64,000 nucleotides of DNA from Candidatus Versatilivorator sp. (GTDB lineage Bacteria > Acidobacteriota > Terriglobia > Versatilivoradales > Versatilivoraceae), in assembly GCA_965207735.1 (NCBI GenBank), contig OZ242296.1, forward strand, positions 4,416,001 to 4,480,000. Reading direction: 5' to 3'. Below are positions 1 through 64,000 of this stretch, piece by piece. The notes beneath the pieces were generated by a model. It was not told the DNA's origin and did not search any database. It saw only the letters and a list, made by a program, of their open reading frames with translations. A program made the translations under genes and the position numbers. Positions within the stretch are counted from its first letter, which is position 1. Every line of letters starts with the position of its first letter.

Positions 1-1146
1 CCCTCCCTGCAACCCGCCTCCTCCCAGGACCATGGACCAGCAGAAAGGCCAGTGGTCGCGGCCGTTGATGGGGTTGATCTCCGGGGTGCGGCCGAACTCG
101 CCCATGGCCATCACGATGGTGGATTCCAGCAGCCCGCGTTGCTCCAGATCCACCAGCAGCGCAGTGAGGGTCTGGTCCAGCGTGGGGCACAACAGGGCCC
201 GCAGCTTCTTGTCGTTCTCTCCCCCCGAGCCCCGGCCGTGGGTGTCCCAGCCGCTGTCCAGGTTGTAACCGGCCGCGGTAACGAAGCGGGAGCCGGATTC
301 CACCAGGCGCCGCGCCAGCAGGGCGCTCTGTCCGAATCCGTAGCGGCCGTAGGCGTCCTTGATCTGCTCCGACTCCTGAGAGAGATCGAAGGCCTTCTTC
401 ATGACCGGGGAGAGGATCATCTCCATGGCCTTGTCCCGAAACGTCTCGCGCGTGGCCGCTTCCACCAGGACTTCCCTGCTTCGGTAGAGGCCGTCCACCA
501 CCTGCAGAAAACCGCGGCGATCCTCGATCCGTTTCTCGGTGATGGACTTGGGGAGGGTGAGGTCCTTGAGCTTGAAGTCCTTCTTACTGGGATCGGGGAC
601 CACCAGCGGGTTGTAGGCGGCTCCCAGGGAGGAGGCTCCATAGTAGCTCTGGGTGAGGTGGGGCGCGCCCAGAACATAGGGAGGAATGTCGTTGCGAGGC
701 CCCAGTTCCCTGGCGATGATGGACCCCACGCTGGCAAACTCCATGGCCGGGGCCGGACGGTGACCGCTGGTGATGTACTCCCGGCCCAGGGGATGGTCCA
801 CTTCCTCGTGAGTCATGGAGCGAATGATGGACAACTTGTCCATGTGGCGGGCCATCCGAGGCAGAATCTCGGAAACCTGGATCCCGGGCACGTTGGTGCC
901 GATGGGACGGAATCCGCTGCTGGGTTTGGGATCCCAGGTGTCCACCTGGCTGGGCCCGCCTTCCAGCAGGAGCAGGATACAGGCCTGAGCCTTTGCCGGA
1001 GGAGCCTTGGCGCCCGAAGCAGCCATCAAGCCCTTCATTTGGAGAAACTGGCCCAGGTGGATCCCCACCAGGCTCAATGACCCGACCCGCAGAAAGTGCC
1101 GGCGAGCCAGGCTCTCGCAGAAACTGTCGCATCCCCATCGGTTCAT
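1..1146 (-). CDS. DUF1501 domain-containing protein (3' end runs off window)
   Basis: Manual translation from ATG 1146: MNRWGCDSFCESLARRHFLRVGSLSL...AQACILLLLEGGPSQVDTWDPKP. It has a Tat-like RRxFL motif and the GGPSQxDTWDPKP motif of DUF1501. Absent from the ORF track because it has no stop in the window. Confidence 0.88.
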   Translation of the reverse strand, partial: MNRWGCDSFCESLARRHFLRVGSLSLVGIHLGQFLQMKGLMAASGAKAPPAKAQACILLLLEGGPSQVDTWDPKPSSGFRPIGTNVPGIQVSEILPRMARHMDKLSIIRSMTHEEVDHPLGREYITSGHRPAPAMEFASVGSIIARELGPRNDIPPYVLGAPHLTQSYYGASSLGAAYNPLVVPDPSKKDFKLKDLTLPKSITEKRIEDRRGFLQVVDGLYRSREVLVEAATRETFRDKAMEMILSPVMKKAFDLSQESEQIKDAYGRYGFGQSALLARRLVESGSRFVTAAGYNLDSGWDTHGRGSGGENDKKLRALLCPTLDQTLTALLVDLEQRGLLESTIVMAMGEFGRTPEINPINGRDHWPFCWSMVLGGGGLQGG

Positions 1147-1168
1147 GACCGGGACTCCCCTTGTCGGA

Positions 1169-3676
1169 TCAGTGGTTGTTCAGGAACTGCTCCGAGTTCA
1201 CCACGGCCCACAGCAGATCCTCCAGCGCCTCTCGCCGTGAATCCCGCCGCCCGATCAAGGCTTTCAGCGAGGCCTGTTCGGCTTCGGTCGGGAAACGGCA
1301 CAGGGCCGCCAGGTACAGTTCTTCAATGATAGCTTCATCGGAGGCCTGACGCTGCAGCAGGCGGTCCACCCGGCCTCCCTTGCGGGAAAGCTTGGCGGTA
1401 AAGGTCGGACCCGCCAACTGGTGCAGGGCCTGCAGCAGGCTGGGCTTCATGTCGCGTTCGGGAATGGAGCTCAGGTCGGGCTTCCCGTAGACGTTGAAGA
1501 AGTTTCCGTCCTCTCCCTTCACGCCGCTCACATGCGAGATGGCCCTCAAGAGCACCTCGGTGTCCAGGGGGCGTGGAAGCGCCGTGGAATAGTTGACCCG
1601 ATCGTAGCGGTTGGTGGGGTTGGGATCTCCCGAAAGCTGGTAGGTCCTGGACTCCACCATGAGGCGAATGAGGGAGCGCAGGTCATAGCCGCTCCTGACG
1701 AAGTGCCGGGCCAGGGCCTCCAGCAGCCGGGGATGGGTGGCCAGGTTGTTGGAGCGAAAGTCGTCCACAGGATCCACGATCCCCCTGCCGAAGAAATAGC
1801 CCCACATGCGGTTCGCCATGGCCGGCGCGAAGTAGGGGTTTTCGGGCGAGGTCATCCACTCGGCCAGCGCCAGACGCCAGTCGTCCCGCCGGTCCCGGGG
1901 GATGGGACTCCCGTCCAGGAACCTGGGCCGAACCTCCTGCTTGGTGCGGGGGTGAATGACCTTGGCCCCCTTGCCGAAGGTCCCGTAGCCTTCGGGATCG
2001 TCCACGATCACGAAATCCACCTGGGGAAATCCCGGATGAAGATTGCTCAAGCGGCCGAAGAAGGCGGTCAGGCCCCAGAACTGGTTTTGGCTCCAGGACT
2101 CGTAGGGATGGTCGTGGCATTGGGCGCAGTCCATCCGCCGGCCCAGAAAGACCCGGACCTGCTCCCCCATGGCATTCTGCGGCAGCGGCACGGCCGTGCC
2201 TCCCATATCCTCGTAGTGGCGGGAGGGGCCGTCGAAACCCTGGGCGGCCACCCGTTCGCGGGCAAACTCATCGTAAGGCTTGTTCTCGGCAATGGCCTGG
2301 CGAACCCATTGCTTGTAGCGGGGGTTGATCACCCGCAGGAAGTCGTAAAAGCGCCAGGACCAGTGATCCACGAACTCGGGCGATTGGAGCAGCAGTTCGA
2401 TGAGCCGGGAGCGCTTCTGTGGGTCCGCGTCGGCCAGGAACTGGCGCACGCGATGAACGGGAGGCAGCCTGCCGGTCAGGTCCAGGCAGAGGCGGCGCAG
2501 AAACTCGGCGTCGGAGGAGAGCGGTGAAGGAACCAGGTGAAACTTGCGGGACTTGGCGAAGACATGTTCGTCGATGAAGTTGTGGCGTGGAACCTCGGGG
2601 TAGGCCGCCACCGGCTCCTCGATCACACCCACGGTGGCACTGGCGCTCTGCCCGCCGGCCAGCACCTGGATGGCGGTCTCGCCCACCTGCCGCCCCGTCA
2701 GCCGACCATCGGGTCCCACCGAAACCACTTCCGGGTTGTTGGAAAGGTAGCGCACCTGGCGGGTGATATCCTCCCGGGCGCCGTCAGCCCAATGGGCGGT
2801 CACCAGCAGTTGCCTTGCCCCTCCCTTCTGCAACACCACCTGCCCGGGTATGACCGCCACCCGCTCCAGGGGCGCGGATCGAGCGCCATTCTCGGGACCG
2901 TAGAGCGCGCCCCCGTCAATCCAGTCCCGGATGCGCCGATAGTCCCGGGAGTCCTTCTCGAGACGCTCGCCGCCCCCGTGGGGCACGGCCAGGCTGGCCT
3001 TCAGCAGCAACAGGCTTTGGTCGGGATCCTCGGAGCGGACCCGGGGCGCCTTCTCGCCGGTCTCGGTCGTGAGGACGTGGAAGGCGCCGCCCTCCACGAT
3101 CCAGCGGTAGTCTTCCCGGGGAGCGGTGGCGTTCTTGGAGAGCTTGAACCCGCCCTGCCCGGTGACGCTGCCGTGACATTCGGTGCTGTTGCAGCCCCGC
3201 TTGGTGAGAATCCCGGCGATGTCGCGATCGAAACGGAGCGGGCGGCTCACGGCCGAATCCCGCACCTGCACGTCCGCCTGGAGAACCTGGCGCGAGGACC
3301 GCACGGTCAGCAGGGTTTGGCCGTCGGACCGCGCCCTCACCCTGCCCTGGGCATCGATCTCGGCCAAGGCGGGATCGGCAATGGAGAATCGGCTCGCCTC
3401 GGTCAGGTCCCGCTCCAGACCGTCGTCATAGGTTCCGATGACCAGGAGTTGCTGGGCCGCCCCCCTGCCCCGGAGCCGCACCTCTTCGGGCAGGAGCCTG
3501 ACCGAAAGCAGGCGGGCGGCGGGGAGAGGCTCCCCCGCCGTCACCGGGCCAGAGGACCGGAGTGACGCCGGCCAACCCAGCAGCCCGATCAACAAGCCCA
3601 GTTTGCAGAGACCGGATCCGGGGAAAGCTCCCCCGATCCATCTCGGACTCCTGTTCCCTGTCTGCATCCTGTCCAT
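1169..3676 (-). CDS. DUF1549/DUF1553 domain protein with Ig-like (Big_2) repeats
   Basis: Motifs FLRRLCLDLTGRLP, CAQCHDHP (CxxCH), NRMWGYFFGRGIVDPVDD and EDLLWAVVNSEQF; start placed at MDRMQT, before a signal-like segment. Confidence 0.88.
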   Translation of the reverse strand: MDRMQTGNRSPRWIGGAFPGSGLCKLGLLIGLLGWPASLRSSGPVTAGEPLPAARLLSVRLLPEEVRLRGRGAAQQLLVIGTYDDGLERDLTEASRFSIADPALAEIDAQGRVRARSDGQTLLTVRSSRQVLQADVQVRDSAVSRPLRFDRDIAGILTKRGCNSTECHGSVTGQGGFKLSKNATAPREDYRWIVEGGAFHVLTTETGEKAPRVRSEDPDQSLLLLKASLAVPHGGGERLEKDSRDYRRIRDWIDGGALYGPENGARSAPLERVAVIPGQVVLQKGGARQLLVTAHWADGAREDITRQVRYLSNNPEVVSVGPDGRLTGRQVGETAIQVLAGGQSASATVGVIEEPVAAYPEVPRHNFIDEHVFAKSRKFHLVPSPLSSDAEFLRRLCLDLTGRLPPVHRVRQFLADADPQKRSRLIELLLQSPEFVDHWSWRFYDFLRVINPRYKQWVRQAIAENKPYDEFARERVAAQGFDGPSRHYEDMGGTAVPLPQNAMGEQVRVFLGRRMDCAQCHDHPYESWSQNQFWGLTAFFGRLSNLHPGFPQVDFVIVDDPEGYGTFGKGAKVIHPRTKQEVRPRFLDGSPIPRDRRDDWRLALAEWMTSPENPYFAPAMANRMWGYFFGRGIVDPVDDFRSNNLATHPRLLEALARHFVRSGYDLRSLIRLMVESRTYQLSGDPNPTNRYDRVNYSTALPRPLDTEVLLRAISHVSGVKGEDGNFFNVYGKPDLSSIPERDMKPSLLQALHQLAGPTFTAKLSRKGGRVDRLLQRQASDEAIIEELYLAALCRFPTEAEQASLKALIGRRDSRREALEDLLWAVVNSEQFLNNH

Positions 3677-3684
3677 TCGGTCCT

Positions 3685-5685
3685 TCAGTTGCCCGCGGGA
3701 ATCACCTGGCTGACCGCCGGTCCGCCTCCCGAGGGGTGGAGCACCATCATCGGGACCCGGGCCACGGGAATCGATGGTCCCATCTTTCCCTCCCAGATGG
3801 GCCGAAAGGGATCCTCGCCGGTCATCTTGCGATAGCGGTTCAGCCGGCCGGGTTGAACCGGCCGCAGATGGAACCGGATCCACCTGGGCATGGCCGTAGG
3901 GGGCGCATCCGGCCGCACTGCCAGCAACAGGGTGACCACCTGGTCTTCCCCGGCATAATTCTCTTTGCGGCCCTGATCCTGGGGCAGTCCCAACTCCGGC
4001 CCCATATCGGCTCCAGGCAGTACTTCGACCCCCTCGGGCAGATTGTCCACCGAAACCGCCAGGTCTCCGGCAAACCCTTCCTCCCGGCTGATGATGACGT
4101 TCACCTTCTTGGCCTCGCCCGGATAGAGATTGACCCGGTCCAGCTCGATCATCCAGTCGAGCATTTCCCGGCCCAGGATGTTCAGAACCTCCGCCACCTC
4201 GACCTCGCCCACGTGGGGCACCTGGGGCCGCACCATGAGGCGGTAGCGGAACCCGGCACCGCCCTTGCGGCGGGTCACGTCCCGGATCCGGATCAGGTAG
4301 GACCCACTCTCGGGAAAGCTGACGACGGTCTTGGATTCGGCCGTCTTCCAGAACCACATGTTCTGGGAGGCCTGGCGCTTGTAAATATTGTTGACCAATT
4401 CCCTGCCTGCCTGGTCTAAGACCTCGATGCGCGGATTGAAGTAGGGATAGTGCCGCTCGGGGGTTTCGATCTCGAAAGCCAGGTCCTGCCCGTCCTGCAA
4501 TTCGAAACGGAAGTGGTCCACGTCCGCCGGAAAGCCGATGGTCCCCTCGATGATGGAGGGAACAGTAAACGGGAGGGCCCGCGGAGCATCGTCGTTGGGT
4601 TCCCGTTCCTGAATGATCGCGGCCGGGCGGGCGGCGGCGGTTGGGGACGACCTCTCCTCGCCGCTCAGACCCATCAGGTCCCTCAGTTGCTTTTCCATCA
4701 CGGCCAGCGAGGCCTGGCGCACCGAACCTCCCGATCGAGCCTGCAACCGGACCAGGCGGTCAGGCTCCAACCGGCGGCTGAAACCCCGCTCCTGCCACCC
4801 GATTGCCGCCAGCCTGTCCAGGCCTTGGGCCCGGACCAGCGGTGGAAAGTCGGCGGGAGAGCCGATCTGCAGTTGGTAGGAGGCTCCCGGCTCCCCCTTG
4901 ACTTCCAGGGTGTAGGAGCCGCCTTTTGCGAAACGGTGGATCAGCCTGGGCCTGTAAGCCGAGATGAGTTTGTGGAAGACGGCGGTATTGGCGGAACCCA
5001 GCTTGACCCGCCGCTCCTCATCGAACCAGCTCTCACCCGGCCCGGAGAGTTCCAGAGTAAATCCCGGAGCCCTCCTGAGGTCCCCCAGCATGCGCTGAAC
5101 GCCTTCCACCACCTCGAACGCCAGCTCCTGGTCCGGATTGGCCTCGAAACGGTAGAAGTCGGCCTGGTCTTCTTCGGCAATCCGGCCGCTGAGGGCAGAG
5201 GGAACGGCTATGGCCTGGGCTTGCTCGGCGGTCCCATGCTCTTCGGCTGTCTCGTGCAAGGTGGGCATGGGCACCACCCAGAAAATCAGCGCGTTGGAGA
5301 CGCCCTTGGACGAAACCAGCCTCAAGGCGTGGGGACCCCGTTCGGCTTGCGGGTCGATCGTCACCGCCGCCACCACTCTTTGCCCCGCAATGTCCTTGAC
5401 CTTGCGCCCCTCCTTCATACTGGCCGACCCCGGCTCCACCCTGACCACCCGGCCCTGGATGGCGTCGGTGTCGGCCCAGAGAGCGTGGGAACCCTCCAGA
5501 TTCCTTCCCTGGATCTCGATCTCCACGGTGCTCCCCGGCTGCCCACCCAGAGGAAACATGTGGATGACTTCAGGATCGGTGGGCTGAAGGTCGGCGGCGC
5601 CGGATCCGGCGGGCAGGATTCCCGACAGGAGAAGGGCAAGAACCAAACAACCGCAATACCCTGCAGCCTTTCGCCGGAAAGCCAT
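3685..5685 (-). CDS. Secreted protein with pre-peptidase C-terminal (PPC)-like domains
   Basis: Signal peptide, FPLGGQPGSTVEIEIQG, EREPNDD and DVDHFRF motifs; usual partner of DUF1501/DUF1553 genes. Confidence 0.75.
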   Translation of the reverse strand: MAFRRKAAGYCGCLVLALLLSGILPAGSGAADLQPTDPEVIHMFPLGGQPGSTVEIEIQGRNLEGSHALWADTDAIQGRVVRVEPGSASMKEGRKVKDIAGQRVVAAVTIDPQAERGPHALRLVSSKGVSNALIFWVVPMPTLHETAEEHGTAEQAQAIAVPSALSGRIAEEDQADFYRFEANPDQELAFEVVEGVQRMLGDLRRAPGFTLELSGPGESWFDEERRVKLGSANTAVFHKLISAYRPRLIHRFAKGGSYTLEVKGEPGASYQLQIGSPADFPPLVRAQGLDRLAAIGWQERGFSRRLEPDRLVRLQARSGGSVRQASLAVMEKQLRDLMGLSGEERSSPTAAARPAAIIQEREPNDDAPRALPFTVPSIIEGTIGFPADVDHFRFELQDGQDLAFEIETPERHYPYFNPRIEVLDQAGRELVNNIYKRQASQNMWFWKTAESKTVVSFPESGSYLIRIRDVTRRKGGAGFRYRLMVRPQVPHVGEVEVAEVLNILGREMLDWMIELDRVNLYPGEAKKVNVIISREEGFAGDLAVSVDNLPEGVEVLPGADMGPELGLPQDQGRKENYAGEDQVVTLLLAVRPDAPPTAMPRWIRFHLRPVQPGRLNRYRKMTGEDPFRPIWEGKMGPSIPVARVPMMVLHPSGGGPAVSQVIPAGN

Positions 5686-5743
5686 GCCCTCGCCTCGATG
5701 GAACACGAATCTGGCGGAAGTATACCGGAGAGAGCCCCGCGTC

Positions 5744-6457
5744 TCAATTGGGCGCATGCACGGACCGGCTCGACAAATCAAGCAGAAGCTTTTCCGGAAG
5801 CAGAGGTCGCCGGGATTTCGACCAGCGGGACTCCGGTCCAAGTGCCTTATCTTCGAGCAAGAGCAGGCCGCTCCCTGAGGTGGTTGAGCGTTGCTTGGTC
5901 GCCGCTGGCGGGGGCTTGGGTGCAGCATCATCCCGGAGTTTGCGCGGCATGTTGTAGACGCCGCCCCATCTCGGGGCTGCCAACAAGGCGATGACCGTGG
6001 GCACCCCGATGAAGACCCCGTTGTAAAGTAATTTCCCCCACGGTACGAGGTCGCCTTCTATTGCAACTGTGGGAATCGACCAGCCGGCGGAAGCTCCAAG
6101 GGTGATCCACACATGGTACCGTTTTGAAAGGGGGCGAAAAACCACCACCTTGGTCACGTCTTGCTTCTGCATAGTGTGGGGGTTTCCACCCGATAATGTG
6201 AGCGTGATCGCTTCGGCGGTGGCCGATTTGAAAGACCCTGCAATCTTCCGACTGCCTGCAGGGGCTCGATCCTTGTAGAGCCGCACCCTGGTTCGGGCTC
6301 CGGGAGGAATTCCCTGGACCTTTGACCAGTCCCGCCTGATAAACCACGTTGCTGCCTCTGCCACTGGCGCAAAGCTAATCATAGTCAACAGCAGCACAAG
6401 TCCTGTAGCCGTGCCCTGTCTGAATAAACTCCACAAATTCGTGCCGGTTCTCACCAT
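5744..6457 (-). CDS. Hypothetical exported/membrane protein
   Basis: 237-aa ORF with GAGG RBS, signal peptide and two hydrophobic segments; lower GC than flanks. Confidence 0.6.
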   Translation of the reverse strand: MVRTGTNLWSLFRQGTATGLVLLLTMISFAPVAEAATWFIRRDWSKVQGIPPGARTRVRLYKDRAPAGSRKIAGSFKSATAEAITLTLSGGNPHTMQKQDVTKVVVFRPLSKRYHVWITLGASAGWSIPTVAIEGDLVPWGKLLYNGVFIGVPTVIALLAAPRWGGVYNMPRKLRDDAAPKPPPAATKQRSTTSGSGLLLLEDKALGPESRWSKSRRPLLPEKLLLDLSSRSVHAPN

Positions 6458-6514
6458 AGCCTCCTCAGAGGCGACTGCCCAAAAGCGAAAGGGATATGAA
6501 CGTCTTGGACGATC

Positions 6515-7795
6515 TTAACCCGGCCTCATCGAGCGAAGGTCTTCCAATGTAATCTCGACATCAAGCCCCTCGGTGCTTCCGAATTCCCCGAGGCGGCGCA
6601 CCGCCTTCTCGATCAGGGAAGCAAACGGGGGGATCAGGGAGGGTAGGTGGGCTAGAATCTTGCCGCCCTCGCTGACCAGCACGTAGCTCGGATAGCCATC
6701 AATACGCAGGAGACGCTCCAAGTCGCTCCCTCTAGCCGCGTGCCAGTTCGTCCAAGGCATTGGTTTATCCTCGATAAACCGGGTCACGGTCCCGAGCTCT
6801 TCATCCCCGCTGATCGAGACGAGGGCGAACCGGTCCGCCGGCAGCTTGGCAACCAGTTCCCGAAGCTTCGGGAAATCCGCCACGCACGGCCCGCACCAGG
6901 TCGCCCAGAAATCGAGCAGCACGATGCGCCCCCGGTAGTCCGACAGACGTTCCTCGAGGCCGTCGAGCCGCTTGCCCGTCACCTCCGGCAACATGGCCCC
7001 CACGCTCCCATGGTGCAGGCTGCGAAGCAGCTCCGCCTCCGCCTTGGCCAACGTTTGAGAAGTTGCCATGCGGTCGTGGTGCAATCCCAAGAACTGCTCC
7101 TCCTCCACGCCGGCGCTCAATCCGGTGGCTGCTTCGATCGCCCGCTGACGCAGGACCTCCCGATCCTCGGCCGGCAGCACGAACTGGTGGTTGGCGGCAC
7201 GCATCATTCCGGCTGCCAGGTAATACTTGCCGTTGGCGCGCAATACGGGGTCGTCGGCCTCGGAGGCCATTTCCTCGAAGAACTTTGCAACTTGCGGTCC
7301 GTAAGGAGTCTGAGCGTAATAGATCTCGCTCAGAACCCGAGGCCAATCCTGGTAGTCGGGCGCGTAGGAGAGGAGAGCCTTGGCGCCGATGTAAAAGTAA
7401 CGGCCGGATTCTTGGTGCGCATGCATCCGCCTCACGAGGAACTCGGCGGCCTCGATGGTCTTGTCATGTGCGCCGCCCATGTTCAAGATGGCGGTCGCCG
7501 CCGCTAAAGCGGGCTCGACGTCAGGGGGCTTTGGAAGACCCTCCCGCATTTCACGAGGCGACTTGCCCTCTTGAGCGCCCTTCCTGAAACGCTCCCGACT
7601 GTCTTTCTGCCAGGCGCGCTCCTGGTCGAGGTATTCTTGCACCACGGCCCAGTCCGGCCCGATCTCGGACAGCTCAGCATCCGGGGCGGCTGCGCGCTGG
7701 CACGACCCCATCGGAGTCACCGCGGCTGCCGCAACAAGGATCCAACCGAGCGAGCGCCATTGAAAGGTACATGGTGCGCTGAGTTCGTTTTCCAT
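6515..7795 (-). CDS. TlpA-family disulfide reductase (putative lipoprotein) with helical N-terminal domain
   Basis: C-terminal DFWATWCGPC thioredoxin motif; lipobox-like MGSC. Confidence 0.85.
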   Translation of the reverse strand: MENELSAPCTFQWRSLGWILVAAAAVTPMGSCQRAAAPDAELSEIGPDWAVVQEYLDQERAWQKDSRERFRKGAQEGKSPREMREGLPKPPDVEPALAAATAILNMGGAHDKTIEAAEFLVRRMHAHQESGRYFYIGAKALLSYAPDYQDWPRVLSEIYYAQTPYGPQVAKFFEEMASEADDPVLRANGKYYLAAGMMRAANHQFVLPAEDREVLRQRAIEAATGLSAGVEEEQFLGLHHDRMATSQTLAKAEAELLRSLHHGSVGAMLPEVTGKRLDGLEERLSDYRGRIVLLDFWATWCGPCVADFPKLRELVAKLPADRFALVSISGDEELGTVTRFIEDKPMPWTNWHAARGSDLERLLRIDGYPSYVLVSEGGKILAHLPSLIPPFASLIEKAVRRLGEFGSTEGLDVEITLEDLRSMRPG

Positions 7796-8026
7796 CGTGT
7801 GGCCCTTCCGGTGAATGTGCGTGTAACGCTGTCTTTTCCTAAGGTGAATACTCCATGCCGCACATTGCCTAACCCATTCTCCTTCGCTACCGGCAACGAT
7901 TGAGTACGTCCTTCAATTCGGCACTTGAAAGGTCTCTCACTAATTTCAGCAGAGTTAATTGCTTTAGGGCCGCGGGCAGCTGAACATCTCGGCGGCGTCA
8001 ATCGCCCTAATCCGAACGAATGTCTT

Positions 8027-9172
8027 TCAGTTCAAACTCGACATGAAGCCCTCGGTGCTTCCGAATTCTCCCAACTGGTCCACCGCCTTCTCGATCAGGG
8101 AAATGAACGCGGAATCCAGGGCGCCGGTTCGGGTTAAAATTGTGCCGTTCTCGTCGGCCAGCAGGTAGGTAGGATAGGTTCTGATACGCAGTAGACGCTT
8201 GAGGTCGCTTGTCTCACCCGCATGCCAGTTCGTCCAAGGCATTGGCTCATCCTCAATAAACTTGGTCACGGTCCCAAGCTCCTCGTCCACGCTGATGGCG
8301 ACGAGAGCGAACCGGTCCGCCGGCAGCTCGGCAACCAGTTCCCGAAGCTTCGGCAGATGTGCGATGCACGGCCCGCACCAGGTTGCCCAGAAATCGATCA
8401 GCACGATGCGGCCCCGATAGTCGGACAGGGATTCCTCGACGCCGTCGAGCCGCGTGCCCGTCGCGTCCGGCAACGTGCCGCGCCGTATGCTGCGAAACGC
8501 CTCCGCCTCCGTGCCTTCCAATGCTTGAGATATCGGACTGCCGGCAGCGTGAACCTGCGCAATCTTCCGCTCCTTCCATGTAGAGTCATCGATCTTGTAA
8601 TCTGCCGGAATCTTAAAGACCGATGGTTCGGGCTCGGCAAACCGGATGTCGTAGAGTTCTCTGACTTGCCTTCCTCGACCCAAGTTCGTCTCCGTCTTGA
8701 CGGACACGTTTGCATCTCTCGCCACCCAAACTTTACCGACAGGCTCCTCTGAATTGCCGGGCGACAAGACAGGCATTGCCAGACAATCAAGCCCTCCAAT
8801 AACTCCTTCGTCAACTGCAAGATCGGGTCTTAATGCAAATGGCCGGAACGGTCCTGGCCGGACTTGCATTAGTGTTGCTTCTTTGAGATTGTGGTTTAGG
8901 TCATAGGTTTTTCGAGTCGAGGCATCCATGAGAGTCGATCGATGTGATCTTCGATTCTTCCCATTGACTGACTCCATGGTATCCAGCACGGAACCGGAGG
9001 AGGAACGGAAGTAGGCGCCCTCCTCCCGCACTACCTCCGTTTCGGTTCCGTCGGGCTGAATAAGGTATTGAACGCTTCTCTGCTTGGCGATGACGGGCAC
9101 GAATTGCGCCAGCAGCTCGGCCGCCCAACCGAAGACAAAAATCAGGCAAGTGACCAAAGTGGTGATTTTCAT
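8027..9172 (-). CDS. TlpA-family disulfide reductase with unrelated beta-rich N-terminal domain
   Basis: Signal peptide; DFWATWCGPC; C-terminal ~150 aa closely paralogous to 6515..7795. Confidence 0.85.
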   Translation of the reverse strand: MKITTLVTCLIFVFGWAAELLAQFVPVIAKQRSVQYLIQPDGTETEVVREEGAYFRSSSGSVLDTMESVNGKNRRSHRSTLMDASTRKTYDLNHNLKEATLMQVRPGPFRPFALRPDLAVDEGVIGGLDCLAMPVLSPGNSEEPVGKVWVARDANVSVKTETNLGRGRQVRELYDIRFAEPEPSVFKIPADYKIDDSTWKERKIAQVHAAGSPISQALEGTEAEAFRSIRRGTLPDATGTRLDGVEESLSDYRGRIVLIDFWATWCGPCIAHLPKLRELVAELPADRFALVAISVDEELGTVTKFIEDEPMPWTNWHAGETSDLKRLLRIRTYPTYLLADENGTILTRTGALDSAFISLIEKAVDQLGEFGSTEGFMSSLN

Positions 9173-9419
9173 GCGACACCTCTCTTTCTGGCGGCAAGGC
9201 TACCAGGTTGAGTGATTCCCCGACGCTTGTTCCCCGGACGTGGCTCCAGGCCCGATTTTTGCGCCTATACTCCTATAAACAGTCGAAACGGCCTATTGAT
9301 TACAAGTTTATTGTGGAAAGGCCTCTCAGGACCGTCTGGAGCCTTTGGGCGAAAACGATTGCGTGCGTGCATCAATGCGGCGCTTGAGCAGAGCGATGGC
9401 ACGGTTCATGCGGACGGCA

Positions 9420-9626
9420 CACAGACACCTGGGTGCGAGCCATACACACAGAAATTCTCTCCACAACATTCAGAGTGACTCGCCGGCGCAGGTCATAAAT
9501 CCGGGTGGTCCCGGGCTTGGCGTGGCCGACCAAGTACTGCACGTCCTCAAGAGGCACGTCCTGGAAGGGCAGGTCGGTCACCACCAGGACGCGGAAGCTG
9601 TGGGGGCTGAAGTTCGGGGGAATGCC
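9420..9626 (-). pseudogene. Tyrosine recombinase/integrase C-terminal remnant
   Basis: Minus-strand frame reads GIPPNFSPHSFRVLVVTDL...LEDVQYLVGHAKPGTTRIYD...NVVERISV, i.e. the HxxR, GH and catalytic Y motifs; no N-terminal portion or own start. Confidence 0.75.
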
Positions 9627-9648
9627 CGGACACCGCGCCGACCGCCGT

Positions 9649-10728
9649 TTACCGGCCCCTGGCTATCTGCACCGGGTGATGGAGTCGGTAGTGCCAGGCC
9701 AGCACGTCCCGGCCGAAGTCTCCGTCGAAGTCTCTCCAGACGGAATGGCTGTGGTTGTTGTTGTTCTGGGTATTGTCGTATTCGATCAGGAAGGAAGGGG
9801 CCTGGACCCGGTAGTAGTCGCCGGCTCCCGGCTTGACCGAACCGGCCCATGCAAAGAAGAGCTGGTCGGGAGGAGTATTCTTGGCCTTTTGCATCCGACG
9901 CTCGGCCACCTCGTCCGGAAGGATGTTGGCGTACTCGCCGATCAGGGCCATCAACCGGTCGACCTGCGCGGCGGTCATGTCGGAGGCCGGCAAACCTGAC
10001 GGCTGGCCCTCCAGCTTGGCCCGGGAATCCGCCTTGGTGAGGACATCGGGATAGGCCGCCTCGGCCACAACCGCCTTGCCGAGCTGTTTGGCGTCCAGGG
10101 ACCGGACCAGGGCGCGGGCCATATCCTCCTCCTTGGCCAGGGCCCTCATCCCCTGGTAGCGCCCCGCCATGACCTGGTGGGGGTTGGCTCCCAGGAAGGT
10201 GGGACTGGCCGAAACCAGGCGGCCCTCCTTGAAGGTGAAATTCAGGGAAATATGGTGCCCTTCCACCCGGAAGCCCCAGGTTCCCTGCAGCGACGGCTTG
10301 CCGAAAACACTGAAGTAGTACTTGTCGATGTCGCGGTTTCCGGTGGTGTCCTTCTCCAGCACCCGAAGGATCTCCTCCAGGGTCTGGACCGCCATCACCT
10401 TGGCGAAGCCGGCCTGGCTCAGCCCGGCGGCCAGCAGGGCGTCGGCCAGGCGGCGCTGTTCGGGAGCCATGCCCTTGTAGTTCACCCCTTTTCTGGCGTA
10501 GCCGTACTCCCTGGCGAAAGCGCTGTCCGGGAAGAAATGCCACACCGTCCGGGTCTGGTGGCTGAAGTCGTAGACCACCTTGGCCCGCTGCTCGTCCGAG
10601 AGCGAGTTCACAAACCGCGTGGCGGTTTCATACAGGACCGTCTCGGTCCTGGTCCGATGGTGGGCCGCCACAAGGGCCAAGGCGCAAACGGCCAGGGCGC
10701 AGAGTCGGAAAGTCGTGGGCTTGGTCAT
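9649..10728 (-). CDS. DUF3500 domain-containing protein
   Basis: WGFRVEGHHISLNFT, PTFLGANP and YDNTQNNNNHSHSVWRDFDGDFG motifs. Confidence 0.85.
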   Translation of the reverse strand: MTKPTTFRLCALAVCALALVAAHHRTRTETVLYETATRFVNSLSDEQRAKVVYDFSHQTRTVWHFFPDSAFAREYGYARKGVNYKGMAPEQRRLADALLAAGLSQAGFAKVMAVQTLEEILRVLEKDTTGNRDIDKYYFSVFGKPSLQGTWGFRVEGHHISLNFTFKEGRLVSASPTFLGANPHQVMAGRYQGMRALAKEEDMARALVRSLDAKQLGKAVVAEAAYPDVLTKADSRAKLEGQPSGLPASDMTAAQVDRLMALIGEYANILPDEVAERRMQKAKNTPPDQLFFAWAGSVKPGAGDYYRVQAPSFLIEYDNTQNNNNHSHSVWRDFDGDFGRDVLAWHYRLHHPVQIARGR

Positions 10729-10800
10729 GCCACCCTCCTGGTGTTGTCGGTTGAGTTTCCTGAATCATACTCCATGCGGGACACCGAGCCTAGTCCACCC

Positions 10801-11562
10801 TCACTCCTTGGCCTGCTGCAGGTAGCTCTTGACCGCCGGGCCCAGCACCGACTCCAGGGAGATGGCGATGAAGCGAGCGCCCTTTTGCCGCCACTGCCGG
10901 GCGGTCTCAAGGTTGCGCACCATGAGTCCCAGGGCCACATCGGTGGGGGCCACGGCATCGGCGATGCGCTGCATGGCCGCCTGGACCTCGGGGTGCTGGG
11001 CCTGACCCGGCAGGCCCAGTGACTGGGACAGATCGGAAGGCCCGATGAAGACCACGTCGATCCCCCCTACCTTCAGGATTTCGGGCAGGTTGTCCACCGC
11101 CTGGGCGGTCTCGATCTGCAACACCACCAGGGTCTCGGCATTGGCCTCTTCCACGTACTCCCCCAGGGACTGGGTCTGCCCGTAGTCGGCGGCCCGCACT
11201 CCCGCCAGGCCGCGGATGCCCTGGGGTTGATATTTCACCGAGCCAACGGCAGCCTCGGCCTCGGCCGCCGTCTGCACCCAGGGCACCAGCGCTCCCTGGG
11301 CACCGGTGTCCAGAAAGCGCAGGATGATGGGCTGCTGATTGGTGGTGACCCGAATGATGGGCGTCACCCCCCGCAACTCCGCCGCCCGCGTCATGTTCTC
11401 GCAGTCCCGCGGCTCCACCGTCCCGTGTTCGCCGTCGAAGACCAGGAAATCCCACCCCTGGTACCCCAGGAATTCAATCAGTCCCGGATCGGGATAACGG
11501 ACGAAAGCCCCGAAGACGGTCTCACCGGCCTTCAATTTGGCCTTGGTCGTATTCTTGTGCAA
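10801..11562 (-). CDS. HpcH/HpaI class II aldolase family protein
   Basis: DGEHG, QIET and FIGPSDLSQSLG motifs; TTG start with RBS. Confidence 0.9.
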   Translation of the reverse strand: MHKNTTKAKLKAGETVFGAFVRYPDPGLIEFLGYQGWDFLVFDGEHGTVEPRDCENMTRAAELRGVTPIIRVTTNQQPIILRFLDTGAQGALVPWVQTAAEAEAAVGSVKYQPQGIRGLAGVRAADYGQTQSLGEYVEEANAETLVVLQIETAQAVDNLPEILKVGGIDVVFIGPSDLSQSLGLPGQAQHPEVQAAMQRIADAVAPTDVALGLMVRNLETARQWRQKGARFIAISLESVLGPAVKSYLQQAKE

Positions 11563-11627
11563 GGAAGCACCCCCTCTGATCTATTTCACCTGCCCGGCCC
11601 GTTCGACGACGCCGGCCAGCTCGCGTT

Positions 11628-12644
11628 TCATCCCGGATTGCCGACACCCACCGGACGGTTTTCCCGGTGGGACCTCCAGGCCGCCAACCCCAGTTCCACC
11701 GCCCGCCTCCCGTCCCGGCCCGTGACCGGCGGCGGGGAGTCCTCGATCACCGATCCGACAAACGCCTTCATCTCGGCAAGGTAGGACTCCTGGTAGCGTT
11801 CCAGGAAAAAATAGAGGGGGAGCGGCCCGTGAACCCCCTGGCCATTGCTGTAAACGGCTTGATGAGAGGTGCGGTTGCCCACCACCACCTGCCCTTCCGA
11901 ACCGAACACCTCCACCCGCTGGTCATAGCCGTAAACGGCCCGGCGGCTGTTGTCGATGGCGCCCAGGGCGCCCTTGGCGAAGCGCAGCATCACCATGGCC
12001 GTATCCAGGTCGCCGGCCAGGCCGATGGCGGGGTCTATCAAGGTGCTTCCGGTGGCATAGAGCTCCTCGATCTCGTCGCCGGCCAGGTAGCGGGAGATAT
12101 CGAAGTCGTGGATGGTCATGTCCAGGAAGATTCCGCCCGAAGCCTTCACGTACTCGGCGGGAGGGGGTTCGGGATCCCGGCTGGTGACGCGAACCAGGTG
12201 GGGCGTTCCGATCCTGCCGGCGGCCACGGCCTCCCGCGCCTGGTGAAAGCTGGGGTCGAAGCGCCGGTTGAATCCGACCTGCAGCTTTACTTCGTATTCC
12301 AGAACGGCCTCCAGGGAATCGTCGATCTCCTGCAGATCCAGGGCCAGTGGCTTTTCACAAAAGATGTGCTTTCCCGCAAATGCCGCCTGCCGGATCAACT
12401 CGGGATGGGTGGGCGTGCTGGAGCATATGACCACCGCGTCGATGGAGGGATCCTCCATAATGCGCGCCTCCTCCTCACTGAAGGAGGGAATCCCGAATTC
12501 GGCGGCGCAGCGCTCGGCGGCCTCCCGGGAAATGTCCACTACCACCGACAGGTGGGCTTCCGGGATGCTGCGGGTCAGGTTGTGCGCGTGGATGCGCCCG
12601 ATGCGGCCTGCGCCGAACAGGCCCAGGTTGAGTTGAGTGATCAA
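11628..12644 (-). CDS. iolG: myo-inositol 2-dehydrogenase
   Basis: GAGRIG, CEKPL, GFNRRFD, DMTIHDFD and SRRAVYGYDQRVEVFGS; adjacent to iolE/iolD. Confidence 0.88.
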   Translation of the reverse strand: MITQLNLGLFGAGRIGRIHAHNLTRSIPEAHLSVVVDISREAAERCAAEFGIPSFSEEEARIMEDPSIDAVVICSSTPTHPELIRQAAFAGKHIFCEKPLALDLQEIDDSLEAVLEYEVKLQVGFNRRFDPSFHQAREAVAAGRIGTPHLVRVTSRDPEPPPAEYVKASGGIFLDMTIHDFDISRYLAGDEIEELYATGSTLIDPAIGLAGDLDTAMVMLRFAKGALGAIDNSRRAVYGYDQRVEVFGSEGQVVVGNRTSHQAVYSNGQGVHGPLPLYFFLERYQESYLAEMKAFVGSVIEDSPPPVTGRDGRRAVELGLAAWRSHRENRPVGVGNPG

Positions 12645-12674
12645 GAAACGAACCTCACAGTCAACTGCCCCCGG

Positions 12675-13562
12675 TCATCCGATGCCAATGGACCTCAGAT
12701 ACTCCCGGGTCCGCCTGGCGATGGGCAGGGGCTTTTCAAAGGGGGCTGGATACATGTCCTGCTCGACAATGGCGTAGCCGCAGTAGTCGATCTCCTGCAG
12801 CACCCGGCACAGAGCCGGAAAATCCACCACTCCCTGGGAAGGCTCGCAGAACAGGTCCATGCCCACCGCGTGGGCAAAGGGAATGTTCTCTTCGGCGACT
12901 CTCCTCTGAAGATCGGGGCGGACGCTCTTGAGGTGGAGATAGGGGATCCGCCGGTGGTGACGGCGAAGAAAGGCGATCGGGTCGCCCCCCCGGTAGGCAT
13001 GATGGCCCGTGTCCAGGCAGAGCACGACTCGCTCGGGATCGGTCTGGCTCAGCAGCCTTTCGATCTGGTCCTCGTATTCCACGTGGGTCTCGGCGTGAGG
13101 ATGGAAGACCACCTGCAGGCCGAACCGTTCCCGGACCAGATCCACCACGTAATGGACCCGGTCGACCAGCCGCTTCCAGGCCTCGTCGTCCAGCCTGCCG
13201 GGTGCGGTGGCCTCGCCCGTCCAGAGATTGGTATAGGTGTCGTCGATCAGAATGAGGTATTCGGCTCCCAGATAGGCCAGGGACTCCCCCGCGCCCAGCA
13301 CCTGCTTCTCCAGACCCGGCCAGGCGGCCTCGTCTTCCAGGTGTCCCATGGCGAAGGTGCCCGAAGCCCGCAGGCCGCGCTTGGAAAGCTCGCCTTGAAG
13401 CGTGGCCCGATCGGTGGGCAGATAGCCGTAGGGCCCCAACTCGGTCCACTCATAGCCCGCTTCGGCAATTTCGTCCAGGCAGCGCTGCCAGGGAATTTGC
13501 TTGTCGTCACTGGGAAACCAGACACCCCAACTGTCGGGGGCACTGCCGATCTTGACGTCCAT
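12675..13562 (-). CDS. iolE: Inosose dehydratase / sugar phosphate isomerase-epimerase (TIM barrel)
   Basis: SAPDSWGVWF, ELGPYGYLP, HPHAETHVE, CLDTGH and VEQD; iol context. Confidence 0.75.
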   Translation of the reverse strand: MDVKIGSAPDSWGVWFPSDDKQIPWQRCLDEIAEAGYEWTELGPYGYLPTDRATLQGELSKRGLRASGTFAMGHLEDEAAWPGLEKQVLGAGESLAYLGAEYLILIDDTYTNLWTGEATAPGRLDDEAWKRLVDRVHYVVDLVRERFGLQVVFHPHAETHVEYEDQIERLLSQTDPERVVLCLDTGHHAYRGGDPIAFLRRHHRRIPYLHLKSVRPDLQRRVAEENIPFAHAVGMDLFCEPSQGVVDFPALCRVLQEIDYCGYAIVEQDMYPAPFEKPLPIARRTREYLRSIGIG

Positions 13563-13588
13563 GGCGGTTCCGGCCCTCCCTGACCGAT

Positions 13589-15487
13589 TCAATAGTAGAA
13601 GCGCTGCAGCCGCGCCCTTTCGCTCTCGTACTCCTCCCGGCGCTTGCGGGTTTCCGGATCCCCGCTCACCTCGGCAGCGGCCACGTCCCACCAGATGCCG
13701 GCACCCGGAGGCGTCCGATACTTTTCAGTATCCACCACGATGACGCAGGGCTGCGACTTCTTCCTGGCCTCCTGCAAGGCCTCCCGGAACTCGTCGGTGG
13801 TGTAGACGTGCATGGCGTGAGCCCCCAGGCTCTGGGCGTTGTGCGCAAAATCGATGGGTACGAAATCGGCATCCAGACGATTGGTCTCCTGGTCGCGAGC
13901 CCGGAACTCGTTGCCGAAGCTGTGACCCGCCCGCGCCAACTGCAGGCCGCGAATGCACTGGTAGCCGTGGTTCTCCGAGATGACCAGCGTGATCTTCAGC
14001 CCTTCCTGAACGGCGGTCATCAGCTCCATGGGATTCATCAGGTAGGTGCCGTCACCCACGAACACGTACACTTCCCCTTCCGGCTGGGCCATGCGCACGC
14101 CCAGTCCGGCCGGGATCTCGTAGCCCATGCAGGAAAAGCCGAACTCCACGTGGCAGTTCTTCCCGCCGGTGGCATCCCACAGCTTCAGCAGATCGCCGGG
14201 AGGATTGCCGGCGGCGGCCACGATGGTATCCCCGGAACGGGCCTCCTCGTTGAGAACGCCCACCAGTTGGGCCTGGCTCATGGCTTCCCCGGCCACCGGC
14301 TGATAGACCTCGTTTTCCAGTTGACTCCGCCACTCCCGCTTCCACCCGGCGACTTCCCGGGCATAGTCGGCCCGCGGCCTCACCTCGGCCGCCAGGGCCG
14401 CCTCGGTGAGCGCTTCCAGTCCGGCCCGCGCGTCCGCCAACAGGGGCACGGACCCCTGCTTGTAGGCATCGTGAGGTCCCACGTTCAGGCTGATGAATTT
14501 TACCTCCGGGTTCTGAAAAGCCGACTGCGACCCGGTGGCGAAATCGGTGAGCCGAGTACCCACGCAGATGAGCAGGTCGGCCTGGCTGGCGACCTTGCCG
14601 GCGCAGGGATTTCCAGTCACCCCGTAACCGCCCAGGCCCAACTCGGATGCCTCGCGCAGCGCGCCCTTGCCCGCAAAAGTCTCTCCCACGGGAATGCCCA
14701 ACTCCCTGGAAAAACGCTGTAACTCCTCACAGGCCTCCGAGTAGTGGACCCCGCCGCCGGCAATCACCATGGGACGCTTGGCTTGCTTCAACAGGCCGAC
14801 CGCTTCCCGAACGCGGTCGGGGTCGGGCAGGCGCCGCTCCACCCGCCAGGTCCTCTCCTCGAAAAAGGCCGCCGGGTAGTCGTAGGCGTGGGCCTGCACA
14901 TCCTGGGGCAGCGAGAGGGTGACCGTTCCGGTCTCGACGGGATCGGTCAGCACCCGCATGGCCTCGGGCAGGGCCGTCAGGAGTTGCTCGGGCCTCGAGA
15001 TCCGATCGAAGAAACGACTGACCGGGCGGAAACAGTCGTTCACGCTCACATCGGCCGACACCGGATGCTCGAGCTCCTGCAGCACCGGTCCCTGGTGCCT
15101 GGTGACGTAGTAGTCCGAGGGCAGCAACAGGACCGGCAGGCGATTGATGGTGGCCGTGGCCGCCCCCGTCAGCATGTTGGTGGCCCCCGGCCCGATGGAG
15201 GAGGTGCAGGCCATGGCAGACAGGCGGCAGTTGGCCTTGGCGTATCCGGCGGCCGTGTGCACCATGGACTGCTCGTTGCAGGGCTGATAGTAGGGAAGAT
15301 TGGCCCCGTACTCATAGAGCGCCTGCCCCAAACCGGCCACGTTGCCATGGCCGAAGATGCCGAAGATGGCCGGGATCAGGCGGCGGGATCGTCCATCGCG
15401 CATACTGAACTGCACCTGAAGGTATTTCACCAGGGCTTGCGCGACCGTCAGTCGAACCGTTGGCCGCGGACTCTGTTGCAGCATCAT
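13589..15487 (-). CDS. iolD: 3D-(3,5/4)-trihydroxycyclohexane-1,2-dione acylhydrolase (ThDP-dependent)
   Basis: RLTVAQALVKYL, FGIFGHGNVAG, TSSIGPGATN and EFGFSCMGYEI; GGAGG RBS before ATG 15487. Confidence 0.93.
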   Translation of the reverse strand: MMLQQSPRPTVRLTVAQALVKYLQVQFSMRDGRSRRLIPAIFGIFGHGNVAGLGQALYEYGANLPYYQPCNEQSMVHTAAGYAKANCRLSAMACTSSIGPGATNMLTGAATATINRLPVLLLPSDYYVTRHQGPVLQELEHPVSADVSVNDCFRPVSRFFDRISRPEQLLTALPEAMRVLTDPVETGTVTLSLPQDVQAHAYDYPAAFFEERTWRVERRLPDPDRVREAVGLLKQAKRPMVIAGGGVHYSEACEELQRFSRELGIPVGETFAGKGALREASELGLGGYGVTGNPCAGKVASQADLLICVGTRLTDFATGSQSAFQNPEVKFISLNVGPHDAYKQGSVPLLADARAGLEALTEAALAAEVRPRADYAREVAGWKREWRSQLENEVYQPVAGEAMSQAQLVGVLNEEARSGDTIVAAAGNPPGDLLKLWDATGGKNCHVEFGFSCMGYEIPAGLGVRMAQPEGEVYVFVGDGTYLMNPMELMTAVQEGLKITLVISENHGYQCIRGLQLARAGHSFGNEFRARDQETNRLDADFVPIDFAHNAQSLGAHAMHVYTTDEFREALQEARKKSQPCVIVVDTEKYRTPPGAGIWWDVAAAEVSGDPETRKRREEYESERARLQRFYY

Positions 15488-15537
15488 CGTCACCTCCCCG
15501 TCGTGTTTAAAACACCCCTGTTTCACCAATCAAGAGT

Positions 15538-16821
15538 CTATTGCCATCGGAACCACCGCAAGGCCAGCAGGAAACTGACACTTCCCCAGGCCGCCATCAC
15601 CAGCACATCCGGCAAGCTGGAGGCAAGGGGAAGACCTTCATTGATGTTTGCCCGCAAGGCATCGTTGAGCGCCGTCAACGGCAGGGCTTGAATGACCGGT
15701 TGCCAGAACTCGGGGAAGCGACCGGCGGCGAAAAAGGTCCCCGAGAGCAGCCACATGGGCAGCATCACCAGGTTCATCAGCCCCGAGACGCCTTCGATAG
15801 TCTGGGGGCGGGCAGCCACCAGTAGTCCCAGCCCGGCGAAGGACATGGCCCCCACCAGCGAAATCACTCCCAGGTCCAGGATCGAACCATGCACGGACAC
15901 CCCGAAGGCCATCCAGCCGAAGCCGATCACGGCCACCACCTCCAGCGCCAGGAAAATAAGGCGCGAGAGCATAAAGGACAGCAGGAAGTGGGTCCGGCGC
16001 ATGGGAGTGGCCGCCAGCAGCTTCAGCAGCTTGCGGGTGCGTGCCTGAACCACCGCGAATCCCAGGCCCCACATCCCGCTCCCCATCAGGTTCAGCCCCA
16101 CCAACCCGGGGATCAGAAAATCGATGTAGCGGGCCCCGGGATGGGCCACGGCTTCGTCCCTGACCCGGGCGACATCTTCCCGTCCCATCCCCCGCTGCAG
16201 GGCGTCGTCCACAACCAGCCGGGCGACCCGGCTGTTGGGTCGGGTCGGGTCGTAACGGTAAACCAAGCCTTCCGAACCCAATCCCGGCAGGGCCGGGAGG
16301 GCGGAGACCCTCTCTCCAGCCTCGGGATTTTCGGTCGCCGGAGCCTCCGACTGAGCAGGCTGCAGCACCAGCGACACCCTGCCCGTACGCAGCGCCCGCG
16401 CCGCCTCGGCCGGGGACAGCAGGAGGACCTCGATATCGGAACGCCCTTCCAGCCATTCCATCAGCCGGTCGGAGCCGGAGGTCGGCGTCTGGGGGCCGCC
16501 GACTTCCACCGCCACCTGGACCTTTTCCGGGCCCGTATCCCGAAAGGCGATCCCCAAGGCAATGGCCAACAGAACGGGAAAGACGAAGACCCAGAAGACG
16601 GCTTCGGGTTCCCGCGAGAACTCCCGAATCCTGGCCAGCGTGAGCTCCCACAGCGGATTGACCGGGCGGTAGCGGCTGGCCCCCGGAAGCGATGCAGTGC
16701 CCGGGCCGGACGCCTCCGGATCAGTGGCGCCGCTGGGCAATGGCCCGGTCTCCACCGAATCGGTGGGCGGTGGGGCTTGCTGCCGTGGGGGGCGGGGCTT
16801 GGCGCCGATGACATCAGGCAT
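15538..16821 (-). CDS. ABC-2 type exporter permease
   Basis: REFSREPEAVFW, RYIDFLIPG and multiple TM helices; overlaps the ATPase gene. Confidence 0.9.
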   Translation of the reverse strand: MPDVIGAKPRPPRQQAPPPTDSVETGPLPSGATDPEASGPGTASLPGASRYRPVNPLWELTLARIREFSREPEAVFWVFVFPVLLAIALGIAFRDTGPEKVQVAVEVGGPQTPTSGSDRLMEWLEGRSDIEVLLLSPAEAARALRTGRVSLVLQPAQSEAPATENPEAGERVSALPALPGLGSEGLVYRYDPTRPNSRVARLVVDDALQRGMGREDVARVRDEAVAHPGARYIDFLIPGLVGLNLMGSGMWGLGFAVVQARTRKLLKLLAATPMRRTHFLLSFMLSRLIFLALEVVAVIGFGWMAFGVSVHGSILDLGVISLVGAMSFAGLGLLVAARPQTIEGVSGLMNLVMLPMWLLSGTFFAAGRFPEFWQPVIQALPLTALNDALRANINEGLPLASSLPDVLVMAAWGSVSFLLALRWFRWQ

Positions 16822-17776
16822 CTCGGAGCTTTCTTCCGGTGAGGTTCACAAAGACATCTTCCAGAGTGGCCGTGTGGGTGGTCATGCCCACCAGCCTGGC
16901 CCCCTGAATTTCCACTTCCGCCAGCAGGGCAGGCAGGGCTTCAGCCACGCTGGAGACGGTCAGCAGGTAATTTCCGTCGCGGCTCTGCACTCCACGTACG
17001 CCGGGAAGCCGGGAGAGCCGCTCGTTGCCGACGGAACCTTCCAGGCTGAATTCCACAATCTGATCGGCCCCCAACGACTCCACCAGAACGTTGGGGGTGT
17101 CCAGCGCGATCACCTTCCCATGATCCATGATGGCCACCCGGTCGCACAGGCGGGCCGCCTCTTCCATGTAATGGGTGGTCAACAGTATGGTACCACCCCG
17201 GGAACGAAACTTTTCGATCAGATCCCAGAGCTTCAGCTTGGCTTGAGGATCCAGACCCGTGGTGGGTTCGTCCAGGAAGAGCACCTCGGGAGCCGTCACC
17301 AGCGCACAGGCGATGGCCAGCCGCTGCTTCTGGCCTCCCGAAAGCTTTCCCACCCGGGCGTCCCGTTTCTCTTCCATCTCCACCAGGCGGATGACCTCGT
17401 CCGGGTCCCACCCTCGCCGGTAGAGACTGCGAAACATCGCGATGGTCTCCACCACCGTCAAGCGCTCGGAAAATTGGGTCTCCTGGAGCTGAACCGCCAG
17501 ACGCTCCCGTAGGGATCGGTCATCCCCTTCCCCCCAGCCCTGGCCCAACACCTCCACCCTGCCGCTGTCGGGAATGGTGAGTCCCTCGAAGATCTCGACG
17601 GTGGTGGTCTTGCCGGCCCCATTGGGCCCCAGCAGACCGAAACACTCTCCCATCCGGACTTCCAGGTCAATGCCCGCCACGGCCACCACCTCACCGTAGC
17701 GTTTCACCAGGGAGGCGCAACTGAGGGCAACCTCCCCGGAGAAGTTCGCAGGTTGGCTGGAGGCGGTTACAGGCAT
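16814..17776 (-). CDS. ABC transporter ATP-binding protein
   Basis: Walker A GPNGAGKTT, LSGGQ signature, FLDEPTTGLD. Confidence 0.93.
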   Translation of the reverse strand: MPVTASSQPANFSGEVALSCASLVKRYGEVVAVAGIDLEVRMGECFGLLGPNGAGKTTTVEIFEGLTIPDSGRVEVLGQGWGEGDDRSLRERLAVQLQETQFSERLTVVETIAMFRSLYRRGWDPDEVIRLVEMEEKRDARVGKLSGGQKQRLAIACALVTAPEVLFLDEPTTGLDPQAKLKLWDLIEKFRSRGGTILLTTHYMEEAARLCDRVAIMDHGKVIALDTPNVLVESLGADQIVEFSLEGSVGNERLSRLPGVRGVQSRDGNYLLTVSSVAEALPALLAEVEIQGARLVGMTTHTATLEDVFVNLTGRKLRDA

Positions 17777-17845
17777 GCCTTCTCCGACTGTTGCGATCCA
17801 CCCGGGCGGCGACCGATTCCGCACCGCGACAGAAGACCGCGCGGA

Positions 17846-18841
17846 CTACCGCCGCAGGCTCCACTTGGGTGTGACTCCGGGATTGGCGCAGGCATCGGGC
17901 CAACGCCCCTCGGCCAGTCGAATCAGGGTCTCCACCGACAGGCGCCAAAAGGAGTCCTTGCTGATATCGGAACACCCGGCCACATGAGGGGTGAGCACCA
18001 CGTTCTCCATCTCCAGCAGAGGACTGGTGGGAGCCAAGGGTTCCGGTTCGAAGACGTCCAGACCCGCCGCGGCGATCCAACCTTCCTGCAGCGCCCGGAT
18101 CAGAGCCTGCTCGTCGATGACCGGTCCCCGGCAGGTATTGATGAGTACGGACTCCGGCTTCATCGACCGCAATTGGGTTTCACCGATGAGGTGACGGGTC
18201 CCCGGGATCAGGGGCGTGTGCAGAGAAACGAAATCCGATTGGGAGAGCAGGTTCTCCATCTCGACCGGACGGACGCCCTCGGCCCTGATCACCTCCGGTT
18301 CCAGCAGGGGATCGGAGGCCAGGATCCGCATCTTGAAACCTTGCATCTTGCGGGCCAGGCTGCGAGCGATGCGCCCGAAGCCGATCAGGCCCAGGGTGTT
18401 TCCCCGCAGATGCCAGCGATGAATGTGCTCGCGGCGCTCCCAGCGCCCCTCTCGCAGGGCCCGGTCGTGGGGCACGATCTGGCGGATCACGGCAAACAGC
18501 AGTCCGATGGCATGGTCGGCCACTTCGTCGAAGACGGCAGTGGGGGTGTGGGCCACGATGACCCCCTGCCGGGTGGCCGCCTCCACCGGAACGTTGTCGA
18601 AACCGCTGCCGGTCCGCAGGATGGCTCCACAGCGCGGCAGCTTTTTCAGGCGTTCGGCAGTAATGACCGGATTCCCGTAGAGCCAGACCAGATCCGCATC
18701 GGCCGCCGCCCGCAACAACTCCTCTCCGGAAGTACAGGGGTGAATCCGCAGGTCCACTCCGCCCCGCTGCAGGTCCTCTTCGACCCAGGTGGGCACCGGA
18801 ACTCCGTCCGCCTCGACGTAAACAACGGTTATGGGCTTCAC
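17846..18841 (-). CDS. D-isomer-specific 2-hydroxyacid dehydrogenase (CtBP/SerA-like)
   Basis: GFGRIA, SLHTPL, INTCRG, GLDVFEPEP and TPHVA; GGAGGAGG RBS before GTG 18841. Confidence 0.9.
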   Translation of the reverse strand: MKPITVVYVEADGVPVPTWVEEDLQRGGVDLRIHPCTSGEELLRAAADADLVWLYGNPVITAERLKKLPRCGAILRTGSGFDNVPVEAATRQGVIVAHTPTAVFDEVADHAIGLLFAVIRQIVPHDRALREGRWERREHIHRWHLRGNTLGLIGFGRIARSLARKMQGFKMRILASDPLLEPEVIRAEGVRPVEMENLLSQSDFVSLHTPLIPGTRHLIGETQLRSMKPESVLINTCRGPVIDEQALIRALQEGWIAAAGLDVFEPEPLAPTSPLLEMENVVLTPHVAGCSDISKDSFWRLSVETLIRLAEGRWPDACANPGVTPKWSLRR

Positions 18842-19043
18842 GACGCGACCTCCTCCATATAGAGCCAAATCGGGACTGGCGAAGCAAGCGCCCATTGGGA
18901 GCGCCTCTTCCCGGTCAGGTATGGGATTCAAGGGCTACGGCACATCGGGAACGCCGGAGTGAGGCAGATCCCGACATTGCCGAAAAGCGGTTACGCCGAT
19001 GCCCCGGAACACTTTTGCCGACGATCCGAAACAGATCCAACCT

Positions 19044-19097
19044 TCAGTGAATACGCTCGATTTCAGGGATGGAATCGAAAGCGGAATCGAAGCTCAC
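19044..19097 (-). pseudogene. Remnant of a PIN-domain (VapC-like) toxin: start codon fused to C-terminal tail
   Basis: GTG overlapping the antitoxin stop (GTGA) opens VSFDSAFDSIPEIERIH*, which resembles the SFDxxFDxIxxIxR C-terminus of VapC proteins. Confidence 0.6.
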
Positions 19098-19339
19098 CGA
19101 AGACGTTGTCCCGCCTCAATCTCGCGTAGCATGACTTCGAAATCTGCCGTTGGGAATTGGTAACGGGAGGCCTCGGCCAGGGCGCGCAGCTTGGCTTCGA
19201 CGGCGAGGGGAGAGTCGCTGCGGGCCTTGCGTAGTGCATGGCGTACCCACTCGGCAACCGACATTCGCTGCCGTCTGGCGGTTCCCTGTATCTCGCGGTT
19301 TTCTTGCGGGTCCAAGAGTACTTGAAGTCGCTTGCTCAC
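19094..19339 (-). CDS. Ribbon-helix-helix antitoxin (VapB-like)
   Basis: 81 aa, MSKRLQVLLD...MSVAEWVRHALR...FPTADFEVMLREIEAG, typical of antitoxins that precede PIN toxins. Confidence 0.75.
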   Translation of the reverse strand: MSKRLQVLLDPQENREIQGTARRQRMSVAEWVRHALRKARSDSPLAVEAKLRALAEASRYQFPTADFEVMLREIEAGQRLR

Positions 19340-19394
19340 GATCGAATGGTACAGTCTGATAAACTAATAATCAATATCGGGGTTGGAGGAAGCG

Positions 19395-22277
19395 ATGACA
19401 TCACCTAAGCCATTCCGTTTACACAGCCGACTCGGCTATACCTGGTGGATTCTGGCCGGGATCCTCATTGCAGTTCCCTGGTCGCTTCACTCCTCGGAGC
19501 CACCTTCCACGCTGGTGTGGCAGGAACAGACCTTCGAGGATTTCGCCGATGGCCGACTGGGCGACGGCGGTGCCAACACCTACGTCTCGGCTCGAGGCCG
19601 GATCCAACTGGTGAACAGTTGGGATCTGAACCAGGACGGCTACCTGGACCTGGTGTTTTCCAACACCCACCCCCACCGCGAGAAGATGGATGCGGCCATC
19701 TACTGGGGTAACGGCAAGGACTTCGACGGTTCGCGGCGTTCCTTCGTCCCCAACGACGGCGCCCAGAACGCGGCTGCTGCCGATCTGGACGGGGACGGCC
19801 AGATGGACCTGGTCCTGGCCAACTACACCAACGGAACCTGGGACGGCATGGATTCATACCTCTACTACGGCGGCATCCAGGAGCTCAAGGCGCGCAAGGA
19901 TGCTTCCCAATGGGGCTTTCATCCCTTCGCCCGCAAGGTGACGCTGCCCAGCCGGGCCGCCCAGCACGCGGCCGTCGAGGATCTCAACAAGGACGGCTTC
20001 CCCGACATCGTATTCGCCTTCTCTGCCGGTTTCTGGGAATATCGGGCCGCCACCGGAGGGTACGAGTCTCCCTCCAGAATCTACTGGGGTTCGGCTGACG
20101 GCTACAGCGACGACAACCAGATCGATCTCCCGGCCCTGGGCGCCTCCTCGGTCGTTATCGGGGACTTGAACCGGGACAGCTGGCCGGACATCGTGCTGGC
20201 CAATCAGGGACGGGACGGCAATCCCGATGTGGACTCCTACGTCTACTGGGGCGGGGCCAACGGGTTTGACGCCGCGCGCCGGACCGGCTTGCCCACCCAC
20301 GAGGCCAACTGGGTGACTCTGGGAGACGTGAACAACGACGGCCGCCCCGACATCGTCTTCGCCAACGGCAAGGGCTCCGCCTCCTATGCCTACCTCAACG
20401 GCTCCAAGGGCTTCAAGCCCGGCCGGCGGCTGGAACTGGCCACCAGCAACGCCAAGGCCTGCGCCGTGGCCGATCTGAACCGGGACGGCCGCAACGACGT
20501 TTTCTTTACCAACCACCACACCAGCAACAATCGTCTGACCCATTCCTACCTCTATTGGGGAGGGGAGAGCGGCTTCAGCGACGAGGGCCGGCAGGAATTC
20601 GAGACGGTGGGAGCCTGGGGGGTCTCGGTGGCCGATCTGAACCACGACCGATACCCCGAGATTATCGTCTCCAACTACAAGGAGCACTTTTCCTTCGACG
20701 TGCCCTCGATCGTTCTCTGGAACTCCGAGGGCACCTTCTCCGATGTGCGCCGCACCTCTCTCTTCACTCAGGGCGCGGTCGGCAACCTGGTCTCGGACTT
20801 CAACCAGGACGGCCATCCCGACCTGCTGTTCATGAACACGATTTCCCGCTCCCGAGGCGGCGTTGTCCCCACTTATATCTACTGGGGCAACCGGGAGGGG
20901 CGATATACACCGGAAGACCGCCTCTCACTCCCCTCGGTCGACCCCTACGAGTGGGCAGCCGCCGACCTCAACGACGACGGCTGGGTCGACTTCCTGGTCT
21001 CCAACTTCGGGGAAACGGTCCGCTGGCGTCAGGAAAGCTATATCTACTGGGGAAACTCCGAAGGGTTCTCGGTCGACAGCCGCTCGGCGCTCATGGGCGT
21101 AGGCAGCGCCGGGGCCTCCATCGCGGATCTGGACCAGGACGGTCACCTGGACGTCATCCTCAGCAACTCTCCCCGTCCGGAAGACGGAATCAAGGGAGCT
21201 TTCATCTATTGGGGGAGTCCAGAGGGCTTCGTGGTGACCCAGCGGAGCGAAGTTCCCGGCGGAGGCACCTCCACCGTCGCCGATCTCAACCTGGACGGCA
21301 GACCCGATCTGGTCTTCGGGGGCAGCGAGGGAGTGGGAATCTTCTGGAACGACGGCAGCCGCAATTTCTCCGAGAGCCGCAGGACCCTGATCCCCGACAG
21401 CAAGGGAATGCATGGATCCGAAGTGGCGGACGTCAATCGGGACTCCTATCTGGACCTGATCTTGACCCGGGGTGGTGATCTGGGGAAACGCCAGACCACC
21501 GGCTTCGTCTATTGGGGGAATTCCAGTGGGGAATACAAGAGCGAGGGGAGGCTCGAGTTCGCCACCGAGGGACTCATCACCCTGACGGTTGGCGACGTGA
21601 ACCAGGACGGTTGGCTGGATTTCATCTGCCCCAGCTACAACACGGGCTCCAGCCGGGCCACCATGACCAAGATCTACCTGGGGGGACCGGACGGCATCAG
21701 CTCCGACCGCATGTTCGAGCTACCCAGCAACGCCGGAACCGGCAGTATGGTGGCCGACTTCAACCGCGACGGCTATGCCGACATCCTGATTATCTGCCAC
21801 CGGTCCGAAGGCGATCCCAACCGGATCGGCTCCTTTGGCGACCACGTGACCGATTCCTATCTCTACTGGGGCAGTCCGGAGGGCTTCCGAGCCGACAATC
21901 GCCTGGAGATCCCCGTGCGGGGCCCCCACTTCGATTCCGTGGTGGATCTTGGCAACATCTACGATCGACGCCACGAGTTCACCTATGTCTCGTCAGCCTT
22001 CCACTATGGCGGCCGGCAACCCGCCGACCTTGCCTGGCGGGGACAGACGCCCCATGGAAGCAGCCTCCGATTTCAGCTTCGCACGGCCGCGGACGAGCAA
22101 GGCCTGGAAAAGGCCCGCTGGGAGGGACCGTCCGGCCCCGGTTCCTATTTCGAACACCCCTCGGCCCTGGCGGACCGTCCCGAGGGCCACGGCTGGATCC
22201 AGTACCGGGCCTTCCTGAACACCCCCCACGGCGCGGTCTCGCCCATCCTGGAGGAGGTTGCGCTCACCTTTCGGTAG
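19395..22277 (+). CDS. Secreted FG-GAP/VCBS repeat (beta-propeller) protein
   Basis: Signal peptide; more than 13 repeats of DLNxDGxxD...SYIYWG; GGAGG RBS. Confidence 0.88.
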   Translation: MTSPKPFRLHSRLGYTWWILAGILIAVPWSLHSSEPPSTLVWQEQTFEDFADGRLGDGGANTYVSARGRIQLVNSWDLNQDGYLDLVFSNTHPHREKMDAAIYWGNGKDFDGSRRSFVPNDGAQNAAAADLDGDGQMDLVLANYTNGTWDGMDSYLYYGGIQELKARKDASQWGFHPFARKVTLPSRAAQHAAVEDLNKDGFPDIVFAFSAGFWEYRAATGGYESPSRIYWGSADGYSDDNQIDLPALGASSVVIGDLNRDSWPDIVLANQGRDGNPDVDSYVYWGGANGFDAARRTGLPTHEANWVTLGDVNNDGRPDIVFANGKGSASYAYLNGSKGFKPGRRLELATSNAKACAVADLNRDGRNDVFFTNHHTSNNRLTHSYLYWGGESGFSDEGRQEFETVGAWGVSVADLNHDRYPEIIVSNYKEHFSFDVPSIVLWNSEGTFSDVRRTSLFTQGAVGNLVSDFNQDGHPDLLFMNTISRSRGGVVPTYIYWGNREGRYTPEDRLSLPSVDPYEWAAADLNDDGWVDFLVSNFGETVRWRQESYIYWGNSEGFSVDSRSALMGVGSAGASIADLDQDGHLDVILSNSPRPEDGIKGAFIYWGSPEGFVVTQRSEVPGGGTSTVADLNLDGRPDLVFGGSEGVGIFWNDGSRNFSESRRTLIPDSKGMHGSEVADVNRDSYLDLILTRGGDLGKRQTTGFVYWGNSSGEYKSEGRLEFATEGLITLTVGDVNQDGWLDFICPSYNTGSSRATMTKIYLGGPDGISSDRMFELPSNAGTGSMVADFNRDGYADILIICHRSEGDPNRIGSFGDHVTDSYLYWGSPEGFRADNRLEIPVRGPHFDSVVDLGNIYDRRHEFTYVSSAFHYGGRQPADLAWRGQTPHGSSLRFQLRTAADEQGLEKARWEGPSGPGSYFEHPSALADRPEGHGWIQYRAFLNTPHGAVSPILEEVALTFR

Positions 22278-22307
22278 GACCAGAGCCGCCCGCAGGGATC
22301 ATGCCCC

Positions 22308-23099
22308 TCAGTCGTCCCAGGTGCCGCGGGCGTTGATGCCGCCGTCGACGCAGACGTATTCGCCGGTCATGAAGGAAGCCCGATCGCTCACCAGGAAGAC
22401 CAGCACGTTGGCGATCTCCTCCGGACCGGCGGTCCGGCCCAGCGGATGGGCCGCGCCCAGCTTGGCTCTCAGCTCAGCCACGTCGCCCCCCGAGGCCTCG
22501 AAGGCCTCCTGCTGCAGGGGGGTGTCCACGCCGCCGGGACAGATGGCAAGCACCCGGATGTTGTCGGCGGCAAAATCCAGGGCCAGGTTGCGGGTCAAGG
22601 AGAGGATGCCTCCCTTGCTGGCCGCATAGGCCGGGACCTTCTTCATGGATTGCAGGCCCTGCACGCTGGCCATGTTGACGATCACGCCTCCGCCCCGGAG
22701 CCTCATCTCCGGAATGGCGAACTTGGACATCAGGAAGAAGCTTTTGAGATTGACGTCGATGATCCGATCCCAGAGCACCTCCGGTGTGTCCACGGCATTC
22801 ATGTAGGAACTCGGCGGCTGGATTCCGACGTTGTTGACCAGTATGTCGACTCCGCCGTAGGATTGGGCGGCATAGCCGACCACCCCGGCCGCCTCCCCGG
22901 AGTCGGACACGTCGGCCGCCACGGGCTGGACCGCCAGCCCGTCGTCCTCGGCCATTCCCAGTAGCTCCTGGTTGGCAGCTCGATCGATATCGGCATATAC
23001 GACCGACGCTCCCTCCCTACCCAGGGCCAGCGTGCAGGCGCGGCCGATGCCCTTGGCACCGCCGGTCACGATAGCCACCTTGCCTTTCAGCCCTTCCAT
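22308..23099 (-). CDS. Short-chain dehydrogenase/reductase
   Basis: TGGAKGIG, LVNNVG and YAASK motifs. Confidence 0.92.
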   Translation of the reverse strand: MEGLKGKVAIVTGGAKGIGRACTLALGREGASVVYADIDRAANQELLGMAEDDGLAVQPVAADVSDSGEAAGVVGYAAQSYGGVDILVNNVGIQPPSSYMNAVDTPEVLWDRIIDVNLKSFFLMSKFAIPEMRLRGGGVIVNMASVQGLQSMKKVPAYAASKGGILSLTRNLALDFAADNIRVLAICPGGVDTPLQQEAFEASGGDVAELRAKLGAAHPLGRTAGPEEIANVLVFLVSDRASFMTGEYVCVDGGINARGTWDD

Positions 23100-23154
23100 G
23101 GAATGCCTCCTCTCATTGTGAACTCTCCCCCGACCGAAAACTGGAGCCCTTCCA

Positions 23155-23528
23155 GGCTGGTCCCCCCGCGCTGCCGTGCGGATCATACGAGGGTGAAACA
23201 ACGAATCTTCATGTCCTGCCGGGAATAAGGGCCATGGCGTCGCGTTGACCGGATGTAGGCAGATAGCGCGGAACTTGTGCGACATGTTCGGGAGTCAACG
23301 CCTTGCAAGCTTTCAGTGTGCTGCTCTTGTTGTGTTTTTGTGCCTTTTGTGGCCATTCCCGGCAAGGGTCCCGCCGCTGAATTTTGCAAAAGGCTGGAGA
23401 GTGAAACAATCGGAAATCGACCATTCCTTCGCGACCTTGGCATCCCATCGCGGTTAACCTCAGCACCTTAGTGGCCCTTCGTCGTTCTTAGTGGCCCTTC
23501 GTGGATCACTCTTTTTTTTTCCAGGTAA
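23155..23528 (+). repeat. Family A repeat, interrupted copy containing an orphan IS terminal repeat (23379-23395)
   Basis: GCCGTGCGGATCATACGAGGGTGAAACAA and GAGAGTGAAACAATCGGAAATCGACC...GTGGATCACTC match the 56-57 kb array. Confidence 0.8.
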
Positions 23529-23896
23529 GCGGCAAAGCGAGGAACCGACACACGCGTTCGCTCGTGCCAGCCTTCGGCGATCTTCTCGACCTCGTCGAAC
23601 GCTTCCAGTTGAAACCGGATTCTCCGCCCCTTGACCTCGACGACCCGGGTCTTCAGGGTGACCTTCATGCCCAGAGGCGTGGGAGCCAGGTGCTTCAGGT
23701 CCATGGCCGTTCCAACCGTCTCTTCATCCTGGCCCAGCAATGGGGCGGCTGCCTCTCGGGAGGCCATCTCCAGCCACATGATCAGGGAGGGAGTGGAAAG
23801 CACGGGCTGGACCCCGGGGCCCATGAAGTCGATGCACACCGGCTTCTTGACCACCCGGGTCCGCTCCAGCTTAATATTCTGCTCTGGATTCGCCAT
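23468..23896 (-). CDS. Hotdog-fold thioesterase (FlK/fluoroacetyl-CoA thioesterase-like)
   Basis: VLSTPSLIMWLE, TVGT, HLAPTPLG and EGWHER motifs. Confidence 0.85.
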   Translation of the reverse strand: MANPEQNIKLERTRVVKKPVCIDFMGPGVQPVLSTPSLIMWLEMASREAAAPLLGQDEETVGTAMDLKHLAPTPLGMKVTLKTRVVEVKGRRIRFQLEAFDEVEKIAEGWHERTRVSVPRFAAYLEKKRVIHEGPLRTTKGH

Positions 23897-23975
23897 GGGT
23901 CCTGGCTCGGCCCTGGGCCGGTGGGGGATGCCGGTCCACAGGACGCCCGCGTATCCCCCGCAGGCCCGTCCGGCT

Positions 23976-24992
23976 CTACTTGGGGGGTAAGTGATACCCC
24001 TCTTTCTTGGTCCTGACCCGCTGGAGCTTGTCGCCCGAAGTGATGTAGAGCGTCTTGAGCTCCTTTCCGCGGCCAAAACCCACGTTGGTCGGCAGATCGG
24101 GCGTGCGAAGGTAGTCAAGCTCCTTGCCCTCGGGAGAGTAGACGTAGATGCCGGGCCGAGTCTGATCCCGAACCGCCACATAGAGGTTGCCCTCCGCGTC
24201 CACCACCAGTCCGTCGGGTCCGTCCTGCGGATAGTAGTCCACCAGCGTCTTCCTGAAGGTTGCCGTTCCTTCGGGACTCAGGTCGTAGGCCAAAAGGGCC
24301 ATCCTGCCCTTGTGGAAGGGAAGATCGGTGGAAAACTGGAAGATGTCGAAGTTGCCGTTGTCGTTGGACACCACGTAGAGGGTCTTCTGGTCGGGGGAGA
24401 CGCAAACCCCGTTGGGTTTTCCGGCATCGGTGACGATCTGGTGAATCGATCCGTCGGGATCGATCCGATAGACCGCCATCACTCCCTGTTCCATGGGCTC
24501 GTGGCCGACATAGCGGGGATCGGAGAAGTAGATCCGGCCCTTGAGGTCGATGCTGACGTCATTGGGGGCGTTGAACCGTCTTCCGTTATAGAAGCCGCCG
24601 ATGATCACGCTCTTGCCGGTCTTCATGTCCGTTCGAATGACACGCCGCCCCCCGAAGTCCGCCCCTTCGGCCACGATCATGTTCCCCTGAGCATCGAACT
24701 TGATGCCGTTGGACATGCCGCTGGGGGATCGATAGACGCTGACTTTACCGGTCCCGGGGTCGTACTTCATCACGTGACCCGCCTGCATGCCCGCGGTTCG
24801 GGTAAAGGTGATGTCACTGAAATAGATGGTTCCGTCGGGCGCGGCAGCCGCGCCCTCGGTGAGGACCCCGCCGGTGAACAGGGTTTCCAGGGTGTCATGT
24901 TCAAAATAGGCGGACTGGCCGGCGGCAACAGCCCACCAGGCGCCATGCAGCATCGCCAACGACAAAAACAGGAACTGAACGGTTCGAAGCAT
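23976..24992 (-). CDS. SMP-30/gluconolactonase/LRE family protein
   Basis: TEG, FNAPND, PNGVCVSPD, GPDG and PTNVGFG motifs; signal peptide. Confidence 0.9.
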   Translation of the reverse strand: MLRTVQFLFLSLAMLHGAWWAVAAGQSAYFEHDTLETLFTGGVLTEGAAAAPDGTIYFSDITFTRTAGMQAGHVMKYDPGTGKVSVYRSPSGMSNGIKFDAQGNMIVAEGADFGGRRVIRTDMKTGKSVIIGGFYNGRRFNAPNDVSIDLKGRIYFSDPRYVGHEPMEQGVMAVYRIDPDGSIHQIVTDAGKPNGVCVSPDQKTLYVVSNDNGNFDIFQFSTDLPFHKGRMALLAYDLSPEGTATFRKTLVDYYPQDGPDGLVVDAEGNLYVAVRDQTRPGIYVYSPEGKELDYLRTPDLPTNVGFGRGKELKTLYITSGDKLQRVRTKKEGYHLPPK

Positions 24993-25210
24993 CGGCTTAC
25001 CTTTCTTCAGGCTGGAAAACCCTCATCACAGTGATCGAAACGGTGCCGGGTATTCTATCAACCTCTGTCAAACGACTCGGAGGTTGGCCCCCGCTTCCGG
25101 GCCATTTCTTTTTTTGAGGGAAAGGCCATCGGACAGGATAAAATAGCCGGTAGTATCTACTGGCAGCAGCATTCTCTTTCGCCCGGCTGGTCCCTTGCGA
25201 GAGGATCGAG

Positions 25211-26224
25211 GTGAGCTTGACCACTCCTCCTTCAAGATCGGCGGCTCTCGGAGTCATGCTGGCTTTGTGCCTCGGGGTCCTGGCGATCCCGGTTACCTTC
25301 CGGGCCGAGGCCCTCCCCAAGTCTCAGGAGTCCGGCAAACCTCAACTCAAGCGGCGGTCTCGCCTGGAGATCCTGCAAACGCTCATCAAGTCCAGGCGTT
25401 GGGACCAGGCCGAGAGGGTGGCCACCCGACTCCTGGCCGGCTCCCCCGACAATCCGCGGGCTCTTTTCCTGGCTGGAATGGTCCAGTTTAGTCAGGCCCG
25501 CTATGGCCGCGCCATCCCCCTTCTGAAACAGGCCCAGGATCTTCGGTCCGAAATCCCCGGTCTGGCCAAGACTCTGGCCATCTGCTACTTCTCGGCCAGG
25601 CAGCACCGGCTCTTCGAGTCCCAGATGGAGCACGCCTTCCTCCAGACCCCCACCGATCCCGAGCTTTCCTTTTTCTGGGGACTCCACCAGATATCGGTGA
25701 ACGACAATCCCCAGGCCGCCGTCAAAGCCTTCGACAATGCCCTGCGGCTCCGACCCAGCTACGTTCAGGCGCTCTACCACAGAGGCCGGGCCTTCCAGAA
25801 GATGGGTCGCAAGGACAAGGCCCGTAAAGACTTCGAAGCAAGCATTGCCCTCATCGAGCAAACCTTCTTTCGAGGCTACAGCTATCCCTATCAGAGCATG
25901 GCCCGCCTACTGCTGGAAGACTCCCCCAAGGGGGCCCTCCGCTTCGCCCTGAAATCGGTGGAAGTTCAGCCAAGGCTGAAGAACACCCACATTCTGGTGG
26001 GAGAGATTCACTGGCGCCTGGGACAGTTCAAGAAAGCCACCGAGGCTTTCGAGGACGCTACCTACCTGGACCCGGAGGATCCCCGGCTGCACTATTGGCT
26101 GCACCTCCTCTACCAGCGAATGGGGAAAAAGAAAGCCTCGGAAATGGCGCTGGTGGAGTTTCAGCGGTTGAATCCGTCCGAGGGCGACGCACCTCAACCC
26201 TCCACGCCGGTGGCCACCCCCTGA
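25211..26224 (+). CDS. Tetratricopeptide repeat protein
   Basis: Signal-like N-terminus and several ~34-aa helical TPR-like repeats. Confidence 0.8.
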   Translation: MSLTTPPSRSAALGVMLALCLGVLAIPVTFRAEALPKSQESGKPQLKRRSRLEILQTLIKSRRWDQAERVATRLLAGSPDNPRALFLAGMVQFSQARYGRAIPLLKQAQDLRSEIPGLAKTLAICYFSARQHRLFESQMEHAFLQTPTDPELSFFWGLHQISVNDNPQAAVKAFDNALRLRPSYVQALYHRGRAFQKMGRKDKARKDFEASIALIEQTFFRGYSYPYQSMARLLLEDSPKGALRFALKSVEVQPRLKNTHILVGEIHWRLGQFKKATEAFEDATYLDPEDPRLHYWLHLLYQRMGKKKASEMALVEFQRLNPSEGDAPQPSTPVATP

Positions 26225-26259
26225 ATTCCTGAACGGGGCTTTTGCAAAAGGCGCAAGGC

Positions 26260-28170
26260 TCAACCGATTATTCGGAATTCTCCGGCTCGGCGGGTCACAC
26301 GTTCCCGGTCCAGGTGTTCCAGCAGAGGGATGGCGTACTTGCGGGTGACATCGGCCAGTTTCTTGAAGGTAGGAACATCGATTCGGTCTCGCTGCTTCTT
26401 GTACTCCCTCAGCTTTCTCTTGACCTCCTCGATGGAGTCGGTATGGAAGAACAGCGTCTCGTTCACCTTGACCAGCTTCTTTTGGCGAGTCAGCAGGACC
26501 ACCAGCCGCCTGGCCTGTTCCTGGGGGAGGGCGACCTCCCGGATGACCTCCTCGACCGAAGGGACCTGGAGACCCGAGCCACGGAAAGCCTGTTCGATTC
26601 TATCCAGAGCCCAGGCCTCATCCGCGCTCAAGCGAACCCCGGAGCCCTTGAGCCGCACCCGATCCTGGTCCAACTCGACCAGGTCCCGGTCGCACAAGTG
26701 GGCCAATACCGATTTGAACACGGTCTGTGTCAGGCCGGCGAACAGGCTGGAGTGGAGCTGCTCCCTCGGGAGTCCCACCGACAGGGGTTGGCGCTGCTGA
26801 TAGTCCCGGATGAAGGCCAGGGACTGGCGGCAGAGACCATCGAAGCACTCCCGATCCATTACCTGCAAGGGAAGCCGAGCCAGCCGCCACACCCGTCCCT
26901 CTTCAACGAGAAGAGACAAGACCTCGCGGACGGTGGTCCTGGTTAAAGGCAGTTGGGAGAGAATTCGGTCTTCATCGATGACTCCACTGGCCTCTCGACC
27001 GGCCAGTTGTCCGATCATGGTCTTCGGATCTTCCGAATCCATGGACTGCAGGAACTCCAGTCGCCGGTCCAGATCCCGACTTCGACGGCGGCGCGGCGGA
27101 AAGATATCCAGGACCGCTCCCCCTCCGACCGTGATCATGGGCGAGGTCCGGCGCAGGATGAAGGAATCGCCCACCAAGGCCAGCACCGGCTTCTCCAGCT
27201 CCAGGTGCACCATGCCCGTTTGACCCGGGACAAGCATTTTCGGTTGCAGCGGGCGGACTTCTGCCAGGACTTCAGACGTGCCCAGGTGGAACCTCACCCG
27301 GCTGCGATTCCTGAGCGGCACCGGCGAAGACTCCAGCAGCGACAGGCGGCAATCGCAGCGCGAGACGGCCCGGTAGCGGCCGCAGACCGAGAGTTGCACG
27401 CCCCGGTGGACTTCGCCGACGTCCACCCCCTGCAGGTTCAGGGCCGTGCGCTGTCCGGCCTGGGCTCGATCGACCTCCCGGGAATAGACCTGCAGGTGGC
27501 GCACCCGCGACCGCTTCCCGGTCGGATAGAGTTCGACCTCTCCCTCTTTTTGAATCGCGCCGCTCACCAGCGTTCCGGTGACGACCGTTCCGAATCCCCT
27601 GGAGCTGAAGCAGCGATCGACCGGCAACCGAAAGGGGAGATCCGGATTGCGGGGGGGCAAGGCTTCACCCAGCTCGGACAGGGCTTGCCTGATGGGATCC
27701 AGCCCCTCTCGACTGGAGGCGCTGAAGGGAATGACGGGGGCTCCTTCCAGAAAGGAGCCGCGCAAGTAGTCCTGCAGTTCCAACTGAACCAGCTCGACGA
27801 TCTCCCGATCGACCAGATCGCACTTGGTAATCACCACCACCCCTCGCGGGATGGCAAGAAGCCTGCAGATGTCGAAGTGTTCCCGGGTCTGCGGCATGAC
27901 CGACTCATTGGCCGCCACCACCAGCAGCACCGCATCGATTCCTCCAACGCCGGCCAGCATGTTCTTGACGAAGCGTTCGTGGCCGGGAACGTCCACGAAG
28001 CCCACTCTCAACCGGTCGCCGAGCTGCAGGCTGGCAAACCCCAGATCGATGGTGATCCCCCGCTCTTTTTCCTCTTTGAGGCGGTCAGGATCCACACCCG
28101 TCAGGACTTTGATCAGGGTACTTTTGCCATGATCGATATGGCCGGCCGTCCCCACTACAATGTGCTTCAT
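26260..28170 (-). CDS. selB: Selenocysteine-specific elongation factor
   Basis: [32 protein letters not shown] and C-terminal winged helix [18 protein letters not shown]. Confidence 0.95.
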
Positions 28171-28202
28171 GGCCCGCTGCAGGACTTAGTGATTTTTTTT
28201 AC

Positions 28203-28230
28203 TTGACAGATAAGAAATATAGTTTACACT
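28203..28230 (+). promoter_or_regulatory. Putative sigma70 promoter (TTGACA-16-TACACT) pointing into an intergenic region with no credible + strand ORF
   Basis: Near-consensus hexamers in an AT-rich patch, divergent from selB. Confidence 0.55.
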
Positions 28231-28236
28231 CAAAGT

Positions 28237-28412
28237 CAACTTAGCTCGGTTTCCAGTGACGCCCATTTAGAAAGCTATTACACCCGCGCTGGGCGTGACA
28301 AGGGAACCCTCTGGTAGCAGAGGTTCCTGAAGGAAAAAGGGCCCCTTTCATTAACGAAGTCAGTCCATCTATTCGCTGTCCTTTCTGGGCAGCCGACCAG
28401 GTATTTTTTTTC
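28237..28412 (+). ncRNA. Candidate structured small RNA
   Basis: Follows the promoter; several hairpins; ends in a T-run; no credible ORF on this strand; no family recognised. Confidence 0.4.
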
Positions 28413-28444
28413 ACTTCACTGCTTTTAAGCACACCTAGGCTTTC

Positions 28445-28480
28445 CCCCTCCCGCCAAGTGCGGGAGGGGCGAATCTTTTT
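28445..28480. terminator. Intrinsic terminator-like hairpin
   Basis: Perfect 10-bp stem CCCCTCCCGC-caagt-GCGGGAGGGG with a T-run shortly after. Confidence 0.5.
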
Positions 28481-28660
28481 CCCCGTCCTCGGGAGGACAC
28501 CCAGCTTCGCCGGCCGAGTAGTGTTCTGTCTCAAAAATAGGGTTGCCATATTTCGGGGCGCAACGGCACCTGTTGGCTGAAACACAACCAACTTCTCCTG
28601 GCGACCGTTCCCCTGTGGAACCTCCGTCGGAGATGGTCACCTTGTTTCTGAGACAGGACG

Positions 28661-29536
28661 CTAAACCTGCAGCTGCCTCAGGTATTCCGCAAACCGTCTG
28701 CCCAGATCCTGTCGCTTGAGGGCGAATTCGACGGTCGCTTCCAGAAAACCCAGCTTGTCGCCGGCGTCATAACGTTTTCCCGCAAAACGGAGAGCGTGAA
28801 TGGCCTGACTGTTCAACAGACCCCTCAACCCATGGGTGAGTTGAATCTCACCGCCCCCGTCGGGAGCGGTCCGGTCCAGAACCTCGAAGATTTCCGGTGT
28901 CAGCAGGTAACGGCCGATGACGGCCAGGTTGGAAGGTGCCTGCTCGAAGGGTGGCTTCTCCACCAGGTCAAGCACCTTGAAGACTCCCGACTCGGCGACT
29001 CCCACCGTCGCGCCCGTCTCAATCACGCCGTACTGACTGATGGCGGGACCGTTGACCTCCTGAGTGGCCAGCACCGAGGTCCGATACTCCTCAAAAACGT
29101 CCATCATCTGGCCGATGCAGGGCGTGGGGCCGTCGATGATGTCATCGCCCAGCAGCACCGCAAAGGGCTCATCGCCGACCAGGTCCCGGGCGGCCAGCAC
29201 GGCGTGACCCAGTCCGAGAGCCTGCTTCTGCCGAACGAAGGAGACCGTGGCCAGATTGGAGGACGCCCGAACCTGCTGCAGCAGATCGCCCTTCCCCCGT
29301 TCCTCCAAGGTCTTCTCCAGTTCGAAAGCCACATCGAAATGGTCCTCAATGGCGCCCTTCCCCCTTCCGGTCACGATGATCACCTGGTCGATGCCGGAGG
29401 CCACGGCCTCCTCGACCACGTACTGGATCAAGGGCTTGTCCACCAGGGGAAGCATTTCCTTGGGCTGGGCCTTGGTGGCCGGCAGAAACCGGGTCCCCAG
29501 GCCGGCTGCCGGAATCACTGCCTTGCGAATTCGCAT
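28661..29536 (-). CDS. galU: UTP--glucose-1-phosphate uridylyltransferase
   Basis: KAVIPAAGLGTRFLPATKAQPKEMLP, GLGHAV and VEKP motifs. Confidence 0.96.
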   Translation of the reverse strand: MRIRKAVIPAAGLGTRFLPATKAQPKEMLPLVDKPLIQYVVEEAVASGIDQVIIVTGRGKGAIEDHFDVAFELEKTLEERGKGDLLQQVRASSNLATVSFVRQKQALGLGHAVLAARDLVGDEPFAVLLGDDIIDGPTPCIGQMMDVFEEYRTSVLATQEVNGPAISQYGVIETGATVGVAESGVFKVLDLVEKPPFEQAPSNLAVIGRYLLTPEIFEVLDRTAPDGGGEIQLTHGLRGLLNSQAIHALRFAGKRYDAGDKLGFLEATVEFALKRQDLGRRFAEYLRQLQV

Positions 29537-29549
29537 GGGTTCCCAACGC

Positions 29550-30965
29550 TCACTTCAGGTGCAAGACCACCATTTTCTGTTCCGTCATCTCATGGATGGC
29601 GTATTTTGGGCCTTCCTTGCCGAATCCACTTTCCTTCAACCCGCCGTAGGGCATCAGATCCGCTCTCCACTGGGGTCCCCAATTGACATGCAGGTTGCCG
29701 GAGTCCACCTCGCGGGCAAACTTCATGGCCCAATCCAGGTTCTCGGTGAAGATCCCCGCGGACAGTCCATAGTGGGTATCGTTGGCGAGCCTGACAGCCT
29801 CATCCACCGACGCGCAGGAACTGAGCGCTACCGCCGGGCCGAACACCTCCTCGCAGGAAATACGCATGGCGGGGTCCACGTCCCCGACCAGAGTCGGCGA
29901 GTGCAAAGTTCCCTGGCGGTCTCCGCCGGCCAGGAGCCGGGCTCCACCTGCAACCGCCTCCTGCACCCAGGACTGCACGCGCTCGGCATCGGACTCTCGG
30001 ATCATGGGCCCCATGCCGATGTCCTGGCTCAGCGGGTTGCCGAAACTCATGGACTTCACCTTGGGGCTCAAGGCTTCGCCAAGCTCTCCATAGATATCAG
30101 AAAGCGCCAGGACCCTCTGCGCGCTGATGCAAACCTGACCGGCGTTGCTGTAGCCGGTGGCCAGAATGGCCTGGCACACCTTCTCCAGGTCGGCGTCGGG
30201 CATGACGATCAGCGGGGCGTTGCTGCCCAGCTCCATGGTGACTTTCTTCAATCCGGCCGTCTTGCAGATGTCCTCCCCCACGTCCCGGCTGCCGGTGAAG
30301 GTGATTTTCCGGACCCTCCGATCGGCGCACAAGGCTCGGCCGATCTCCCCTCCACCCCCGGTGATGCATTGAACGGCCGGCGGCGGGAACCCCGCCTCGA
30401 GCATGATCTCGGTGAGCTTCAACGCGGACAGCGGAGTATCGCTGGCAGGTTTGATGATCACGCTGTTGCCCGCGGCCAGGGCGGGTCCCACCTTGTGGGC
30501 CACCAGGTTGAGCGGGAAATTGAAGGGCGTCACCGCGGCGACCACCCCGCAGGGCACCCGCAGGGTGAACCCCAAGCGGTTGCCAGAGCCGGGAGCGCCC
30601 CCAAGTGGAATCATCTCGCCCGTCACCCGCTTGGCCTCTTCGGCCGAGACCTCCAGAGTCTGGGCGGCCCGCGACGCTTCCACCCGGGCCTCCCCGATGA
30701 TCTTGCCTTCCTCCAGGGTGATGGTCCTGGCCAGGTCCTCGCTGCGCTCTTCAACCAGGCGGGTGGCTCTGGCCAGCAATTCATACCGCTCATAGGCGTC
30801 CATCCGCCTCATGAGGTCCGCCCCCTGCTGAGCGGTTTCCAGCGCGCTGTCCACATCTGCCAAACCGGCCCGAGGCACGGTATCGACCACGCTGTCGTCA
30901 AAGGGATTTCTCACTTCGATCTTTTCCGATCTTTCGACCCATTGGTCCGCCAGGAACATTTTCAT
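29550..30965 (-). CDS. Aldehyde dehydrogenase family protein
   Basis: TPFNFPLNL, FTGS, MELGSN, AGQVCIS and EEVFGP motifs. Confidence 0.93.
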   Translation of the reverse strand: MKMFLADQWVERSEKIEVRNPFDDSVVDTVPRAGLADVDSALETAQQGADLMRRMDAYERYELLARATRLVEERSEDLARTITLEEGKIIGEARVEASRAAQTLEVSAEEAKRVTGEMIPLGGAPGSGNRLGFTLRVPCGVVAAVTPFNFPLNLVAHKVGPALAAGNSVIIKPASDTPLSALKLTEIMLEAGFPPPAVQCITGGGGEIGRALCADRRVRKITFTGSRDVGEDICKTAGLKKVTMELGSNAPLIVMPDADLEKVCQAILATGYSNAGQVCISAQRVLALSDIYGELGEALSPKVKSMSFGNPLSQDIGMGPMIRESDAERVQSWVQEAVAGGARLLAGGDRQGTLHSPTLVGDVDPAMRISCEEVFGPAVALSSCASVDEAVRLANDTHYGLSAGIFTENLDWAMKFAREVDSGNLHVNWGPQWRADLMPYGGLKESGFGKEGPKYAIHEMTEQKMVVLHLK

Positions 30966-30999
30966 CTCGAACTCCCTCTCATCTCACCGGTGGAGGCCA

Positions 31000-31057
31000 T
31001 TCTACACTCTCCACTCTCCACTCTCCACTCATCACTCATCACTCTCCACTCTCCACT
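31000..31057. repeat. Heptamer tandem repeat (CTCTCCA)3(CTCATCA)2(CTCTCCA)2
   Basis: Read directly; seven units at 31007-31055 plus a degenerate unit, in a divergent intergenic region. Confidence 0.9.
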
Positions 31058-31143
31058 GCAGTTTAGTTTATACTGGCATACCTGTCGGCCTGTGAGGGCT
31101 CAGGGCCGCAAAGCAGAACGCCCCGATCGAAGAGGAACCCGGA

Positions 31144-31989
31144 ATGACCACCTCCAGGAACGTCGATATCTACGAAGAAATTACACGCCTGCGCCAACAG
31201 GGGAAACGGGCGGCCCTGGCCACCATTATTCAGATCCGGGGGTCGGTGCCCAGCTTCGAAACCGCCAAGATCCTGGTGCGCGAGGACGGTTCCACCCTGG
31301 GTACGGTCGGGGGCGGCTGCGTGGAAAACGATGTCTGGAAGGCTGCCCGCCAGGTGATGGCGGCGGAAAAACCCAAGCGCCTGCTCTTCGACCTGACCGA
31401 CACCTCCAACCTGGAGGCCGGGCTGATCTGCGGCGGCAAGGTCGAGGTCTTCGTGGAACCTATCCTGGCCACCCCCACGGTCCACATCTTCGGGGCCGGC
31501 CACGTCTCCAAGTTCATCTCCAAGGTGGCGGTACTGGCCGGCTTCAACTCGGTCATCATCGACAATCGTCCCCAGTACGCCAACGCCGAGCGTTTCCCCG
31601 AGGCCACTCGGATCTACTCGGAGAGCTTCGAGGCGGCCTTTGAGGACATCCATCCCAACGAGTTTTCCTACATCGTGATCGTCACCCGCGGCCATCAGGA
31701 AGACCAGACCGTCCTCGGCTGGGCCGCCCGCACTCGCGCGCGCTACATCGGCATGATCGGAAGCAAGGTCAAGAAGAGAACGTTGTTTCAGAATTTGCGG
31801 GAGGAGGGCATTCCCCAGGAAGCGCTGGATCGGGTCCAATCCCCCATGGGGGTTGAAATCAACGCCATTCTACCCGAGGAAATCGCCGTGAGCGTGGTGG
31901 CTCAGATGATCGAGTACAGGCGCTCCAAGCCGGGCAGTCGGTCGTCTCGCGCCCCGGTGCGGGCTGCCGTAGTTGGCGCGGGCGGCTGA
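31144..31989 (+). CDS. XdhC/CoxI family molybdoenzyme maturation factor
   Basis: GTVGGGCVE, GLICGG, FGAGHV, VTRGH, YIGMIGS and PEEIAVS motifs. Confidence 0.92.
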   Translation: MTTSRNVDIYEEITRLRQQGKRAALATIIQIRGSVPSFETAKILVREDGSTLGTVGGGCVENDVWKAARQVMAAEKPKRLLFDLTDTSNLEAGLICGGKVEVFVEPILATPTVHIFGAGHVSKFISKVAVLAGFNSVIIDNRPQYANAERFPEATRIYSESFEAAFEDIHPNEFSYIVIVTRGHQEDQTVLGWAARTRARYIGMIGSKVKKRTLFQNLREEGIPQEALDRVQSPMGVEINAILPEEIAVSVVAQMIEYRRSKPGSRSSRAPVRAAVVGAGG

Positions 31990-32026
31990 AGCGCGTCCCC
32001 AGGGCAAGACCTGAATGAGCCGCCGT

Positions 32027-33046
32027 TTACATGCCGCGCCCATCCACGCTCACATATTTCCTGACTCCCTCCATCAGCGATTCGAATTCGGCGGGCAGCA
32101 GTGACTGAGGTCCGTCGGAGAAGGCCTCCTCCGGCTTGGGGTGAACCTCCACCAGCAGGCCGTGGGCGCCCACGGCGACTGCAGCGTTGGAAACGGGAGC
32201 AATGAGGTTGCGTTTGCCGGTGCCGTGGCTGGGGTCCACCACCACCGGCAGGTGGGAGAGTTGCTGCAGGGCCGGCACGGCCGAGATATCGAGGGTATTG
32301 CGGGTGTAGGTCTCGAAGGTGCGGATACCGCGCTCACAGAGAATGACCTGGGAATTGCCCTGGGAGAGGATATATTCCGCGGACATGAGGAACTCCTTGA
32401 GCGTCGACATCATGCCCCGCTTGAGCAGGACGGGCTTGCGGGTCCTGCCCAGCCGCTTCAGCAGGGCAAAGTTCTGCATGTTCCTGGCTCCGACCTGGAA
32501 GATATCGGTGTATTCGTTCACCAGATCGACGTTCTCCGTATTGACGACCTCGGTAATGATTTTCAGCCCGGTTCGCTCCCGAGCCTCCGCCAGTAGCTTG
32601 AGCCCTTCCTCCTCCAGGCCCTGGAAATCGTAAGGAGAGGTCCGCGGCTTATAGGCCCCGCCTCGAAGAACCTTGGCGCCGGCTGCCTTGACGCTTTCGG
32701 CCGTCTGCATGAGCTGTTCCCGGTACTCGACCGAGCAGGGACCGGCCATGACTACGAACTGGTCCCCTCCGATGGTGAATCCGTCCATCCGGACAACGGT
32801 ACGCTCCTGCTTCAACTCCTTGCCCACCAGCTTGAAAGGCTGCTGGATGGGAATGACCGATTCCACCCCGGGGACCGATTCCATGACCGAGATGACCCGG
32901 TCCTTGTCTTTTCCGTCGCCGACGGCTCCGATGACCACTCGTTCCGCACCCTGGATGGGATGGGCTGCATAGCCGAAACTCTTTATCTTGTCGCACACGT
33001 AATCCACCTGTTGGCTGGTAGCCTGACGGATCATGGAAATGATCAT
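32027..33046 (-). CDS. aroF: 3-deoxy-7-phosphoheptulonate (DAHP) synthase, type I-beta with N-terminal regulatory domain
   Basis: [33 protein letters not shown] and DPSHGTG; AAGGAG RBS. Confidence 0.95.
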
Positions 33047-33064
33047 GAGACACTCCTTAACCGC

Positions 33065-33091
33065 AAAAAAGCCCGCCGGGGAGGCGGGCTT
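33065..33091 (-). terminator. Attenuator terminator upstream of aroF
   Basis: Minus strand AAGCCCGCC-tcccc-GGCGGGCTT followed by a U-tract. Confidence 0.85.
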
Positions 33092-33123
33092 GAATTCATT
33101 CCAAGGATCATCCTCAGCTCGAT

Positions 33124-33237
33124 TCAATCCGCCCGCCTGCCCCAAAAATACCAGGACAGGCTGCTAAAGGAACCGAATCTGGAATAAGGCCGATTCTGGC
33201 GCGGCGCCGGTCGGCGGACTTCACAACGCGACCGCAT
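33124..33237 (-). CDS. Aromatic amino-acid attenuation leader peptide (37 aa, W-Y-F-W)
   Basis: [37 protein letters not shown]; control codons lie immediately before the antiterminator arm. Confidence 0.8.
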
Positions 33238-33314
33238 TGTCAGTTTCGATATGCAAGTTTGCGAAGACACGGACAAACCTCAAGATAACTTCACCGACCC
33301 TAACCTGCAAAGCC

Positions 33315-33342
33315 ATCATAGTCCATCCACGGGCATTGTCAA
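33315..33342 (-). promoter_or_regulatory. Putative sigma70 promoter for leader-aroF (TTGACA-16-TATGAT)
   Basis: Near-consensus hexamers ~80 bp upstream of the leader ATG. Confidence 0.65.
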
Positions 33343-33361
33343 TACGAAATGGGATTCGCAG

Positions 33362-34262
33362 CTTGTCTGAAACAAACGACAAAAGACAAAGAAAAAGACT
33401 TGTCCACGAAGGAGCACGAAGAACGACGAAGGGGCACTAAGGGGCTGAGGTTGGCCGCGACGGGATACCAAGGTCGCGAAGGGATTGTCGATTTCTGATT
33501 GTTTCACCCTCGGATGATCTGCCCGGCAGGGCAGGGGCCCGGCTTGCCTGAAACAACCGACAAACGACAAAAGATAAAAGACTTATCCACCAAGGGGCAC
33601 GAAGAACGACGAAGGGGCACTAAGGGGCTGAGGTTGGTCGCGACGGGGTACCAATGTTCGCGAAGGGTTGGTCGATTTCCGATTGTTTCACTCTATGTAT
33701 GATCCGCACACCAGGGCGGGGGCCCGGCTTGCCTGAAACAACCGACAAGAGACAAAAGAAAAAGACTTATCCACGAAGACACACGAAGGACAACGAAGGA
33801 CACAAGGGACAAAGAGGATTTGTCCGCGAAGAAGCAACAAGGACCGCGGCCGAGCCAGTGGGGGGCTTCCGACCCCATCGTGATTTAAGGAGATCATTAA
33901 CATCGATGCACAGGATTCACAGGATTCTTCAGGAAACGGCTGGCTTCTACTGCCGGGAATCCGCAAATCCGCACCGGATCATCGCCCGAGTTGGCTTCTG
34001 GTGCAGGAAGCTCTCGTCCTGTTAATCCTGTGCATCCTGTGCATCCATGTTCAATTCTTAGTCCTTCTCGATTGATCTTCCCCGTGGCGGGCCTTGGCCG
34101 TGCCCAACGCCCCGATTCCCAGTCAGCGTCCCGTGCAGCGGCCTCTGGTCCTATTAATCCTGTCTCTTTCCAAAACGCAAACAGCTGGCTGTTTCTCCTC
34201 TGAATGATCCGCACGGCAGGGCGGGGGCCCGGCTTGTCTGAAACAACCGACAAAAGACAAAG
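33362..34262 (-). repeat. Family A ~180-bp repeat tandem array (continues at 35750-35970 beyond the IS)
   Basis: Units begin CTTG(C/T)CTGAAACAA at 33362, 33543, 33728 and 34233. Confidence 0.9.
33898..34053. repeat. Family B inverted-repeat element (ACAT.GATG.ACAGGAT..ACAGGAT ... ATCCTGTGCATCCTGT.CATCCATGTT)
   Basis: Inverted arms built from 9-mer units; second copy at 40773-40983. Confidence 0.75.
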
Positions 34263-35749
34263 GAGCCTTTTGCAAAATTCGGAATCGGGCATGACATTGG
34301 GCTGGCAACAGTGATGTTCCGGCGGTGACTACCCAGCTGCAAAGACCCTTTTGAAGGAAAAAGCCCGAATCTGATGGCCGGATGGCCAGCGGTCGCCGGA
34401 CGCAGGCACAGCTTACCCTCTCCCGGCCTTGAGGCGGGCGAACCTGCTGTGCGGTTGGGGGTGGCAACCCGGTCTTCAGAGCGTCAGGCGCATCAACTGA
34501 TCCACCGTCAGGGCCAGAATGCCGAACATCAGGTGGCACCTCACCTTGTCGGGGCCGCGAACCCTCACCTGCCTCCCGCCAAACTCCTCCTTGAGCCGTC
34601 CGTTGACCCGCTCCACCGTCGAGCGTTCCCGGTAGCGCCGCGCCTCGGGAGTCACTTGGCCGATACAGCGCCGGGCCAGTGCCTCCCGCTTCCGCTCGGC
34701 TTTCAAGGTAGCTCTTCGGCGGGGGTTGACGTCAATAATCGGCACATGCCCCAGCTTCTCACTGAAGGCCCGGATCTCCGGCGCATCGTAGGCGCTGTCC
34801 ATCAAGTCGTAGAGACTCTCGACCCGCCTTGCCGTCAGCGTCGCCAGCGGAATGGCTGCCTGAGAGTCATGCACCGAGGCCGAGGTCAGCAGACAACTGA
34901 CCGGAATCCCGCCGTCAATGGCGTCGAGGTGTAGCTTGTAGCCGGTCCAGCTCTCCTGATGCCCCTTGGCGTTGCGCTTGACGCCGATGTCGCAGGCCTT
35001 GGGCAACTCCTTCAACATTTCCTCCAGCGTCATCGACCCCTGCCGCTCCAGCCGGCTCAACCGCTTGGGCCGTCGCTCGCCCTTCGGCGGCCGGCCCCGC
35101 CGGCGTTTCCGCTTGGCCTCCGGCGCAGCCTTGGCCGCTGGCTTTTCCCGTCCCGCAATCGCCGTCGAGTCCCTCGACACATGCCCCGCCAAGTGGCCCT
35201 TCAGCGTCTCCTCCAGCAATGCCTCGTGCAAACGCCCCGGCAGGTCGCTCTCAGCGAATTCCGCAAAGGCCCGCGAGAAGGTCGACTCGCTCGGTACCTC
35301 CCACGCCCTCTCCCAGCCGCACAGCCGCCGCAGCCTCCCCTCACTCCTCAGCCGCTCCACCAATCCCCGCGTGGTCGCCACCTCCAGCATCGACTTCGCC
35401 AGATAGGCTCGCGCCAGCACTGCCCGATCCTCCAGCGGCCGGCCACGCCAGCCCCGACTGTAAGGCAGCAACTCCTCCACCCGCACCAACTCCAATACCT
35501 GCACCAGCCGCTGGTAACGCTCTCCCAGAGGCCCCAAAACTTCCTCCAGCAGGGGAAACAGCTCTCGTTGAAACCGGAACCAGTGTCGTGATAGGGTTTC
35601 CCTAAGGGGCAAGTTCCACCTCCGTTCATCATGTGGTTCAGACACCTTCATGATACAACAGACAGTGGTCTTGCCCCTCCTTCCACCTGCCCTCCTTGAT
35701 CTTTCCCCACGTGAAAATTCCCGCTATCTGCGAATTTTGCAAAAGGCTC
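34263..35749 (-). mobile_element. IS5/IS1182-like insertion sequence, 1487 bp
   Basis: Perfect 19-bp TIRs GAGCCTTTTGCAAAATTCG / CGAATTTTGCAAAAGGCTC; 4-bp target duplication AAAG; removing it restores a family A repeat. Confidence 0.9.
34476..35651 (-). CDS. DDE transposase (IS5/IS1182-like)
   Basis: VPSESTFSR, RDSTAI, GYKLH, MDSAYD and RSTVERVNGRLKE motifs. Confidence 0.92.
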   Translation of the reverse strand: MKVSEPHDERRWNLPLRETLSRHWFRFQRELFPLLEEVLGPLGERYQRLVQVLELVRVEELLPYSRGWRGRPLEDRAVLARAYLAKSMLEVATTRGLVERLRSEGRLRRLCGWERAWEVPSESTFSRAFAEFAESDLPGRLHEALLEETLKGHLAGHVSRDSTAIAGREKPAAKAAPEAKRKRRRGRPPKGERRPKRLSRLERQGSMTLEEMLKELPKACDIGVKRNAKGHQESWTGYKLHLDAIDGGIPVSCLLTSASVHDSQAAIPLATLTARRVESLYDLMDSAYDAPEIRAFSEKLGHVPIIDVNPRRRATLKAERKREALARRCIGQVTPEARRYRERSTVERVNGRLKEEFGGRQVRVRGPDKVRCHLMFGILALTVDQLMRLTL

Positions 35750-36146
35750 AAAGAAAAAGACTTTTCCACGAAGGGGCACGAAGAACGACGAAGGGGCACT
35801 AAGGCGCTGAGGTGAATTGCAACGGGGTACCAAGTTCGCGAAGGGATGATCGATTTCTGATTGTTTCACTCTATGTATGATCCGCACACCAGGGCGGGGG
35901 CGGGACTTGCCTGAAACAAACGAAAAAAGACAAAAGAAAACGAGTTATCCACGAAGGGACACGAATGAACACCAATTGACGGATTGATGAGGTGTTGATT
36001 GGGGGGTGTGACCACCGATATTGAGGGGTTATCTAACACGGACACGAAGTCATTCCAAGGTGACAAAGTTGCAGAAGCATTATGATGCCGCTTGTCGCTT
36101 GAGTGAGTCCACCTGGATTCGTGTGTATTCGTGTCCATTGGTGGTT
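35750..36146 (-). repeat. Family A repeat continuation plus CACGAA/TTCGTG-type inverted 9-mer arms
   Basis: 35750-35960 matches family A; ACACGAATGAACACCAAT at ~35959 is loosely mirrored by ATTCGTGTGTATTCGTGTCCATTGGTG at ~36117-36143. Confidence 0.75.
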
Positions 36147-36400
36147 CGACTTCATTGAGTGATCGCCCGTTTTTCCTCAAATGAACCGCACGACAGGGCG
36201 TGGGCAGGACCGATTGGGATTCGCGGGATTCGGGTGGTGTCGCCCTGAGGCGCCACTGCAGTCCGTCCCTCCAGTCCCCGGAATCCATGCTACCATTTTC
36301 CCCTGGCGACCCCGTCCGTTGCCCAAGAAGTGAATCGGCGGCGGCCGCCGATTCTCCTTCCAACACCCGTTCGACCCGGAGGTTGGTCAGACCGCCCACC

Positions 36401-37333
36401 ATGACAGCCAGGATCATCGACGGCAAGAGGATCGGACAGGAAATCAAAGAGGAAGTGCGCCTTGAAGTGGCGCACCTGAAAGACAGGGGGGTGGTTCCCG
36501 GCCTGGCGGCCGTGCTGGTGGGCAACCACCCGGCCTCGCGCGTCTACGTCAGGAACAAGATCAAGGCCTGCCAATCGCTGGGTGTGTACAGCGAACTGGT
36601 GGCCTTGCCTGAGGAAACCACTACGGCCCAACTCCTTGAATGCGTCTCCGATCTGAACCGGCGAAGCTCGATCCACGGCATCCTGGTTCAATTGCCGCTG
36701 CCGGGCCAGGTAGACGAGCAAGCCGTGCTGCCGGCCATCGACCCCGCCAAGGACGTGGATGGCCTGCATCCCATGAATGCCGGAGCGCTGGCTTTGGGCC
36801 GGGAGGGCTTGCGGCCCTGCACCCCGAGCGGGGTCATGGAGGCCCTTCGCCGGGAAAGGGTTCCCCTCCGGGGCGCCCGCGCCGTGGTGATCGGGCGCAG
36901 CAACCTGGTGGGCAAGCCATTGGGCCTGCTCCTGTTGCAACAGCACGCCACGGTCACCTTCTGCCACTCCCGAACCCACGACCTGGCAGCGGTCGCCAGA
37001 TCCGCGGACATTCTGGTGGCCGCCGTGGGAAGACCGGCCATGGTGACGGCCGATTTCGTCAAGCCCGGAGCCGTGGTCATCGATGTCGGAATCAACCGGG
37101 TCGAGGGGCCCGGACTGGAAAAGCTGCTCGCGGAGGACCCTTCGCTGCAGCCTCGATACGAACGCAATCGCAGCAAAGGGATCCACTCGATCCTGGTGGG
37201 CGATGCCCAGTGGTCAAGCGTCTCCCGAGTGGCCTCTGCCGCCACCCCCGTTCCCGGCGGGGTCGGTCCGCTGACCATTGCGCTTCTGATGAAGAACACG
37301 GTTCAAGCGGCTCGTGTTCTGTCTCGGAAATAG
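36401..37333 (+). CDS. folD: Methylenetetrahydrofolate dehydrogenase/cyclohydrolase
   Basis: YVRNK, KDVDGLHP, PCTP, GRSNLVGKP and PGGVGPLT motifs. Confidence 0.96.
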   Translation: MTARIIDGKRIGQEIKEEVRLEVAHLKDRGVVPGLAAVLVGNHPASRVYVRNKIKACQSLGVYSELVALPEETTTAQLLECVSDLNRRSSIHGILVQLPLPGQVDEQAVLPAIDPAKDVDGLHPMNAGALALGREGLRPCTPSGVMEALRRERVPLRGARAVVIGRSNLVGKPLGLLLLQQHATVTFCHSRTHDLAAVARSADILVAAVGRPAMVTADFVKPGAVVIDVGINRVEGPGLEKLLAEDPSLQPRYERNRSKGIHSILVGDAQWSSVSRVASAATPVPGGVGPLTIALLMKNTVQAARVLSRK

Positions 37334-37354
37334 AAACTTGGACAGCCCTGAGCT

Positions 37355-37966
37355 ATGCTTAGAGTAGGCTTGACGGGGGGCATCGCCTCCGGGAAGTCAA
37401 CGGTCTGCAACTGGCTTGCGGAGCGCGGTTTCAACGTGATCGACGCGGACCGGGTGGCCCATGGCCTGATTCGGAAAGGGCAACCCTGTTTCGATCCGGT
37501 GGTAGCCGTCTTCGGGACCCGGATTCTGGATGCGGGTGGAGAAATCGACCGAAACCGGCTGGGCGAGGTGGTCTTCAACGACCCAGCCCGACTGCAGGAG
37601 TTGAATGCTCTGGTGCATCCGGACGTCATCCGGAATATTCTGGAACAACTGGACCGGCTGGAACGGTCCCATCCGCCGTCGAAGGTGGTGGTGGACGCCT
37701 CGCTGATGATCGAGTCGGGATTCCACAAACAGTTCAAACACTTGATTGTGGTCAGTTGCGGCATCGACCAGCAGGCGGAGCGCCTGATGGCGAGAAACCG
37801 GTTCTCCCGAGCCCAAGCCCTGCAACGCATCGGGCTGCAGTGGCCCTTGCAGACCAAGCTGCCCCTGGCAACGGTCGTGATCGACAATTCGGGAACGCTC
37901 GAGCAGACCCGGCATCAGGTGGACCGGCTGCTGGAGACCCTGGAGGCGGAAAAGGCGAAATGCTGA
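37355..37966 (+). CDS. coaE: Dephospho-CoA kinase
   Basis: GLTGGIASGKST, IDAD and NALVHP motifs. Confidence 0.96.
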   Translation: MLRVGLTGGIASGKSTVCNWLAERGFNVIDADRVAHGLIRKGQPCFDPVVAVFGTRILDAGGEIDRNRLGEVVFNDPARLQELNALVHPDVIRNILEQLDRLERSHPPSKVVVDASLMIESGFHKQFKHLIVVSCGIDQQAERLMARNRFSRAQALQRIGLQWPLQTKLPLATVVIDNSGTLEQTRHQVDRLLETLEAEKAKC

Positions 37967-39948
37967 CCCGTTTCACCATTCGATGGGGCTGGATCTGTGG
38001 ACTCTTCCTCTGCCTGGCCCTGGCTCAGCCGCTCCTTCCGGCCCAGGGCAGCCGCCGGGTCGTCAGTCTCGAGGCCTTTCCCTCCGTGGATGGGGTGCGG
38101 TCCGGAGACGCCTTGCAAATAGCCATTGTGCTGACCATTCAGCCGGGTTATCACATCAACGCCCACGTCCCCTCCCTGGACTATCTGATTCCCACCCGGT
38201 TGGCCTTCGACTCCTCCGGCGCCGTCCGGATGGCCGAGCCGCAATACCCCCAATCCATTCGTCGCACCTTCGAGTTCGCCCCCGGACAGCCGCTGGACGT
38301 GTACGAGGGCCGGGTCATCATTGCCGCCGCGGGAGAAGTTGCCCAAATCGATAGCGCCGCCTCGATTCCGGTACGCGGCAAGGTAACCGTCCAGGCCTGC
38401 AGCCACAACCAGTGCCTGGCTCCGGTCAACCTTCCCTTCTCCATCTCCCTCGAGGTGCTCGAGGCCGGGGGCGCTCCCAAACCGATCAACCAGGAACTGT
38501 TTCGATCGTCGCAGCCCTCGCCCGAGACGGCCGGCTCGGAGTCGGAGCCGGCGACGCTGCAGGAATTCGCCGGCGCTCGGCGAGAGGATAGGCTGTCTGA
38601 AACCATCGCTAGCCAAGGCCTGTTGGTCACCCTTGGGCTGGTGTTTCTGGCAGGATTGGCCCTGAACACCACGCCCTGCGTCTACCCCATCATTCCCATC
38701 ACCATCGGGTTCTTCTCGAACCAGACCGAGGGACGGCTGAGCCGCACCTTTCTGATGGCCGCCGCCTACGTCCTGGGCATGGCGGTCACCTACTCCGCCT
38801 TGGGTGTGGCAGCCTCCCTGACCCAGGGGATTTTTGGGGCGGCGCTCCAGCACCCCCTGGTCCTGCTGGGGCTGGCGGGTCTCATGGTGGCGATGGCTTT
38901 TTCGATGTTCGGACTCTATGAATTCCGCCTGCCGGTCAGCTTGAATCGACTTGTCCCCCAGAGTTCCCAGGGAAACCTGGGAGCGCTGATGATGGGGCTC
39001 ACCATGGGCATCGTGGCGGCACCCTGCATCGGGCCATTCGTGATCGGGTTGCTGGTTCACGTCAGCAACAAGGGAGAACCGGCCTATGGATTTTTCATGT
39101 TTTTCGTCCTGGCGCTGGGCCTGGGACTTCCCTACCTGGTGCTGGGGACCTTCTCAGGCGCTCTGAAGAAGCTTCCCCGCTCCGGACAATGGATGGAGAC
39201 CGTGCGGCGCTTCTTTGGCCTGGTTCTGCTGGGCATGGCTCTCTACTTCCTGAACCCGCTGATGGGCCACTACGGCGCCTGGGCATTGGTGGCTTTCTTG
39301 GCGGCTTCGGCAGCCTACCTGATTCTGGTGGAGGCCCGGCGCGCCGCCTCCCGGGTCTTTGCCGGGCTGTTGGTCTGTCTGGGAGCGGGGCTGGGGCTGG
39401 CGGCGGTGCTGCTGGCTCCGGGCCAACCCAAGGAGGGCATTGTCTGGGCAACCTACTCGGAAGAGGCGTTGGCTCAGGCTCGCCAGCAGGGGAAGTCGGT
39501 GATGATCGACGCCTATGCCGACTGGTGCCTCCCCTGCAAGGAGCTGGACACGTTTACCTTCACCGATCCCGCGGTGCGGAGCGCCGCCGAGGAATTGGTG
39601 AGGCTCAAGCTCGACCTGACCCTGATTGAATCGGGCTCGGATGCCGAGCGCGCCCGGGGGCGTTTCGGCATCCTGGGGGTGCCGACGATCCTCTTCCTGG
39701 ATTCCTCGGGCCGGGAGCGCACCGATCTGCGCCTGGAAGGATTTGAACCGCCGGCGCGGTTCCTGACCCGGATCCAACGGATCGAGGCCTCCTCCAATTC
39801 CAGCCGGGACACTCGTTCCCCGCTCCGAGAAGAACCGGAACCGGGGGTGTCTCGGGCTGAAGCTTGTGCGCCCGAGCGGGAGGCAAATACAATGGCAGCA
39901 ACAATGATTAGTCGAACCGTACCGGGGTCTTACTGGGAGAGCCGATGA
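37960..39948 (+). CDS. dsbD: Thiol:disulfide interchange protein DsbD-like
   Basis: N-domain QAC...QC, TM domain TPCVYP / APCIGP, thioredoxin domain WCLPC. Confidence 0.88.
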   Translation: MLTRFTIRWGWICGLFLCLALAQPLLPAQGSRRVVSLEAFPSVDGVRSGDALQIAIVLTIQPGYHINAHVPSLDYLIPTRLAFDSSGAVRMAEPQYPQSIRRTFEFAPGQPLDVYEGRVIIAAAGEVAQIDSAASIPVRGKVTVQACSHNQCLAPVNLPFSISLEVLEAGGAPKPINQELFRSSQPSPETAGSESEPATLQEFAGARREDRLSETIASQGLLVTLGLVFLAGLALNTTPCVYPIIPITIGFFSNQTEGRLSRTFLMAAAYVLGMAVTYSALGVAASLTQGIFGAALQHPLVLLGLAGLMVAMAFSMFGLYEFRLPVSLNRLVPQSSQGNLGALMMGLTMGIVAAPCIGPFVIGLLVHVSNKGEPAYGFFMFFVLALGLGLPYLVLGTFSGALKKLPRSGQWMETVRRFFGLVLLGMALYFLNPLMGHYGAWALVAFLAASAAYLILVEARRAASRVFAGLLVCLGAGLGLAAVLLAPGQPKEGIVWATYSEEALAQARQQGKSVMIDAYADWCLPCKELDTFTFTDPAVRSAAEELVRLKLDLTLIESGSDAERARGRFGILGVPTILFLDSSGRERTDLRLEGFEPPARFLTRIQRIEASSNSSRDTRSPLREEPEPGVSRAEACAPEREANTMAATMISRTVPGSYWESR

Positions 39949-40493
39949 ACCCGTTTCGTAACCTGGCCCAGAGGAGCCGCTTGCTTGCCGTCACCCTCTG
40001 CCTTCTGCACGGGTTGTCCTGGTCCTGTGTTTCCCCGACCACGAACGGACCCGGGGATTCGGGAGCCCGGAAGGTATCGAGCTTGCCTGATTTCTCACTG
40101 ACCACCCTGACCGGGGAAACCGTAAAATCGCAAGACTATGATCAGAAGATCCTGGTGGTGAACTTCTGGGCCACCTGGTGCACACCCTGCGTCTACGAGA
40201 TTCCGCACTTGAACGACCTCTACAGGGACTTTCGTTCCAAGGGGGTGGAGGTCCTGGGCATCTCCATGGATTCGGCCGACCCCGAACACGTCCTGCGATT
40301 CACCCGGCAACACCGCATTAAATATCCGGTCGTGGTGGGAGCCCCCTCGGTGGGAGACGATTTCGGAGGCGTCCGGGCCATTCCGACCACCTTCATCGTG
40401 GATCAGCAGGGAGAGATCGTCAAAAGGTACGACGGCTATCGGCCCGCCTATATGAAGGATACCCGACGCACCATCGAGGAACTCCTGGGGTAG
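39945..40493 (+). CDS. TlpA/redoxin family lipoprotein
   Basis: NFWATWCTPC and IPTTF motifs; overlaps the dsbD stop. Confidence 0.9.
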   Translation: MNPFRNLAQRSRLLAVTLCLLHGLSWSCVSPTTNGPGDSGARKVSSLPDFSLTTLTGETVKSQDYDQKILVVNFWATWCTPCVYEIPHLNDLYRDFRSKGVEVLGISMDSADPEHVLRFTRQHRIKYPVVVGAPSVGDDFGGVRAIPTTFIVDQQGEIVKRYDGYRPAYMKDTRRTIEELLG

Positions 40494-40508
40494 CAGAGGC
40501 CATTTTGC

Positions 40509-41105
40509 GCTTGCCTGAAACACCTGAAACAAACGAAAAAAGACAAAAGAAAAAGAGCTATCCACGAAGGGACACGAAGAACGACGAAGGGCCACTAAGG
40601 CGTTGAGGTTCACCGCGACGGGATGCCAAGGTCGCGAAAAGACGGGTCGATTTCTGATTGTTTCCCTCCCGTATGATCCGCCCGGCAGGGCGGGGGCCTC
40701 GCTTGCCTGAAACAAACGGCGCGCCTAGTAGCGGGAAACCGGTTCAAATTCAAGCATGAGTTGAGGGTTTATTGACATGGATGGACAGGATGCACAGGAT
40801 TATTGGGCGAAAGCTTCCACCGTCTTGCGCTCAACCATCGCCCCGGTTTCAACCAGGATTCCAAATCCCGCTCCCGAGCTCCTGGAACCCCTCGAAGACG
40901 GACCCGATCATTGAGCGAGTCCGCTCGCTGTGCGGCAGCGTCTCGCCCTGATTATCCTGTGCATCCTGTCCATCCATGTTCAATAATCCGTGAATCCGGA
41001 TTCACGGGACAGAGTCCTTGCGCCCGATAGGCCATGAAGATTTGTTGTTTCATTCTCGTATGATCCGCCCCGCCGTCGGGGGCGGGGGCGGAACTTACCT
41101 GAACT
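40509..41105 (-). repeat. Family A array: one standard unit plus one unit with a different interior that includes a family B element
   Basis: Junction motifs at 40510-40531, 40658-40715 and 41046-41104. Confidence 0.82.
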
Positions 41106-41220
41106 CCACCCCTGGTTCGAAAATTCCGGACCTGACCGGTGGCGTTCCAGGGCATCCCGGGTTGAGGGGGTCTCGGCCGAACCGACAGCGGGTAAACCCC
41201 AGCCCGCATCTCTCAACACC

Positions 41221-42381
41221 ATGAAGCTGAACCTTCGTTTGTCGACGCTGCTGTTCCTGCTGGCCCTGGCCTCCGCTCTCACCTGGCTGCTGGGGCGTCC
41301 GACCCGGGAGGACCTGACGCCTGCTCCCTATCCCGGTCAATCCACCAGCGTGGTGGCGGCCCCGCTGCCGGAGGGGCCCCTCAGCCAGGACGAATCGGAA
41401 AATATCGAGATCTACCGCCGGGTAAGTCCCGGCGTGGTCAACATCACCTCCACCACCCTCGGCTTCGACTTTTTCTTCAGCGCCGTCCCCCAGCAGGGCT
41501 CCGCTTCCGGTACCATCATCGACACCCAAGGCCACATCCTGACCAACTTCCACGTGATCGAAGAGGCTCGACTCCTGGAAGTGACGCTGCTGACCGAAGA
41601 GCGCAAGTTCGAAGCCAAGGTTATTGGCGCAGATCCACCCAACGACCTGGCTATCATCAAGATCGATCCCGCCGATGCGCCGCTTACCGTCGTCCCCCTG
41701 GGAGCTTCGGCCGATCTGAGGGTGGGGCAGAAGGCGCTGGCCATCGGGAACCCCTTCGGACTGCAGGGAACCCTGACGGTGGGGGTGATCAGTTCCCTGC
41801 AACGGTCGATTCAGGACCAGAGAGGCCGGCTGATAGACGACGTCATCCAAACCGATGCCGCCATCAACCCGGGGAACTCCGGAGGTCCTTTGCTCAACGC
41901 CCGGGGCGAGATGGTCGGCATCAACACCCAGATCTTTTCCACCAGCGGCGGCAGCATCGGCATCGGCTTCGCCGTGCCGGTGGATACCGCCAGACGCATC
42001 ATTCCCGACCTGATCTCAGCCGGACGGGTGCGGCGCCCCTTCGCACGCCTGGAGGGCTATCGCATCACCCCGCGGTTGGCTCGGATCCTGGATCTTCCGG
42101 TGACTCAGGGAGTCCTGGTGGCCCGCACGGCCAGTGGAGACTCCTTTTCCAAAGCGGGGGTCCGGGGCGGGAGACAGACCTACCGGGTCGGCAACAGAAG
42201 GCTCCTCCTGGGAGGGGATATCATCGCGGAGGCCGATGGACAGACGGTTGACTCCCTCGCTCGCCTGAAGCGGATCGTCGACAAGAGACGACCCGGAGAG
42301 ACCATCGATCTCCAGATCTACCGCGACGGCCGCCCGATGACCATTGCCATGACCCTGCTGGAACGGCCTCGCTACTTGTAG
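41221..42381 (+). CDS. HtrA/DegP-like trypsin serine protease with PDZ domain
   Basis: LTNFHV, DLAIIK and QTDAAINPGNSGG motifs. Confidence 0.93.
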   Translation: MKLNLRLSTLLFLLALASALTWLLGRPTREDLTPAPYPGQSTSVVAAPLPEGPLSQDESENIEIYRRVSPGVVNITSTTLGFDFFFSAVPQQGSASGTIIDTQGHILTNFHVIEEARLLEVTLLTEERKFEAKVIGADPPNDLAIIKIDPADAPLTVVPLGASADLRVGQKALAIGNPFGLQGTLTVGVISSLQRSIQDQRGRLIDDVIQTDAAINPGNSGGPLLNARGEMVGINTQIFSTSGGSIGIGFAVPVDTARRIIPDLISAGRVRRPFARLEGYRITPRLARILDLPVTQGVLVARTASGDSFSKAGVRGGRQTYRVGNRRLLLGGDIIAEADGQTVDSLARLKRIVDKRRPGETIDLQIYRDGRPMTIAMTLLERPRYL

Positions 42382-42475
42382 CTGCCGGCGCGGCCATGCG
42401 CGCCGGGCGGCTCCTGTATTTCCGACACCCCACGCGGGAGGTCTCGAAGGCGGGGGGCCTCGACGGAGTGAAGAC

Positions 42476-42874
42476 ATGGTGCAGCTGGCCAAGAATCGAC
42501 TCTTGAAAACGCCTCTGATTCTGGCGGGAGTCCTGGTCTTTTTGGGGATTCTGATCTATTTCTTTGCCAACTTTCGGGAAGAGCGTGCCGTGCGGCGGTG
42601 CTTCGAGGCTCTGCAGAAGGGAGACATGGCCGCGGCCTATCAGATCTGGGGCCCCACCGAGGAGTACACCCTCAAGGACTTCCTGCAAGACTGGGGAGAC
42701 GGCGGGTACTACGGGCGGGTCCGCTCCTTCCGGATCGTCGAATCCGAGTCGCAGGGCAGCGGGGTGATCGTGAGGGTGCAAATCAGGACAGACGAGGGCC
42801 AACTCAGAATACCCATCCCCTTTTGGGTCGAACGCAAGGACCGCACCATCGGCTTTGCGCCCACCGATTTCTGA
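42476..42874 (+). CDS. Hypothetical membrane-anchored protein
   Basis: 132 aa, N-terminal TM helix, GGAG RBS. Confidence 0.7.
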   Translation: MVQLAKNRLLKTPLILAGVLVFLGILIYFFANFREERAVRRCFEALQKGDMAAAYQIWGPTEEYTLKDFLQDWGDGGYYGRVRSFRIVESESQGSGVIVRVQIRTDEGQLRIPIPFWVERKDRTIGFAPTDF

Positions 42875-42877
42875 ATC

Positions 42878-42963
42878 CGCAGGGGCGTCGCTTGTGGACG
42901 CCCAATGGCGGGAGGGTTGCGACGTTCGCGAACAAACGGGCAGCCACAAGGGTTGCCCCTACG
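42878..42963. repeat. Inverted pair of GTAG-type REP sequences
   Basis: CGCAGGGGCGTCGCTTGTGGACGCCC ... GGGCAGCCACAAGGGTTGCCCCTACG. Confidence 0.7.
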
Positions 42964-43007
42964 CTGGGGGATACGGCAGGGCGTTTGAATCGTCGACCAA
43001 GGTTCCC

Positions 43008-43514
43008 ATGGAATACTCATTCTGTCCCCGGTGCGGAGGCTCCCTGGCCTCCAGGAAACTGAAAGCCAACGAGCCGGAACGGCTGGTCTGCACCCGTTGC
43101 GGCTTCGTATTCTTTCTGGACCCCAAGGTCGCCGCCGGGACCCTCTTCGCCATCGAGGGCAAGATCCCGCTGCTGAAGCGATCCATCGAGCCCAGCTACG
43201 GAAAATGGGTCTTTCCGGGTGGGTTCGTGGACCGGGGTGAAGCCATCCAGGACGCCGCCGTCCGGGAAACCCGGGAAGAAGCCCACCTGGAGGTACGCCT
43301 GGTCAGCCTGCTCAATGTCTATTCGTATTCGGGGAGTCCGGTCATTCTGGTGGTCTATGCCGCCGAGGTCATCGGCGGCACGCTCGAAGCCGGAGACGAG
43401 TGCCTGGAGGTAGGGCTCTTTGCCCCCGGGGAGATTCCCTGGCAGGAACTCGCCTTCCCCAGTACCCGGGAAGCCGTGAAAGAGTACGTCGAGCGGTATC
43501 TTTCCAAGGATTAG
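43008..43514 (+). CDS. NUDIX hydrolase with N-terminal zinc ribbon
   Basis: FCPRCG...CTRCG; Nudix box GGFVDRGE...AVRETREE. Confidence 0.92.
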   Translation: MEYSFCPRCGGSLASRKLKANEPERLVCTRCGFVFFLDPKVAAGTLFAIEGKIPLLKRSIEPSYGKWVFPGGFVDRGEAIQDAAVRETREEAHLEVRLVSLLNVYSYSGSPVILVVYAAEVIGGTLEAGDECLEVGLFAPGEIPWQELAFPSTREAVKEYVERYLSKD

Positions 43515-43569
43515 TCCGCATTTCTCAGCAGAGGCAGGAAGCATCGTTTCTCTGAATGAGGTTGCACCT

Positions 43570-45315
43570 ATGGCCAGCATAGATCGCGAGATTCACGTCG
43601 GGTCCTTGGCGGAGGTGCAGGCCAGGAGTCCGCTCCTCGTCTCGGACGGTCCCGTCCCGATCGTACTGTTCCACCATGAAGGAAAGATCTACGCAGTCGA
43701 CAACCGGTGTCCGCACATGGGTTTCCCCCTTAATCGCGGCACGGTCGAGGATGGGATTCTCACCTGTCACTGGCACCACGCCCGCTTCGACCTGGCCAGT
43801 GGCTGCACCTTCAATCTGTTCGCCGACGATGTGGATGCCTATCCGGTCATAGTCAAGGGGGGCGAGGTCTATCTGAGCACGGTCAGGCCGCAGCGGGATC
43901 CGGTCGCACGTTGGTCGCGCCGGCTTCGGGAAGGGATGGAGCAGAATCTCAGTCTCATCATCGGCAAATCGGTCATCGGCCTCTTGCACAGCGGCGTCAC
44001 ACCCGATGAGATCGCGAAGCTCGGCGCACTCTACGGCGTACGGCACCGGCAGGACTGGGCGTCGGGTCTGACCATCCTCAGCGCGATGGCCAACCTTTGT
44101 GATCACCTGGAGGGGGATGACCGGATTGCACCTTTGTTTCACGGACTTGTTCACGTAGCACGGGACTGTGCAGGAATGACGCCCAAATTCGAGATCAGCC
44201 CCCTGGACAATGAGGAGATTCCCCATGAGCACCTCAAGCGCTGGCTGCGCTATTTTGTCGAGGTCCGCAGTACGGAGGGAGCGGAACGGTGCGTGCTGAC
44301 CGCGGTGCAGAAGGGCATGTCCGGCGCCGACATCGCCGACATGATCGTGACCGCGGCGACCGACCATTTCTATCTCGACGGCGGCCACGTGGTCGACTTC
44401 ATCAACAAGGCGTTCGAACTGCTCGACCGTATCGGATGGGATCATGCGGACCGGATTCTGCCATCTCTGGTCAACCGGCTGTGCACCGCAACCCGCAGCG
44501 AGGAGCGGAATGCCTGGCGCCATCCTATCGACCTTCTTCCGGTGTTGCGCGGCACATTCGAAGAGCTTCCCGGCATACTGGCTGAAGGCGCGGGGAAAAC
44601 CTGGGTCCGCAAGCCAGGTTTCGCGGATCAACTCCTCCTGGATGATCCGTTCGTCTGCCTGGACGCGCTGAAGGGCGCCTTGCGCGAAGGGGCCAAGCCG
44701 GTGCAGTTGGCGCAGGCCGTTGCCTACGTTGCCGCGCTGCGGATCGTGCGCTTCCACGTGCAGAATGAGTTCGCGGACTGGATCGCGGCGCTCCACACCT
44801 TCACTTATGCCAATGCGTTGCATCAACTGCTCAAGCGGACCGAATCGGCCGACCTCCTCCGCGGCGTCTTCCACGGCGCAATGCGGTGCTACCTCGATCG
44901 TTTCTTCAACATCCCCCCCGCCCGAGCGCCATCGGGCAACGGGGAAGCGAGCCAGCGCCCAGAGGCCGCTCTGCAGGATCTGCTCAACCTGATGAACATT
45001 CAGCAACAAACCGACGCTGCCGGGCAAAGGGTCTACGGCTATCTGCACGGTCGGGGCGACAGCGCTGCGCTCTTCCGCACGTTGACTGAGAGTCTGCTCC
45101 GTGAGGACGCCGAGTTCCACAGCTTCCAGGTCCTGGAAGCTGCGATCCGTCAGCACGACGAGTTGGAGGATGAAGAAGAAAAGCGGCTGGTCATGGTCGC
45201 GGCTGCCCGATACCTTGCCGCCCACGCACCTACCCAGCGGGCGCTAAACCAGACCCTGCGAATCGCCGTGCGGCTTCACCGGGGCGATCCCGTGTACGAG
45301 GCGGAAACGGAATAG
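43570..45315 (+). CDS. Rieske (2Fe-2S) domain protein with large helical C-terminal region
   Basis: CPHMG...CHWHHARFD Rieske motif in the first ~100 aa. Confidence 0.85.
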   Translation: MASIDREIHVGSLAEVQARSPLLVSDGPVPIVLFHHEGKIYAVDNRCPHMGFPLNRGTVEDGILTCHWHHARFDLASGCTFNLFADDVDAYPVIVKGGEVYLSTVRPQRDPVARWSRRLREGMEQNLSLIIGKSVIGLLHSGVTPDEIAKLGALYGVRHRQDWASGLTILSAMANLCDHLEGDDRIAPLFHGLVHVARDCAGMTPKFEISPLDNEEIPHEHLKRWLRYFVEVRSTEGAERCVLTAVQKGMSGADIADMIVTAATDHFYLDGGHVVDFINKAFELLDRIGWDHADRILPSLVNRLCTATRSEERNAWRHPIDLLPVLRGTFEELPGILAEGAGKTWVRKPGFADQLLLDDPFVCLDALKGALREGAKPVQLAQAVAYVAALRIVRFHVQNEFADWIAALHTFTYANALHQLLKRTESADLLRGVFHGAMRCYLDRFFNIPPARAPSGNGEASQRPEAALQDLLNLMNIQQQTDAAGQRVYGYLHGRGDSAALFRTLTESLLREDAEFHSFQVLEAAIRQHDELEDEEEKRLVMVAAARYLAAHAPTQRALNQTLRIAVRLHRGDPVYEAETE

Positions 45316-45452
45316 CAGGTACCCCCGTCCCCGACGACGGGACGAATCAAACGGAGTGAAACAGGGGTTCAGAACAGGTACCAACCGGGCGGCGCGACCA
45401 ACCCCGACGCCTTGCAAACCCTCTTGATTAAAATCCGGGCTAGCGGTGGCGG

Positions 45453-46100
45453 CTAAGGAAGGATGACGACCTTCCGCATCACCAGCGGCCGAGTGGGCCG
45501 GCTCATCTCACCACTGCTGCTTCGAGCGGTTGAAACGCTTGCCAGGGCGTCCACCACCTGCTGGCCTTCCACCACCTTGCCGAAGATCACGTAGTTGGGC
45601 TGAAGCCGCGAGTTGCCGTGCATGATAAAGAACTGGCTGCCGTTGGTGTCGGGCCCGCTGTTGGCCATGGCCACGATGCCGCGACGATAGCCCCGCCGGT
45701 AGAGGGCGGAGTCGCGATCGATGTCATCGGCGAAGGAACCTCCCCAGGCGCTTTCGCCCCCGGTCCCATCCCCCCTGGGATCTCCTCCCTGGATCATGAA
45801 GCCTTCCACCACCCGGTGAAACGTCAGCCCGTCATAGTAGCCATTCTCGGCCAGCAGACGAAAGTTCTCCACCGCCGTGGGAGAGTCGTCTTGATAAAAT
45901 TCGATGGTGATGTTGCCTATTTCGGTTTCGATCCGGGCTTGCTTTCCACTCGAGCTCTTGGCCCCCTTGGGCACCTTCGGGTTGCTCGGGCCCGAGGCGG
46001 AGCAGCCCATCAAGGCCGCCGCCACGAACCAGACGGCCATGAGTTGCCAATAGAAACCGACTCCCATATCCACCCAAAGCGTTCGCAGTAACAATGTCAT
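45453..46100 (-). CDS. Cyclophilin-type peptidyl-prolyl cis-trans isomerase (lipoprotein)
   Basis: FHRVVEGFMIQGGD and AMANSGPDTNGSQFFI motifs; lipobox LMGC. Confidence 0.93.
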   Translation of the reverse strand: MTLLLRTLWVDMGVGFYWQLMAVWFVAAALMGCSASGPSNPKVPKGAKSSSGKQARIETEIGNITIEFYQDDSPTAVENFRLLAENGYYDGLTFHRVVEGFMIQGGDPRGDGTGGESAWGGSFADDIDRDSALYRRGYRRGIVAMANSGPDTNGSQFFIMHGNSRLQPNYVIFGKVVEGQQVVDALASVSTARSSSGEMSRPTRPLVMRKVVILP

Positions 46101-46327
46101 ATGCAGGCTTCCTTTCCTTCAGGTTCCGGTGGTGGCTGTTAAACGCACGGGCCTGGATCGCGTTGGCTCCAGATCAGGCCCCCTTGATTGTACCCTCTTG
46201 GGGCAAGAGTCCTGAAAATGGCCGCCCCGTTCCCCCTCAGGAACAGGCAACGGTCCGGCCAACATTTCTCCGTGGATCTCCTCCACTTTCGTTTGTGTTC
46301 TGAGACTACATGGTGTTAAGCTACAGT

Positions 46328-46345
46328 TTGTGAGATTATTCACAA
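46328..46345. promoter_or_regulatory. Rex/CRP-like operator upstream of the nqr operon
   Basis: TTGTGAGATTATTCACAA palindrome. Confidence 0.6.
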
Positions 46346-46607
46346 CATGGTGTGAGGGATGATTGTTTCCGTTGTCCGCCCTGCATTCCGTTTACTCTCG
46401 AATGGCGACGCCCTGGATCAATGCTCCCGCCGCCGTCACAGCGGTGGCTGCATCTTTCTGTTTGGCACCGGACAATAGAGAAACCGGACGGTTGATGGCG
46501 CCACGGCCCCACGAGTTGATTCCGGGAGACTGCCCTGGATTGGCGGAGACATCTCCACGGCTCCGCAGCCCGGGCCGGACTTTCCGGTGGCCCCGCCCAT
46601 AGGTCGC

Positions 46608-47975
46608 ATGCTTCACTGGAACACCAAAGGTCTGGATCTGCCAATCGCCGGGGAGCCCGAGCACCGGATCGAGACGGCCTCACCGGCGCATCAGGTGGCC
46701 TTGCTGGCTGCCGACTACCCGGGCATGAGTCCGACCATGCACGTGCGGGTCGGGGACGAGGTTCGCCGAGGCCAACTCCTTTTCGAAGACAAGAAAACCT
46801 CCGGGGTTCGATACACCTCACCGGGCTCGGGCCGGGTGACGGCCGTAAACCGGGGGGAGCGGCGCGCCCTTCGGTCTCTGGTCATTCAACTGGACGCCTC
46901 CGAGTTGAGCGGCCGCGCCGACAGCGTCAGCTTCAGCGCCTACACCGGGCGACACCCCGGTTCCCTCACCAGGACCCAGGTCCAGGAACTGCTGCTCGAA
47001 TCCGGCCTATGGACGGCTTTGCGGGCTCGGCCCTTCGGCAAGGTGGCCGACCCGGCTGAAACTCCGCGGTCGATCTTCGTCACCGCCATGGACAGCCACC
47101 CCCTGGCTCCCCCTGCCCGCTTGGCGCTGGAAGGACAGGAGGCCGCCTTCGAACGGGGATTGCGGGCCGTGGCCAAGCTGACCCAAGGGCCGGTCTTCGT
47201 TTGCGAGAGTCCGGAGAGCGGGTTCCCCGTTCCTTCCGATTCCCAATTCCGACGGGAAGAGTTCAGAGGGCCCCATCCTTCGGGAACCGTCGGCTTCCAC
47301 ATCCACACCCTAGACCCGGTGGACAAGAATCGCCTGGTCTGGCATTTGAACTTCCAGGACGTGGTGGACATCGGAAACCTCTTCGGTGACGGCCAGTTGC
47401 ACCCGGAGCGGATCATCTCTCTGGCCGGCCCCTCGGTCAGACGGCCGCGCCTGCTCAGGACCCGAATGGGCGCCTCCACCGGAGACCTCACCGAGGGGGA
47501 GTTGACCGACGGCGAATCTCGCATTATCTCGGGGTCGGTCCTGTCCGGACGGACAGCCTCGGGCGGGATCTTCGGCTTTCTGGGACGCTACCATCAACAG
47601 ATTTCCGTTCTCCCGGAAAACCGCTCCAGGGAGTTCCTGGGATGGCTTTCTCCCGGGGTCAGCCGCTATTCCACCATCAACACCTATTTGTCCAAGCTTT
47701 TACCGGGCAGGAAATTCCGCTTCACCACCTCGACCAACGGATCCTCCAGGGCCATGGTTCCCATCGGGATGTACGAGCGCGTCTTTCCCTTCGACATCCT
47801 TCCAACCTTCGTTCTGAGAGCCCTGCTGGCGGGCGACACCGAGAAGGCCGAAGAACTGGGTTGCCTGGAGCTGGATGAAGAAGATCTGGCCCTGTGTTCG
47901 TTTGTTTGCCCCGGCAAGGTCGAGTACGGACCCCTCTTGCGGCAGGTTCTGACCACTATCGAGAAGGAAGGCTGA
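46608..47975 (+). CDS. nqrA: Na+-translocating NADH:quinone reductase subunit A
   Basis: [15 protein letters not shown] and [18 protein letters not shown]; first gene of the nqr operon. Confidence 0.95.
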
Positions 47976-49198
47976 TGAAGATCCTGCGCACCATTCTGGA
48001 TTCACAGGCCAAGCACTTCCACAAGGGCGGCCCGCTGGAGTTCGCCTATCCCTTCTACGAAGCCCTCGACACCTTTCTGTATACGCCGGGACAGGTCACC
48101 AAGGGCAGTTCCCACGTCCGGGACGGACTCGACCTGAAGCGCATGATGGTGACCGTGGTCATCGCCCTCATTCCGGCGGTGCTCATGGCCATGTACAACA
48201 CCGGCTTGCAGGCGCATCGGGCAATCTCCCAGGGAGCGCTGCCCCTGGAAACCTGGCAGACGGCCGTAATGATCCACCTGGGACTGAATGGGTTCGATCC
48301 GAGCGACCCATTGGCCTGCATGCTTCACGGGGCGCTCTACTACCTTCCCGTGCTGCTGGTCACCTTCCTGATCGGGGGCCACTGCGAGGCTCTTTTCGCC
48401 GTCGTGCGCAAGCACGAAATCAACGAGGGATTCCTGGTGACGGGAATGCTCTTCCCCTTGACCCTGCCGCCAACCATTCCCTTGTGGCAGGTGGCCCTGG
48501 GCATTGCCTTCGGGGTGATCATCGGCAAGGAGATCTTCGGGGGGACGGGAATGAATATCCTGAACCCGGCGCTGACGGCCAGAGCCTTCCTCTTCTTTGC
48601 CTATCCCGCCGAGATCTCGGGGAACAAGGTCTGGGTGGCGGCCCAAACCAGCGCCGACGGCGTCAGCGGGGCGACATGGCTGGCCGAGGCGGCTACCCTG
48701 GGGCATCAAGTACTCCTGGAAGGACTGAGCTGGTGGGACGCCTTCCTGGGGTTTATCCCCGGGTCCATGGGCGAAACCTCAACCCTGGGATGCCTCATTG
48801 GAGCCTTGATTCTGATCGTGACAAAGGTGGGCTCCTGGCGCATTATGATGGGTGTTGTGATCGGCTCTTTTGCGGCCTCGATGGTGCTCAACACCCTCCC
48901 CTCCGACACCAATCCCCTGCTGGCCGTCCCCTTCGGATGGCACGTGGTCTTGGGGGGGTGGGCCTTCGGAGCGGTCTACATGGCTACCGACCCCGTCTCA
49001 GCCTCCCACTCCAATATCGGCCGATACATTTACGGCCTGTGCATCGGGATCCTGGCGATCCTGATTCGGGTGGTCAACCCGGCCTATCCCGAGGGAATGA
49101 TGCTGGCCATTCTCTTCGTCAATCTGTTTGCCGGCCTGATCGACTACTTCGTGGTCCAGGCCAACGTCAAGCGCAGGAGGGCCCGCTATGCAGCATAG
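47975..49198 (+). CDS. nqrB: Na+-NQR subunit B
   Basis: [23 protein letters not shown]-site SGAT and MATDPVS motifs. Confidence 0.95.
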
Positions 49199-49970
49199 CG
49201 TCGCTTACACCATTCTCTTTGCCGGCCTGATTTGCGTCGTCTGCGCCGTGCTGGTTTCCTCCTCGGCGGTATCGCTCAGCGAATTGCAGCAGGCCAACGC
49301 CGCCTTGGACAAACGCAAGAACGTCCTGCTGGCGGCCGGCCTGGCTCAACCCTCGGAGAGGCTGGACGCCGCCCAGGTTCAGGAACGATTTCGGGTGGTG
49401 AAACCGGTGGTCATCGACCTGCAGTCCGGGAAGGCGGTTCCCGAAGCTGACGCCTCCACTTTCGATCAGAGGAAAGCCCGCAACGATCCCGATTCCAGCC
49501 GTCCGGCCCCGGCCAACAACTCAAGCATCAGCCGTTTGCCCAACCACGCCGTGGTCTACCGGGTCCTCAACGACGCAGGGGCATTGCAGATGGTGGTGCT
49601 GCCCATCGAGGGATACGGACTCTGGTCTACCCTCTACGGCTTCCTGTCCCTGGACGCCGATACCCGAACGGTGCGAGGGCTCACCTATTACCAACACGGC
49701 GAGACCCCGGGATTGGGGGGCGAGGTGGACAATCCCAGCTGGAAGGCCCGCTGGCCCGGCCGGATCGCCTTCGACAGCACCGGTCAAACGGTGATCGAGG
49801 TGATCAAGGGCCGAGCCGGTCCTCCGGAGGACGACCCTCATCGCGTTGACGGACTGGCCGGCGCCACCATAACCAGCCGGGGTGTCACCAACATGCTGCG
49901 GTTCTGGCTGGGAGAAAACGGATTCGGACCCTATTTGAACAGACTTCGCGACAGCCGAAAGTCATCCTGA
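49188..49970 (+). CDS. nqrC: Na+-NQR subunit C
   Basis: [15 protein letters not shown] and [13 protein letters not shown] (FMN-Thr) motifs. Confidence 0.95.
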
Positions 49971-49979
49971 GGAAGCGAA

Positions 49980-50606
49980 ATGGCAGCTCCCGGGCGCAAG
50001 GCGCTACTCGATCCACTCTTTGAAAACAACCCCATTGCCCTGCAGGTGCTGGGGATCTGTTCGGCCCTGGCCGTGACCACCAAGATGGAAACCTCGGTGG
50101 TGATGTGCGGGGCGGTGATCTTTGTTCTGACCTTTTCCAACTTCTTCGTCAGCCTGCTTCGCAACAACATTCCCAGCTCCATCCGCATCATCGTGCAGTT
50201 GACCATCATTTCTTCCCTGGTGATCATTGCCGATCAGTTCCTGAAGGCCTACCTCTACGACATCAGCAAGCAGTTGTCGGTGTTCGTGGGATTGATCATC
50301 ACCAATTGCATCATCATGGGCCGGGCTGAAGCCTATGCCATGCAGAATCGACCCAGCTTGAGCATCATGGACGGCTTGGGCAACGGCTTCGGTTACAGCC
50401 TGATTCTGCTGGCCACCGGCTTCTTCCGGGAACTGTTGGGTTCCGGAAAACTCTTCGGCCACACGGTGCTGCCCCTGGTGACGGAGGGAGGCTGGTATGC
50501 GCCCAACGGGTTGATGACGCTATCGGCCGGCGCGTTTTTCATTATCGGCGGCTTCATCTGGGCGCTTCGTGTTTGGAAGCGCGACCAGGTGGAAGAGGAG
50601 GGCTGA
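49980..50606 (+). CDS. nqrD: Na+-NQR subunit D
   Basis: [18 protein letters not shown] and GLIITNCI motifs. Confidence 0.95.
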
Positions 50607-50612
50607 GACATC

Positions 50613-51230
50613 ATGCTGGAACATTACCTCGGACTGGCGGTCAAAACCATCTTCGTGGAGAACATGGCCCTGGCCTTCTTTCTGGGCATGTGCTCGTTTC
50701 TGGCGGTTTCCAAGAAGATCAACACCGCTTTCGGCCTGGGCCTGGCGGTGATCTTCGTGCTCACGGTGACCGTGCCGATCAACAACCTGCTGTTCAACTA
50801 CGCCCTCAAGGGGGGGTCTCTCTCCTGGCTCCATCCCGATCTGGCGGGCTACGACCTCTCCTTTCTGGGATTCCTCTGCTACATCGGCACCATTGCCGCC
50901 ATGGTCCAGATCGTGGAAATGACCCTGGACCGCTTCGTACCCACCCTCTACGCGGCGCTGGGTGTGTTCCTGCCCCTGATTGCCGTCAACTGCGCCATTC
51001 TGGGCGCCTCGCTCTTCATGGTGGAACGGGACTACAACTTCGGTGAGAGCGTCGTTTTCGGCCTGGGTTCCGGGATCGGCTGGTTCCTGGCGGTAGTGGC
51101 CCTGGCGTCGATCCGGGAAAGAATGCGCTACAGCAACGTTCCCCCGGCGCTGAGGGGGTTGGGCATGACCTTTATCCTGACCGGCCTGATGGCCATCGGG
51201 TTCATGGCCTTTGGAGGCATTCAGCTTTAA
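50613..51230 (+). CDS. nqrE: Na+-NQR subunit E
   Basis: [12 protein letters not shown] and [10 protein letters not shown] motifs. Confidence 0.95.
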
Positions 51231-51288
51231 CAGACAAGCCGGCCAGGCAGGCTGGATTGGCTGAAGCATCGTAGGAGGACGGTTCCTC

Positions 51289-52515
51289 ATGACTGTGATT
51301 CTGGGCGTGATCATGTTCACCGTGGTCATTCTTTCGCTGGTGGTGGTGTTGATGGTCGCCAGGAGCAAGCTGGTGGCCGGCGGCGAAGTGAACATCGTGA
51401 TCAACGACGACGCCGACAACACCATCCAGGTACCCGCGGGAGGGACCCTGCTGGGCGCCCTGGCAGCCCGGAAGATCTTCATCCCTTCGGCCTGTGGAGG
51501 CAAGGGGAGCTGCGGCGTATGCAAGGTGGACGTCTTCGACGGCGGCGGCGCCATGCTGCCCACCGAGCCCCCCCATATCACCCGCAGGGAGGCTCGGGAA
51601 GGGTGCCGGCTCTCCTGTCAGGTCAAGGTCAAACAGGACCTGAGGATCGGTGTGCCGCCCGAGGTCTTCAGCGTTCGCCAGTGGCGCTGCAAGGTGCGGT
51701 CGAACCACAACGTGGCCACCTTCATCAAGGAACTGGTCCTGGAGCTGCCTGCCGGGGACGAAGTGCCGTTTCGCGCCGGAGGCTACATCCAGATCACCTG
51801 CCCTCCCCACACCGTCAATTACAAGGACTTTGAAATCGAGGATGAGTTCCGCCAGGACTGGGACCGGTTCAACCTGTGGGAGGTCCAGTCCATGGTGGAG
51901 GAACCTGTCGACAGAGCCTACTCCATGGCCAACTACCCGGAGGAAAAGGGGATCATCATGCTCAACATCCGGGTGGCCACCCCGCCGCCCCGCAGCCCCA
52001 AGGGCACGCCTCCGGGAAAGATGTCCTCCTACACCTTCGGTCTGAAGCCGGGCGACGAAGTCACCATCTCAGGCCCCTTCGGCGAGTTCTTCGCCAAGGA
52101 CACCGAGTCGGAAATGGTCTTCATCGGCGGCGGGGCCGGAATGGCTCCCATGCGGTCCCATATCTTCGATCAGTTTCGCCGCTTGAGCACCCAACGCAAG
52201 GTCACCTTCTGGTATGGGGCTCGCAGCCTCCGCGAGGCTTTTTACATCGATGACTTCAACCAGATCCAGGCTGAAAATTCCAACTTCAAGTGGCACCTGG
52301 CCTTGTCGGAGCCCCTGCCCGAGGACCAGTGGACCGGGTACACCGGTTTCATCCATCAGGTCCTCTACGACAACTACCTCAAGGACCACCCCGCCCCGGA
52401 AGACATCGAGTACTATATCTGTGGTCCTCCCCCGATGATGAACGCCTGCTTCAAGATGCTGGATGACCTGGGGGTTGAGCCGGAAAACATAGCCTTCGAC
52501 GACTTCGGCGGTTAG
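51289..52515 (+). CDS. nqrF: Na+-NQR subunit F
   Basis: [35 protein letters not shown] and DDFGG motifs. Confidence 0.96.
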
Positions 52516-52599
52516 CCCGGAGGGCTCACCGAAGGGTTGCACTCTCGAGAAGGCCGTGGCGATTGACGCCGTGTTCAGCCGCACTTTGGAGAGGTTTTG

Positions 52600-53025
52600 C
52601 GTTCCGGAAGGATGCTGCTAAATCGCCGCCTGCGCGGCTACGGCAGCGTAGAGTCCACACCCGCCGCCGCGCCAGCCTTCGCCATTCGGCGCTACCGTTC
52701 GGAGGCGCCGCGTTGGCCCCCCTCCGCATCAGCCTTCGCCTGCGGCTCGGCTTCTGCGACTCCCCCTCAAGGGGGGGGTGATATCCGTGTTATGAAGGGG
52801 GAACGGAGTTTTTGCGTTAGACCGGGAACATGGTTTACATCCCGCCCAGCAATCGGGCAATAAGCCTTGTGCGGGCCTCAAGTATCACTCCCCCCTTGAG
52901 GGGGAGTCGGAGAGACAAGGGCGAAGCCCGCAGTCGATCCGGAGGGGGGCATACTCGGCGCCCCGTGAGTGGAAATCGGAGAAACAAGCGCGCAGCCCGC
53001 AGTCGATCCGGAGGGGGGCCAACGC
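52600..53025 (+). repeat. Family D composite palindromic repeat (ACTCCCCCTCAAGGGGGG..GTGAT ... ATCACTCCCCCCTTGAGGGGGAGTCG)
   Basis: Reverse-complement homolog at ~61085-61645, including the interior GACCGGGAACATGGTTTACATCC; boundaries approximate. Confidence 0.85.
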
Positions 53026-54104
53026 GGCGTTCCGGATCGGCGGCCGGCTGTCTCCTGCTGGTCCTGCTGACGGCCGCGACGGGATGTCGGGCGCCCGTCT
53101 CCATCCAGGAATACCGCTTCCAGGGCAGCAGCATGGGAACCACTTTCGAGGTGAAGGTGGTGGCCTCCCTGCTGCCGGAGCAACAACAGGAGCTGGTGCG
53201 GGAGGCCATTCAGGCTCAACTGCAGGACATCGACGGCAAGATGTCGACCTACCAGGAAGCTTCCGAAATCTCCCGCCTGAACCGCTCGCGCGAAACCACC
53301 CCCCAGCCGCTATCCCGGGAAACCTTCACGGTGCTGACCGAGGCCCTGAGAATCAGCCGGATTACCGACGGAGCCTTCGACATTACGGTTGGCCCCCTGG
53401 TCAATGCCTGGGGGTTCGGACCCGCGCCTCACCCGGCAGCCCTGCCCACGGCCGTCGAGATCGAGCAGTTGAAGTTGCAAAGCGGTTGGGAGAAAATTAA
53501 GCTGAATCCCCGGGCTCCCACGATTCGCAAGGGCGAGCCGGCCCTTTACCTGGACCTCTCGGCAATCGCCAAGGGCTATGCTGTCGATCGACTCTCGCAA
53601 GTCCTGGACGAAATGAACCTCACCAGACACATGGTGGAGCTGGGAGGCGAGGTAAGAACCAGTGGCCGCAATGCCGGCGGAAACCCCTGGAGGATTGCGA
53701 TCGAGAAACCCGTATCCGCCGGCAGGGCTTTGCAGCGGATTCTTCCCCTGGAGAACTTGGCCGTTGCCACCTCCGGAGACTACCGCAATTTTCACCGGGC
53801 GGAGGGGGGACACCTCTCTCACACCATCGATCCCAGGACGGGGCGACCGGTCCGACACGAGCTGGCTTCAGTCAGCGTGGTGGATGCCTCCTGCATGCGG
53901 GCCGACGGCTATGCCACCGCCCTGATGGTTTTGGGGGAAGGCGACGGCTATCGCCTGGCAACCGAGCAGGATCTGGCGGCGCTTTTTCTGGTGCGGACCC
54001 GTGAGGGATCTTTCCGGGAGATGGAGACGCCCGCCTTCCAGCGTCTTTTCCGGGCAAAGCCTACCGGGACCGGTCCGGACTCGGAAAGGGAGAGCGAATC
54101 GTGA
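52965..54104 (+). CDS. apbE: FAD:protein FMN transferase (lipoprotein); start uncertain
   Basis: SMGT, FDITVGPL, DLSAIAKG, ATSGDYRN and ADGYATAL motifs; located after nqrF. Confidence 0.92.
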   Translation: MSGNRRNKRAARSRSGGGPTRRSGSAAGCLLLVLLTAATGCRAPVSIQEYRFQGSSMGTTFEVKVVASLLPEQQQELVREAIQAQLQDIDGKMSTYQEASEISRLNRSRETTPQPLSRETFTVLTEALRISRITDGAFDITVGPLVNAWGFGPAPHPAALPTAVEIEQLKLQSGWEKIKLNPRAPTIRKGEPALYLDLSAIAKGYAVDRLSQVLDEMNLTRHMVELGGEVRTSGRNAGGNPWRIAIEKPVSAGRALQRILPLENLAVATSGDYRNFHRAEGGHLSHTIDPRTGRPVRHELASVSVVDASCMRADGYATALMVLGEGDGYRLATEQDLAALFLVRTREGSFREMETPAFQRLFRAKPTGTGPDSERESES

Positions 54105-54294
54105 GTCTTTTCCTTGTCACGCTGGTTGTGGTCGGCTTGGTCATGGTCCTTATGGCGGTGGGTCTTTTCTTCAAGAGACCCTGCCTGCGCGGCTCATGCG
54201 GAGGCCCCGACCTGTTCGACTCCAAAGGAGAGTCTCTCACCTGCGCGGCCTGCCCCCGCCGGCGATCCCTCCACTCGGAGAAGGAACCTTCGGG

Positions 54295-54298
<4 letters not shown>
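54101..54298 (+). CDS. nqrM: Na+-NQR maturation factor
   Basis: 65 aa, TM helix then MAVG...LRGSCGG and CxxC; follows apbE. Confidence 0.85.
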
Positions 54299-55977
<1,679 letters not shown>

Positions 55978-56030
55978 GCAATACCTCCAGAATCACGAGA
56001 ATTCCCGGCCGAAGCTGCCGGAATTGGGGT

Positions 56031-57196
56031 GAGGGCCCGGCCGTGCGGATCACACAAGAGTGAAACAATCGAAAATCGGCCATCCTTTCGCGACCTTGGC
56101 ATCCCGTCGCGGTTAACCTCAACGCCTTGGTGGCCTTTCGTCGTCCTTCTTGTCCCTTCGTGGATAGCTCCTTTTTCTTTTGTTTCAGGAGAGCCGATCT
56201 CCGGTGCCTCGCGCTTTCGGCAATCTGCTGTCGCCGCCTTCGCGGCTCGACCTGGAGCTACCCCTTTCCATGGGCTCACGCCCACGGCTACCTGCTGCCG
56301 CCGCTCCGCGGCTCGATGGATCGCCCGGGCGTTCGCCCGGGATTTCTTATTGCCAACAAGTGTCGCCCCCGCCCTGTCGTGCGGATCATACGAGAGCAAA
56401 ACAATCAGAAATCGATCATCCCTTCGCAACCTTGGTACCCCGTCGCGGTTAACCTCAGCGCCTTAGTGCCCCTTCGTGGTCCTTCGTGGATCACTCTTTT
56501 TCTTTTGTCTTTTGTCGGTTGTTTCAGGCAAGTTCCGCCCCCGCCCTGCCGTGCGGATCATTCGAGAGTGAAACAATCAGAAATCGACAATCCTTTCGCG
56601 AACTTGGTATCCCGTCGCGGTTAACCTCAGCGCCTTCGTGTCCCTTCGTGGTCCTTCGTGCCCCTTCGTGGATAAGTCTTTTTCTTTGTCTTTTGTCGGT
56701 TGTTTCAGGCAAGCGAGGCCCCCGCCCCCCACGACGGGGCGGATCATTCGAAGGTGAAGAAACAGGGTTGTTTCAGACAAGCCGGGCCCCCGCTTTGCCG
56801 TGCGGATCATACATAGAGTGAAACAATTGGAAATCGACCATCCCTTCGCGACCTTGATACCCCGTCGCGGTCAACCTCAGCGCCTTCGTGCCCCTTCGTC
56901 GTTCTTCGTGCCCCTTCGTGGATAAGTTTTTTGTCTTTTGTCTTTTTTCGGTTGTTTCAGACAAGCCGGACCCCCGCCCTGTCGCGCGGATCATACGAGA
57001 ATGAAACAATCAGAAATCGACAATCCCTTCGCGAACTTGGCACCCCGTCGCGGTTAACCTCAGCGCCTTAGTGCCCCTTCGTGGTCCTTCGTGCCCCTTC
57101 GTGGATAAGTCTTTTTCTTTTGTCTCTTGTCGTTTGTTTCAGGCAAGTCCCGCCCCCGCCCCCCACGACGGGCGGATCATTCGAGGGTGAAACAAC
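56031..57196 (+). repeat. Family A head-to-tail array (about 6 units plus the head of a 7th)
   Basis: Unit ends GTTTCAG(G/A)CAAG at 56532, 56713, 56781, 56965 and 57147. Confidence 0.92.
56225..56315. repeat. REP-like palindromic element (TGTCGCCGCCTTCGCGGCTC ... CCATGGGCTCACGCCCACGGCTA ... TGCCGCCGCTCCGCGGCTC)
   Basis: Two directly repeated hairpins flanking a central hairpin; resembles REP elements linked to Y1 transposases. Confidence 0.6.
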
Positions 57197-57222
57197 GGAT
57201 CATTGTGAAAGAATAAGCACCT

Positions 57223-57384
57223 GGCGAGACTCCGGCAGCTACGCCCCGTTCCAGCATTGGTGCCCCGTGCCCCAAGACAAGTCTGGGTCCGAGCAGGTCA
57301 TCATTCATTAGTGAGGCTTCCCGGGAAGCTCTCCTCAAGGCAAGAATCCGAACGACCACGCCAACTCGGGCCGGAGCCCTCGCC
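57223..57384 (+). ncRNA. Candidate IS110 bridge RNA
   Basis: Closing stem GGCGAG-A-CTCCGGC / GCCGGAG-CC-CTCGCC with internal hairpins; lies upstream of the transposase, as known for IS110-group bridge RNAs. Confidence 0.55.
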
Positions 57385-57402
57385 CTGGAGGAGGCCAATC
57401 TC

Positions 57403-58809
57403 ATGCAAAAGAGCAGGAAAGTCAACACGAAGGCGAAGAAGACCCCGAAGAAGAAGCGCAGCCGTTCGACAGCCTTGTCGCGGATCCACCCCGAGGTGGC
57501 AGGGATCGACCTGGGGAGTCGGGAGCACTGGGTGTGCGCTCCGGAGGTGACCCCAGGGAAGCCGAACGTGCGCACCTTCGGCACCACCATGGAGCAGTTG
57601 CAGCAACTGGCCGACTGGTTGCTGGAGCAAGGGGTGGAGTCGGTGGCGATGGAGAGCACCAACGTGTATTGGATTCCCCTCTACGAACTGCTGGAGTCCT
57701 GCGGCATCGAGGTCTTGCTGGTCAACGCCCGGCAGTTGCGCTACGTTCCGGGCCGCAAGACCGACATGCGGGACTGCCAGTGGATCCAGTTGCTGCACAG
57801 TTGCGGCTTGCTGCGGGGATCCTTCCGTCCGCACGAGGCGATCGTCCGGGTTCGGACCCTGCACCGGCAACTGAGCACTCTGGGGGCCGAGAGTACCCGC
57901 TTTGTGCAGTGGATGCAGAAGGCGCTGGATCAGATGAACGTCCAGATCCATCGTGCGGTCACCGATCTGACCGGTCAGACGGGGATGGCGATCGTGCGGG
58001 CGATTGTCGACGGCGAACGGGACCCGGTCCGTCTGGCGGGTCTGCGGGACCGACGGTGCAAGAAGTCCAGCCGGGAGTTTGCCGAGCACCTCAGAGGCAA
58101 CTGGCGAGAAGAGCATCTGTTCAACCTCAAGTCGGCGCTGAAGCTCTACGACATGACTCAACGCGAGATTGCGGCCTATGAGGCCCGCATCCTGGAGGAA
58201 ATCCAGGCGCTGCAACCGGTGGAGCGCCACGACCAGCCCGTGCCGAAGCATCCCAATGCGATCAAGGAAAAGGCGATTCGCCGCCGCGGTGGGCACCACC
58301 TGCGCACCGAACTGTGGCGCTTTGCCGGAGTCGATCTGACGCGTATCGACGGCATCGGCACCGAAGCGGCCCTGACCCTGCTGACTGAGGCCGGCCTCGA
58401 CCTGACGGCCTTCCCCTCGGAGAAGCACTTTGTATCCTGGCTGCGCCTGGCTCCAAAAACGGCCGTCTCCGCAGGCAAGCCGCTCCACTACAAGAAGGCC
58501 AACAGCACCGGGTCTACTCGCGCCGCCGCCGTCCTGCGCATGGCAGCCGTCTCTCTGAAGCACTCCAAGACCGCTCTGGGGGCCGCCTTCCGTCGCAAGG
58601 CCCGCCACAAGGGATGGAGTGTCGCCGTCTTCTCCATGGCTCGCCGGCTGGCCGTTCTCGTCTACCGCATGCTGCGCTACGGCCAGGACTACATCGACAT
58701 CGGGGAAGCGTGCTACGAGGACCGGTTCCGGCGACGACGCCTCGCGGGCCTCAAAGATGCCGCTAAGTCTCTTGGTTTCAACCTGGTTCCACAAATCGCA
58801 GCCGCTTGA
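57403..58809 (+). CDS. IS110-family (DEDD) transposase/recombinase
   Basis: AGIDLGS, AMESTNVYW and KTDMRDC (DEDD motif); C-terminal IDGIG...F.SWL.LAP...SAGK. Confidence 0.95.
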   Translation: MQKSRKVNTKAKKTPKKKRSRSTALSRIHPEVAGIDLGSREHWVCAPEVTPGKPNVRTFGTTMEQLQQLADWLLEQGVESVAMESTNVYWIPLYELLESCGIEVLLVNARQLRYVPGRKTDMRDCQWIQLLHSCGLLRGSFRPHEAIVRVRTLHRQLSTLGAESTRFVQWMQKALDQMNVQIHRAVTDLTGQTGMAIVRAIVDGERDPVRLAGLRDRRCKKSSREFAEHLRGNWREEHLFNLKSALKLYDMTQREIAAYEARILEEIQALQPVERHDQPVPKHPNAIKEKAIRRRGGHHLRTELWRFAGVDLTRIDGIGTEAALTLLTEAGLDLTAFPSEKHFVSWLRLAPKTAVSAGKPLHYKKANSTGSTRAAAVLRMAAVSLKHSKTALGAAFRRKARHKGWSVAVFSMARRLAVLVYRMLRYGQDYIDIGEACYEDRFRRRRLAGLKDAAKSLGFNLVPQIAAA

Positions 58810-58860
58810 ACTGCGGGGTTGTTTCAGGCAAGCACCCCCCGTCCCCTACGAGGGGCCGGA

Positions 58861-59511
58861 TCAGCGCCGCCGCAAGAGAATATAGAGGGCTCCGCCGCCT
58901 CCGTCTGCGAGACGAGCCGATGCATAGGCGATGACGTGACGGCTCATGCGCCGGGTGTCCAGCCATTTCGACAGCCTTTCCTTCAATGTCGGCCGACCCT
59001 CCCTCGAGTGGTTTCCCCGCCCGTGAACCACCCGTACGCATCCATGGCCCTGCTTGAGGCTGGAATGGATGAAATCCTCGAAGGCTTTCCTGGCCTCGGT
59101 GGCGACAAGTCCGTGCAGATCGAGGTGAGCCTGTACCGAAAAACGCCCCTTCCTCAGGCTGCCGATCCAGCGGCGGCCCTCGGGATGCGGTGTCCCCTCC
59201 AGGTATTCTCCACTCATGGTCAAGTCGAAACGTCCCTTCCCGGAGACAAACTCCTGTAGCAAGCGCAACCCTTCCTCCTCGTCGTCAATGGGACCCGGGA
59301 TTTCGAGCACCGGAGTCGCCCGGGATGGAGCGGAACTCCAACCCAGGGGAGCCACCTCCCGCATGGACCGGGCGAACAATTGGTCGTCGCTGAGGGTCTC
59401 GGGCAATCCGACCGGGGCCTTCGCCTTTTCCGGAACTGCCACGGGGGATCGCCGACGAATCCGAGCCAATTCGGCAAACGACTTGAAGGCTCGATAGGCG
59501 GGCTTCTTCAT
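58861..59511 (-). CDS. Smr/MutS-related domain endonuclease
   Basis: LDLHGL, VVHGRGNHS and DGGGGALYILL motifs. Confidence 0.92.
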   Translation of the reverse strand: MKKPAYRAFKSFAELARIRRRSPVAVPEKAKAPVGLPETLSDDQLFARSMREVAPLGWSSAPSRATPVLEIPGPIDDEEEGLRLLQEFVSGKGRFDLTMSGEYLEGTPHPEGRRWIGSLRKGRFSVQAHLDLHGLVATEARKAFEDFIHSSLKQGHGCVRVVHGRGNHSREGRPTLKERLSKWLDTRRMSRHVIAYASARLADGGGGALYILLRRR

Positions 59512-59804
59512 GTCATGAATTCCTTCAGGACAGGCAGAGCCAAGACTCAACCTCACAGAAACACACCGACGATCAGAGCCGCTCTGACAGCCAGCACAAC
59601 TTTCATGATCAGAGCGATCCTGCGCCTCTGAAAACAGAACAGGCACTGCGCGGGTTGGCTCAACTCAATCATCGGCGCCGGAAAGGGAGGGAGGGTACAA
59701 CCGGAGCCATTTTACGCCAGAAGGGGACCACGGGTAAACTGACTGCAGAGGGAGCGAGGCCGGCGGCGGGCTGAATCCGCACCAGCGTTTCCAGGTATGT
59801 TCGG

Positions 59805-60284
59805 TCAGGCCGCTTCCACGTCGGCGGAGACGACTGGCGACTCTCCCCAATGCGGACCATAGAGTTGAATCAAATGGGAGGTCGTCTTCTCGAACCCGTT
59901 CAGGTAGGCGCCCTGGAGAAGACGGCGGTTCTGTCCGACCCAGGGACCGGCGAGTCCCTCCAGGTAGTGGCTGCGGAGAATCCGGCGAATCTCCCGGCCC
60001 AGCCGGTCGGAAACACCCGGGGCCAGGGAATCTCGAGACGACGCCGGGGTTTCCCGAATGCTCTTCAACCGGGCCTGAATATCGCGGTGAATGTCGAAGG
60101 CCGCCCCGGCAAACCCCCAGGCGATCAGCATCCCAAGTATCTGGCGCTCTCTGTGGACCCCGTCTCGAAATCGGTCCAGCCATTCACCCGTCTCCACCGG
60201 CAGTGTCAGTTCCATGGCAACCTCCTGGATATCTTCCCTCGAAAGAAAACTTTCCGAATGACCGGCAGGAAATTCATCTGCCAC
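59805..60284 (-). CDS. Hypothetical protein downstream of lexA
   Basis: 159-aa ORF with GAGG RBS, 19 bp after the lexA stop. Confidence 0.55.
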   Translation of the reverse strand: MADEFPAGHSESFLSREDIQEVAMELTLPVETGEWLDRFRDGVHRERQILGMLIAWGFAGAAFDIHRDIQARLKSIRETPASSRDSLAPGVSDRLGREIRRILRSHYLEGLAGPWVGQNRRLLQGAYLNGFEKTTSHLIQLYGPHWGESPVVSADVEAA

Positions 60285-60303
60285 GCCCCTCAGGACGAGG
60301 TGA

Positions 60304-60912
60304 CTAGAACCGTCGAAAGACTCCGATCACCTTGCCGACGATTTCAACCTCTTCCGGCCCCAGCTCGATGACCTGGTAGCGGGGGTTTTCCGGCTTCAGA
60401 CGAATCTTTCCGTCCGATCGATAGAAACGCTTCAGCGTGGCTTCGTCCCCGTCGACCCGAGCGACCACGATCTCTCCGTTTTCGGCCGTGGGCTGTTTTC
60501 TGACCAGAACCATATCTGCCGGCAGAATGTGAGCGTCGATCATGCTGTCCCCTTCCACTTTCAGCAGGAATACGGTTTCGTCCCCGACCCAATCGCGTGG
60601 CAAAGGAACCGTCCCCTCCCGGTTCTCCTCGGCCAGAATGGGGAGGCCGGCCTGAATGCGTCCCAGCAAAGGTAGCTCCACGGACCGTTCATTTCCGGTC
60701 ACCCCGCCTCGGGGCACGTTGGCCCGCGACTTGGACGGCTGGTGGTCCAAATATCCCTTGGCCCGCAGCACCTCGATATGTTGCTGGATGGCCTGGGCTG
60801 ACTTTCCCAGCGCCTGGGCCACCTCTCTCACCGAGGGAGGCAACCCCTGACGGATGCAGTAATCGTGTATATATTCGTACACTCGACGCTGCTTTTCGGT
60901 TAACGCTCTCAT
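60304..60912 (-). CDS. lexA: SOS transcriptional repressor
   Basis: LTEKQRRVY...PPSVREV HTH, A-G cleavage site (QAG), GDSM serine and TLKR lysine. Confidence 0.95.
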   Translation of the reverse strand: MRALTEKQRRVYEYIHDYCIRQGLPPSVREVAQALGKSAQAIQQHIEVLRAKGYLDHQPSKSRANVPRGGVTGNERSVELPLLGRIQAGLPILAEENREGTVPLPRDWVGDETVFLLKVEGDSMIDAHILPADMVLVRKQPTAENGEIVVARVDGDEATLKRFYRSDGKIRLKPENPRYQVIELGPEEVEIVGKVIGVFRRF

Positions 60913-61018
60913 GAGCCTGCCCTCCTGGAGGCCGGCACCCACCTCGAAGCCCCAGCCGCCACCTCGGTCCGGCCGACCGCGCGCTCTGGAGACTGCAATC
61001 GACGCCACATCAGGATAC

Positions 61019-61058
61019 GGACACACGTCAATATAGACATCTGTCCATATATTGTCAA
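61019..61058 (-). promoter_or_regulatory. lexA promoter (TTGACA-17-TATATT) with two overlapping RGAC-N4-GTC palindromes
   Basis: -35 at 61053-61058 and -10 at 61030-61035; GGAC-acac-GTCA 61019-61030; AGAC-atct-GTCC 61035-61046. Confidence 0.7.
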
Positions 61059-61084
61059 GGGGAACATTACGTGGACCGGCACTG

Positions 61085-61645
61085 CGTTCCCGAAGGGCGG
61101 ACCTGATTCTCCGCCTACGCGGCTGCGGGTGTCGGCGATCGTCACTTACGGGGCGCCGCGTTTGCCCCCCTCCGGATCGACTGCGGGCTTCGCCCATTCG
61201 TAGTCGCTCTCGGGGCGCCGAGCTTGCCCCCCTCCGGATCGACTGCGGGCTGCGCCCTTGTCTCTCCGACTCCCCCTCAAGGGGGGAGTGATACTTGAGG
61301 CTTGCATGGGGCGCCTTGCCCAATTGGCGGGCAGGATGTAAACCATGTTCCCGGTCTACCGCATTAACTCCGTTCCCTCTTTATAAAACGGATATCACTC
61401 CCCCCTTGAGGGGGAGTCGCAGAAGTCGAGCCGAATGGCGAAGGCTGATGCGGTGGGGGGCCGACGCGGCGCCTCCGAACGGCAGCGCCGGATGGCGAAG
61501 GCTGATGCGGTGGGGGGTTCGCACAAGGCGAGCCACAGGCGAGATCTTGTGCGCCGTAGCGGTAACCGCCGGCGTGCGTCGGTTGCGGTGGGGGAGTCGC
61601 AGCCGAGCCGAATGGCGAAGGCTGATGCGGTGGGGGGCGGACGCC
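61085..61645 (-). repeat. Family D composite palindromic repeat, second copy
   Basis: Inverted homolog of 52600-53025; internal tandem copies of ATGGCGAAGGCTGATGCGGTGGGGG (3x). Confidence 0.85.
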
Positions 61646-61916
61646 GGGCCGCCCTTACTGGCGGGGAAAACCACCCGCGCCCGCGCTGCCGCTTTCAGTT
61701 CCTCTCCGGAACCGTCATAATCGTGATGACCACTCCGCCGATGGCTTGGGAGCTCCTCGGGGCTTCCACCGGTCGGGGACCGGGATTTGGACCCATTCCA
61801 TGAGCCGGCCCTGCAGACGGGCCGGATGTCATCAAAAAATAGAAACCGAAGCAGCCGGGCTTTCGTTGTAAATGTATGACAAAAGAAGCCGGGCTGCGGG
61901 CAGGAACACCGGGACG

Positions 61917-62498
61917 ATGACGCCGCAGACCGAACTGGTTCGACGCAGCCAGCAAGGCGATGTACAGGCCTTCGAAGAACTGGTTGCCAGTTGCCAGCAA
62001 CGGGTGTTCGGTCTGATCTACCAGGTCCTTAGATCGCCGGAGGAGGTGGAAGACGTCGCGCAGGAGGTTTTCACCAAGCTGTACTTTTCTCTACCTCAAT
62101 TTCGTTTGGATTCCTCCTTTCAGGCCTGGCTCTACCGAATCGTAGTCAACCAGTGCTATGACCATTTGCGAAAGCGCAAGCGCACCCCTCAAATCAACTA
62201 TTCCGATCTTTCGGAAACCGAGGCCTCGGTCTTTGAAAGTCTACCGTCGCTCACCAAATCCAGGCCTCCCGATATCGGGAAGACCGTGGAAATGCGGGAG
62301 ATCGCGGACCGCTTGCTGAGCCTGCTGCCGCCCGCGGATCGCATGATGCTGGTGCTGAAGGAAATGGAGGACTTCTCGATCGAGGATTTGTCGGGTGTCT
62401 TCAAGATCTCCAAGAACGCTGTAAAGCTGAGGTTGTTCCGAGCGCGCCACCAATTGCGGCGTGCCTATGAGAAGGGGAGGCTCCCTCGGGGGAAGTAG
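61917..62498 (+). CDS. ECF RNA polymerase sigma-70 factor
   Basis: GDVQAFEELV, EDVAQEVF, WLYRIVVN and VKLRLFRAR motifs. Confidence 0.93.
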   Translation: MTPQTELVRRSQQGDVQAFEELVASCQQRVFGLIYQVLRSPEEVEDVAQEVFTKLYFSLPQFRLDSSFQAWLYRIVVNQCYDHLRKRKRTPQINYSDLSETEASVFESLPSLTKSRPPDIGKTVEMREIADRLLSLLPPADRMMLVLKEMEDFSIEDLSGVFKISKNAVKLRLFRARHQLRRAYEKGRLPRGK

Positions 62499-62502
62499 CC
62501 AT

Positions 62503-63030
62503 ATGGGCCATCGAACAGTCCGGTCTCAGTTGGAAGAATTTGCCGAATCCAAGCTGTCGCCGGAACAAAGGAAAGTGGTTGAGCGGCACTTGGCGAATTG
62601 TTCCGCCTGCAACCGGCACCTGCGCGCCCTGGGGTGGATCCGAGCATTGATGCGGGCGACCAGTCTGACCAACCATCCGGAACCGTCCCCGGGTTTTGCC
62701 CGGAGGCTGGCAAGGCGCCTGGAGAGCCACCGGGAAGTCTACCTCTTCTGGCTACCGCTTCGTGCCATGGCCCTGAAAGCCATCCCGGTGATGGCGCTTC
62801 TGACGATTCTCCTGGGAGCCATGGCTTTCCTTCAAGGACCCTCGGAAGCACCGACCCTTGCCGCCTGGGAAGATCCCCTGCTCGAATCCTACTCGGAGCA
62901 GCAAGACGGAATGACGGAAGCCGTATTCTCGGAAGCCGTTGCCGGAGATCCGAACCTGGCCGTCCGAACATTGATGGGAGATCCCGCGATTGGAATCGCG
63001 GTGGATGATGACTATGATGAATCTTTCTAA
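62503..63030 (+). CDS. Zinc-binding anti-sigma factor (zf-HC2)
   Basis: HLANCSAC (HxxxCxxC) and a single TM helix; directly after the ECF sigma gene. Confidence 0.88.
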   Translation: MGHRTVRSQLEEFAESKLSPEQRKVVERHLANCSACNRHLRALGWIRALMRATSLTNHPEPSPGFARRLARRLESHREVYLFWLPLRAMALKAIPVMALLTILLGAMAFLQGPSEAPTLAAWEDPLLESYSEQQDGMTEAVFSEAVAGDPNLAVRTLMGDPAIGIAVDDDYDESF

Positions 63031-63406
63031 GTTCAAGGCCCTGTTGGTCATTGCGGTTGTCTTCGTGCTGGGGGCGGTGGCCGGCGCCTCGCTCAGCCGG
63101 ACCGTTCTTCGGTCGATTTCCGCTTGGGGACCCCACCACCACTCCCGCGGACCCTTCATTGAGAAGCTACAGAAACGGCTCGACCTTTCCGGTGAACAGA
63201 GGACGCAAGTTCAAGCCATACTGGATGAATCCCACCAACAGTTCGGCAGGCTGCACAAAAGCGTCAAGCCTCAGTTCGAAACCATTCGCCAACAGATGGC
63301 GGAGAGGATTCGCAAAGAGTTGAATCCGGACCAAGCCCGGGAATTCGCGGCCATGCGCGCCGAGTACGAACAGCGCAAGGCCAAGCGTGAGAAGAAGTAC
63401 CGGTGA
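63014..63406 (+). CDS. Periplasmic helical protein (Spy/CpxP/heavy-metal-sensor-like)
   Basis: TM anchor and LDLSGEQ...LNPDQ (LTxxQ-like) motifs. Confidence 0.7.
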   Translation: MMNLSKFKALLVIAVVFVLGAVAGASLSRTVLRSISAWGPHHHSRGPFIEKLQKRLDLSGEQRTQVQAILDESHQQFGRLHKSVKPQFETIRQQMAERIRKELNPDQAREFAAMRAEYEQRKAKREKKYR

Positions 63407-63462
63407 GATTGCCTGCACTCTCCGCAAGTCCTTTCCCTATCCCGCCGATCGGCATCCGTTTA

Positions 63463-64000
63463 ATGCACCCCCTTTTGGTCCTCTCCTTTTCCCTGATGCT
63501 GACGGTCCCGTTCGCCTCAGCATGCCTTGGCTCCGATGCGGACAGGAGCGCCAAGGGCCCTGCTCGGTACAAGGGACGCATCATTGCTCCGGTGATGAGC
63601 GCCTCCGGGGCCGATTGGCTGAATCGGCCCGAACGGGAGAAGATGGAGATTCCCGATCGCCTGCTGGATGCCCTGCAGATCGAATCCGGGATGACGGTGG
63701 CGGACGTGGGGGCCGGAATCGGTTACTTCAGTTGGAGAATCGCCAAACGGGTGGGCCCCGAGGGTCGGGTACTGGCGGTGGAAATCCAGCCTGAGATGCT
63801 GGAACGTCTAGGTGCGGAGATGAAGAAGCGGGACATCAGGAATGTCCGGTCCATCCTGGGAACGCCGGTGGACCCGAATCTGCCCGCCCAATCGGTGGAC
63901 CTGGCGCTCATGGTGGACGTCTACCACGAGTTTCAGCACCCGGAGGCGATGGTTGCCAAGATCCGCGAGTCCCTCAAGGAGAACGGCCGCATGGTCCTGG
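63463..64000 (+). CDS. Class I SAM-dependent methyltransferase (partial)
   Basis: Manual translation: signal peptide, WLNRPERE, VADVGAGIGYF, AVEIQPEML and DVYHEF; runs off the window. Confidence 0.88.
   Translation, partial: MHPLLVLSFSLMLTVPFASACLGSDADRSAKGPARYKGRIIAPVMSASGADWLNRPEREKMEIPDRLLDALQIESGMTVADVGAGIGYFSWRIAKRVGPEGRVLAVEIQPEMLERLGAEMKKRDIRNVRSILGTPVDPNLPAQSVDLALMVDVYHEFQHPEAMVAKIRESLKENGRMVL

Follow-up and report, generated by a model that had tools for sequence, protein, structure and literature searches.

In the genome of Candidatus Versatilivorator sp. (contig OZ242296.1), the region between ilvD and Smr holds an array of repeat units (56031-58863) with a resident IS110 element directly behind the last complete unit (Table 1). 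Positions refer to the window, that is, the whole 64,000-nt stretch of DNA analysed. The ilvD-Smr gap measures 96-126 bp in 11/13 congeners and 604 bp in the two-unit version of congener G002, compared to 2883 bp here. The unit ends reported by the first-pass annotation (56532, 56713, 56781, 56965 and 57147) and the IS end (58818-58832) lie where it had placed them; the end at 57147, however, reads TTTGTTTC, not GTTGTTTC. One more junction, degenerate and additional to that list, is found at 56360 (AACAAG, then a head), 3' of a segment matching Acido-Lenti-1, and this compound junction recurs elsewhere in the genome. A head is present at 56031, as proposed, but in decayed form, while the supposed unit head behind the IS is a truncated remnant without TGAAAC, whose final GGATCA overlaps the Smr stop codon and is also found in several empty sites of relatives.

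Two further arrays lie on the minus strand. Their previously noted ends at 33362 and 40510 are real, as are the 68-bp stub of the main array and the interiors 33742-34190 and 40716-41045, which carry inverted arms of 28-29 nt. An identification of the elements in these interiors (family B) with Acido-Lenti-1 was rejected, both holding a different long-arm inverted repeat. The second array is absent or different in five congeners.

Table 1. Features of the three arrays, the resident IS110 element, its ends and its predicted guides.
Feature	Position	Strand	Basis or remark
Second array, with a nested DDE-type IS (ORF 34476-35651) in one 182-bp unit	33362..36215	-	outer left limit approximate
Third array, two units	40510..41093	-	inserted exactly after AG relative to empty site in G002
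Oldest, decayed unit: truncated head, standard body, degenerate tail ending GGAGAG	56031..56193	+	sequence; unit also at this site in G002
Repeat segment with Acido-Lenti-1 match (56268-56313), ending in degenerate target AACAAG	56194..56360	+	Rfam RF01687, 42.1 bits
Non-autonomous unit, 172 bp	56361..56532	+	corresponding second unit in G002
Non-autonomous unit, 181 bp	56533..56713	+	sequence
Minimal unit, 68 bp: left and right ends almost contiguous	56714..56781	+	
Non-autonomous unit, 184 bp	56782..56965	+	sequence
Non-autonomous unit, 182 bp	56966..57147	+	last bases GTTTCAGGCAAG, the inferred target of IS insertion
Autonomous IS110 element, 1685 bp	57148..58832	+	alignment of 10 copies with flanks; 1 of 10 copies, 97-100% identical
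Left end (head)	57148..57193	+	spacing kept across related elements
Left-end spacer, 8 nt	57148-57155	+	
Left-end hairpin	57156-57175	+	compensatory stem pair in this genome's junctions
Left-end guide-matched internal site ATCATTCG	57176-57183	+	
Left-end inverted repeat TGAAAC, after 4-nt spacer	57188-57193	+	
Predicted bridge RNA with two internal loops	57223..57384	+	profile matches in relatives; consensus fold
Target guide G1 (AAGACAAG+T; A/G variant at 57277)	57274..57282	+	matches left flank
Second donor guide D5 (ATCATTCA)	57300..57307	+	same-sense copy of internal left-end site
Donor guide G2 (AAGGCAAG; G/A variant at 57340)	57337..57344	+	copy of right end
IS110 DEDD recombinase, 468 aa	57403..58809	+	Pfam PF01548 and PF02371; NCBIfam NF033542 above cut-off
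Right end (tail)	58810..58832	+	GTTTCA 58821-58826, 4 nt, core AG 58831-58832
Truncated head-like remnant overlapping Smr stop codon	58833..58863	+	

The IS110 element and the units that share its ends

The recombinase combines a DEDD RuvC-like domain with a Transposase_20 domain, the architecture of the IS110 group of the IS110 family. Residues D36, E84, D121 and D124, which we take to be catalytic, are invariant across 21 relatives. The protein scores 222 bits against NF033542 (cut-off 140), and a search of the PDB by sequence gave no match. In the IS1111 group, the RNA follows the gene and the subterminal inverted repeats are long. The element described here lies outside that group, with the RNA upstream of the gene, a right end of 23 bp and an inverted repeat of 5-8 bp.

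All 10 IS copies in the genome start at the identical base, end in GTTTCAG[G/A]CAAG and lie directly 3' of the right end of a unit. Contigs of three public runs diverge directly after 58833. The possibility raised in the first-pass annotation, that other copies end before this motif, is answered by these copies and by those of congeners, where 24/25 keep the GTTTCA-NNNN-AG right end and the exception (L106) has lost it. Genome-wide, some 240-290 non-coding units share both ends with the IS110. The exact GTTTCAG[GA]CAAG occurs 205 times, and tails with at most one mismatch amount to 291 on two strands, whereas a shuffled genome gave 4 on its one searched strand, placing the motif far above chance. 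The units comprise 149 near-full-length copies of 182 bp, 14 of 60-79 bp and several interior types, in clusters that reach 7 tails. Like MITEs, they are short, lack a transposase, reach a high copy number, are polymorphic between genomes and have both ends in common with an autonomous IS of the same genome. They are diverged, with a median of 13% and only 2 identical pairs among the 149, so that any present-day mobility of the units is putative.

The earlier description of cassette-like arrays holds for the layout but not for gene cargo, none of which was found in the units except the nested DDE-type IS. When the 44 interiors longer than 230 bp were clustered, the only ORFs exceeding 180 codons among those above 450 bp belonged to the IS110 and the nested DDE transposase. 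Units of 1673 bp without IS110, considered as gene cassettes, were rejected as such, being 182-bp units with the nested DDE-type IS (44 copies).

The junction pattern is found in 13/14 genomes of the genus and in 0/27 others searched. The first-pass annotation held that abundance of the repeats without related IS110 elements would speak against its proposal. Such abundance is in part observed: 117 junctions occur in G009, a complete genome in which no transposase was matched. A relic left end with the bridge RNA nevertheless survives there, so the IS was once present. G011 holds 26 junctions with no close transposase match, only relics. Genomes like G009 could also be read as evidence for a REP/BIME-like family of host repeats that is merely targeted, the IS having inserted inside a 60-bp unit and the motif being target DNA. 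Indeed, ISPpu9, ISPpu10 and similar IS110 elements target REPs, and the minimal 60-bp unit resembles the IS minus its middle. Nevertheless, the repeat is not independent of the IS, since throughout the clade its ends are those of the IS, and related elements in other phyla are bounded by a head and tail of this anatomy (48/62 clusters). In addition, identical IS copies keep one head while differing tails stand in front of them, and the empty site discussed below is split at AG, with whole units missing from it. The covariation of guide G2 with the tail already largely refutes this reading, and an origin as host repeats is very improbable.

The predicted bridge RNA and its guides

The long left end contains a predicted bridge RNA, whose profile matches 114/114 upstream regions of relatives (identity of at least 53%) and whose consensus fold was built from 61 rows. 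The single-sequence fold of this region is no better than those of shuffles (z 1.65), so the structure rests on the alignment. Contigs of RNA run X15 cover part of the IS element, a type of coverage from which start, strand and level are not readable. Promoter scans at the IS element gave nothing convincing, the best sigma-70-like matches (8 and 7 of 12) lying entirely within the left end and a junction-spanning candidate reaching 6 of 12.

The target guide reads G[A/G]CAAG, which is the element's own right end. The donor guide G2 equals the own right end in 33/34 copies, in both its A and its G versions, with L099 breaking the rule. Across the family, with one element per 85% cluster, G2 matches the right end at 7.47 against 6.19 of 8 positions (n=53), and G1 matches the left flank at 6.50 against 4.92 (n=54). 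When the left end was defined blind to the guides, G1 matched the left flank at 6/6 positions in 41/48 clusters and at 5/6 in 7/48. The A/G variant of G1 also follows the flank base in 20/26 copies (Fisher p=0.015; copies not independent). Computationally, this corresponds to the IS110 group, in which a two-loop RNA in the long left end has loops that covary with target and donor. However, the canonical IS621-type pairing, with four guides, opposite strands and both sides of the core, was not found. The 5' side of the target loop, compared with the right flank, the left flank and the head in both senses, gave |z| <1.4 throughout, and no second target guide was detected.

The second donor guide, D5, matches a site inside the left end, beyond the hairpin and on the same strand, in 46/48 related clusters, and it matches the sense rather than the antisense (z 13.9 vs 1.2). 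This same-strand match suggests a fold-back, single-stranded donor, a reading to which only slightly better than even odds are given. On the antisense strand of the right-end/left-end junction, GTTTCA would pair with TGAAAC on the outside and a GC hairpin would form on the inside, leaving a bubble whose two sides may pair with G2 and D5. About equally plausible, with a slight lean in its favour, is the extension of this scheme to a broad IS110 clade, in which the donor would be a single strand folded in the manner of attC, with an inverted repeat outside, a bubble of 8 nt and a free hairpin inside, while the target would be read by one short guide. Drift of this guide to the right end of its own element would then yield a self-regenerating, RNA-addressed builder of arrays from any DNA between two short ends (together <70 bp).

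Proposed insertion behind the ends and growth of the arrays

The units are best regarded as non-coding miniature elements with IS110 ends, likely moved by the IS110 recombinase and its predicted bridge RNA, whose self-addressed target guide probably stacks units and IS copies head to tail (probability of roughly 0.85). The IS would be excised as an end-joined circle and recombine at the AG core, and the units would be mobilised in trans by the same recombinase and RNA. With a target guide identical to the element's right end, every insertion would produce a new landing site, making head-to-tail stacking likely. The previous suggestion that the units are non-autonomous IS110 substrates re-inserting at their own end is supported: the motif serves as both element end and target, and the predicted bridge RNA offers a reason for this double role.

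One clean filled/empty pair is provided by the third array, compared to the G002 empty site GTTCAGGTAAG/CGCAAA. Here, the insertion lies exactly after AG, a dinucleotide core without longer target duplication, as in the IS110 group; at one congener site (L213) there is a duplication of ~12 bp. A natural control is provided by a 79%-identical sister element, which shares the right end (G2 GACAAG) but differs in G1 (GGTCAG). The sister lands in GGT[C/T]AG repeats (9/9 copies) and directly follows an end in 0/9, whereas members of the 89-100% clade lie behind an end in 26/26. The IS was also considered as generator of the heptamer arrays (AGAGTGG)n, a candidate that was rejected, only 14/82 of them adjoining a head or tail; they look like a separate repeat targeted by the GGTCAG sister.

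The arrays could instead arise mainly from donor-to-donor (half-match) recombination, the right end of a circle recombining with a chromosomal right end via two donor loops, so that the likeness of G1 would be incidental. Donor-only half-match activity has been reported for IS621 (10.64898/2026.08.31.748434), and boundaries of repeat units beside IS110 retain one donor match in the loci covered by the available part of 10.64898/2026.08.14.744561. One element (L032) also follows an end of its own type although its G1 is CCCTAG. Moreover, the presence of 10/10 copies behind full ends goes beyond the prediction of a 7-mer: 152/448 AGRCAAG sites outside long ORFs are end-like, a 7-mer guide is insufficient for such a distribution, and a further determinant is therefore needed. 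Against this route stand the sister, never directly behind an end despite its identical right end, the G1 variant that tracks the flank base, and other elements with an end-like flank (L038, L056, L063, L149 and L178), where the flank matches G1 rather than G2. Donor-to-donor recombination is consequently considered unlikely as the main source of the arrays. Across the clade, the association between guide similarity and an end-like flank is weak (7/12 vs 12/50, p=0.03, not independent).

Adjacent units are never identical (0/39 pairs; 1 pair <2% apart), which makes array growth through independent insertion events likely. If a single unit were instead duplicated locally in tandem, or multiplied as rolling-circle multimers, this would account for the perfect head-to-tail IS dimer in G013 (L104) and for truncated heads behind terminal tails. 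This mode of growth has, however, only a slim chance of being the correct one, given the absence of identical neighbours, their mean distance of 0.116 vs 0.134 for all pairs, and the mixture of unit types within arrays. In favour of the stacking model, the distance to the nearest relative is smaller for units that follow an intact tail (0.050 vs 0.085, p=3e-9); a paired 5'-vs-3' age test was not significant (21 vs 11 of 39, p=0.14) and counts on the other side.

Several observations count against the stacking model. Of 169 terminal tails, 19 have NCAAG directly behind them and ~11, in a count made by eye, a truncated head, the head finder having missed or misplaced some heads. An insertion at an upstream AG was rejected as the origin of NCAAG, the upstream heads of the 19 cases lacking the predicted shortened left junction. 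The outer ends of the main array are not clean either, with ~55 bp of host spacer missing. In contigs of four public runs, which drop rare forms, no end-joined IS circle joint was found, and the search for circle joints of the array returned repeat-derived joints only.

Relation to known systems

In integron arrays, gene cassettes separated by attC junctions are added by a tyrosine integrase, with a folded single strand as substrate. Like them, the arrays described here consist of units split by a recombination junction, which a site-specific recombinase would add, with a folded single strand proposed as donor. Unlike them, the enzyme is an RNA-guided DEDD recombinase, no gene cassettes were found, the junction is not of the attC type, and the arrays are dispersed over many loci.

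A close parallel is ISPpu9/MITEPpu9 (ssr9 module) from Pseudomonas putida KT2440, as described in the accessible text of PMC12288879. ISPpu9 also belongs to the IS110 group and shares the AG core, the hairpin directly inside the left end and a right end of the form GTTT(G/C)A-N4-AG, of which the left end holds an inverted copy. MITEPpu9 resembles the units in being non-autonomous, in holding the IS end boxes and in lying beside the IS or alone, sometimes in tandem, and its circles depend on the ISPpu9 transposase. However, the targets of ISPpu9 are host REPs and its MITE has 8 copies, while ~240-290 ends were counted here and the target guide is identical to the end of the element itself. According to the same portion of that source, ISPpu9 does not rely on a hybrid promoter across the circle junction, and mutation of its left-end inverted repeat did not abolish minicircles, the latter counting against the model proposed here.

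IS621, in the sections available of PMC11208160 and PMC13626964, likewise holds DEDD and Tnp domains, a two-base core, a short subterminal inverted repeat, and an RNA in the long left end with the target loop preceding the donor loop. The element described here differs in having the opposite polarity, with AG on the sense strand, and two donor guides that are copies in the same sense, of which one reads a site ~24-37 nt inside the end; a second target guide was not detected. ISPpu10 provides a case where DNA secondary structure aids IS110 recognition and left-end/cargo/right-end donors are mobilised in trans, as stated in the available part of 10.64898/2026.03.19.712850. There, the stem-loop lies in the target and pairing is of the canonical opposite-strand type, whereas here the donor holds it, and its predicted effect is to place a distant site in register. 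A fold-back donor, if true, bears on whether IS110 intermediates are single- or double-stranded.

Expanded IS110 loci, as far as the accessible portion of 10.64898/2026.08.14.744561 describes them, also hold tandem non-coding units beside IS110 (n=468), tandem IS copies (n=437) and one-sided donor matches at boundaries. Unlike them, the units described here form a genome-wide family, and since the right end is also what the target guide specifies, regeneration of the target is predicted. A guide RNA that names the end of the element from which it derives would offer a sequence-level cause for one class of bacterial repeat arrays, and a rule readable from sequence, that identity of target and donor guide predicts stacking, applicable to tandem repeats beside IS110. 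If true, a minimal donor and stepwise insertion of units at one site would be useful for bridge-recombinase engineering. Members of the IS110 clade are also found on plasmids of cultured Caballeronia, Burkholderia and Nostoc.

Ends shared by the IS110 element and its miniature units

The genome holding the window is a single 5.26-Mb contig, in which the window occupies positions 4416001–4480000. It carries ten full copies of the resident IS110, 97–100% identical and sharing a start equivalent to 57148. In all ten, the right end reads GTTTCAG[G/A]CAAG and a unit tail lies immediately 5' of the element, units being non-coding miniature elements with both of its ends (head, left; tail, right). 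The proposal of the first-pass annotation that the IS shares the terminus of the arrays and sits in register within them is thus borne out. Its positions for unit ends, IS end and heads are also correct, although a truncated head follows the IS, finishing within the stop codon of Smr, and another, at 56031, is decayed. Four copies encode identical proteins but differ in their preceding tails and following flanks and are therefore separate insertions, and contigs from three public runs part ways just 3' of 58833. Five congeners hold 16 more full copies at 89–97% identity and nine copies of a sister IS110 at 79%. Named records with 92–98% identical proteins, titled Terriglobia or Candidatus Versatilivorator, were included in the family analysis and excluded from these counts. 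In the congener G005, the right end of one full copy (L101) directly abuts the 3' portion of a transposase gene from a further copy.

Genome-wide, 205 exact GTTTCAG[GA]CAAG motifs are present. A structured scan recovered 241 heads (185 with AG exactly 8 nt 5' of the hairpin), 291 tails when one mismatch was allowed, and 115 direct tail–head junctions, the control, one strand of the shuffled genome, yielding 7 heads and 4 tails. Heads and tails fall into 217 clusters, 70 of them with at least two tails. Units mostly measure about 182 bp (60–79 bp in 14), and the interiors of larger ones enclose further repeats, long inverted arms among them. The interiors yielded no gene cargo, so the term "cassette", previously applied to these arrays, holds for their layout alone.

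Units of 1673 bp without IS110, considered as gene cassettes, were rejected as such: each is a unit of the standard type within which a DDE-type IS is nested. This IS has 44 genome copies, the one in the window interrupting a 182-bp unit at its T-rich tract, and three IS110 copies stand behind units bearing its end. Of 169 terminal tails, 19 are followed by an additional 5-mer, NCAAG, and one end is duplicated over 16 bp. The compound repeat segment with the Acido-Lenti-1 match recurs 5' of AACAAG/head junctions, suggesting that this "sRNA" may travel within mobile repeat arrays.

Coordinates of the features within the window
Feature	Position	Strand	Remark
Array in ilvD–Smr gap	56031-58863		holds the IS110
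Array	33362-36215 (outer left boundary approximate)	minus	
Array	40510-41093	minus	
Resident IS110	57148-58832		
IS110 recombinase ORF	57403-58809		
Predicted bridge RNA	57223-57384		contains the end motif twice
Target guide (G1)	57274-57282		first motif
Second donor guide (D5)	57300-57307		5' side of donor loop
Donor guide (G2)	57337-57344		second motif
DDE-type IS, 391 aa	34476-35651	minus	best NCBIfam matches IS1182 and IS5, all under cut-off
REPIN-like repeat nested between unit ends	33899-34051		inverted arms 28-29 nt, 97 nt apart
REPIN-like repeat nested between unit ends	40775-40979		inverted arms 28-29 nt, 147 nt apart
Rfam Acido-Lenti-1 match	56268-56313		within compound repeat segment
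(AGAGTGG)n-type heptamer array	30997-31057		

Guides and insertion behind the element's own ends

An RNA profile derived from 37 parsed metagenome elements matches 114 of 114 upstream regions of relatives with at least 53% identity and 0 of 22 below 53%, and the consensus fold of the alignment is predicted to comprise an outer stem and two internal loops. In 33 of the 34 copies that retain an intact right end, G2 is the same sequence as that end, in the A and G forms alike (score of 7.47/8 across 53 clusters, compared to 6.19 in permuted pairs). G1 matches the left flank of the insertion at 6/6 positions in 41 of 48 clusters and at 5/6 in seven, the left end being placed by structure alone and 14 of 62 clusters without a structural site being omitted; the base 3' of G1 is the element's first base in 42 of 46 clusters. 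In the IS of the window, G1 reads G[A/G]CAAG, identical to G2. The left flank of three related IS110s located inside IS3-like sequence (L227, L228 and L229) ends in AAAAAAC rather than AG, and their G1 likewise reads TTAAAAAAC, so the core dinucleotide may differ in this branch.

Each of the 26 copies in the 89–100% clade is preceded by an end, a degenerate one in three cases, and the A/G form of G1 matches the flank base in 20. The sister, with a right end of the same kind and the G1 GGTCAG, stands behind GGT[C/T]AG in 9/9 copies, mostly in heptamer repeats. A perfect dimer of the IS is present in the congener G013 (L104). The units are considered a real system of IS110-derived miniature elements, with stacking likely because the target guide names the element's own end (probability of about 0.85). 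However, 152 of the 448 AGRCAAG sites outside long ORFs are end-like, which makes the position of 10/10 copies behind ends unlikely from the guide alone and calls for a further preference, perhaps a protein contact with GTTTC.

The 70 heads of this genome without an intact tail before them are preceded by GGCAAG (15), AACAAG (11), GGTAAG (10), GACAAG (5) and rarer forms. Of the internal left-end sites of the units, 41 of 138 read ATCATACA, the form present in the head of the sister. Several related elements have thus probably moved the units over time.

An Opitutales record (L149–L160 and L184) holds two sister IS110s with arrays. The G1 of one (GGTCAG) equals the right end of the other, whose ends it therefore appears to target, and the other inserts behind GTTTCACAT[T/C]AG ends. 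Heptamer arrays like that of the window number 82 genome-wide; many are followed by a conserved ..GATCGAC/TGCG..AAGCAT.. segment, 14 adjoin a head or tail, and similar repeats are insertion sites of the GGTCAG sister in congeners.

The congener G002 provides an empty site (GTTCAGGTAAG/CGCAAA) for the array at 40510–41093, where two units are inserted at the AG of GTTCAGGTAAG with no other duplication. The ilvD–Smr gap spans 96–126 bp in 11 of 13 congeners, compared to 2883 bp here. In G002 it measures 604 bp, corresponding to the first two units, and in G010 it holds a different insert (643 bp); the array here has thus grown on the 3' side. The outer ends of the ilvD–Smr array are not clean, due to about 55 bp of host spacer absent from both this genome and G002. 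At the third locus, the target is duplicated over about 12 bp in the G005 site (L213). Among 149 standard units, the distance to the nearest relative is 0.050 behind an intact tail and 0.085 otherwise, identical pairs number 0 of 39 adjacent ones and two overall, and a paired 5'/3' test was not significant.

Proposed donor recognition through a folded strand

D5 carries, in the same sense, the sequence of an internal 8-nt site of the left end. In a fixed register it matches the guide-blind site at 7.06/8 positions, compared to 5.41 in permutations (highest of 5000, 5.88), and at six or more positions in 46 of 48 clusters, whereas the antisense test was flat. Across 24 tree-independent pairs (168 cells), 26 changes are concordant, 7 differ in both partners otherwise, 7 affect the RNA only and 11 the DNA only. 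The core lies 8 nt from the stem in 29 of 46 clusters (7–9 nt in 36); the stem lies 7–9 nt from the site end, and the site 3–5 nt from GAAAC, in 46/46, with the stem sequence free. Among 138 junctions of this genome, one stem pair switches jointly from C-G to T-A (105 and 22, compared to 1 C-A and 3 T-G), and L018 combines GTCTC in its right end with GAGAC in its left end, in place of the GTTTC and GAAAC of other elements. Plasmids of Caballeronia, Burkholderia and Nostoc, which each carry a head-to-tail pair of IS110 elements, share this anatomy and covariation, as judged by eye, at about 45% identity.

According to the proposed mechanism, the antisense strand of the junction would fold, with the inverted repeats paired outside and the hairpin inside, and G2 would pair with one side of the resulting bubble and D5 with the other. 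This would restore the geometry of IS621, where a loop's two sides pair with opposite strands beside the core (PMC11208160). Such a fold-back donor, slightly favoured here, is more novel and less certain than self-targeting. It fits the single-strand excision and top-strand integration described in two reports (10.64898/2026.08.31.748434; 10.1101/2025.10.25.684509). Against it, an ISPpu9 left-end inverted-repeat mutant still yields minicircles by PCR (PMC12288879), energy-minimum folds retain the outer stem while the inner register varies, and a cruciform within duplex DNA may take the place of the folded single strand.

The head-to-tail pairs of Caballeronia sp. SBC2 (L224), Nostoc sp. C052 (L225) and Burkholderia vietnamiensis G4 (L226) reside in cultured bacteria, convenient for experiments. 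In L224 and L226, G1 of the downstream element resembles the right end of the upstream one.

Known systems and distribution in the genus

The AG core and shared end boxes of the IS and its units are already displayed by ISPpu9 and the non-autonomous MITEPpu9, whose circles depend on transposase (PMC12288879), and non-coding tandem repeats adjoining IS110 are reported in bulk (10.64898/2026.08.14.744561). The comparison also took in portions of 10.64898/2026.03.19.712850, 10.64898/2026.10.21.760802, PMC11187229 and PMC13626964. In these texts and in the literature listings searched, no precedent was found for a target guide that matches the donor end or for a same-strand donor guide beyond a hairpin.

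Of the 14 genomes of the genus, 13 contain the junction pattern, compared to 0 of 27 other genomes searched. G009 (complete) and G011 have 117 and 26 junctions, and protein and profile searches found no close transposase match in either, which is the strongest point against a present dependence of the units on the IS. Abundance of the repeats without related IS110s, named in the first-pass annotation as evidence against the link, is thus found as regards the transposase, but RNA relics remain: both genomes keep a bridge RNA piece, and they are read as having lost the IS after the units spread. In G009, one locus (L217, 1490–1730, minus strand) preserves a relic left end and a nearly whole RNA with the G1 GACAAG, without transposase.
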